A DNA stretch of 63,497 nt, the filler included, from Octopus bimaculoides (lineage: Eukaryota): assembly GCF_001194135.2 (NCBI RefSeq). It is 8 parts of 6 records of this genome, joined end to end, with 100 filler letters (N's around TTAATTAATTAA, not from the genome) between each part and the next. Parts side by side here need not be neighbours in the genome. Positions count along the whole stretch, not along the records: positions 17,214 to 20,140 come from NC_068983.1; 7 more parts are not named here. One strand, 5' to 3'. Positions 1 to 63,497 of this stretch are shown piece by piece (within the stretch, counting starts at the first letter, position 1; every line of letters begins with the position of its first letter). The notes under the pieces were generated by a model. It did not search any database. It worked only from the letters and a program-made list of their open reading frames with translations, and was not told the DNA's origin. The translations under genes were made by a program, and so were the position numbers.

Positions 1-462
1 CGTAACAATGATTTGTCTAGTTATTTGCGACATTCTTACAGAACAGATAATAAACAAGCAAATGACGCTTCGAAACACCTGTATCATTTATTTTCTTGTT
101 TCTTTTTTTTTTTTTACACCCACTACCGTTATTTAGATGTTCAATTTAGTGTTGTGTTGTTGTTGTTCTTAGTATTATTATTACTATTACTATCATCATC
201 ATCATCATTATTATTATGTATTCGTTTTTATTTCATGGAGATTTATTTGATAGTTATAGGAAGTCTATCATTTTATTTTCCATTATTTTCTTTTATTTTC
301 TGTTTTATTATTATTATTTTGTTGTTGTTGTTCCTCTTGTTACATATTAATCTAATCGGTTGTAGACGTAATTTCTGTCAATACAATTTCTTTTACTACA
401 TCTTATTTATTGAATTTATCTAACTGTTTGTTTATGTTTCTCTTTTTTTTTCTGTTCATTAG

Positions 463-546
463 GAATGCAGCAGTTTACAATCTGGTGTTGTTTGAGACTT
501 TGGTCACTCTGCTTGATCACTTTTATTACCTGGAGCACGTATATTG
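463..546 (+). other. Candidate 84-nt internal exon of an unidentified host gene
   Basis: Polypyrimidine tract plus AG (tttctctttttttttctgttcattag) ends at 462 and a strong donor attg|gtaagt starts at 547. Length is a multiple of 3. Two frames are open; the phase-1 frame reads MQQFTIWCCLRLWSLCLITFITWSTYI (hydrophobic). No homolog recognised. Confidence 0.4.
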
Positions 547-1029
547 GTAAGTATAATAAACACTATAATATCATAACATTAATATCATGTATTTCTCCTC
601 ATTCAATAAACGCAGTGGAATTTGTGCAGTCATTGTTATCAGCAGAGATGGTGTTGTTGTTGAAGGTTTGTACCGAGGCTTGTTCAATCAATGGGAATAT
701 ACTACCTTTCTTCTTTATCAGTGATCAATATTTTGATTCGTCATCTCCCGAAGGTCAATATTTTGAACTCTCACTTCTCTAAGGTCAAAATTGATCACAT
801 GCTTCGAGTGTTGTCTTGTGGTCGCGACACGTAAATTCTTTGAGATTTTACTGCGCAAAATAGCCTTAAAATTTAAAAGCAGTTTGAAGAATACAGAACG
901 ACCTCTGTTGGTTCCTATGGATTGGGTGCGTGTAACACTGAGGGAGGAGGGGTGAACGGTGTAGCTAGACCGAAACCTGGCTGAAAGGCTTAGTTTGTGT
1001 CTATAAAGGATGAAGTCCTCTAAAATATA

Positions 1030-1230
1030 CTAAAGCACCGCGAAAATACGAAAAGGCATTTTGTTCGACGCGCTAATAATTGTGATGCTTCGCTATTCTG
1101 GACTGCTATTTTAATTTATCGAAACTCAAGGACGAATTTGATCTGGGTGAAATTTAAAGTGAGATCCCAGTGAACCGGAATAAACGACGCGAGGCATTTT
1201 GTCAAGCTCTACCAATTCGCTGCTTACATC
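1030..1230 (-). mobile_element. Highly degraded SINE family B copy
   Basis: Patchy similarity to better family B copies (e.g. 45819-46020): attttaatttatcgaaactc...gaatttgatc...gcattttgtc...ctaccaattcgctgc. Confidence 0.4.
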
Positions 1231-1363
1231 ATGCTTCAGTAGATATTGAAAATTTAAATTACTTTTTCCATTTGGTATTGTACAGTACTGTTGATTTGAC
1301 ATGAACCAAAGTCTCGTCGGCCATTTAGTTTATCTGTAGCTCTATTTTACAGTAACACACACA

Positions 1364-1366
<3 letters not shown>

Positions 1367-1402
<36 letters not shown>
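1367..1402. repeat. (AT)n microsatellite
   Basis: Perfect dinucleotide run. Confidence 0.95.
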
Positions 1403-1407
<5 letters not shown>

Positions 1408-3346
1408 GTTATATTATATTATATCTATTTATTTGTCATCTTGTTTCCTTCTATCTCGTACATTTATAGCATTCCATGTAAACAAATCATTTTACTCAAA
1501 CATTATTAAAAGAAAAATAAGGTCATTAAATGGAATGAATTGCATTTCTATTTATATAGAATACAGTAAATATATTTCGTAAAAATAATTACAGTTTAAA
1601 CGGACAAACCAGCCTAGCGTCAATTGGATAAGTTAGAGGGCCATGTTTGTAAGAAGTTTCAACTGACTTGACGCCATGTGAGACAAAAAATAGTTTATTT
1701 CCCAATAATATATTTCAGTCTCGAAAAATAGAGAGCTCTAGAGATAGTACTGCGGCTAATAAGGTCATTTGATGCGAGACCTTTTATTAACGGAAAGGTC
1801 TGCATTGTTCTCTATTCATTAACATCCTTTAATAAAATACCTGAACCTACCCTCATATAAGCAGCACGAACGTATAAGTTAATTTAAAATCTATTTTGTC
1901 TTATCTGATTATTATCCAGCAGTCATTTGTCTTATTTACTCAATATATATATATATTTCTTTTTTTCTTTTCATGAGTGTATAAATATACATATTCTCTT
2001 TTTTCTTGTGTGCGCGTATGTATTCATTTTTGAATTTATCGAAAATCCTCATTCATTTAGAAATTTCTCGATATTCTTCTGATTAAATTTGCTCTTATAA
2101 ATCTTGTGATTAAGATTCTAGCATAGTCACAAGATATATTTATTTCGCAATGGAATAAGCATTCTCCGCTTCATGGAATATAGATATATTTCTCCCAACA
2201 ATTTGCACCAAAATTGCATAATTCTATAAACATTACCATTAAACACTGCAATAGACTGACTTATTCAACCGTGAATATTGCATATAACAAAGATAAAGAG
2301 AAACAAGTAACAAAAACAAAACAAAAATATAGTGTTTTTATCAGATTAATATCTGTAAGTGAAAATTGTAGTGGATCAGCACAATTGGTAGATCATCCAA
2401 CAGAATTATTAAGTTACTGTCTTTCTACGTTCCGATTTCAATTCTTGTTAAATCTAATGTTGTCTTGCATTCATCCGTGGATGGATCAGTTAAAATACCG
2501 AGAAAGTACTGAGGGTGACATTATCGATCACATCCCTCCCGCCGAAATAAGTGATCTGATGCTCATGTTCACTATTTTAAATATTGTAATCAATATTTTA
2601 AAGTGGAATATAGCGTTTTACAATGAATCACTAAGTTACATTATTCGTTATTTTATCCACTAAGTTCCATTTTCTAAGCGGCATGAATTATTTATTATAC
2701 AATCGACCACATAGACATTTCATAAGATAAAGCCTAAGCTCTATTAAAAGATATTAATATGTTCTTTGGGGCTAGAACTAACAGGGTTTTAATACCCGAC
2801 AACTATCTCCTGATTTGGGATGCTTGCCGAAACAGTTTGTCACTGTATAGACGTTCACCAAGCTACAACATTTTGGGATCGCGGTAGCAGCTAGGTACTA
2901 GGCGGAACCCAACGAAAGACGACTGTCTTTGAGGAAAGTTGGCAAGTGCTTCGACTAGAAGTGCGGCCCATATTTGTGGATGCCTTATACCCCTTTGTTC
3001 AACTGAGCATTCTAGTCAACTCGTAGATTGAAATGGTGGGCAGATTATGGCTTACCAACTACCTTGCTTCTTATCATAATCATGAGGGATTTTTCATAAA
3101 ACCAGAACGCCATATACGTCACATAAATCACAATATTCGATAGCGGGCGTCTATTTGATGGATTCTAGAAGGTTGATAGTAAACAACTGTTTTAGAAAAT
3201 ACGGTCATTGATGAAATGAATACCAGTAATGTAAGAGGATAGTCGTGACCATGTATTTATACTATTATATTTATACAAATCAATCGTGTATTCTGAATAT
3301 AAAAATATATTTAATCATGTGTGAATGAGACGATGATAAAGTTTTG

Positions 3347-3348
<2 letters not shown>

Positions 3349-3398
<50 letters not shown>
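3349..3398. repeat. (AC)n microsatellite
   Basis: Perfect dinucleotide run followed by an AT run. Confidence 0.95.
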
Positions 3399-3402
<4 letters not shown>

Positions 3403-4819
3403 GTATATATATATATAAGATGTGGACGTAAAGTGTGATGAAAGACAAAAATTCTGTCTGAAAGAAATTTTGACTGATCTTTTTTCCTCTTGTAACTCCA
3501 CATCATAAAATATTTTCTTTTTCTCTATTTCTTCCTTTTTTATCACCATCTATTTCATCTCCATAGAAATAAGATAGGGGCAGGGAGGAAGCAGTCTGAA
3601 AAAAAAAGTGAGGAATGCAGAAGGAAAACAAAGAAGAGAGAGCGTGATTGAAAAAAAAGTACAAAACTATAGAACAATAATAAGTGACGAAAGAAAAGCC
3701 GAGGAAGAAAATTATGACAAGGGAAGGAGGAAAAAATTATTTTAAAAGTAAACGAAAAGGACAAATAAGATAGAAAAATGTGAAGAAAATGAAAGTGGCA
3801 GCGGTGGTGGTGGTGGAGGCGTTGGTGGTGGTGGTGCTGGGGTGGGTGGTTAAAAATCTGTAGAAGCAAGTAAGACAAAAAAGATTTAAAAACTAGAGAA
3901 GCCATGATGCATATAAACAACAAAAACAACTGCAGGAAAATGAGCAAAAACAGACAGACACTATCAAACTATTTTATATTTCATGGAACAGAAGAAAAAG
4001 ACGTTATTTTTTTTAATATTTTTTAAATAGTTATTTTTGTGCTTTTGTTGTTGATTGCTTCGTATTAAGATGAAATTCAGTTATTTTATTCTAATGTCCA
4101 ACTACTACTACTACTGCTACTGCTGTTATTGCATCACCATTTGCTTCGTAAAACATTTAGTATTTAGATTATTTATGCAGAAGAGAATTGAAAACAAAAT
4201 CAACAAAAACAAACAAACAAAGCGAAAAGCATGTGAAGAATTAGCGAACCATTTTTAAACGTGGAATAAATCGTTAACTGTTGAATATTTCATATATTGG
4301 TATAGCTTTGAACAATTATTTCTATTCTTCCTTCTGTATTACTCTTAATAATATTATTATGAAACTGTTTTGTGGTTGGTGTAGTGTCAAAATTGCTAGA
4401 TTGCTGTGGTATTAAGTTACAATTTATTTTAAAGTATCGAAGTTCAAATCTCACCCTGATTTCTTTTCTTTTTTATTTTGTTACTATTTTTTTGTTCTCG
4501 CTTTTATATTCTTGCTCGGTCGGTAGAGTAATTGAGTTCCAGTCAAGGATTTGTAAATGCACCGAAATAGCACTCACCATTGAAAGCTTGGAACGCAAAG
4601 AGTCGCGCAAGATAAGTGTTTTCTTTCTGTCTAGCCTGGGATCAAATTCTGTTGACGGCCAGTAGCAATCATCTAGACAATGCCCTGCCATTAATCACGA
4701 AAACTTGAATCGATTGTGGTCATCTACAACAGCATTCGAACGATGGCGATCATGATAACGGCAACGGTGGGGTTGGCGATGGTACTGTGCTAATATTTGT
4801 CTCTCAGGCTTGAAGCTAA

Positions 4820-5010
4820 ATATATTAATCAGGTGGAGTATATGTAGTCGATTAAATCTATTCCGCCCCTTAGATGGCACTTCGTTTTATTGACCCCCCC
4901 TGGAGTGATGAAATGCATAATTTATACTAGTCAGATTTGAACCAAAAATGCAAAATCTGTTATAAAATATTGCAAAATATTTCTTCCTTTGCATTCTACC
5001 GCATCTGTCA
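4820..5010 (-). mobile_element. Degraded SINE family B copy
   Basis: gtagtcgattaaatc...ttttattgacccc...gatttgaacc resembles reverse-strand family B copies. Confidence 0.45.
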
Positions 5011-5824
5011 AATCCACAACCAAGTATTTAGTACTTTTGTCATACTTTGTGTGCAAGAGGAATCCAAGGCTCATGGCCAACGATATTGATGAGAATAGGT
5101 TCTTGCATTGTTGCTACTTCAGTGGTACAGTATAAAGAGGTGGGGAGTGAATGACCCTCAACAACATGTGACTGGTTCGAATATAAAGATACTTGTAGAT
5201 GCAAAATAGCCCCGAATACGCTTAGTCTATATGGTAAGGTGTTGACTAAACAGGTGGGAGATGGCAGAACATCTGAGAAAGAACTAATTGAGGGATATCT
5301 GGTCAAATGGCAAATAATAAAACGAGAAAATATGGAAGGAAGAGGCACGCAGGGACGAAGGCAAAAATAATGGAGCCCTATGAAGGAAGATTATCCCTAA
5401 TAAACTTGCTTCTCTGGACCTCCCAGAATGACCAAAATAGAAACAGTTTTGCCCCATTCCTCATCTGATCAGCACGAAGAGCTAATGTCGTGGGATGAAA
5501 TGACTAAAATATCTCATCGTCCACGAGCACAGAAGCGGTCAGTGAGTATCACCAGACGACCCAACCGACATCCTTGCGCTGGAGATGGTCCCTGCGGAAA
5601 ATGAAATTGGAAGAAAAATGCTCAAAATTAGAATGGGGCTTGATTCAAGACTTATAGGATTCATTCACCATCACTATAGGAGCCACCCGTTTAATTTATG
5701 AAATTCACAGTTCTTCGAAGGAATGGCGAATGCTTAAATAAGGATGTTGAAAAAACTGATGATGTATTCATCAAGGAGGAATTAGAGGAGTACAGCGAAA
5801 TCAGAAATGATAGACCTTTATTTT

Positions 5825-6117
5825 TTTTCCATTTGTATAAATCACTGGGCTAGAAACGCGGTGGAGTACCGCCTTGAATATTTTCATCCAGCAGATCGAC
5901 TCCAGCTGTAATTAAGTGTGATACGTATTCTATGAATCCACTAGGTACACACACATACATACGATGGACTTCCATACGCTTCCTGTGTTCCAAATTCACT
6001 CACAAGGCATTGGTTGACCCAGAGCTATATTAGAAGGGACTTGGTCAAGTTGTTGCGGGTGAACTCGGAGCCAGGTGGTAGCAACGCGAGAAATTTAACA
6101 CCACCATATCTGTGCCA
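5825..6117 (-). mobile_element. Old, internally deleted SINE family A copy
   Basis: ggagtaccgccttgaa...atcgactccag, central cacacacatacat, ccaaattcactcacaaggcattggttgaccc, and a tRNA-like head at the right end. Confidence 0.7.
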
Positions 6118-6184
6118 TATATTCTTCAATTACTCCCCAAGATTAGGGAGGTCCACGGATCCCTAGGTCAGCAGAATAGTAAGG

Positions 6185-6310
6185 AGGTAAAAAAGATTTC
6201 CTGCAGTATTTAATTGCTCTCTTTACGTTGTGAGTTTAATCCTGATGAGATCAATTCAGCACTTTGTCTTTCCAACAGATCGATAAAATAAAATACCTGT
6301 GATCAATTTA
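6185..6310 (+). mobile_element. Degraded SINE family B fragment
   Basis: ctttacgttgtgagtttaatcc...gatcgataaaataaaatacc matches the family B head and body. Confidence 0.45.
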
Positions 6311-6389
6311 ACATTCTTTTTAAATTGTCTGTACCTGATTACAATAAAATGAGGACAAGCTTTGTACATTCAATGACCTAATGTGTGTA

Positions 6390-6607
6390 CAACTTTGTGT
6401 TTTCCCTTCTACGCTTGACAACCGATGTTGGTTTGTTTACGTCCCTTTAACTTAAAGGTTCGTCAAAAAAGACACCGTTAGAGTAAGTGCCAGTCTTTGA
6501 AAACAATCTATGAAAAATGAGGTCGATTTACTCGAGTAGCATTCTTCAAGGCAGCACCCCAGCATGGCCGCAGTCCAGTGACTGCAAGAAGAATAAAGAT
6601 AAAAGAT
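6390..6607 (+). mobile_element. SINE family A, 3' half
   Basis: cgcttgacaaccgatgttgg...ggttcgtcaaaa...gaggtcgattt...gcaccccagcatggccgcagtc...ataaagataaaaga tail. Confidence 0.8.
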
Positions 6608-7439
6608 TAAAGACATATATATAATCGTAACATTCAGAGGTTAATATACTCAATAATGAAACCATCAAAATGTCTTCCTTTCATCGTTCAATTCAAAACT
6701 ATCTTTTCACAAATTTAAATCTACAATAAAGATTTGTTTATTGAAGAATGATATTACACAATTAAATATGAGATAAAAACACACCAGAAACTCAACATCA
6801 ATCATCTTTCATTCATTGAAATCGTAAGAATAACTTTGAATATATTTTATTCGTTTGATAACGTTTGTTTGTAAACACCAAGTACCGACTACTGTCATTT
6901 TAACTTTATCATGAAAACGGAAGCTTCCAGAAACACTTTATTCATATTAAATCAATAAAACGTTTAATTTTACACTACATTTCTCTAATTTTTACTCGAA
7001 ATTCCGAAAAAAAGAAATTATGCAGTTAAACGAAATTCGTGTGATTTGCACAAGAAACAACCGATTAATATTCCAAAGTTAATTCTAAGCGATACGGTAT
7101 TTTGTAAAGCTATTGAATTAACCAAGTTGTGTAGTTTTTGTAGTATGCAATTAAGCGGAATCAAAATTAGCAGTGGTGGTGGTGGTGGTGGTGGTGGTGG
7201 TAGTAGTAGTTCTATAGCCTATTATGGTAGATATTGTTGATAGTAATAATTTTGGTCGTATATTCTATTAGTCTTTTTATATTTTCTTTCTAATGTTTGT
7301 TAGCGTTTTTGCTTTCGTTTTGTTTTATTGGGGTTGCATTATCGAAAGTTAATTACGACAGAAAATTTATTTGCTTCCAACATTATATGAGATTTCATAA
7401 AGAATCTTTTTCTCAAATCACGTTTAATCTAAATCCATC

Positions 7440-7540
7440 ACACACACACACACACACACACACACAGTCTATATATATATCCACGCATATATGTATATGT
7501 ATGTAATTATCTATGCATATGTGTGTGTATCTACGCATCA

Positions 7541-7584
<44 letters not shown>

Positions 7585-7666
7585 TTATGTATGTGGATCT
7601 ATGCAAGTATATATATGTCTGTATCTATCTATGTAGGTATGTGCATGTATGCATGTCCGTATTATG

Positions 7667-7721
<55 letters not shown>

Positions 7722-7905
7722 TTATGCATATATGTGTGTGTATGTGTATCGAGAGAAAGAGGCTTACATATGTGCGTATGCATATATCTATATATAGACG
7801 CCAATATAGTGATGGCTATACATATATAAACACATATATATGCATATATATAGCTGTACCTGTAAATATATATGTGTATGTGCGTGTGTGTGTGTATCTG
7901 TGTGT
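7440..7905. repeat. Compound (CA)/(TA)/(TG) microsatellite region
   Basis: Adjacent dinucleotide runs; source of the spurious YIYI/VCVC ORFs. Confidence 0.9.
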
Positions 7906-8089
7906 CTGTGTTCTATCTTTCGACCCACATTTTCATCGCTCGTAATTGTTTTCATTGATAAAATAATATTCCACTCTTCCCGGTCTCTCAATTGTTTCCA
8001 AACCTTTTGATCTCTATACGATATTTACTGCGTCATTGACTAAATATCCTCTCTTAAAAGCAGCCTACCTTCCCGCTCTTCACCTACTT

Positions 8090-8220
8090 ATTACCATCAT
8101 CCTCATCATCATAAATTTCATCAAATATATCACCGACAACATCGTCATCATCTTAGACGTCAGTATCAATATCATTACTGTTATGGTAATATACACCACG
8201 ATTCTCAACATCATCGACTC

Positions 8221-8260
<40 letters not shown>

Positions 8261-8600
8261 TATAATAACAGGGGCGCCTTCAGCATCAGCCTGATCAGCA
8301 TCATTAGTGCGCCGCCGCCACGACCACCACCACCAACAACAACAACAGCAACAACAACATTGTTGTTTCCATCATCATCCTCACCATTCACAGCAGCAGC
8401 GTAAACATCATCTTCACACCTCTGATCATCGCCATAATCATTATCATCACCAATAACTACATGATCAACATCCTCATCAGCGTCATCATTAGCATCATCA
8501 TCGTAATGCACCATCAAGAATATTATTATCAAGAGCAGTAGCAGTAGTAACTTCCTTCTCCTCATTATCAGCAGCACCATCATCATCGTCATCATCGTCA
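8090..8600. repeat. Triplet mosaic low-complexity region (CAT/CAG/CAA/CCA)
   Basis: Mixed trinucleotide runs, including (CAG)n near 8226-8257. Confidence 0.85.
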
Positions 8601-8689
8601 AATTATTTCTTAACATTTATAACATAATTATTATTGATTTAATTATCCACACAAAAATTATATAGTCTATTCGTTATTAATAGTAGCAG

Positions 8690-8850
8690 TTCAGCCAAGG
8701 AAACAAATGGCTAGCAGCATTTAACTGCATGGCTTTAGGTTACGAGTTCAATTTCTGTTCCTGTCCACTCTGGATTTTACTTATTAGGGGTCGATCGAAT
8801 AAATTACTTACGCAGGTCGTATTGCGATAGAATCAATCTACCACATAGGG
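8690..8850 (+). mobile_element. Degraded SINE family B copy
   Basis: B-box-like gagttcaatt, then ttaggggtcgatcgaataaatt. Confidence 0.4.
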
Positions 8851-8988
8851 GCTATGACCTTGCGTCTGATATGTGTGTGTGTCTGTCTGTATGTCCGTAT
8901 ATCTCTCTGATGTGTGTGTGTGTGTGTGTGTGTGTGTCTGTCTGTCTGTATGTCTGTATATCTCTCTGATGTGTGCGTGTGTGTTTGT

Positions 8989-9354
8989 AGGCACAGGCAC
9001 GGCTGTGTGGGAAGACGTTTTCTTTCCACCCACATGGTTTTGCGTTCAGCCCCTATGCATGGCACATTGGGCAACTGTCGCCTGCTATAGTTTCGGACCG
9101 ACCAAAGATTATCATTGGGTTTGCTAGTGAGATACTGTAAAGAAACTTGTGTGCAGGTATATGTGTGTGTGTTTGTGCGTGTGTACGTGTCACCGTTTGA
9201 CAACTGGTGTTGGTATGTTATCGCTCTCGTGACTTAGCGGTTCGGCAAAGAAACTGATAGAAATAATGATACAAATGAATGAGTAATGGGGTTGAGTCGT
9301 TCCATAAAAATACTTCAAGGCCATGCCCCAGCATGGCCGCCATCAATTAACTGA

Positions 9355-9359
<5 letters not shown>
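8989..9359 (+). mobile_element. Near full-length older SINE family A (tRNA-derived; CORE-like ttgggcaa block)
   Basis: Head aggcacaggcacggctgtgtgg (A-box-like), gcgttcagccc (B-box-like), central GT repeat, tail gccccagcatggccgc...ctgaaaca. Confidence 0.85.
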
Positions 9360-9395
<36 letters not shown>

Positions 9396-9572
9396 CGTCC
9401 GTATATTCCTTAAGATTGTTTACGGAAACCGTTTAGTATATGCATAGAAAAAAACTCCTATATGTGGGCTACAACCTAATGATGCCAACTGGCAATACCA
9501 GCTTTTCGGGGTCGCACCGAGCTGTGCCGATTTAATGTAGGATAAACATATATACACATACATCAACTTGCG

Positions 9573-9576
<4 letters not shown>

Positions 9577-9628
<52 letters not shown>
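9577..9628. repeat. (AT)n microsatellite
   Basis: Perfect run. Confidence 0.95.
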
Positions 9629-9631
<3 letters not shown>

Positions 9632-12057
9632 GATGTCTATGGATGATACGGATTGTACTGTTGAAATACAAGCTATGATCGTAAGAAACATGTGATTTGT
9701 GGAAACGCACTAGTGATTCATTAAAAATATTTACAAATTCCATCCAAGGATTACTAATATTATTGTTATTATTATTGTTGTTGTCTTTACTATTATGTGT
9801 GTGTGTGTGTGTCTGTGTCTGTGTCTGTGTGTAGATAAAGGTATATATATATATATATATATCTGTACGTAGATAGACAGATTATACAGTTGATGAGGAT
9901 AATAATGTTAATAGTTATGAGAGAGAGAGAAAGAGAATCATATACATCAGTGTAGTAGATTAGACAAAGAATACGTAAACAAGTTTCAAGCTGAGAGATT
10001 TTGCCAGAGGGTAAAGTCTGAAAGATCTTCTTACTTCATAAAGAGAAACCAGCGGAACCTCCGCTGTTTTCGTTTCCTCTTCGTCACAGCTTTTTCTGTC
10101 TACTAATTACATATCACTCTAATTTACTTTAGATATAGTTTCTGTGCAATCATTATTCTTATTAACTTTATTGATTCTAGTAGTAGTAGTAATTTTATCG
10201 TATGAAAGGTTATCATATATGTGTTACTTAATTATACATTTTGCTAATTATGTTCCAGCAACATACTCAATGTTGGCGTGTACGTATTATAGCAGAGAGT
10301 TTAAGTAAATGACTAAGACATTATGCATTTTGTTAAACTCTAAAGTTTTTTGCACGCTTCCGCTTTGATAAACATACGTTTGTCTTCCTTGAGCGTGTAC
10401 ACACACACACACATATATATATGTACACACACACACAACCATAACGTACAACTAAGTATATTAAAGTATTACAAGCAATTAACATTTGGTGGTGTATTAT
10501 AGCTGCAAATGAGATACTGTGTGTTTCGTAGTCATTAATATTTACATATCAGCTGTTTAATAAATATATATANNNNNNNNNNNNNNNNNNNNNNNNNNNN
10601 NNNNNNNNNNNNNNNNNNNNNNNNNNNNNNNNNNNNNNNNNNNNNNNNNNNNNNNNNNNNNNNNNNNNNNNNNNNNNNNNNNNNNNNNNNNNNNNNNNNN
10701 NNNNNNNNNNNNNNNNNNNNNNNNNNNNNNNNNNATATATATATATATATATAATGGGACAAGAACGCAAAACATCCAGACAGGTGATACAAAAAAGGGA
10801 CAACAAAACATCCAGATAGACGACACAAACAAAACACGGGCGGGTCATTCGGAGTTTTCTATCCTCAGTCGAGTTCCAGATTATCTTTGCAATTTCGGCT
10901 GTTTATAGTCGAGATTGCTCCAATCTGGCCAGTCCCAAGGAAAAACATTCCCGTTAAGATGCACGGGTTCCTGATTCCTTCTAAGTTGATGAAAATTAAT
11001 GCGAAATTGAGAAGGATGTAGCGAACGTGACTATCGATGTTGTCACAAGTTCACTGGGTGTGAATGCGTATCAAGTAAACAATACATTGAGGGGGTGATT
11101 CAGCTCAGTAACTAGAGACAAGCTTCAAAAGCACCCGGGACTTGACATCTTAGGTTTGTAGAGGTACTTTGCTTGAAAGCGGAAGGACGGGAATGAGATA
11201 AGTGACTCTCAGCAATAGCTTCTCACCTGGGTGTAGATTGGTTTCTCTGATTTCGTTCTCTGTTTATATTATCTATTTATAATGTATTTGTACAATTTCT
11301 ATTTTGTATGGCGTACAGTCCTTCTCTTTTCGTTTTAACAATACTATGATTCCATCTACACGAGTTGTAAACATTCTTATAGTACACTGGACATCTGAAT
11401 TGGGTCTTGTGACAAATATATTATCATTAGCATCGTCGTCATTATTTTTATGATTATTATCATTCTTATCAATAATAATAATACCAAAAATGATACATTC
11501 ATAATTTTTACATCATATTTTATTAATGTTACAAAAGGAAGTTCATCCGCCAGTTGTTGACAGTATTTCATATACAGAATTGATATAGAATCCAGAGTTT
11601 AGATTGCAAGTAACAGCAATATTTCCCGCTGTTTTACCATACTCATATTTTGTCATGTATATATATATATATTTTTTTTACATGCTTTCTTTTACCAGGA
11701 TATGAATTGCGTGAGAGGAAATGAGTAAGAGATGGATAGAAATAAGGATAGAGAGACGGATAAATAGAGGAAAAGAGATAGAGAAATACTGAGAAAGAGT
11801 AAAAAGAAAGAGTTTCCTTTTAGTGTTTAGTTATTTCCATTGAGAGCCTCTGGTAATGGAAATACCAAATATATATGAAAAATGAACGCATACTGAGATG
11901 CCTCCAGATAACAGAGAAATAATCTAAACCAACTAATAATTAAGTCTCAGGTCTTCTTTGTGGCATGTGATATGTTTATTATTTTCAGGTGATATTTATT
12001 CTGCTTCATATATATGTGTATGAGTGTGTGTGAGTGTGTGTGCGTTTGTATATATAT

Positions 12058-12096
<39 letters not shown>

Positions 12097-12469
12097 NNNN
12101 NNNNNNNNNNNNNNNNNNNNNNNNNNNNNNNNNNNNNNNNNNNNNNNNNNNNNNNNNNNNNNNNNNNNNNNNNNNNNNNNNNNNNNNNNNNNNNNNNNNN
12201 NNNNNNNNNNNNNNNNNNNNNNNNNNNNNNNNNNNNNNNNNNNNNNNNNNNNNNNNNNNNNNNNNNNNNNNNNNNATATATATATATATAAGCGTATATA
12301 TATATGTATAAACACATCTACATCAATATATAAAATTATTTCTCTGGATATAGGTCTCTCTATCTCTCTTTCTCTCCCTCTCTCTCTCTCTCCTCTCTAT
12401 CTCCCTATCACCTCCCTATCTCTCTGTATGTGTGCGTGTGTGTGTGTGTGTGTGTATGCATACACACCT

Positions 12470-13476
12470 CAGCTTCTCGGATTACCACCCTTGCTAGCTA
12501 TGCAGAGACAGAAAAAGTCTCTCAGAGGATGCAGCACCCTGGAGTTGTTGCGCACCTTCAACGGGAGGTGGATGCAATATACAGATGGGCTGAGGAAGGT
12601 AGCATACCTTTTAATGCTGCAAAGTTCAAAGCCCTGCGCTGCCAACACACGAAACTCAATAGAAAGCAAATCGAATACGCTGGCCAAGAAAGATTGCAAT
12701 CTTTGAATCTAAATCCGTGCGCAACTCGGGCATCGACATGAGTAATGATGCACTTTTCCAGGTCCATATTTCTATGTTAATAAAAAAAAAAACGCAGACG
12801 GTTGGCCGGATAGATCCTCCGAACTTTCAGAACGAGCGAGCGGGAAACCATGATGAAAATCTGGATGGCATTTGTCCTCAGCCATATGGATGATTACTCC
12901 CAAATGTGGTCACATCACAGTGTAGAATTAACGACGGAACAGGAGGCGATCCAGCGAAACTACACAAAAAAGATCGTGTCAATGCGACATGCCAGCTACT
13001 GGGTGAGACTGAAAATGTTAAGACTTTATTCCCTAGAACGAAGGCGGGAAAGATATGCAGGTGCATATATCTTGAAAATCCTAGCAGAACTCTACCATAC
13101 TTTGGTACTGCCAGTTACACAAACAGCAGGACGAGGTGTCTCTGCATGGTACCTTAAATACCAACATTGCCATCAGGATACAGGATCAGATACTACAACG
13201 GCCTGGGTTTCAAGGGCCCACAGCTCTTCAGTATCCCTCCTCAAAAACCTATACAGGTTGGATGTAGGCGTCTTCAAAACAAAACTGGCTCTCCTGTCAA
13301 GAGTTCTGGATGAACCTATCTCGCGGCAAGAAACGCAGATGCGAGCAGCAACATCAAACTCCCTCATTCTCTAAATTCCAGAAATCAGAGTTCGTTTACT
13401 GAAAATGTAGCAAAGTAAACGGTGGTGCCCCAGGATGGCCGCATCTCTTGAGCTGAAACTAGTCAAAGAAAAAGGA
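12470..13476 (+). mobile_element. 5'-truncated CR1/L2-group non-LTR retrotransposon (LINE) 3' end, pseudogenised
   Basis: SYAETEK (decayed YADDTK), HLQREVDAIYRWAEE..FNAAKFKALR, FVLSHMDDYSQMWS and YWVRLKMLRLYSLERRRERYA are typical RT C-terminal and post-RT motifs. Frameshifted. Ends in a 3' tail at 13420-13476. Confidence 0.9.
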
Positions 13477-14224
13477 TCGGAGATAAATCATATCGCCACA
13501 CGCACATATTTTGTATGCTATAAGCGTATAAGCTATGGACTGGCAATATGATTCATCTCCGATACTGTTCGGGTATGTGATATCGATAAGCCACAAAGAA
13601 TGGCGAATCAATCCTAGATGGGATTAGGGGTGGGTTATCTCGCCTGTCCATGACTTTCAGTTGTGTTAACACCCGGGTTTTGAGAGAGTATTCGCCGCCG
13701 TACCATGTTGCAGCCTACCGGCAAATACTCGGATGGTGTGCGGTGAGTATATGTGGGCGATAATGTTTAACACACACGAAAGCACAAACAAGCACACACA
13801 CATATACATATATATATAAACATAGCTCTACTAACCTCCTATGTGTGGAACATCCTGTCTATGTCTACTATGGAGTATAAAGTATCATAAAAACCGTATT
13901 TATCGAATTCCATTAAAATATATTCATGATATTATATATATATAATCTATTTTCGTAATGGTTTAATCTCGAAGCAGATAAATCTATAAATAATAGCACC
14001 TAGATATTGGGTTAGAAAGCATTCTCTATATTCAAAGGGGTTATATTTAAGCTCTTATTTATAGCTACATCTGCTTCGAGGTTCACCATTCCAAAAAGGA
14101 TTATTTCACGCTCTTTCTCTCTCTCTTTTTCTCCCTCCCCCTTCTCTTTCCCTCTCCCTCCTCTGTCCCTCTCCCTCCCTAAATTATGTTATGTATACTT
14201 TGTGTGAATATATATATATATATT

Positions 14225-14498
14225 CTTTCATTCTTATACGTGTTCCAGTCATTTGACTGCGGCCATGCTGGAGCACCGCTTTTAGTCGAGCAAATCGACA
14301 CCAAGACTTATTTGTAAGCCTAGTACTTATTCTATCGGTCTCTTTTCACGAACCGCTAAGTTTCGGGGACGTAAACACACCAGCATCGGTTGTCAAGCGA
14401 TGTTGGGGGCGGGGGACAAACACAGACACACAAACACACACACACGCGCACATAAATATACATATATACGACGGGCTTCTTTCAGTTTCCGTCTACCA
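14225..14498 (-). mobile_element. SINE family A, 3' two-thirds (cut by a gap)
   Basis: cagtcatttgactgcggccatgctggagcaccgc...gaaccgctaag...gggcttctttcagtttccgtctacca; near-identical to 46294-46682. Confidence 0.92.
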
Positions 14499-14981
14499 NN
14501 NNNNNNNNATATATATATATATATATATATATGATGGGTAGATTGTTCTTCTAATCAGCAAACTTTGAAGTTAGTATATATGATAGTCTAAGCTTTTATA
14601 AAAGCTAATATTCTTGACATCCTGCTAGGGGCTAAGACCGCAAATGTCACGAGATTGCCACACTGGCTTTAATATCGTCATAGAAAATGCTTAATTATTG
14701 TTTATTCACCATGACCGTGTCTCATTTGTTAATAAGAGTTAGAAAATGTACATGATTAAGAAAACATATACAGCTTCAATTAGGAAAATGAACACGTGTA
14801 ATGGTGAATAAACACTCCAAATTCCTGTTTTGATATTATTACTCTACATAAAATGTTTTCAAATATTTTCAACTCCTACGCATACCTCACCCAAACACAA
14901 GACCTACTCCATACGGATTTTGAAAACTGAAATTAGCAGATATGCTTCAAAACGATACAGCGTGGATTTTACCCTACTTAG

Positions 14982-15020
<39 letters not shown>

Positions 15021-15064
15021 NNNNNNNNNNNNNNNNNNNNNNNNNNNNNNNNNNNNNNNNNNNN

Positions 15065-15076
15065 TTAATTAATTAA
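15065..15076. other. Artificial scaffold linker TTAATTAATTAA in a 100-nt spacer
   Basis: Exactly N44-TTAATTAATTAA-N44. The same 12-mer inside N runs recurs at 17158, 20185, 36005, 53493, 59062 and 61653. It carries stops in all six frames. Confidence 0.95.
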
Positions 15077-15120
15077 NNNNNNNNNNNNNNNNNNNNNNNN
15101 NNNNNNNNNNNNNNNNNNNN

Positions 15121-15768
15121 GAAAGTGCGAGGAATATTAATGCAGTATATGGGGATCGGGCAATAAGCGTTAGCCAGTGTCAACGGTAGTTCCAAAATAC
15201 CGATCCGGAAACTATAGCTTAGAAGACGAGCCTCATCCTGGAATATCTGTAGAGCACAATGAGGGCGTCCTACAAACCCTTGTGGAACAAAATCCCATTG
15301 TATCTGTGGATGGACTAGCAGAGGAGTTTGGATTTGGTCATTCAACCATTCATTGACACCTGCGTGCCATCGGAAAAGACAGCAAATTGAGTCGTTGTGT
15401 TCCTCATATACTTTCCGTATTTAATCGCGCTCAGAGAGTGAATGTGTGCTCTTCTTTGCTGTCATGTCTCACGAATGAACCTTTTTTGGACCGAATAGTG
15501 ACTAGTGACGAGAAATGGGTTCCCTATAAAAATGTCAAGCGCCGTAAAAAATATGAATTCTGTAGACGAGATCAGAACAATACTGAAGAAATACTTTTCG
15601 TCAAGGACAAGTGAATCTTGGAAGAGGGGTTTTGCATATCTACCAGATAGATGGAAGAGTATTGTAGAAACTGAAAGAAAGTATATTTTAGATTAAAAAG
15701 GAAATTTATGTTAATTTCAAAATATAAAAGAAGTATAAAAAAACTGTATTATTTATGGGATGACCCAA
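15121..15768 (+). mobile_element. Mariner (DD34D-type) transposon fossil, internally deleted, with right TIR
   Basis: SLEDEPHPG, HSTIH*HLRAIGK, RCVPHIL and FLDRIVTSDEKWVPY (first catalytic D), then a jump to the C-terminal WKRGFAYLPDRWKSIVE..KYILD*. Ends in ttatttatgggatgacccaa. Confidence 0.9.
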
Positions 15769-16519
15769 AACACNNNNNNNNNNNNNNNNNNNNNNNNNNN
15801 NNNNNNNNNNNNNNNNNNNNNNNNNNNNNNNNNNNNNNNNNNNNNNNNNNNNNNNNNNNNNNNNNNNNNNNNNNNNNNNNNNNNNNNNNNNNNNNNNNNN
15901 NNNNNNNNNNNNNNNNNNNNNNNNNNNNNNNNNNNNNNNNNNNNNNNNNNNNNNNNNNNNNNNNNNNNNNNNNNNNNNNNNNNNNNNNNNNNNNNNNNNN
16001 NNNNNNNNNNNNNNNNNNNNNNNNNNNNNNNNNNNNNNNNNNNNNNNNNNNNNNNNNNNNNNNNNNNNNNNNNNNNNNNNNNNNNNNNNNNNNNNNNNNN
16101 NNNNNNNNNNNNNNNNNNNNNNNNNNNNNNNNNNNNNNNNNNNNNNNNNNNNNNNNNNNNNNNNNNNNNNNNNNNNNNNNNNNNNNNNNNNNNNNNNNNN
16201 NNNNNNNNNNNNNNNNNNNNNNNNNNNNNNNNNNNNNNNNNNNNNNNNNNNNNNNNNNNNNNNNNNNNNNNNNNNNNNNNNNNNNNNNNNNNNNNNNNNN
16301 NNNNNNNNNNNNNNNNNNNNNNNNNNNNNNNNNNNNNNNNNNNNNNNNNNNNNNNNNNNNNNNNNNNNNNNNNNNNNNNNNNNNNNNNNNNNNNNNNNNN
16401 NNNNNNNNNNNNNNNNNNNNNNNNNNNNNNNNNNNNNNNNNNNNNNNNNNNNNNNNNNNNNNNNNNNNNNNNNNNNNNNNNNNNNNNNNNNNNNNNNNNN
16501 NNNNNNNNNNNNNNNNCAG

Positions 16520-16960
16520 CATTAATCAAATCTTCCTGCCACAACGACGACTACAACAACTATGGCCACCACCAAAAACACCACAACAATCACGAACATC
16601 ACCCACAACAACAACAACATCATCAATACTCTGAACGTCCACTCTTAACACCGCCATCGCTATAACGAGAATTATCTGCTTCTATGATCACCGCCATCAT
16701 TTCCCACCACCACTACATCACGCCCTCCCCCAATAACATCACCACCATCGGTGTTACCATCGCTATCATTATTACAACCTCCACCACCACTCTTATTACC
16801 ATGAGCCCTCCGCCGACGGCTTCGGCTTCGTCTCCGCTCCACTATCGTCCTCACTCTCTCCATTAACATCTTTCCACTGATATCTCTACAGCACCCCACC
16901 ACCACCATCACCGTCATAACGGCAACAACAACAACTAATACTACTACTGCTACTACTCGT
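16520..16960. repeat. CAC/CAT/CAA-rich low-complexity region
   Basis: Degenerate triplet runs; no recognisable domain. Confidence 0.7.
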
Positions 16961-17071
16961 GTCACATCCGTCAGTTTTCACCCACATCACACTCCTGTCA
17001 GCTGACTAACTCTGTACGGATGATAAATTTTCTCGGCTACATCGCTGAAATCTGACAACTTCTATGCTATC

Positions 17072-17113
<42 letters not shown>

Positions 17114-17157
17114 NNNNNNNNNNNNNNNNNNNNNNNNNNNNNNNNNNNNNNNNNNNN

Positions 17158-17169
17158 TTAATTAATTAA
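17158..17169. other. Artificial scaffold linker
   Basis: TTAATTAATTAA inside an N run. Confidence 0.95.
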
Positions 17170-17213
17170 NNNNNNNNNNNNNNNNNNNNNNNNNNNNNNN
17201 NNNNNNNNNNNNN

Positions 17214-17370
17214 GTTGCTCGAAAGATATCATGTGTCGCCCGCACATGAGCCAGTCCAGGGGCACTGGCAACGATCCCGCTCGAAAGATTTCATGTGTCG
17301 CCCGCACATGAGCCAGTCCGGGGGCACTGGCAAACGATCCCGCTCGAAACATTTCATGTGTCACCCGCAC
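17214..17370 (-). repeat. 62-63 bp tandem repeat (about 2.5 units) homologous to RTE 3'UTR modules
   Basis: Unit gctcgaaagat(a/t)tcatgtgtcgcccgcacatgagccagtcc(a/g)ggggcactggcaacgatccc starts at 17217, 17279 and 17342; matches 20030-20085. Confidence 0.85.
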
Positions 17371-18521
17371 CCAATGAATAACCAATAAGCTGTTTTGACT
17401 TCTGAGGAAATTCTCAGAGCCATCATCAAACCAGAAATGTTCTTGCAATAAACCAAACCCAGTTGATTATGTGTGTCAAAAAGGTTAACAAATTTCTTCT
17501 CTCGGTGCCTGTACACTGTTGTTTTGATTCCTTGGGCTAAGACATCAAATTCTCTGGACAATGTTCCAGTCAGGTAAGTATCATCTTGGAAAGTCCGAAC
17601 TTTTGAACAAATGATCCACTTGTTCTGGACTTATTTTAGGGCATGAATGAGGACTTTCAAAATCCTTGTTATCCATTTGGTCTTCACATCCAGAATCATC
17701 ATCTGACTCATTCAATTGCTGAGTTTGGAACAAGAGGAATTTCATCTTCATATGGCTGTGGTCTTATGGCACAGGGCAAATTAGGATACTTGATATACTT
17801 TGCAGTTTTCTAATTGAATTACTCAACATTAGCAATACAAAAGTAGTGATCAGTAGAATGGTTGCTTTGTTCTTGTTATACCATTGGAATGGCAAATGGC
17901 ATTTGCTTCAGCCTGCCACAGGACTACAGAGAAAGCTGATCACTGCAACCTTTGCATACAATATATGGAGCAAAAGATTTATCATGGTCTTCAGGTTTCA
18001 TTTTGAAGTAATCCTTGTATCTTGCTTGTATGAGTGGTGTGAGGTTCCTCCAACAGTTTTCAAATGCATATTCTCCACAGATGTAGCAAAAGTGATCTGG
18101 GTCATTACAACCACACAAATTGAAGCAAATTGAAATGGAGAAATAAAAAACAGCAGTACACAGTGAACAGAGCAATTACTAATTTGATGCAACAAGTCAC
18201 AATAACATCCAAAACATGCATTTAAATCAAAGTGTTCTAAAAACAGACATGACCTAATATGCATTATATCTACTTTTACAGCTCTCTCATTAAAGGCTAC
18301 CACAAAAAGAACAATTCTTGAAAGACAAGTAGGAATATTTGATGTACTACATATGCTACATTACATTTCTGTAAATATAGAGGTATCTTGTAGATCAAAA
18401 TCTACATGTGATGGAGCATAACTAACTTCATATTCAGAAAGAGCACTCTAAAATTAGCTAAAAATCACTATCAACATCTATCTCTTGCTGAAGAAACAAT
18501 TTTTCATTCTATCATGCAGTG
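17371..18521 (-). mobile_element. Chapaev3-type (CMC superfamily) DNA transposon, 5' half, decayed
   Basis: Minus-strand remnants CNDPDHFCYICGE...DHDKSFAPYIVCKGC, PFAIPMV*QEQSNHSTDHYFC, YPNLPCAIRP and YRHREKKF..LVYCKNISGLM..YWLFIG (Chapa-like Cys/His finger, then the region before EWRLFID). Terminus CACTGCATG at 18521. Family name is from motif recognition. Confidence 0.75.
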
Positions 18522-18534
18522 AAACCTTCAAAGT

Positions 18535-18564
18535 TGTGCAGTCTAATGACTAAAACAAGTAAAA
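18535..18564 (+). mobile_element. Isolated SINE family A tail fragment
   Basis: gcagtctaatgactaaaacaagtaaaa matches the family A tail at 25/27 nt. Confidence 0.65.
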
Positions 18565-18626
18565 ATTAAAATTAAACAAAACATGAAATTAAAAAATGAA
18601 AACAAATAGTGGAAAAATGATTTATA

Positions 18627-18785
18627 TCATTTTTTGCTTTCAATCATTATAACATGGTAACCAAACTTAGTTTTCACAGGAGGATCTGTATAAACAGGAG
18701 AATTTACACAACTAGGTGTGAGAGCAAAAGCTGCCTCCTGGAATGGTCCAACCATGCTTCCACGAGTCATCCAACCAAGGTCACC
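18627..18785 (-). CDS. PIN4: PIN4 (parvulin-14 peptidyl-prolyl cis-trans isomerase), last coding exon
   Basis: Phase-0 acceptor tttttctgattccag|GGT. 159 nt translate to [52 protein letters not shown], matching the PIN4 C-terminus from an exon boundary that, as I recall, is also used in vertebrate PIN4. Upstream exons not found in readable sequence. Confidence 0.95.
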
Positions 18786-19211
18786 CTGGAATCAGAAAAA
18801 GAAGAAATCTATGAAACTCACAAAACATAAAATAATTGAATGGAGAGGGTGTTCAACTCAATCACCAAAACAAATTGTCCCTACTATAGAAATCAACCTT
18901 GTACTTTTTCAAAAGAATTTAATACTATTTCATATACCTATAAAAAATTCCATCAATTGCTCATTTTACAATAATAGTTTTATAGAAATTTCTGTTAACA
19001 GAAAAGTAGCTTTAGTAACTTCAGCAATGAAGAAATTAGCAGTGTAAGCATCATGAAGCAAACATAAATGAAGTAAAACAGATATTACCTGGAATTACAA
19101 TGATATTTCAGACACAGCTAAATAAAAGTGTACCTCCTACTTGACACAGCAGGCAAATAAAGCTGTACCAACAAAAAATATTTTATGCCACCAGAATTCA
19201 GGCTTGTCTCT

Positions 19212-19606
19212 TTTATCACTTTTACTTGTTTCAGTCATTTGACTGCGGCCATGCTGGAGCACTGCCTTTAGTCGAACAAATCGACCCCAGGACTTATTCT
19301 TTGTAAGCCTAGTACTTATTCTATCGGTCTCTTTTGCCAAAACGGTAAGTTACAGGGACGTAAACACACCAGCATCGGTTGTCAAGCGATGGTGGGGGGA
19401 CAAACACAGACACACAAACACACATACATATATGTATACATATATACAATGGGCTTCTTTCAGTTTCCGTCTACCAAATCCACTCACAAGGCTTTGGTTG
19501 GCCCAAGGCTATAGTAGAAGACACTTGCCCAAGGTGCCACGCAGTGGGACTGAACCCGGAATCATGTAGTTGGTAGCAAGCTACTTACCACACAGCCACT
19601 CCTATA
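19212..19606 (-). mobile_element. Full-length SINE family A in the PIN4 last intron
   Basis: Tail ttttacttgtttcagtcatttgactgcggccatgctggagc through head gctacttaccacacagccactcctata; several CpG transitions. Confidence 0.93.
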
Positions 19607-19780
19607 ATATTTAAGAAGATAACTGGATGATGGTTTCATTGTTCAATCTTTCAAGTATAGAGTAACAAAGATGTTTACAGAGAAATGAATGAAGTCCATA
19701 CAGTAGCCACCATAATATAAGGGTCAGTAAGAACAAGTGTATTGAAATATTTATTATAGAAGATTATTGAAACATTGAGA

Positions 19781-20140
19781 TCATTATCATCATCATCGTC
19801 GTTTGACGTCCGCTTCCATGCTAGCATGGGTTGGACGATTTGACTGTGGACTGGTGAAACCAGATAGCTACACTAGGCCCCAATCTGATTTGGCAGAGTT
19901 TCTACAGCTGGATGCCCTTCCTAACGCCAACCACTCCGAGAGTATCGTAGGTGCTTTTACGTGCCACCGGCATGAAGGCCAGTCAGGCGGTACTGGCAAC
20001 GGCCATGCTCAGAATGGTGTATTTTACGTGCCACCTGCACAGGAGCCAGTTCGGCGGCACTGGCAACGATCTCACTCGAATGTCTTTACACGTGCCATCT
20101 GGCACAAGTGCCAGGAAGGCGATGTTGGGCACAGGTGCCA
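19781..20140 (-). mobile_element. RTE-clade LINE 3'UTR with (GAT)n tail (cut by a gap)
   Basis: Reverse complement matches 62490-62916 (ggaagggcatccagctgtagaaac; gcatggaagcggacgtcaaacgacgatgatg). Confidence 0.85.
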
Positions 20141-20184
20141 NNNNNNNNNNNNNNNNNNNNNNNNNNNNNNNNNNNNNNNNNNNN

Positions 20185-20196
20185 TTAATTAATTAA
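20185..20196. other. Artificial scaffold linker
   Basis: TTAATTAATTAA inside an N run. Confidence 0.95.
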
Positions 20197-20397
20197 NNNN
20201 NNNNNNNNNNNNNNNNNNNNNNNNNNNNNNNNNNNNNNNNATATATATATATATATATGCACACACACATAGATAATTGCATATATCTGTATTTATTTAT
20301 CTATCTATCTATTTATCAATCTGTCTATCTGTTTCTTTGTCTGTCTGTCTCTTTCTTTCTATTTACCTATCTATTGATCGATTTGTATATCTGTTTG

Positions 20398-20437
<40 letters not shown>

Positions 20438-20467
20438 AGATAAACTTACTTGGAAATTATATGTACA

Positions 20468-20497
20468 TGACGTCACATATATGTGTACATGACGTCA
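20468..20497. promoter_or_regulatory. Two perfect CRE palindromes (TGACGTCA) in a short direct repeat
   Basis: TGACGTCA at 20468-20475 and 20490-20497, each within gtacatgacgtcaca. Function untested. Confidence 0.3.
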
Positions 20498-20499
20498 CA

Positions 20500-21500
20500 A
20501 AACGTAAACAAAATGAAATACGAAGGCAAATTTGGGTATGCGAACAACGAGTGAAACAAATGGAGAACAAGACGAATAACATAAAGAATGGCTCTTCATC
20601 AGTTGTCGGTTGTTCATCTACTCCACATTTCGAGCAATTAACGGCAACGTGAGGCTCCCGCGAACTAAAATAAAATTTGGGATTTGCGGAGGGTCAAAGC
20701 TGGTAACAATAACAGTGTTGGCACTCTGTCGGTTACGACGACGAGGGTTCCAGTTGATCCGATCAACGGAACAACCTGCTCGTGAAATTAACGTGCAAGT
20801 GGCTGAGCATCCACAGACACGCGTACCCTTAACGTAGTTCTCGGGGATATTCAGCGTGACACAGTGTGACAAGGCTGACCCTTTGAATTACAGGCACAAA
20901 AGAAACATGAAGTAAGAGTGAGAGAAAGCTGTGGTGAAAGAGTACAGCAGGGTTCACCAACATCCCCTGCCGGAGCCTTGTGGAGCTTTAGGTATTTTCG
21001 CTCAATAAACACTCACAATGCCCGGTCTGGGAATCGAAACCGCGATCCTATGCCCGCGAGTCCGCTGCCCTAATCACTGGGCCATTGCGCCTCCACAACA
21101 ATAACAGTACAGTGGATACATACAACAAACCAAAGGAAAAGAAACATGGAGGGCTGTTAGGAAAGTAGCGATCGCTGGCGGAATATTCTTTGACAAGAGA
21201 AAAGATACATATGGAGAAAGTTAAGAATGCGTAGGTCTCTGCGACAGACTGAAGGGAAAGGAAGATGATCTCGTGAGGAAAAGAAATATATATATACATA
21301 TATATAAGTTCAAAAAAGGAAAAAGACATAAAAGCAACAACAAAAGACAACAATGTGAAGACGTGATACAGATTGTGTTACTAGACGCTCGGGAAAGGAA
21401 ATAAATAGAATTTGACGTTTCGAGCGGAGCTCTTCGTCGGAAACAAAGAAAGTCCAAAGAAGGGAAAGACGGAGGAAGAATAAATCGCCAACGATATCCA
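20500..21500 (-). mobile_element. Probable Penelope-like terminal-repeat remnant with hammerhead-like cores, interrupted by a family C SINE
   Basis: Minus-strand CCGACGAAGAGCTCCGCTCGAAACGTC (21440-21414) and CTGATGAAGAGC (20602-20591). The 20510-20640 part is homologous to 56165-56300. Confidence 0.45.
20717..21096 (-). mobile_element. Full-length SINE family C (tRNA-derived) with a 12-bp target-site duplication
   Basis: Head gtggaggcgcaatggcccagtg (A box) and gtttcgattccc (B box). TSD aacaataacagt at 20705-20716 and 21097-21108. Homologous to 52562-52930. Confidence 0.92.
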
Positions 21501-22682
21501 CGAGGTTATATTGTGGAATGACTGGCCTTAGTTTTTAACGACTGTTGGCGGTTTCGTATCGCCTGTTAATCTGGTGATTGAAGAACGAAAGAATTGGTGT
21601 ACCTTGTTTATACAGTGTATAATTGGATCAAAAACCTGGCACTGTACAGATGACAGTCTTGCATGATCGTTCGCTGTGGTAAAGTTCTTCGAAATTTCTC
21701 AAGGTGTGGGTGGATTTCTCTATACCTTTTAGACCGAGCCTTGTTTTTTTCTTTTTTTTTTACTCTGAATTTTTATTGTGTTTTTATAACTGAACCATTC
21801 GGGGACTTGTATCAGTGAGATTTTGTAGTGTTTGTGTGGGCGTAGGCGTGGGTTGTAGAGTAAGAAGCCTAAAAGAATGACTACACTTACCAAATTAGCA
21901 TTGCTTGAGGGTCACAATGTAGCTGATGTGCAGATTTAATTGCAGCTGACACAAAATATCATAGTGGTTTCCCGCTATTACCATTGAGACCTCTTAATTT
22001 TGTAGTCGCCAGTGCTATTGTTAAGCAACTGGAAAAAAGCTAATAAATGTATACTTTGATAACAACAAACAAGACACTATATGAGACAGAACCGACAATC
22101 AGCGAAGAAAAATACCTCAAAGTGGTCATTGGTGGGTACTTTAGCAATGCAAATGTAAAATGTTTATGAGATAACATATAAGATGTATTCTTGATTAATT
22201 GAGATTATCCCCACTTCCAGAAAATATTCAACATTCCCTCGGATGCAGATGGGACAAACTTCGCTTGAGTGCAAATGGAACAAACTGCATACAAGAAAAG
22301 ACGACAATACCAAAAAGCAAGAATAGTCCTTATATATTAATTCTCTTTGTGTGTGTTATTCTCTTGTTTTTAATGTAGTTTAGCCACTAACCGCCCAACA
22401 TGGTCAAACTGACCAACAGTCAAAGGCAATCAATCGTGAGACACATGTTTCCTTTTTTTGATACCAAAATTCTTGCTATAATTGTTATCCAGTGGTTTTT
22501 TTTTTTCGTAAGGTTGTTGGATGTGATTTGTGGGACATTTGCTGCTGTTTCTAGTAGACTGAATGAATTACCAGCGTGGAGGGTGCCATGTTGGCTTTGG
22601 CTTAAGTACTCTTCTAGACTCATGCATTATGACATCATCGGTATCCGTCACTCCACCTGGAAGGTGTATGTGTCATTGAGCC

Positions 22683-22685
<3 letters not shown>

Positions 22686-22778
<93 letters not shown>

Positions 22779-22989
22779 ATACACACATACACACAAATAC
22801 GCGCACACAAATACGCACACATACACAAACAAGCACATTTCCACAGACGTATGTGTACCAACCTACAAATCTATCTAACTATCGTCTATTTGTGTGTGTA
22901 TATATATAAATTCATATATACACATGCATACATAATATTTAGAAATATATATCTCTATATCTGTATATATAAATATGTATATGTAGATG

Positions 22990-23074
<85 letters not shown>
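22686..23074. repeat. (CA)n and (CT)n microsatellites
   Basis: Long (CA)n near 22686-22780 and (CT)n near 22996-23074. Confidence 0.93.
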
Positions 23075-23078
<4 letters not shown>

Positions 23079-23404
23079 TTCTCTCTTTCTCTCTCTATAT
23101 ATATAATATATATTATATATACGTGTCAGGTGCAATAACGTATCCCAGGCAATTTTCCCGTTCACTGGTCAGTGTTACGTTACACCACCCGATTCCATAT
23201 CCTATCCACCCGGCTACCACCCCATCAAAAAAAAAAAACAACAACAAACTCCACCACCCACCGTTACTACAACTAAAACACATCATATCGTCTCCTCTAC
23301 AATTCTACTTAGTCACTCGCAGATCACTATTGTCTCTCTGTCTCTTCAATTTAACGTCTCTAAATGATCAATGTACTCGCCTATCTATTCGGGTATGTGC
23401 GTGT

Positions 23405-23449
<45 letters not shown>

Positions 23450-23605
23450 CGTGTCTGGGAAACTATACGATTGTGTGTAAATATGTAATTATTTTTTAGT
23501 TGACAGAACTGTAATCCATCTATTTCTGCATCTATCAGTATATCCATCAATTTATCCATCACTCCATCCACCCTTTCTATGTATGTATGTATGTATGTAT
23601 GTATG

Positions 23606-23646
<41 letters not shown>

Positions 23647-23648
23647 CT

Positions 23649-24076
23649 CCCTGGACTTATTCTTTGTCAGCCTAGTATCTATACTATCACTCATTTTTGC
23701 CGAACCGCTAAGTTATGGGCATAAATACACCAGCATCGGTTGTCAAGTGAGGGTGGGAGACAAATATAGACACACAAACATACATACATACAAGCATACA
23801 TACATATATATATNNNNNNNNNNNNNNNNNNNNNNNNNNNNNNNNNNNNNNNNNNNNNNNNNNNNNNNNNNNNNNNNNNNNNNNNNNNNNNNNNNNNNNN
23901 NNNNNNNNNNNNNNNNNNNNNNNNNNNNNNNNNNNNNNNNNNNNNNNNNNNNNNNNNNNNNNNNNNNNNNNNNNNNNNNNNNNNNNNNNNNNNNNNNNNN
24001 NNNNNNNNNNNNNNNNNNCTTGCCGAAGGTGCCATACAGTGGGACTGAACCCGAAACCACACAGCCACTGCTGCTA
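23649..24076 (-). mobile_element. SINE family A spanning a gap
   Basis: ggacttattctttgtcagcctag...gccgaaccgctaag...cagcatcggttgtcaag, gap, then cttgccgaaggtgccatacagtgggactgaacccg. Confidence 0.85.
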
Positions 24077-24127
24077 TATATATATAAGCTTACTTGGAAA
24101 TGGATGCGGCGCATTCAATGAAATGAA

Positions 24128-24194
<67 letters not shown>

Positions 24195-24308
24195 TATGTA
24201 TGTATGCGTGTGTGCGTGTATGTGTGTGTGCGTGTATGTGTGTGCGTGTATGTGTGTGTGTGCGTGTATGTGTGTGTGCGTGTATGTGTGTGTGCGTGTA
24301 CGTGTGTG
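24128..24308. repeat. (ATA)n followed by a GT-rich minisatellite
   Basis: (ATA)n run, then repeats of (gt)n-gcgtgtat. Confidence 0.9.
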
Positions 24309-24734
24309 TAGAGAGAGAGAACTAAGGACATGTGTATGCGTTTGTATAAACCCATGCACTCACACATATATCACTTTACTGTATATCATCGAGTGCTCTC
24401 TATCTATTACATAATGATATATCGATAGATTCAATGAGAAATACACAAGCACACAAACACACACACACACACACACACACCACATGTATACAAACGCATT
24501 CACACACAAACGTATCATCTGATATCGCCATCTTTCTACACCACTCTCTCCCCTTCTCCCCACTTCCATCCTTAACTGACAATTGATGTAGAAATTCGAG
24601 ATTGTTATTTTTTTTTATGTTGAAAATCTGCGCTCACCATTCCCAAAGGTTGTTAGAAATTTAGGGAGAAATGGCAACGCATGCGGTGCTGGGAACATTG
24701 CCGAAATACCGCGACTGCTGACTGATATTGAGCA

Positions 24735-24743
24735 AGTAGTAGT

Positions 24744-24827
<84 letters not shown>

Positions 24828-25118
24828 GGTGGTTTTGGCGGCGGCGGTGGTGGTGTTGTTCGTGAATGAGGACGTAATAAACGAACAACAGAAAACGAGG
24901 AAACGGAGGTCGGTAAATGGAAGGGAGGTCATTAAAAGAGCGAATGAAAGAAGAAATGTCGGAAGAGCAGAGTCTAGTGTTTATGATATTCTATGTGATC
25001 AGGAAGTGAATATTCGATCTCTGATGATGCATCAGCAAGCACTGAAACCAGTTACGTTGATTTGTTTGTTTACCGAAAAAATCCTTTGTGCGTGCCTGTT
25101 TGTGTCTCTCTGTGTATA

Positions 25119-25214
<96 letters not shown>

Positions 25215-25700
25215 TCTCTCCCTCTCCCTCTCTCTTTCTGTGCGAGTGTATGACTGTGTGTGCATACAGTGGTAGAACCTTTTCCATCTTTGCCGGAGAT
25301 GTGGGCTCAAATCTCATGAGCAGCTTTTTTTATAGACGATAAGTACACATACATGTAAACATATATAAATGCATACATGTAGACTTGCATACACACACAC
25401 ATACATACATACATATATATATACATACATACATACATACATACACACATACTACATACATGCATACATACATACCTTACATACATACATGCATCCATGC
25501 ATGCACACAGACTTACATTCATACCTACCTATCTACCTACCTACCTACCTACATACATACATACATACATACATACATACATACAAACATCCATACATGC
25601 AGCCATACATACATACAAACATCCATCCATCCATCCAAACATACATAAATACATACATACATACATACATACATACATACATACATACATAGATACATAC
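24735..25700. repeat. Simple-repeat cluster: (GTA/GCA/GGT)n, (CT)n and (ATAC)n
   Basis: Triplet run 24735-24830, (CT)n 25128-25210, (ATAC)n 25390-25700. Confidence 0.9.
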
Positions 25701-26311
25701 ATAAGAAGGAGTACTGTTGGAAAACCTTTATTAAGTGAAAACCTTAAAATGTAAATGAGGACCGGACATAATGATTTGCGATAGAGAAGAGAAATTGAGT
25801 ACATTTGCTCAGTGAATGTGAAAATAAGGCTAAAGAATCAGCGAGAAAGAAGGTACCTACTCTGTACTATTGAGAAATCTACAGTTACTCTACTTATTTT
25901 ACAAGTTCCGGTTTATATCTGTAATTATTGTGGGCATTGGGCTATGTAACGCACTAACTAAGCGCCAATCTTGACGAATTAGGCTTCTCAAAACCAGAAA
26001 TGAGAAAGCTGATTCGAAGACTAACAGATCCAAATCATTACTGCAACAGTAAAATTTTGTGAAACTTTCCAGAAGTTTCTCATTTAAGTATACATTCGCA
26101 TGTCTAGAATGCAACTAAATGCATGAGAACACATACATAAAGTATACATAACTGCACATGCACCGTCTCCAAACAGTGCGCGTATGCACACGTATATTCA
26201 AAAATATGCTGCTGATGTAGAAATTCCGGTGAAGGAGCTTCGGTTGAATCTAGAAACCAGCTCTTTATTGGCAAGAAATCTTGAAAAAAAGCTAAATAAT
26301 GATATACATGC

Positions 26312-26412
<101 letters not shown>

Positions 26413-26449
26413 CACTCCCACACTCCCACAGATACCCAGACATGCATAT

Positions 26450-26839
26450 AGGTGCTGGCGTGGCTTTGTGGTAAGAAGCATGCTTCTCACTCACATGGTT
26501 TTAGGTTCACTCCCACTGCGTGGTAACTTCGGCAAGTGTCTTCTATTGTAGTCTCGGTGCAACCAAAGCCTTGTGAGTGGATTTCGCAGACAAGAACTGA
26601 AAGAAGCCCGTCGTATGTGTGTGTGTGTATGTATGTGTGTGTGTGTGTGTTTTCCCTCCACCATTACATGACAACAATGTTGGTGTGTTTACATCCCCCA
26701 TAACTTAACGGTTCGGCAAAAGAGACCGGTAGAATAAGTACTAGGCTTACAAAGAACAAGTACTACAGTAGATTTGTTCGACTAAAGGCGGTGCTCTGGG
26801 CATGGCCGCAGTCAAATGATAGAAACAAGATTAAAGAAT
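26450..26839 (+). mobile_element. Full-length SINE family A
   Basis: aggtgctggcgtggctttgtggtaag...ggttcactcccactgcgtgg...gaaagaagcccgtcgta(TG)n...gactaaaggcggtgctctggcatggccgcagtcaaatga. Confidence 0.9.
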
Positions 26840-26860
26840 ATACACACACACACTCACATA

Positions 26861-26891
<31 letters not shown>

Positions 26892-26896
26892 CACTA

Positions 26897-27158
26897 GCAT
26901 TTGCCGAGCCGCTAACTTACGGGAACGTAAGCACAACACTCGTTGTCAAGCGGCGATGGAGGTCAAATAAAAAAAACACACACACACACACACACACACA
27001 TTATAAATAATCTTCTATCTAATATCCCGCCCTCATTCTTTAGTTGTTACCGTTTATTATTTCAATAGAAAGCCCTTGTCCAAGGTGCCACGCACTAGAA
27101 CCGAACGCAGAACCACGTGGCTGGAAAGCAAGCTTTGTACCACACAGCCACGTGTCCA
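26897..27158 (-). mobile_element. Fragmented SINE family A, inverted relative to the adjacent copy
   Basis: tttgccgagccgctaacttacgggaacgtaa...gttgtcaagcg, and head cttgtccaaggtgccacgc...gcaagctttgtaccacacagccacg. Confidence 0.75.
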
Positions 27159-27786
27159 AGCATGGCTTTTTTGCAATATGTAAATATACACTTTCACACA
27201 GTACGTAGAGTAAGATAGACGATTAACATCCGGATCAGTTTTATAATTGATAGCAATAGATCAACAATCCCATAGATAAGCAGCACAGAGACATTGATTG
27301 TGTACACGAAGGATTGTTTTGTTGTTTTTCCTCCGTTTCATACACCAGATTGATTGCAACGTAGTTCCCGTTGAATATATGTTTGACAATATATTATACA
27401 CTCTCGAATTTCTCACGATAAAAGTGGAGCATCAAGGAGTTCGAAAAATGTCTGCAAACCAGATATGAAGGACATAAGGTCTCTGGTCAATTCAAAATAT
27501 CTTCACCGAAGAAATTACACTGATGGATGGCCAGCATGGGAATCCCTTCCAGGAGCTTCCACTGTCAGGGCCACTGAGGCACACAAATCACCCCCAGCAT
27601 GCCTCATCACGAACTGATTTCGCTCAATAAGACAAGCTGTTGCAAAGCACGTCATTAATATAGACTGTACCGACTTGCCTTCCAGAAATCTCTATTGATA
27701 TCGAAGCTAATCCTATACATACATATATACATACATACATACATACATATATATATATAGAGAGAGAGAGAGGGGGAGAGAGAGGG

Positions 27787-27824
<38 letters not shown>

Positions 27825-28479
27825 NNNNNNNNNNNNNNNNNNNNNNNNNNNNNNNNNNNNNNNNNNNNNNNNNNNNNNNNNNNNNNNNNNNNNNNNNNNN
27901 NNNNNNNNNNNNNNNNNNNNNNNNNNNNNNNNNNNNNNNNNNNNNNNNNNNNNNNNNNNNNNNNNNNNNNNNNNNNNNNNNNNNNNNNNNNNNNNNNNNN
28001 NNNNNNNNNNNNNNNNNNNNNNNNNNNNNNNNNNNNNNNNNNNNNNNNNNNNNNNNNNNNNNNNNNNNNNNNNNNNNNNNNNNNNNNNNNNNNNNNNNNN
28101 NNNNNNNNNNNNNNNNNNNNNNNNNNNNNNNNNNNNNNNNNNNNNNNNNNNNNNNNNNNNNNNNNNNNNNNNNNNNNNNNNNNNNNNNNNNNNNNNNNNN
28201 NNNNNNNNNNNNNNNNNNNNNNNNNNNNNNNNNNNNNNNNNNNNNNNNNNNNNNNNNNNNNNNNNNNNNNNNNNNNNNNNNNNNNNNNNNNNNNNNNNNN
28301 NNNNNNNNNNNNNNNNNNNNNNNNNNNNNNNNNNNNNNNNNNNNNNNNNNNNNNNNNNNNNNNNNNNNNNNNNNNNNNNNNNNNNNNNNNNNNNNNNNNN
28401 NNNNNNNNNNNNNNNNNNNNNNNNNNNNNNNNNNNNNNNNNNNNNNNNNNNNNNNNNNNNNNNNNNNNNNNNNNNNNNN

Positions 28480-28510
<31 letters not shown>

Positions 28511-29539
28511 ATTATTATTATTGTGTCTGATGAGAGACATTCTCCATTAGTGCTTTATTTATTACTTAACACACTCACCGGCTCGATTTCCACTCATTTA
28601 GTTTTTTTTTCTTCTTTCTCTAATATTTTCGTTGCGTCTTGCAGCCTTTTCAATAGTAGTTGGCTACATGCGCGCGTCGTTTATGTATGGATGTGTGTCT
28701 CCATATGTCCTTGTATGTATGTGTTTGTGCGTGTGAAGTGTGCGTGTGTGTATATGGTCATATGTTTCAGTCTTCATTTGTGTATATATGTGTGTGTACT
28801 TGTTTGTCCGTATTACCTTTGTACCTACATACCTATCTATCTATCTATCTATCTATCTGTTTACTTATATATCNNNNNNNNNNATATATATATATATATA
28901 TATATATACATACATAGGTGATACAAACATTAAAGGATCTAGAGGAACACCCTCCAGCATTCCTTCCGTTTCTGTTGAAATTTCACCGAGGTCATTTTTT
29001 TTCTTTCAAACAATCTGGGTCGATAAATAATCGCGTGTGTTGGGTCGGTTCTGTTCTTTGATTCTCTTTCTTGTCTCCACCTCTCTCTCCTTCCCTCCCT
29101 CATGTTATTATTCTGTCGTTTTTCATGTTCTGTTATTCTGTTCTGTAATTATTATTTTATGTACTTGTCTTGAAACTAAAGCAACTACAACGTAGAACAT
29201 ACATTGCGGGGAAACTGTGTCAGTGACCAGGTTGCAGTTAATGCGACGAGAGTTTTGACGCCAAATCATATCTGTTTAATTCAAGTTAACAGCTTTCTCT
29301 ATTTTTGTATGGTTGGCATGTGTCTTCCACGCTATTATTGATTTCTATTACTCTATTAATATTCAAACTTAGCATTTTAAATCGATTATAATGTAATTTA
29401 TCGTCTAATCTTATTTTTCTTTGTATCAGCGAGGAAGACTGGTGTGCTGCAAAGCCGTCTAGAGGAAGATCCCGAAGCGATGCACCTTCTCTCTTGTTGA
29501 CTCATGATAAGTAGTGGCGTCTGGTATATTTTATCTTAT

Positions 29540-30146
29540 ATTTCACTTGTCTCAGTCTGTGGCCATGCTGGGGCGCTGCCTTGAATGTTTTAGTCGAACA
29601 AATCGACCTCATTGCTTATTTTCGACACTCGAAACTGAAAGGACCCAAAATTAGTCTTGTGGAATCCTTTACATGGTGACCTAAGAAGAGGAAAATGTCG
29701 TCACTCTTACATCGATAACTTGATTGCAGACACTGGCCTGGAATGTATCCGGGACCTCGAGTCAGTGATATTGAACTGAGAATTGTTTGGGGGGCACTTT
29801 GTTGCTGCGGTCCGGGTTGGAACCCCGCCATGATAATATTGCTTAGTTTTTAAAGCCTGGTAGTAATTTTATCAAATTGTTTCATTGATATAAGTTATAA
29901 GATATAGTCAAACGAAAACAAGTTGTCAAGTAGTGGTGGGGGAGAAACACAAAGATACCGACATACAGGCATACACACACTTACAAACACACAAGCACAC
30001 ACAGATGTACGTATACGTCGGGTTTCTTTCAGTTTCCGACTATAAAATCCACTTACATAGCGTTGGGTGTTTCGGGGCTATAGTAGAAAATACTTACTGG
30101 TAGGATTGGGATTGAACCCAAAACTACGTGGTTTCAAAGTGAACAA
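29540..30146 (-). mobile_element. Old SINE family A interrupted by an RTE fragment
   Basis: Tail ggccatgctggggcgctgccttgaa...aaatcgacc at 29560-29615. Body resumes near 29850 (ttgtcaag...gggtttctttcagtttccgac...ggggctatagtagaa...attgaaccc). Confidence 0.7.
29640..29835 (+). mobile_element. RTE-clade LINE C-terminal fragment
   Basis: Translates KLVLWNPLHGDLRRGKCRHSYIDNLIADTGLE, resembling the RTE C-terminal LW.P.HG.R.RGR...YID.L..DTGL motif. Confidence 0.65.
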
Positions 30147-30149
30147 GCA

Positions 30150-30411
30150 CTTGCAAGATGTTTGTAGATCTCGATTTTGTGATTTCAGTTTGTAGATCTT
30201 TATAGTGAGAAAGCTTTTCGTATTTCTTTCTTGTGATATTTTGATCTTCTTGTGGGACAGACATATCTATTAACAGACAAGTTCCTCTGTTGTAGTCCTT
30301 GATCACAATGTCTGGTTGACTGGAGTCAATTTTTCTGTCTGTATCGGGAATTTTCAAAGGATGGTGACGCCCTTGCCATTTGCTACATCCTCTGGATGGT
30401 GCCTGTACCAC
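30150..30411 (-). mobile_element. Restriction-like-endonuclease LINE fragment (R4/Dong-type)
   Basis: TDRKIDSSQPDIVIKDYNRGTCLLIDMSVP..QNITRKKYEKLSHYKDLQTEI matches the PD..D..K..KY RLE motif series. Confidence 0.85.
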
Positions 30412-30609
30412 TTATCACAAGATTTAATTTTGTAGTGTTTACAAGCTTTCCAGTGGATGTAGTGCCCTAGACTATCATATTTTATGAGGTACTCCTTTTC
30501 AGCGAGGACTGGGCATCAGAAACAACGCGATCAATTGTCCCTGTGAATTTTCCGCAAATTCTGCGCGAGGGGTCAGATTTCTCTTTAAAGACGCTTCATG
30601 GTAGTTGCC

Positions 30610-30725
30610 GTGGTCAATAAATTAAGTACCAGTTGCGTACTGCGGTCAATCTAATTGACTGGCCTCCCTCACTCAAAATTTCACACTTTGTGCCTCCAGT
30701 AGAAAGGATTATTATTATTATTATA

Positions 30726-30796
<71 letters not shown>

Positions 30797-30821
30797 CATT
30801 ATTATTTAGGCGGTTAGCTGG
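30610..30821 (+). mobile_element. SINE family B 3' part with an expanded (ATT)n tail, then the start of a new family B head
   Basis: gtcaataaattaagtaccagttgcgtactg...gtgcctccagtagaaagg(ATT)n, then aggcggttagctgg before the gap. Confidence 0.85.
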
Positions 30822-31556
30822 NNNNNNNNNNNNNNNNNNNNNNNNNNNNNNNNNNNNNNNNNNNNNNNNNNNNNNNNNNNNNNNNNNNNNNNNNNNNNNN
30901 NNNNNNNNNNNNNNNNNNNNNNNNNNNNNNNNNNNNNNNNNNNNNNNNNNNNNNNNNNNNNNNNNNNNNNNNNNNNNNNNNNNNNNNNNNNNNNNNNNNN
31001 NNNNNNNNNNNNNNNNNNNNNNNNNNNNNNNNNNNNNNNNNNNNNNNNNNNNNNNNNNNNNNNNNNNNNNNNNNNNNNNNNNNNNNNNNNNNNNNNNNNN
31101 NNNNNNNNNNNNNNNNNNNNNNNNNNNNNNNNNNNNNNNNNNNNNNNNNNNNNNNNNNNNNNNNNNNNNNNNNNNNNNNNNNNNNNNNNNNNNNNNNNNN
31201 NNNNNNNNNNNNNNNNNNNNNNNNNNNNNNNNNNNNNNNNNNNNNNNNNNNNNNNNNNNNNNNNNNNNNNNNNNNNNNNNNNNNNNNNNNNNNNNNNNNN
31301 NNNNNNNNNNNNNNNNNNNNNNNNNNNTGAGAGTGAGAGAGAGAGAGCCAGCTGTGTCAATAAAAAGGTAATCTGATCACCCAGAACATCTTTAGTTTGC
31401 TTCTACTTCCTTACTAAAATCTTCAACAACTCCATCCTTAACAGAAACAACAATCCGCCGCTTCCTTCTCCCCGAACTTTCTCATTCTAATAATCATCAG
31501 ACTTATCGTCCCAATTCTTCAAATGCGTACACACACACACACACACATACACACAC

Positions 31557-31592
<36 letters not shown>

Positions 31593-32336
31593 GTGCACAT
31601 ACACGCACACAAATAATATACGTGCATATACTTATACGTATAAGCGCACATACATATGCATATACGTGAACACGCTCACACACACACATATATACATATT
31701 CGAGCACATATACACATACATATGTATATATTCTTATATACCTACATATATGCAATCGCACATAGGCGCACGTACATACGCAAATACAAGCAGTGAAACC
31801 TAAACATAAAACGGACTCTCAAACAGACACACATGCAAACAAATACTCACAGACATCCACATATAAACAACAGACTAATTTATATACAGATGTACTTACA
31901 TACATAAGTATACAAACACACACATGCATACACACATGACAATCTTACTCATACATCCATGAACCAGCCTCATATAGTGAAATGTACAGCATACACACAT
32001 TAACAGATAAACACAGATAAATACAGACACAGAAGCACATACATTTCATATAAACAATCGCATACACACACATACACACACATACACACATACACATGCA
32101 CACGTATTAATAGATAAATACAGATACAGATAGATACGCAAGCACATACACATCGTATAAACAATCATGTGCGCACATATTTACACACATACCCGACTAA
32201 TCAGTTAACCTTTCACGCATTCAGATCATGCCACCTACCCGTTTCTCGCGGTTTCCAGGAATATTTTATTCGCTTTGCCATTGTCGTCCTCAACATCATC
32301 TCTGTCCTCCCCTTCCTCCTTCTCTTCCTCCTCCTC

Positions 32337-32360
32337 CTCCTCATCATCATCATCAGCATT

Positions 32361-32391
<31 letters not shown>

Positions 32392-32888
32392 ACGCCAGCT
32401 CTACTGCCGCCATCGTCGTCATCGTCATCGCCATCATCATCACCATCATCATCATCATCATCATCACCATCATCATCACCATCATCACCATCATCATCAT
32501 CGTCATCATCACCATCGTCATCATCATCATCATCATCATCACCATCACCATCACCATCATCACCATCATCATCATCGTGATCATCATCGTCGTCATCATC
32601 ATCATCATCATCATCATCATCACCACCATCATCACCATCATCACCATCATCATCATCGTCATCATCATCATCGTCATCATCATCATCATCATCATCATCA
32701 TCACCATCACCATCATCACCATCATCATCATCGTGATCATCATCATCGTCATCATCATCATCATCGTCATCATCATCGTCATCATCATCATCATCATCAT
32801 CATCGTCATCATCATCATCGTCATCATCATCATCATCATCATCATCATCGTCATCATCATCATCGTCATCATCATCATCATCATCATC
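32337..32888. repeat. Long (CAT)n array with CAC/CGT variants
   Basis: About 550 bp; the marker variant cgtgat occurs at 32576 and 32732. Confidence 0.95.
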
Positions 32889-33082
32889 AATACAAAAATT
32901 TATAAAGTGTAGGTGAGTCACTAAACATTTGTTTTAAATATTATAAGACAATAATATATAAGTGGTCAATCTCTTAAAATATCAATGAAACTGTTGAAAA
33001 CGGATGCAATGGACAACATCACCACAACCACCATCACAAACAACAACAACACATACTAAAAGAAATATATATAAAATAAAAC

Positions 33083-33305
33083 AATGAGCTAGCACAATTG
33101 TTAGCACATCGGACAATATGCTTAGCATTTCGTCCGTCTTTACTGCCCGAGTTCCAATACCACCAATGTCAACCATGTCTTTCATTATTTCAGTGTCGAA
33201 ACAATAAGAACTGGTCAAGTATTGAGGTTGGTAAAATCGATTTTTCCCTCCCCTCGGACCCTTTTGTTTCTGTGCCAAAATTTGAAACCAATAATTACAA
33301 CTACT
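33083..33305 (+). mobile_element. SINE family B, degraded full length
   Basis: gagctagcacaattgttagcacatcggacaatatgcttagcatttcgtccgtcttt...gagttccaat...gtgccaaaatttgaaacc. Confidence 0.75.
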
Positions 33306-33994
33306 AATAGTTAGAATTGCTTCTGTATCACTCGGTGTCTAACCCAATTATGCGTGAATGATTCCAATGCGATTAAAACTACTCTCGTACAGAAATAATT
33401 GTAATTAATGATAAAGCCTTCTCTTCGACTTACAATCGAGTTCCGTTCTGACTGATCCGGTCGTATGTCGAAATTATATTTTTCAACACAATTTTCATTT
33501 AAACGCAACTGATGTTTGAAAGCGACTAGTAGGAGACAGTGGCAGACGGTGGCTGCCGGGGTCTGATGGAGGCCTGCGTTGCCAGATTGTGCCATAGTCG
33601 ATTTTTTATTTATTTATTTTTTATGTCTTTATATTTTTGTGGTCGTAAGTGCGGATGGTCGTAATTCGCATTGAAACAACTGGGTACATGATATTGATCA
33701 TATACAAAATGGTAAAGCATCGATGTTCATCACTCCTACATGGGATTAGAGATGAAGATTAGAGAGATCTCGCCTATCCATGTCTTTTAGGATTTTTATG
33801 AGACATATAAGTTAAGTATATGTAGTTGATAATGTTTCTTACACTAGCGCTGCTTCTCTTTCATATTTGAAAATATGTATATATGTCTATATGTGTGCAT
33901 GTGTGTGTGTATGTATGTATGTATGTATGTATGATTGTATGATTGTATGTATGTATGTTATCAATCAGTTTCATTTCTTATTTCTTGTCAATAG

Positions 33995-34060
33995 AGAAAG
34001 CGCCGGACTCTAACATAGATTCAAGGCTCCTTCATTGGAACTTTTATCAACATCATCCAG
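33995..34060 (+). other. Candidate 66-nt internal exon
   Basis: Acceptor tttcatttcttatttcttgtcaatag and donor ccag|gtattt. Only phase 1 is open: (E)KAPDSNIDSRLLHWNFYQHHP(G). No homolog recognised. Confidence 0.3.
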
Positions 34061-34552
34061 GTATTTGTGCATATGTGTGTGTGTGTGTGTGTATACAGTA
34101 TTTGGTGTTAGTGTATGCGCAGATGTATGTGTGTATGTTTGTATGTATGTAACTTCCTGGCTTTGGGTAAAAGAAAATTGGATCAGTGAAAATTGGTAAA
34201 CAAATTTATGTGGGAACCTCTATTAGAGGTGCTTTTTCAGGTTTTCTTCGTGCTAGACTTCATCCGTCACCCGGTTTAACTCTACCACCTGGTCCATTAG
34301 TTGTCTTAAATACATTCCACTCAGTTACTAAAAATTTTCGGGTCAGTTGCCCAGTCTGATGATCACTTCCACCCTTTATTTCCCGTTAATTTCATAGACA
34401 TATTTCTTCTCTTTCTGACTAAAACATTATAAAATAGCATAATTAACAATAAAACATTATGACATAAAATAAATAAATAAACGGTAAATAAAGAGAAACC
34501 ATGATGGCTGTAATTCCTCTGTTTCGTTCTGGCCAGAAGAATTGCTGTTGAT

Positions 34553-34600
<48 letters not shown>

Positions 34601-34964
34601 GGTGGTGGTGTTGAGCACCAAGTCAATCTTGAATGAGCCGAACTTTGACTAACGGCCTTCCAGTCAACACCATCCTCTATTTCTTTTTTTTACTGATTTT
34701 ATCCCCAATGTGATTATTGGGTGTGACTTAAAAGAATTTTTTGCTTTTTTTAGCGAGTCACATAATTCTAAAGCGGTTCATCTTCAGTTGTTCTTATTAG
34801 ATTTTATATATCATCAAAGGAATTTTAACCATGACCATCCCGTCATTTTTTAGTGTATTGGGGATTACATTATTCAATGACGATATACTCTTCCATAATA
34901 CAGACGGGCAAGATTCGCGGGAGACTTGGCAGCTGTTTTTACCAGGTCAACAGCCCGCTTACAC

Positions 34965-35210
34965 CAGTGGTTCTTAACTGGGATCCATACAGCCCTAGGG
35001 TTCCGTTTAAGATATCTGCGGGTCTACAAAAGCAAAATAGTAAATTAGGGATCCACAAAAGTATTTTAAGTGTCTATGAGAAAAATGTTTCTTTAGATGT
35101 ATTTATCGCAAGAAATAGCCAGATTACTTGCAACTTACTCAAGTGAACGTGTGAATAAACAAAACAGAAGTTTTGAAAGAGGTATCTACGAAATTAGTTT
35201 TTAAGCACAG
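34965..35210 (+). mobile_element. Possible hAT-type non-autonomous DNA element (MITE)
   Basis: Starts cagtggttcttaactgg (hAT/Charlie-like terminus); the right end is degenerate. Confidence 0.35.
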
Positions 35211-35384
35211 AATAGAGAATCACTAAAGCTTAGGGTGTAGGTGGCGCTTCTGATCTCCCTGGAGATGTGTGTTACTACACCACTCGGAAGTATTGTCTTT
35301 TCTTGCAACGCGAGCATTGAGTGGCCTAAGAAGATACGCCCTACAGCAGACTGCAGCCGATTCTGAGAAAAAGAAATAAAATGA

Positions 35385-35550
35385 AAACAAACCACGTCCA
35401 GTATTTGACTGGCATTTCATTTTATCAGCGCCCAAAGGAAGAAGGACAAAGAAAACTGAAGAGGGTTTTGAAATCAGAGAGCAAAAACCGGAACAAATAT
35501 CGCAAAACATTCCATAGCAACGCTGTAAGGGATCTGCCAACTCGGCACCC
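35385..35550 (-). mobile_element. Degraded SINE family B copy
   Basis: ccagtatttgactggc...ttttatcagc...ttttgaaatcagag...gatctgccaactcggcacc. Confidence 0.55.
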
Positions 35551-35782
35551 TATGTCTTGGAAAATAATATTCAAATATTAAGGAAGTCTTTAGTTTATCA
35601 GCAAGGCAAAATACCTTAGAAGACAGAAACGGGACAGTATTAGACATGAGGATAACCGAGAATTGTTTATTGAGCATATTGCAATGAAATATTAGTTTTA
35701 AAAGTTTTGCAAGAGGCAAGCTATCATATTCAAAAGAGTAAGAATACACACATGTGTATTATATGCATGTGTGTGCGTGTAA

Positions 35783-35815
<33 letters not shown>

Positions 35816-35888
35816 TATAAATACATATAAACACTCACATACACACACACACACACACACATACAATCACACTCACACACATATATAC

Positions 35889-35932
<44 letters not shown>

Positions 35933-36004
35933 TATATATATACATATATATACATATATANNNNNNNNNNNNNNNNNNNNNNNNNNNNNNNNNNNNNNNN
36001 NNNN

Positions 36005-36016
36005 TTAATTAATTAA
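36005..36016. other. Artificial scaffold linker
   Basis: TTAATTAATTAA inside an N run. Confidence 0.95.
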
Positions 36017-36061
36017 NNNNNNNNNNNNNNNNNNNNNNNNNNNNNNNNNNNNNNNNNNNNA

Positions 36062-36900
36062 ACATTAGCCAATCATATTCATCACCTCAAAAGCAAAAAT
36101 ACCCAATACACCTTAAAATGGTCCATCTTAGATTCTGGAACTCCATACCAGGGCCAGCGCTCCAACTGCAAGCTTTGACTAACGGAGGCGTTCCATATTT
36201 TAAAATACAATTCTCCCACTCTACTTAATCGATATAACGAAGCGTTTAGCAACTGCAATCACCGTTCTTTCCACACATTTAAGTTCTATCACAAGCAAAA
36301 TTGCACAAACGATCACGCAACATAATTACACGACCCCCAACAGGCAACCTATTCAACTCGGCAAAAACATCCATCTTTTACTATCTTTTGAATAGGATTA
36401 TTTTCTTTCGATCATATCACCACATATATATATACACCCAAATCTATTTCTTCTACTCTCTAATTCACTAGAACACCACCTACGCATACAGACTACGTCG
36501 TTTCTCTCAATCCCTTTCCACCATCTATAAATAGGTTTGGCTGCACTCTTGAATATGATACTACTAACTACTTTTCCCACCCATCTCTCCCTTTATCTCT
36601 ATCCTTAGTTTATCACTCATACTCCCACCACCTATATACTACATACGCGCATTCCTTCCTACCCACTAGACCTTTTAACCTTATCTTCCCCCTTCCCTCC
36701 TTCTCTCTATATGCTCATCCCCTCTATCCTGTAAGATAAACTGACCATTAAAGTATACCGCTACCATCCTTCACCTCTATCTCTCCTCCATCCCCTTTCA
36801 CATTCTGTCTTCATGACTTGACCTAATTACCGCTCATCCTTCACTTGACTTGGCCATTCTTCAAGTAAACAAGCTAAAATCCATCGCAGTATGGCATATA
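36062..36900 (+). mobile_element. Penelope-like element: GIY-YIG endonuclease C-terminus plus C/T-rich 3' region
   Basis: 36062-36295 reads TLANHIHHLKSKNTQYTLKWSILDSGTPYQGQRSNCKL*LTEAFHILKYNSPTLLNRYNEAFSNCNHR, fitting the W.IL...PY.....C.LCL.E...I....LLN.R.E....C.H pattern. The right boundary is approximate. Confidence 0.75.
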
Positions 36901-38542
36901 TTCACCTCTGCTATCTATGCTATATCAGCCTTCGTTCCAACATCCATTTCCGGATTATCCCCATAAGGATTACTTTACACGGATTTCTACACGGATTTTT
37001 ACAACTGGAATGAAACTACACTTCAAGTACTGTTCTCTCTTTTTTCAGCGCATCACACTCTTTACCACNNNNNNNNNNNNNNNNNNNNNNNNNNNNNNNN
37101 NNNNNNNNNNNNNNNNNNNNNNNNNNNNNNNNNNNNNNNNNNNNNNNNNNNNNNNNNNNNNNNNNNNNNNNNNNNNNNNNNNNNNNNNNNNNNNNNNNNN
37201 NNNNNNNNNNNNNNNNNNNNNNNNNNNNNNNNNNNNNNNNNNNNNNNNNNNNNNNNNNNNNNNNNNNNNNNNNNNNNNNNNNNNNNNNNNNNNNNNNNNN
37301 NNNNNNNNNNNNNNNNNNNNNNNNNNNNNNNNNNNNNNNNNNNNNNNNNNNNNNNNNNNNNNNNNNNNNNNNNNNNNNNNNNNNNNNNNNNNNNNNNNNN
37401 NNNNNNNNNNNNNNNNNNNNNNNNNNNNNNNATATACATGCACATATAAATACGTGTCGTATCATTCTATAAATATTCATATGCATACATATAAAATATA
37501 GGTGTTTAGCTCAGTGGTGATCTAAACGAATAGTTACGCTGGGTAAGTGTTGTAACGGGTTATCAAGCATCATCCACGGAAAAATAAACTGTAAACTTTA
37601 TTTCCTTATTTCCTTACTCTCTGCCCTTCTATTTCATTGCTTGTTATCTGTGAATTTTCCATATCTAGATCCTTCACATTTATACCCCTTATTTATACCC
37701 CCTATTCAGGTATATTCACCTATCACTTGGGATATTCCAGAAACAGCTGTAAGACCTCAACTAATTTAAGGATAATATGTATGACTTGAGATGCTTGTTA
37801 TGTCTTCGCGTTTGTTGTCCTCTTTCAAAAATTTATACACATATATGCATTCTCTTATATGTATACATATACATATTCACGCACTGAAAGCGATACTTTT
37901 TCCAGTGCAACCTGGTGAAGTCTTTCAACCAACTCGGATCAAACCACCTGGTTAAAAGAGCCTGAGTGAAGCAGCACAGAAATTATGCTCGGTTGCACAT
38001 GCAGCTCCCCATGGGCAGTGAAAGCACGTGTAAGTCGATGTAACAATAAAGATTTGTTGTGTGACATCGTAAAATAAAAGGAAATAAATTTTGAGGATGT
38101 ACAAAACAAGTAAAATAATAAAACAAGTAAAATAATTTTTAAAAATATATAGTGTCTCTCACACGCATGTGTCACAGGTAACATATTGTCCAGTACAGCT
38201 TATTGCACATTCGGATGGTCGAAGACTCATCCAGTTCAGCGGCTATGTTTACTCGATGAAGGGAGTTATTGTAATTAGTTTGCTTGCTTTGGAAGCAAAA
38301 CTTAAAAACAATAATTTCAAAAGAATGGCAATGAGTCAAGAACTATCTCGCAATAATGAGGAGAGACAGAAATATTCGTATTGTAGAACGTTCGCGCCGG
38401 AAGTTTATCTGAGAATGAAAGACCCCGTTCTTCTTAGTTCTTGTAATAATATCTATACGGACAACTATCTGTCACACTCAGCGTGACACAGGATGTTTCA
38501 AGACCAGCCCTTCAAAATTATAGGTATATTCCACAAAATGCA

Positions 38543-38688
38543 CTTCTTCACAGTTTTCGTCTCTCCCGTTTCATAGACAAGTTTTTGGATCGACCCGAGG
38601 CTATGATAGAATACACTTGCCCATGCTGTAGTACGGGGGGGGGGGGGAATCAATCCTGGAATATCAAGATACCAAAGCAAATTTCTTA
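38543..38688 (-). mobile_element. SINE family A head fragment
   Basis: tttggatcgacccgaggctatgatagaatacacttgccca...gaatcaatcctggaa. Confidence 0.65.
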
Positions 38689-38909
38689 AGAGTTGGACAC
38701 TTCAACCCGTTCGTTTCAATATCTACTCTTACGAACAGACTCTGTACGTGGTTGCTCCTCTGTTGAAAATAGCGGCTAAATCTCCCCGTAGCAAATACCT
38801 GTTGTCTGGAAAAGAAGGAGACATGTGACGTAGCTTTAGATACTTCTAAAATGTATTTGATGATACAGCTACTCAACCAGACATTTTTGGGATACCCTCT
38901 ATATACACA

Positions 38910-39211
38910 CATGTATGTATGTATGTGTGTATGCATGTATGTATGTATGTATGCATGTATGTATGTATGTATGTATGTATGTATGTGTGTATGTATGTAT
39001 GTATGTATGCATGCGTTTATGTATGTATATAAACATGCATGCATGTATGTATGTATTGTATGTATGTATACGAGTGAGTGAGCAAAGGAAAGGAAAAAGT
39101 ACTCAAACATTTAGCAGAAATTACATATACTATTATATAAAACAACTTGATTCGGCTCCATGCGACTAAAAGTTTCGCAGATTTCTTACAGTAAACTGGC
39201 CCTTTGAGGCC

Positions 39212-39266
<55 letters not shown>
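38910..39266. repeat. (TATG)n and (GT)n microsatellites
   Basis: Tetranucleotide run 38910-39065 and (GT)n 39217-39266. Confidence 0.9.
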
Positions 39267-39268
<2 letters not shown>

Positions 39269-41079
39269 AGATAACTGTATGTGTGTAGGTATAAAATGAT
39301 AAATTTTAATGATAGACTACGCAATACGTGATTTTAGTAGAATGTAATGTGTTTATATTTAATAAAATCGACGTTTAGAGGACGATCAATTGCTTTAGTA
39401 ATATTTTTCAGAATGTCGAGAATGACGTGAAAATTGAATTTGAATAAAATCGCTTAAGCTTGATAACGGAACGAGGTGAAAACCGATTAACGCTAATAGT
39501 CATACGCATCAAGTCAAAGTTTACGTTGATGGATATACAACCGTTAGTAATGAAGATGAAATACTATTAATTAGGATACGAATTGAGAATGAGAGAGTGA
39601 TATAATGGAAAGAATATTGTATAAATATAATATATTACGTGTGCTCATAAGGAGATATAGTTATTGTTAGCGATACGAAAGGTGGTTGCTTTTGAAAATT
39701 TAAACGAATAAAAGTTTATGTGAATGCAGTTTAGAACGTTTTTTTCTGTTTCTGAATAGTTGTTGAATAATGATGTTCTAATAAAAATGATATGGTGTTA
39801 TTCTATGGTGCAAAGATTACGTTGGTTATTATTTGCCTGATATTCTGTAGCTCTGGAATGTATATTCCATTTAATATTATCTATTATTGAATTATTCTTT
39901 GGCGACCAAATATATGAAGCCAAACAAGTTTGCTTCTGTTGTGATTCTTAAGAGAATGCTATGCAAGTAAAATGTTGATTTAAAAGGGCTTGAGTTTATA
40001 TATCGGGTATATGAGCGTGCGTGCGTATATGTATAAATATGTATGTAAATATATATTTTATATATATTATACATATTATACATATATTAGTATAAAATAT
40101 CCATACACTCTTACAAACACACCATATATGTATTTATATAAAGGAAAATGACGATGTAAATGCATAACTCTTTGTTAGTTACCTGTCTTTCTCTCTCTCT
40201 CTCTCTCTTCCTATCTGTGGTTTAGAATGTTTTTCTGAATACGTGTGTGCGTTCTCGTGTGTGCGTCTGTGCATGTGTGCGCGCACGCCTCTGTGTGCGT
40301 GCGTGCGCGTGTGCGTAGTTTGGGAACAAATTATATGAAAAACGTCTATTTTCAAGATCATTTATATTAAGGATTTGTCGTGCTTTATATTTGCGCATAC
40401 AAAGTTTTCAACCATTTCAGTTTCTTCCTCCGAATGTAATTATCATAGTATGGTGTACTTTCAAGCGTTTTGAGTTGTATCGCAAAGGATCATGGGAATG
40501 CGTGTAATTTTTCCTTCCAAAATTCCGTTCTAATGAAAAAATCTCATCGCAAATATGTAAATAGTAAATTTAATGATCCAAACTGTTTTACTGATAGCAC
40601 ATTTACAGCCATGTCTTTACGACTATGAACCATTGCAAAACACTACAAGAAAGTACAAAACTATCTCACTTTACTAGGACCTGCTTTACGAGACACCGGG
40701 CTTACGAGTTTTATTTTATAATAAATATAAAAAGATTAAACAACCAAATTTTGAATGAAGTGCATAAGTTTCTACTACCATAACAAACACTTTTGTGTGT
40801 TACCGAGGAATTTGTAGAGGGCGAAAAAATGTCTCTTCTAAGAAAACAACTATAAACTTGATTTTAGAAAGAAATCTACAAGTCCGTCCACAGGAGCTTG
40901 TGAATCGGCGATCGCGTCTACAAGTGATGGTGTGCACGAGTCTAGTGCGAATGAAAATGATGCAGAAAACGATTATAATAATATTTTTTATTATAAATGA
41001 TCTTAACATTCTTTTTACTTTGCACAAAATATTCTTTACATTTTACTGTTGTTTTATTGCCATTTATGTACGAATATTA

Positions 41080-41437
41080 TTCTTTTACTCTTTTATTCTT
41101 TTATTCTTTTACTCTTTTACTTGTTTCAGTCATTTGACTGCGGCCATGCTGGAGCACCAGCTTTAGTCGAGCAAATCGACCCCAGGACTTATTTTTTCGT
41201 TCTCTTTTGCCGAACCGCTAAGTTACAGAGACGTAAACACCCCAGCATCGGTTGTCAAGCGATGTTGGGGGGACAAACACAGGCACACAAACATACACAC
41301 ACATACATATATATATATATACATATACGACAGGCTTCTTTCAGTTTCCGTCTACCAAATCCACTCACAAGGGTTTGGTCGGCTCGAGGCTATAGTAGAA
41401 GACACTTGCCCAAGGTGCCACGCAGTGGGACTGAACC
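41080..41437 (-). mobile_element. Young SINE family A with a long repeated tail (cut by a gap)
   Basis: About five (tcttttac/tcttttat) tail units, then near-consensus body to gggactgaacc. Confidence 0.93.
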
Positions 41438-42391
41438 NNNNNNNNNNNNNNNNNNNNNNNNNNNNNNNNNNNNNNNNNNNNNNNNNNNNNNNNNNNNNNN
41501 NNNNNNNNNNNNNNNNNNNNNNNNNNNNNNNNNNNNNNNNNNNNNNNNNNNNNNNNNNNNNNNNNNNNNNNNNNNNNNNNNNNNNNNNNNNNNNNNNNNN
41601 NNNNNNNNNNNNNNNNNNNNNNNNNNNNNNNNNNNNNNNNNNNNNNNNNNNNNNNNNNNNNNNNNNNNNNNNNNNNNNNNNNNNNNNNNNNNNNNNNNNN
41701 NNNNNNNNNNNNNNNNNNNNNNNNNNNNNNNNNNNNNNNNNNNNNNNNNNNNNNNNNNNNNNNNNNNNNNNNNNNNNNNNNNNNNNNNNNNNNNNNNNNN
41801 NNNNNNNNNNNNNNNNNNNNNNNNNNNNNNNNNNNNNNNNNNNNNNNNNNNNNNNNNNNNNNNNNNNNNNNNNNNNNNNNNNNNNNNNNNNNNNNNNNNN
41901 NNNNNNNNNNNNNNNNNNNNNNNNNNNNNNNNNNNNNNNNNNNNNNNNNNNNNNNNNNNNNNNNNNNNNNNNNNNNNNNNNNNNNNNNNNNNNNNNNNNN
42001 NNNNNNNNNNNNNNNNNNNNNNNNNNNNNNNNNNNNNNNNNNNNNNNNNNNNNNNNNNNNNNNNNNNNNNNNNNNNNNNNNNNNNNNNNNNNNNNNNNNN
42101 NNNNNNNNNNNNNNNNNNNNNNNNNNNNNNNNNNNNNNNNNNNNNNNNNNNNNNNNNNNNNNNNNNNNNNNNNNNNNNNNNNNNNNNNNNNNNNNNNNNN
42201 NNNNNNNNNNNNNNNNNNNNNNNNNNNNNNNNNNNNNNNNNNNNNNNNNNNNNNNNNNNNNNNNNNNNNNNNNNNNNNNNNNNNNNNNNNNNNNNNNNNN
42301 NNNNNNNNNNNNNNNNNNNNNNNNNNNNNNNNNNNNNNNNNNNNNNNNNNNNNNNNNNNNNNNNNNNNNNNNNNNNNNNNNNNNNNNNNNN

Positions 42392-42434
<43 letters not shown>

Positions 42435-43149
42435 TGGGGCTGATGATTCAGATGATAGTATTTGTCAAAAACCATAAGAAAATGATCGTAGAAGAGTGGA
42501 CAAAAAATATTGCAAAGAGTCCACAAAAAAGTGAAATCCAGAGAAAAGGATGACTGAAAGAGATGTGAAACATGAAACAATACAAATTGATAGAAAGTAA
42601 TTATTGACCATGCAGAATCGAAGCAATCATACCTTATTTCTTTACGCAATGATCAAAGAGAAAGACAAAATTTACAGCTGGTAACTCACATATACAATGT
42701 TACAGATTACATTTAATCAGTTATGTATGATAGCATAATGAATGGAAAGTTGCTGTGAATGTAGTGCCAAAAGAAATAAGACTGATACTAATGGAATGTA
42801 TTACCCTGGTGGCCAAATAGTATCGTCTAAATTAACTAAATCGTTTGATCCTTTAAAAGCTGTCTGGGAGGAAAATACGCAAGAGTAAGTGCTATTCGAG
42901 AATGATTTATATTGTCGAAAAATAAATAAAAATAGAAAAACTAGCATTGTCGTATATCATATATTTTCTTTTAACATTATCCTTCCTTTGTTGTAAAATA
43001 TATTTGTCTTGAATTGTGTAATAAAACGCAACATGTTTCTAAAATATTCTGTACATTAATTTTGTCTGAAAAACGTATGTGTGGGCATATGTGTATGCTT
43101 TGATAAAATTATGATTTATTACAAGATGATGCCTCAAATGTGAGGGAAT

Positions 43150-43315
43150 ACTTTTGTTGATTGGTCTCGACGCCAGTATTCAACTAGTATTTATTTCATC
43201 GACCCATGGAAGATCAAAAGGTGTAATCGAACTCGGCAGGAAGTGAACTATGTGAATAAAAGTACGCAGCTAAAAAGCACAAGATATTTTTGCCCAGCAC
43301 TCTTCAGGCTCTGTT
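43150..43315 (-). mobile_element. Degraded SINE family B copy
   Basis: ccagtattcaactagtatttatttcatcgaccc...gaactcggcaggaagtgaact. Confidence 0.6.
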
Positions 43316-43840
43316 AATTCATAATCTTTCTCTTATGAATTATAAATTAATAATAAAATAAATTTATCATGAATATAATAAACTCTATAGTAATTACAAC
43401 TAAATCTAAAGGCATGCAAAGTCGTAAATCACTAGTTGTCATTTTAATATGTGCGTGTATACATGTATACATTTACACACATGTGCACAAATATAAATAT
43501 TTATATCGTGTTTTTAATAATGGAATGCAAAGTAGATAAAATCATAAACAAGTGTGAAAATATTTGGGTTTAAAATCCCTTGATTGAAAAAGCGGAAGGC
43601 TGTCCATGGGACACGATCCAACATCCTGTGTAAGCGTATCGGCTGTCCTAGCACGAGAAGCCTTCGACTTTTTCCATCCAATAGGGTTTTAACCTAATAT
43701 TTTTACGTTGTTGTTTACAACTTTATCTTTATCTGTTTCACATTTCACTGTTAAAAAAAAAACGATCTATTTCATGTTTCAAGTAGTTTCTACACTCTTA
43801 TGATTTAAACAATATATACATACATACATACATGCATGCA

Positions 43841-43877
<37 letters not shown>

Positions 43878-44364
43878 ATATAAATACACACACATATATA
43901 TATATATATATTTATATTTATTTATGTATATATATACATACATATGTACACACATACATACATGCAAACACACACATATAGAGAGAGAGAGATACGTATG
44001 TAAGTTCATATATATGTTTTCTTGTATGTATGTATTTTACAGAAACAATGATTGTAGCACTTTTATAATACAATTAATTTACGGCTAATCCCTCTGTTAT
44101 GATACGCACATCTGTCTCGACTATTGTTAGTCACTACAAAGTTATCTACACTTCTCTGAATTAATACTTTCTCTTCAGAACTACAACGTTACGAAATTAT
44201 CTTTCTACTTGATTATGTATATCCAATGAACAGCGGCTTGCAACATAAATTAAGCTTCAGTGTATCATTCTGTCTGTGTTACTAGTCTGGTAGAACCTGC
44301 ATGTGTTATGGGCATTGCTTTCCTTTCTCGAATAAAGTTATGGTCAAGATTCCGGGAAAGATAC

Positions 44365-44570
44365 AAGGTTAATATATTTGGGAGGAATTATGTAAACAAT
44401 TATATTGAATCTGATGATTGTCTGGTGTTTTGTTAATCGAGCCCGAAATGACGAAAGGAAAAGTCAACCTCATCTGGATTTAAATTCAGTATATAATGAG
44501 TAAATAATTGAATATTGCAGGATATTTTTTAAACTGCTGAACCATTTCGGCCGCCCGCTGTCCTCTAGGT
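44365..44570 (-). mobile_element. Degraded SINE family B copy
   Basis: aatcgagcccgaaatgacgaaaggaaaagtcaacctc...gatttaaattcag. Confidence 0.5.
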
Positions 44571-44577
44571 GATATAA

Positions 44578-44794
44578 TAATTGCTTCAAATTTTGGATCA
44601 AATCCAGCAATTGGCAAATGGGTAGTCGAGATAATTGACCTCAGTACTTGACTGGTACTTTATTTTGTCGATGCTGAAGGGAAAAATTACAGATTTGATT
44701 TCGGCGAGACTAGAACTCAGAACCTAAAAAGCCGGAAGAGACGCTGCTAAGCATTTAGTCCGATATGCTAACGCGTCTGCTAGCTCGCTGCCTT
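44578..44794 (-). mobile_element. SINE family B
   Basis: ttcaaattttgg...gacctcagtacttgactggtacttt...agaactcagaac...tgctagctcgctgcctt. Confidence 0.8.
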
Positions 44795-45179
44795 AAGTGA
44801 ATAATGCTAAGGATTTCTATGTATGCCATAAGACCTCAAATTTGTGGGTAGGGCAGATCATATAGTTCCTATTGATCTAGCAATTTAAAATACAAAGAAG
44901 TAAATTTATATTAAAGGGAGCGGGAAATATATAAAGAAAATAGAAATATTTCTCTAATTTACTTTTAGCAAGAATAATACGATGTTATTTCGGCGTAGGT
45001 TGAGATGTAATCAAATAACAAACAAAGTTTATCTATCACTAATGCGATATCCTCCACATAGTGTATTGATCTGCTAGAGCTAGCAACAAGATCTTCCTAA
45101 AGTTACTCTTAAAAAGGAAAGCAGCGTGCTGGCAAAGTTGCATCTTAATAAATAAATTCTTAGCAACATTTCATATAGC

Positions 45180-45330
45180 TGTTTACATTCTGAGTTCAAT
45201 CTCTGCCGAGGTCGACATTACCTTTCACCCTTTCGGAATTAATAGAATATGTACAGTTTGAGCAGTGGGGTCGATATAATTAACTCCCCCTCCCCTCAAA
45301 AGTGCTGACTTTGTGTCAGTATTAGAAAAA
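45180..45330 (+). mobile_element. SINE family B
   Basis: acattctgagttcaatctctgccgaggtcgac...cctttcacccttt...ggggtcgat...ctgactttgtgtc. Confidence 0.8.
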
Positions 45331-45382
45331 ATCATACGTTTTAAGAGTGGTTGGACATATAGTTGTTGATATACAAAAATAT

Positions 45383-45450
45383 GGGATGGTCATGGTTCGA
45401 ACTCCTTTGATCTGAAGTCCGCGCAATCAGGCATGACCTAGTGTTTAATC
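45383..45450 (+). mobile_element. Fragment of a further short interspersed repeat family
   Basis: gggatggtcatg also occurs at 58943-58954 (+) and 34828-34841 (-). Family not assigned. Confidence 0.35.
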
Positions 45451-45818
45451 CTTTCAGTTCCGTCCTCCTCACAACTGGGTACATTCCCGTCCTTGCTGGA
45501 CACCAAGTAAAACACTAGCGAATAACATTAATCATCTATTAACCCTGAAAAACCTTAGAAATGCAATGTATTAGGTTTAGCTTGTAAAAAATCCTTTTCC
45601 TCACCACATTTCCTTAATGATCTTCTCCCTTTTCTTGAGTCTAACTCAAATACCGGACATTTGTATGGCAGTCTTTGCGATAGAGCTAGTTAGGTGTGCC
45701 AACCCAGGGGAATGTTACGCAGTCAGGACCCCAATACACTGTCTTTTTCTGTAAACACAAAACCAAGTGTCCACCGTCTTTTGCCCCTTCCAGTGAACTG
45801 GTCTAGTCAAACGAAATT

Positions 45819-46020
45819 AGTTTCGAATTTTGGAACAAAGCCTACAAGTTTGGGGGTACGGGAATAGTCGATTACATCAACCCTACTTATTTTATCGATC
45901 TCGAAAGGACGAATCGTAAAGTCGACCTCGGCGGAATTTGAACTCCGAACTTAAAGGCAGACGAAATGCTTCTAAACAATTTGCCCGGCGCGGTAACAAT
46001 TCTAACAAACTCGCTGCCTT
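45819..46020 (-). mobile_element. SINE family B, near full length
   Basis: aaagtcgacctcggcggaatttgaactc (B box on the minus strand), with head ending aaactcgctgcctt. Confidence 0.85.
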
Positions 46021-46293
46021 GTCTAGACAAACAAAATTACACCCGTTTGCGCGTATTTGTGAGTTCAAAGGTCTAAGGGCGGTAGCAGCAATTAGTGCAA
46101 CAATCAATGCACTTAGGAATACCACTGAAATACATATTTTGTGAAGATGGGAACATATCAAAACATTTCTTTTCTCTTACGAATAGTTGCAAGCAATTTA
46201 ATTGCCTTGTCTTAGATATCCAGCAGATTCAAAAAGTCAAACATATTAATGGTTCTAGACACCCAGTCAGGAAATTTTTATGGCCAGCTGGCG

Positions 46294-46682
46294 TACTCTT
46301 TTACTCTTTTACTTGTTTCAGTCATTTGATTGCGGCCATGCTGGAGCACCGCCTTTAGTCGAGCAAATCGACCCCAGGACTTATTCTTTAGAAGCCTAGT
46401 ACTAATTCTATCGTTCTCTTTTGCCGAACCGCTAAGTTACGGGGACGTAAACACACTACCATCGGTTGTCAAGCGATGTTGGGGGGACAAACACAGACAC
46501 ACAAACATATACACACACACACATATATATATACATATATTCGACGGGCTTCTTTCAGTTTCCGTCTACCAAATCCACTCACAAGGCTTTGGTCTGCCCG
46601 AGGTTATAGTAGAAGACATTTGCCCAAAGTGCCACGCAGTGGGTATGAACCCGGAACCATGTGGTTGGTAAGCAAGCTACTT
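46294..46682 (-). mobile_element. Young, near full-length SINE family A
   Basis: Near-consensus from tail tactcttttactcttttacttg to head ggtaagcaagctactt; CpGs largely intact. Confidence 0.95.
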
Positions 46683-46765
46683 TATTTCATTAGATTGGCC
46701 ATTAAGGCCTTACAAAGAGGGGACAAACAAGGACAGACAAACGTAAAGTAGCTGCGGGCTGGACA

Positions 46766-46855
46766 ACACTTGCTTAAGGTACCACGCAGTAGGACTGAAC
46801 CCGGAACCATGTAGTTGTGAAGCAAGCTTCTTACCACACAACCACGCCTGCGCCT
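46766..46855 (-). mobile_element. Second SINE family A tRNA-like head
   Basis: acacttgcttaaggtaccacgcagtaggactgaacccggaacc...ttaccacacaaccacgcctgcgcct. Confidence 0.85.
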
Positions 46856-59958: not shown

Positions 59959-61147
59959 ACATATAGACAGACAAACATAGATAGATAGATAGATTTATAC
60001 TAACAAATGTATGTACATACATATCTTAGAAAGTCCTAGCTGTGATTAAGTATTATTTGAAAGTAAACACATTCCTTCTCTATTTTTGATGTATAGAAAA
60101 TAGAAAAGAGGAAACTTTTTACAGACCATTTTTGCAATTTATTGTCCACTCCTCTGAGAATGATATTTTTCCAAATCATTAGCAAAGAATATTCAGCTCA
60201 ATATAAAACAGTCAGGAATTAAGCTATCACAGTAGTGGACATATAATTTGCATATTTGTCTTTTCATAGATATATTTTTCTACTCTTGGCTTACTCAGAC
60301 TCTTTTAGATTACAATCTCAGACTACATATTTTATTGCATTATTCAACAAACCAATTTTTATGCTCCCACTTCATCATTCTTCCACTACCTTTAATTCAC
60401 TCCATTCCACTTTCCTGTCCACTTTCCCATGATATCTAACTCCAATTCGACATCCAATTCTACCTCTCACAATTCTATCTGCTTTTGTTACTTTATCTCT
60501 GACCTTCCATGCTCCAAACTTAAAACCCTTCTTTCATCAGTAAAGGTATCCATTTCATACCCCCTAATCAGTAGCAAGTATCTACTTCATGACCACTCAT
60601 CAACAGGCCTATCCAGTTCATACTTTCCAATAATGAGTTTCAGACATACTGCCAGTGTTTCATGACTCCCATACCAAGCAAAACCGATCACTTATTTCTG
60701 TGGCTCTCCACCCAACACCAAGCACTTCTGATTACTTCACAGGCTTTGCTTGCCAACCATCGCTCTGGATGCTTTGCCCTGGTCAGCTTAGCATTTCAGA
60801 CTTGGTTACAGATGCCAGCATCAGGTTCAAGCAAATCCAATGCTTCAACATTACCTAGGTTGATTCTTCCTCATTCCACTGTCTCCAAGATGGCCCCAAG
60901 AGCAGCACCATGGTGGCACATGCACCGGTTTCTACAAAGTGCAGGCTCTTTGACAGCATCCCAAATCCTAATTCCACTTCCAAATATCCTCTGATTGTGC
61001 TCCATAATCCACTGGTCATCTACTTCAGCTTACTTCATAGTCTACACACCACCACAATATATTTCCTCCTCCAAATCCATAAATCCAATCACTCCAGCAA
61101 CCCCAAACATTTCACCTGTAACTGCCCAACCCAATTCATTTCTGTCT

Positions 61148-61183
<36 letters not shown>

Positions 61184-61347
61184 AGCAATTTTCTATCACA
61201 CATAACATACATAAACATCAACACAGTTTAGCAAAAACATTCATTCATATGTACATACAAACGAACACAAGTATCCTGAACCAAATACATGTACATCAAA
61301 CACATGCAAGCAAACACATATAGTTCTGAAAGTACACACACACACAC

Positions 61348-61380
<33 letters not shown>

Positions 61381-61544
61381 TCCACACACATGTGAACACA
61401 TGATAGCAGTGACCTCATATGCAGAACAAACATTTACATACAAAAGTCTACATTTATCATTGACACAAACATACATACACACTTGAAATACACTCATGCA
61501 CAAAACACAAACATACAAACACACTCACACACACACACACACAC

Positions 61545-61608
<64 letters not shown>

Positions 61609-61652
61609 NNNNNNNNNNNNNNNNNNNNNNNNNNNNNNNNNNNNNNNNNNNN

Positions 61653-61664
61653 TTAATTAATTAA
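61653..61664. other. Artificial scaffold linker
   Basis: TTAATTAATTAA inside an N run. Confidence 0.95.
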
Positions 61665-62293
61665 NNNNNNNNNNNNNNNNNNNNNNNNNNNNNNNNNNNN
61701 NNNNNNNNAGAGACAACAATGCATAAATCGTAATTTTTAAAAGAGCAATGAATTCTGGGTGATTAGAATATAACGTAGCATGAATTTAGGAAGCTTAGAA
61801 AATGAATAAGCATGAATTTAAGACAACAACTGAATTCAATTGAATTTCATGGAGAGAAACAAGATAAATAATAGGGGGCAAACTAAAGCGCGAAGGTATT
61901 ATGAGATGTTTGAGGCCGTAAATAAATAAAAAAAAAATAATAATAATATTCAATGACCATTTGAGCAGGATGGGCTACTTGACCTGAAGAAAATTCTAAC
62001 TGGGCCTCACCTGCGAGGTCATGCACTATTTATCTTGATATGAGATCACCATGTCGCACACACATGGTTGTGATGCATGTGTCTAGTGTACCCTTATCAG
62101 ATGGGTATACTGGGCTAGATGTTCTTGGAGCTTTGTTATTTTTGTTCTGAACAAACTGTTTGTTACTGTTGCACACTCACACACACACACACACACACGT
62201 GCACACACACACACATACATACACACCCACAAAACACAACACACGCATAAACACATAACACACACACACACATGTGCGTGCACACACACACAC

Positions 62294-62916
62294 AATGAAG
62301 ACAGCTGTGTAAAGCAGTGCCAATCTCTAACTGTGAAGGGAACCCGTGGTAGAGGTAGACCCAGGAAGACATGGAACAAAGTAATGAAACATGATCTTTG
62401 AACTTTGGGCCTCATCGAGACGATGACTAGTGACCAAAACCTTTGGCAATATGCTGTAACTGAGAAAACCCGTCAAGCCAAGTGAAATCGTAGCTGGGGC
62501 TGATGCTGGTATCACATAACTGGCACCTGTGCTGGTGGCACATAAAAAGCACTTTTCAAGTGTTGGTCCTGATGGAGGCACAGTTGCCGATGCTGGTGGC
62601 ACGTGAAAAGCACCTTTTGAGTGTTGGGCCTCTCAGAGTCAATGACAAATGACCGAGACCTTTGGTGTTATGCTGGGCATGAGAAGAAAACCCATCAAGG
62701 CAAGTAAAATCATAGTCATGGCAGATACTGGTGTCATGCAAATGACACCCATTACAATATCAGAGTGGTTGGCATTAGGAAGGGCATCCAACTGTAGAAA
62801 CCATGCCAGATCAGGCTAGAGTATGGTGCAGCCTTCCAGCTTGTCAGCCCTGGTCAAACCGTCCAACTCATACCAGCATGGAAAATGGACATTAAATGAT
62901 GATGATGATGATGATG
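62294..62916 (+). mobile_element. RTE-clade LINE 3' end (ORF C-terminus, modular 3'UTR, (GAT)n tail)
   Basis: NEDSCVKQCQSLTVKGTRGRGRPRKTWNKVMKHDL*TLGLIETMTSDQNLWQYAVTEKTRQAK* carries the RTE RGRPRKTW..V..DL motif. Ends ggacattaaat(gat)n. Confidence 0.9.
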
Positions 62917-63059
62917 TTGAAGATATTTACTAGTTATTCTTGTATTTTATTGATTTTTTGAATAAGGTTTTTGTGATATATTTGTTTTCTGGAGGGTGTG
63001 AGTTTAATTCTTCTTTGTTGAATTATTTAATAGTGGTTTTTCTTTAAATTATATACATA

Positions 63060-63447
63060 TAGGAGTAGCTTGCTTACGAACCACATGGTTGCAGGTTCAG
63101 TCCCACTACGTAGAACCTTGGGCAAGTGTCTTCTACTATAGCCTCGGGCCGACCAAAGCCTTGTGAGTGGATTTGGTAGACAGAAACTGAAAGAAGCCTG
63201 TCGTATATATGTATATGTATATATATATATGTGTGTTTTTGAGTCTGTGTTTGTCCCCCCAACATCGCTTGACAACCGATGCTGGTGTGTTTACGTCCCC
63301 CATAACTTAGCGGTTCGGCAAAACCGACTGATAGAATAAGTACTAGGCTTACAAAGAATAAACCCTGGGGTCGATTTGCTCAACTAAAGGCGGTGCTCCA
63401 GCATGGCCACAGCCAAATGACTGAAACAAGTAAAAAAAGAAGAGAGT
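63060..63447 (+). mobile_element. Near full-length SINE family A
   Basis: gtagcttgcttacgaaccacatgg...ggttcagtccc...ccttgggcaag...ctaaaggcggtgctccagcatggccacagccaaatgactgaaacaagtaaaa. Confidence 0.95.
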
Positions 63448-63497
63448 ATGTATGTATATATATACATACACACATATATATATATACATACATATAT

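What the first reader, a model, noticed from the sequence alone, without database searches (positions are those of the whole stretch)
18636..18644. Candidate restorative A-to-I recoding in PIN4 (genomic Ser where Gly is conserved)
Seen: the C-terminus reads MIESKK*, with Ser encoded by AGC (minus-strand A at 18638, context AAG). Established: PIN4 orthologues typically end EG(R/K)K, coleoid cephalopods recode proteins extensively by A-to-I editing, and ADAR favours a 5' A/U and a 3' G. Inference: editing AGC to GGC would restore Gly; ATT to GTT at 18644 would likewise give the human-like Val. A housekeeping PPIase dependent on editing would be notable.
Basis: partly seen in the sequence, partly recalled or inferred. 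Interest (0 to 1): 0.7.

Follow-up and report, generated by a model that had tools for sequence, protein, structure and literature searches.

The report
Ordinary Gly-to-Ser change in octopus PIN4
The last exon of the annotated Octopus bimaculoides PIN4 gene really does encode Ser where almost all animals have Gly, but this looks like an ordinary lineage-specific DNA substitution in the protein's floppy C-terminal tail. RNA editing back to Gly is possible in principle, untested here, and unlikely on published base rates.

Summary
Window 18785..18627 (minus strand) is the last coding exon of PIN4/Par14, ending ...[11 protein letters not shown]. Ser is AGC, with its A at 18638 in an A-A-G context.

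The piece is 100% identical to O. bimaculoides chromosome CM046603.1, and the peptide matches XP_014788493.1. O. vulgaris, O. sinensis and Argonauta hians all carry GGC (Gly) in their genomes, so the A is a derived G>A change. Gly occupies this position in 302 of 314 PIN4 sequences; Ser, Ala, Asp, Glu or Tyr fill the rest.

The site therefore meets the published definition of a potential restorative editing site. Only 2.26% of such sites in this species are edited at all, usually at under 2.5%.

The residue is the first of a three-residue tail after the last beta-strand. A18638 sits in a weak AU-rich hairpin, which permits editing but does not predict it. No RNA data could be examined, and PIN4 is absent from every editome table I could reach, all of them truncated.

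The Ile-to-Val idea at 18644 is weak: that A has a disfavoured 5' G, and Ile is the ancestral octopod state.

Most likely this is a plain missense substitution, of low interest.

The parts
18627..18785 (-). Last coding exon (exon 3, phase 0, stop codon included) of PIN4/Par14, encoding the C-terminal half of the parvulin PPIase domain
   Evidence: Translation. Pfam Rotamase_3 and Rotamase hits, E 2.4e-8 and 4.7e-8. 100% identical to O. bimaculoides XP_014788493.1. E 1e-47 to human Par14 structures 1EQ3 and 3UI4 when joined to exon 2.
18636..18638 (-). Ser codon AGC. The A at 18638 is a derived G>A substitution (Gly>Ser), equivalent to human Par14 Gly129, the antepenultimate residue
   Evidence: GGC in O. 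vulgaris L001, O. sinensis L002 and Argonauta hians L005. Alignment to 1EQ3/3UI4. First residue after the last beta-strand in the AlphaFold model.
18642..18644 (-). The A at 18644 has a 5' G at 18645.
   Evidence: Ile in all octopod orthologues. Val 250 versus Ile 64 across orthologues.
18708..18710 (-). Cys codon TGT. This is the second derived non-synonymous change in O. bimaculoides (TCT Ser in the other octopods). It is a C>G transversion and cannot be explained by editing.
18786..18806 (-). 3' splice site and polypyrimidine tract of intron 2 (ttcttctttttctgattccag|GG)
   Evidence: The exon 2/exon 3 junction ...ARNG|GDLGW agrees with the protein.
18597..18642 (-). Predicted AU-rich imperfect hairpin (10 bp, an 8-nt bulge, then 7 bp) spanning the end of the CDS and the start of the 3'UTR. 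A18638 pairs with U18601.
   Evidence: -12.1 kcal/mol, z -2.46, with 4 of 200 shuffles folding as well. Pairing probability 0.97-1.0 in windows up to 600 nt, 0.60 for a different partner in a 1-kb window. The same register gives a G.U pair in O. vulgaris and O. sinensis.
18538..18579 (-). SINE-5'-like fragment in the 3'UTR, inverted relative to the intronic SINE
   Evidence: Inverted repeat I1, 34 nt at 85%. blastn core of 43 nt at 81%. Present in all three Octopus species.
19204..19602 (+). SINE inside intron 2. It is an insertion present in O. bimaculoides and absent at the orthologous position in O. vulgaris and O. sinensis. It can pair with the 3'UTR fragment in the pre-mRNA.
   Evidence: Alignment gap. 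RNAduplex -70.6 kcal/mol against -40.5 +/- 4.5 for shuffles.

Best explanation
Window 18627-18785 (minus strand) is the last coding exon of the already annotated Octopus bimaculoides PIN4 (Par14, parvulin-type peptidyl-prolyl isomerase) gene. The Ser is encoded in the genome. It arose by a G>A transition (GGC to AGC) on the O. bimaculoides lineage after its split from the O. vulgaris/O. sinensis lineage. It is one of two non-synonymous changes the exon acquired on that lineage.

The residue is the third from the C-terminus, just past the last beta-strand, and small or acidic residues occur there in a few other taxa. The change is therefore most likely neutral or nearly neutral, and the protein is made and works as the Ser form. 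Editing at this A, if any, is expected to be absent or at the low 'noise' level typical of coleoid coding sites.

Shown: gene identity, the codon states in four octopods, the polarity of the change, and the position in the fold. Inferred: functional tolerance of Ser, and the absence of meaningful editing.
For: Identity. The piece is 100% identical to L003, which is CM046603.1 of GCA_001194135.2. The peptide equals XP_014788493.1 and the older v1 gene model P0241.

Polarity. The genomic codon is GGC in O. vulgaris, O. sinensis and Argonauta hians against AGC in O. bimaculoides. A second derived change, TCT>TGT, cannot be explained by editing.

Divergence. Exons 2 and 3 show 6 synonymous and 2 non-synonymous differences between O. 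bimaculoides and O. vulgaris, which is ordinary purifying selection with occasional replacements.

Tolerance. The position is not invariant: 12 of 314 sequences lack Gly, including Ser in two other, unrelated sequences and Ala in four. The AlphaFold model places the last strand at residues 112-119 and Ser120 in a three-residue coil tail. It aligns to Gly129 of the 131-residue human Par14.

Base rate. In 'bimac' the fraction of potential restorative sites that are edited is 0.0226. The median restorative editing level is under 2.5%.

Literature. No PIN4 entry was found in any editome table that could be searched. No paper links PIN4 with A-to-I recoding.
Against: Gly is 96% conserved, so a replacement here is unusual. 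The change is specifically G>A, the A has the favoured 5' A and 3' G, and it is predicted to be base-paired in a hairpin next to an inverted SINE duplex. This is the pattern the harm-permitting model of editing predicts.

No RNA reads were examined, and the editome tables searched were truncated, so editing is not excluded.

Both O. bimaculoides gene models are built on the same genome project's sequence (GCA_001194135, v1 and its v2 rescaffolding), so as far as I know they are not independent evidence. Fixation of the A in the species is therefore not shown.
Confidence: 0.86

Rival explanations
1. Restorative (harm-permitting) A-to-I editing. ADAR deaminates A18638 in the mRNA or pre-mRNA, so a fraction of PIN4 protein carries the ancestral Gly. 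This either allowed the G>A mutation to fix or compensates for it. The substrate would be the local hairpin 18642..18597, possibly helped by the neighbouring duplex between the 3'UTR and the intronic SINE.
For: The site meets the formal definition of a potential restorative site. It has a 5' A and 3' G, the favoured neighbours. A18638 is predicted to pair with U18601 at P of about 0.97-1.0, and the hairpin has z -2.46. The hairpin is more stable in O. bimaculoides than in O. vulgaris, at -24.7 against -20.2 kcal/mol for 141 nt. An O. bimaculoides-specific inverted SINE gives a duplex of -70.6 kcal/mol whose 43-nt core lies about 60-100 nt away, with a weaker predicted extension reaching within about 10 nt of the hairpin's 3' end. 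Restorative sites are edited more often than synonymous ones, 0.0226 against 0.0141.
Against: The base rate is only 2.3% for any editing, with a median level under 2.5%. The hairpin is short, AU-rich and bulged, and 4 of 200 shuffles fold as well. An A-U pair is a less favoured ADAR target than an A-C mismatch (established ADAR biochemistry, not tested here). PIN4 is a ubiquitous gene while high editing is neural, so editing could not rescue it body-wide. PIN4 is not in the searchable parts of published site lists. SINE pairs of this kind are common in octopus introns, and O. vulgaris has its own copies in the same intron. My estimate is about 6% for any detectable editing and about 1-2% for levels that matter to the protein pool.
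Confidence: 0.07
2. The A is not the species' fixed state. It is either a polymorphism (possibly slightly deleterious) carried by the single sequenced animal or a base error in the assembly, and most O. bimaculoides carry GGC.
For: All O. bimaculoides evidence (XP_014788493.1, the v1 model P0241, and the window) appears to come from the one genome project. The residue is otherwise 96% Gly.
Against: The v1 and v2 assemblies agree. A second derived non-synonymous change lies in the same exon, and non-coding divergence from O. vulgaris is about 9%, so fixed differences are expected to far outnumber polymorphisms. Nothing suggests low sequence quality here.
Confidence: 0.06

Closest known systems
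Human Par14/PIN4 (parvulin 14; PDB 1EQ3, 1FJD, 3UI4-3UI6)
   Same: The PPIase domain is the same (E 1e-47 over 92 residues). Both have the GDLGW and FGYH active-site stretches and a C-terminus of the form ...IIM(V/I)E-x-(K/R)K.
   Different: The octopus protein has Ser where the human has Gly129, Ile where the human has Val127, and Cys/Asn/Ser in the variable loop.
O. vulgaris / O. sinensis PIN4 (CAI9720490.1, XP_029634141.1) and Argonauta hians PIN4 (GAB1609923.1)
   Same: The three-exon structure and exon 2 peptide are identical in O. vulgaris and O. sinensis. In those two species exon 3 differs from O. bimaculoides at 3-4 of 159 nt. Argonauta hians (exon 3 only compared here) is more divergent at synonymous sites but shares the two ancestral codons, TCT and GGC.
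   Different: They encode GGC Gly and TCT Ser where O. bimaculoides has AGC Ser and TGT Cys.
Restorative / harm-permitting A-to-I editing sites of coleoids (Jiang & Zhang 2019, PMC6881472)
   Same: A genomic A derived from G, where A>G recoding would recreate the ancestral amino acid, in a species with very active ADARs. 1,960 such edited sites are catalogued for 'bimac'.
   Different: Those are defined by observed RNA-DNA mismatches. No RNA evidence exists here, and only 2.26% of potential sites are actually edited.
[quoted passage not shown]
   Same: The same kind of codon change by editing, a Ser codon recoded to Gly.
   Different: That site is experimentally established and diversifying, since the ancestral Ser codons were uneditable. 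Here editing would be restorative and is unobserved.

Membership tests
PIN4/Par14 parvulin-type PPIase (orthologue) | PpiC/Rotamase domain | tested here: met
   Pfam PF13616 at 35 bits and PF00639 at 34.3 bits, both above their cut-offs, on the 52-aa exon peptide alone.
PIN4/Par14 parvulin-type PPIase (orthologue) | Closest solved relatives are Par14 rather than Pin1 or bacterial PrsA/SurA | tested here: met
   1EQ3, 3UI4 and 1FJD at E about 1e-47. The next best hit is an archaeal/bacterial parvulin at 2e-17, and Pin1 scores about 1e-9.
PIN4/Par14 parvulin-type PPIase (orthologue) | Single-copy orthologous locus with conserved exon structure in sister species | tested here: met
   Flanks are collinear with O. 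vulgaris and O. sinensis at about 90-92% identity, with the same exon 2 and exon 3 boundaries.
PIN4/Par14 parvulin-type PPIase (orthologue) | Intact reading frame, splice site and stop codon (that is, not a pseudogene) | tested here: met
   Open frame, a cag|GG acceptor, TGA at the orthologous position, and 6 synonymous against 2 non-synonymous differences. Exon 1 was not seen within L003.
Restorative A-to-I recoding site (Jiang & Zhang 2019) | Genomic A whose change to G is non-synonymous and recreates an ancestral amino acid | tested here: met
   AGC against GGC in three other octopods, with Gly in other molluscs.
Restorative A-to-I recoding site (Jiang & Zhang 2019) | A/G mismatch between RNA and DNA of the same animal | not testable with these tools
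   No read data were available. No transcript-derived O. bimaculoides PIN4 is in the protein collections. Published tables were truncated or not held.
ADAR substrate | Favourable nearest neighbours (5' U/A and not G; 3' G) | tested here: met
   A18638 has a 5' A and 3' G. A18644 has a 5' G, so it does not meet this feature.
ADAR substrate | Target A embedded in double-stranded RNA | tested here: inconclusive
   The evidence is prediction only: a 17-bp bulged AU-rich hairpin with z -2.46, and a stronger inverted-SINE duplex nearby that does not include the site. Three closely related species give no covariation power.

The most novel reading that the evidence does not exclude
A18638 is edited to a substantial level in O. 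bimaculoides, restoring Gly129-equivalent. The substrate was created or strengthened on the same lineage, by the A-U pair and the perfect inner stem of the hairpin together with the O. bimaculoides-specific inverted SINE insertion in intron 2. That would make it a datable, mechanistically traceable example of harm-permitting editing in a housekeeping gene.
Probability: 0.02. Interest if true: 0.5.

Novelty: already known. Interest (0 to 1): 0.15.

Why it matters
If the site were highly edited, it would be a neat single-gene illustration of the harm-permitting model: editing lets a damaging G>A mutation fix in a conserved housekeeping enzyme. Sister-species genomes would give the ancestral state, and a lineage-specific SINE would be a candidate cause.

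As things stand it is one of many thousands of 'potential restorative sites' in this genome. About 98% of those are not edited. The gene and its Ser are already in the public annotation, so it adds little.

Tried and rejected
1. Exact-sequence look-up of the 47-aa ORF MTRGSM...IESKK in the assembly collection found nothing. No RNA-derived copy could be found.

2. I looked for edited (Gly) transcript-derived O. bimaculoides proteins through two further homologue searches and a cluster listing. Only genome-derived models exist. The 184-aa v1 model P0241 also reads SKK.

3. Editome literature:
- Liscovitch-Brauer 2017 (PMC5499236) and Birk 2023 (PMC10445230) are not held.
- Jiang & Zhang 2019, Shoshan 2021, Zhang 2023 and the 2019 bioRxiv preprint have no PIN4, Rotamase or NIMA-interacting entry in their stored supplements. 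The large site tables (Jiang & Zhang source data, Zhang 2023 recoding table) were cut when stored, so this is only weak negative evidence.
- PMC10826634 has no held supplements.
- No paper combines PIN4 with A-to-I recoding.

4. The squid editome paper gave no usable description of the neighbour motif. I used PMC9989829 instead.

5. The Argonauta 3'UTR does not align, so I could not determine which hairpin-strengthening changes are derived.

6. Rfam and ARAGORN found nothing real in the piece.

7. I considered and rejected the idea that the exon is a pseudogene or paralogue. The locus is collinear with sister species and under purifying selection.

8. I rejected the Ile>Val suggestion because of the 5' G and because Ile is ancestral in octopods.

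Full report
**What is at the coordinates**

Read on the minus strand, window 18785..18627 translates without interruption to [52 protein letters not shown]. It is preceded by a good 3' splice site...ttcttctttttctgattccag|GGTGAC. The Ser codon is AGC at 18638-18636. The peptide hits the Pfam Rotamase families above their cut-offs.

**Where it comes from**

- A search with the exon joined to a generic N-terminal part returned O. bimaculoides PIN4 (XP_014788493.1, P0121). Its C-terminal half is identical to the window's peptide.
- Fetching the encoding contig showed that the whole 2,927-base piece is 100% identical to L003:32990-35916. That is chromosome CM046603.1 of assembly GCA_001194135.2.
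- The site corresponds to CM046603.1:91,720,876. The feature is therefore the last of three coding exons of an already annotated gene.
- An older v1 gene model (P0241) reads the same SKK tail. It appears to rest on the same genome project's sequence, so it is not independent evidence.

**Is Gly really the rule, and which state is ancestral?**

- Across the 314 PIN4 sequences gathered in three searches, the position is Gly in 302, Ser in 4, Ala in 4, Asp in 2, Glu in 1 and Tyr in 1. Two of the four Ser sequences are the O. bimaculoides models.
- The genomic loci of O. vulgaris (L001), O. sinensis (L002) and Argonauta hians (L005) all read GAA GGC AAA AAA stop, against GAA AGC AAA AAA TGA in O. 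bimaculoides. The A is therefore a derived G>A transition on the O. bimaculoides lineage.
- The same exon carries a second derived replacement, TCT Ser to TGT Cys at 18709. This is a transversion that editing cannot explain. There is also one synonymous difference.
- Exon 2 has five synonymous differences and no replacements. Six synonymous and two non-synonymous differences over 93 codons is the normal signature of a constrained gene with occasional replacements.

**Structural context**

The octopus domain aligns end to end with human Par14 structures (1EQ3, 3UI4; E about 1e-47). Ser falls on Gly129 of the 131-residue human protein. An AlphaFold model built on a 38-sequence alignment was of moderate quality, with mean pLDDT 67 and about 70-85 in the domain. 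It ends the last beta-strand at residue 119 (…GYHVIMIE). Ser120, Lys121 and Lys122 form a coil tail of lower confidence. Ser and Ala also recur at this position in other taxa. A Gly-to-Ser change here is therefore plausibly tolerated, although the 96% conservation shows the position is not free.

**The editing hypothesis**

[quoted passage not shown] Their source data give the base rates:
- In 'bimac', 2.26% of potential restorative sites are edited at all, against 1.41% of synonymous sites and 0.97% of diversifying sites.
- The median restorative editing level is below 2.5% in every coleoid.
- In squid, only 13% of restorative sites exceed 20% editing.

Features that raise the odds:
- The favoured 5' A and 3' G neighbours.
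- A predicted local hairpin, 18642..18597, of 10 + 7 bp with an 8-nt bulge, at -12.1 kcal/mol and z -2.46. In it A18638 pairs with U18601 at probability 0.97-1.0 in windows up to 600 nt.
- In O. vulgaris and O. sinensis the same register gives a G.U pair and a weaker inner stem.

Features that lower the odds:
- The hairpin is short and AU-rich, and 4 of 200 shuffles fold as well.
- In a 1-kb window a different partner is preferred.
- An A-U pair is not ADAR's preferred target (established ADAR biochemistry, not tested here).
- PIN4 is a ubiquitous gene, whereas the exceptional editing activity is neural. 'Dependence' of the enzyme on editing is therefore hard to picture.

My estimate, by inference from these numbers, is about 6-7% for any detectable editing and 1-2% for a level that would matter.

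**Attempts to find direct evidence**

- No transcript-derived O. bimaculoides PIN4 exists in the protein and contig collections.
- The two key editome papers are not held.
- PIN4, 'NIMA-interacting 4' and 'Rotamase' do not occur in the stored parts of the supplements of Jiang & Zhang 2019, Shoshan 2021, Zhang 2023 or the 2019 preprint. The large site tables among these were truncated on storage, so this is only weakly negative.
- No paper in the library connects PIN4 with A-to-I recoding.

**The second suggestion: ATT to GTT at 18644**

Ile is present in all four octopod proteins and in 64 of 314 orthologues. It is therefore the ancestral octopod state and a common variant, not a lesion needing repair. 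That A also has the disfavoured 5' G. I regard this part as unsupported.

**Surroundings**

- Intron 2 contains a SINE of about 399 nt (19204-19602). It is absent from the orthologous position in O. vulgaris and O. sinensis.
- The SINE is inverted relative to a SINE-5'-like fragment in the 3'UTR (18538-18579) that all three species share.
- The two can form an extended imperfect duplex in the pre-mRNA, at -70.6 kcal/mol against -40.5 +/- 4.5 for shuffles. Its weakly paired 3'UTR end lies about 10 nt past the site-bearing hairpin, and its well-matched 43-nt core lies about 60-100 nt from A18638. In an 891-nt fold, 25 of the 34 core pairs form and the local hairpin persists.
- This is a credible ADAR substrate for non-coding hyper-editing, and it feeds the most novel reading. 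However, such SINE pairs are common, and O. vulgaris has its own copies in the same orientation 1.15 kb upstream. The coincidence carries little weight.

**Verdict**

The evolutionary premise, a derived A where Gly is ancestral and strongly conserved, is confirmed and sharpened. The claim that editing restores Gly cannot be tested here and is improbable on published base rates.

The best-supported explanation is an ordinary, genomically encoded, lineage-specific Gly>Ser substitution in the C-terminal tail of an annotated housekeeping gene. Novelty: already known. Interest is low, at 0.15. A roughly 2% chance remains of a moderately interesting, datable case of harm-permitting editing. A few minutes of read mapping at CM046603.1:91,720,876 would settle it.

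Noticed in passing
window 19204-19602 (with 18538-18579): A SINE of about 399 nt in PIN4 intron 2 is present in O. bimaculoides but absent at the orthologous spot in O. vulgaris and O. sinensis. It is inverted relative to a SINE-5'-like fragment in the 3'UTR. The two bracket the last exon and are predicted to form a duplex of -70.6 kcal/mol (shuffles -40.5 +/- 4.5). This is a likely target for non-coding hyper-editing.
   Followed up: partly
window 17380-18175, minus strand: A decayed coding remnant that looks transposon-derived, spread over three frames with stop codons. It starts with a Cys-rich module (CYICG...KSFAPYIVCKGC) and continues ...PMVWQEQSNHSTDHYFC...YPNLPCAIRPQP...LVYCKNISGLMMAL. 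It has no Pfam family. The 83-aa ORF has 448 relatives at E<=1e-3 among the 50%-identity representatives, mostly short unnamed proteins. It lies just downstream of PIN4 on the same strand.
   Followed up: partly
window 17217-17370 and 19955-20068: A 62-nt unit repeated 2.5 times in tandem at 94% identity (GCTCGAAAGATTTCATGTGTCGCCCGCACATGAGCCAGTCCAGGGGCACTGGCAAACGATCCC). Diverged copies of the same unit sit in direct orientation at the other end of the piece, probably as part of another interspersed repeat.
   Followed up: no
L003:6001-6388 (O. bimaculoides locus, outside the window): The NCBI model XP_014788493.1 starts with an aberrant N-terminus (MALNAALPGAIW...LSFQ) read from intron sequence just upstream of exon 2. 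O. vulgaris instead has a K/G-rich exon 1 about 10.8 kb upstream. The true O. bimaculoides exon 1 was not within the 6 kb fetched, so the public model is probably mis-annotated at its 5' end.
   Followed up: partly
window 17214-18626, minus strand: No canonical AATAAA or ATTAAA poly(A) signal occurs on the gene's strand anywhere in the 1.4 kb downstream of the stop codon. The 3'UTR either uses a non-canonical signal or extends beyond the piece, which would take it through the transposon remnant.
   Followed up: no
window 18709 (codon 18710-18708): A second O. bimaculoides-specific replacement in the same exon: Ser (TCT) to Cys (TGT) in the variable loop of the PPIase domain. It introduces a new cysteine into a small redox-exposed enzyme.
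   Followed up: partly
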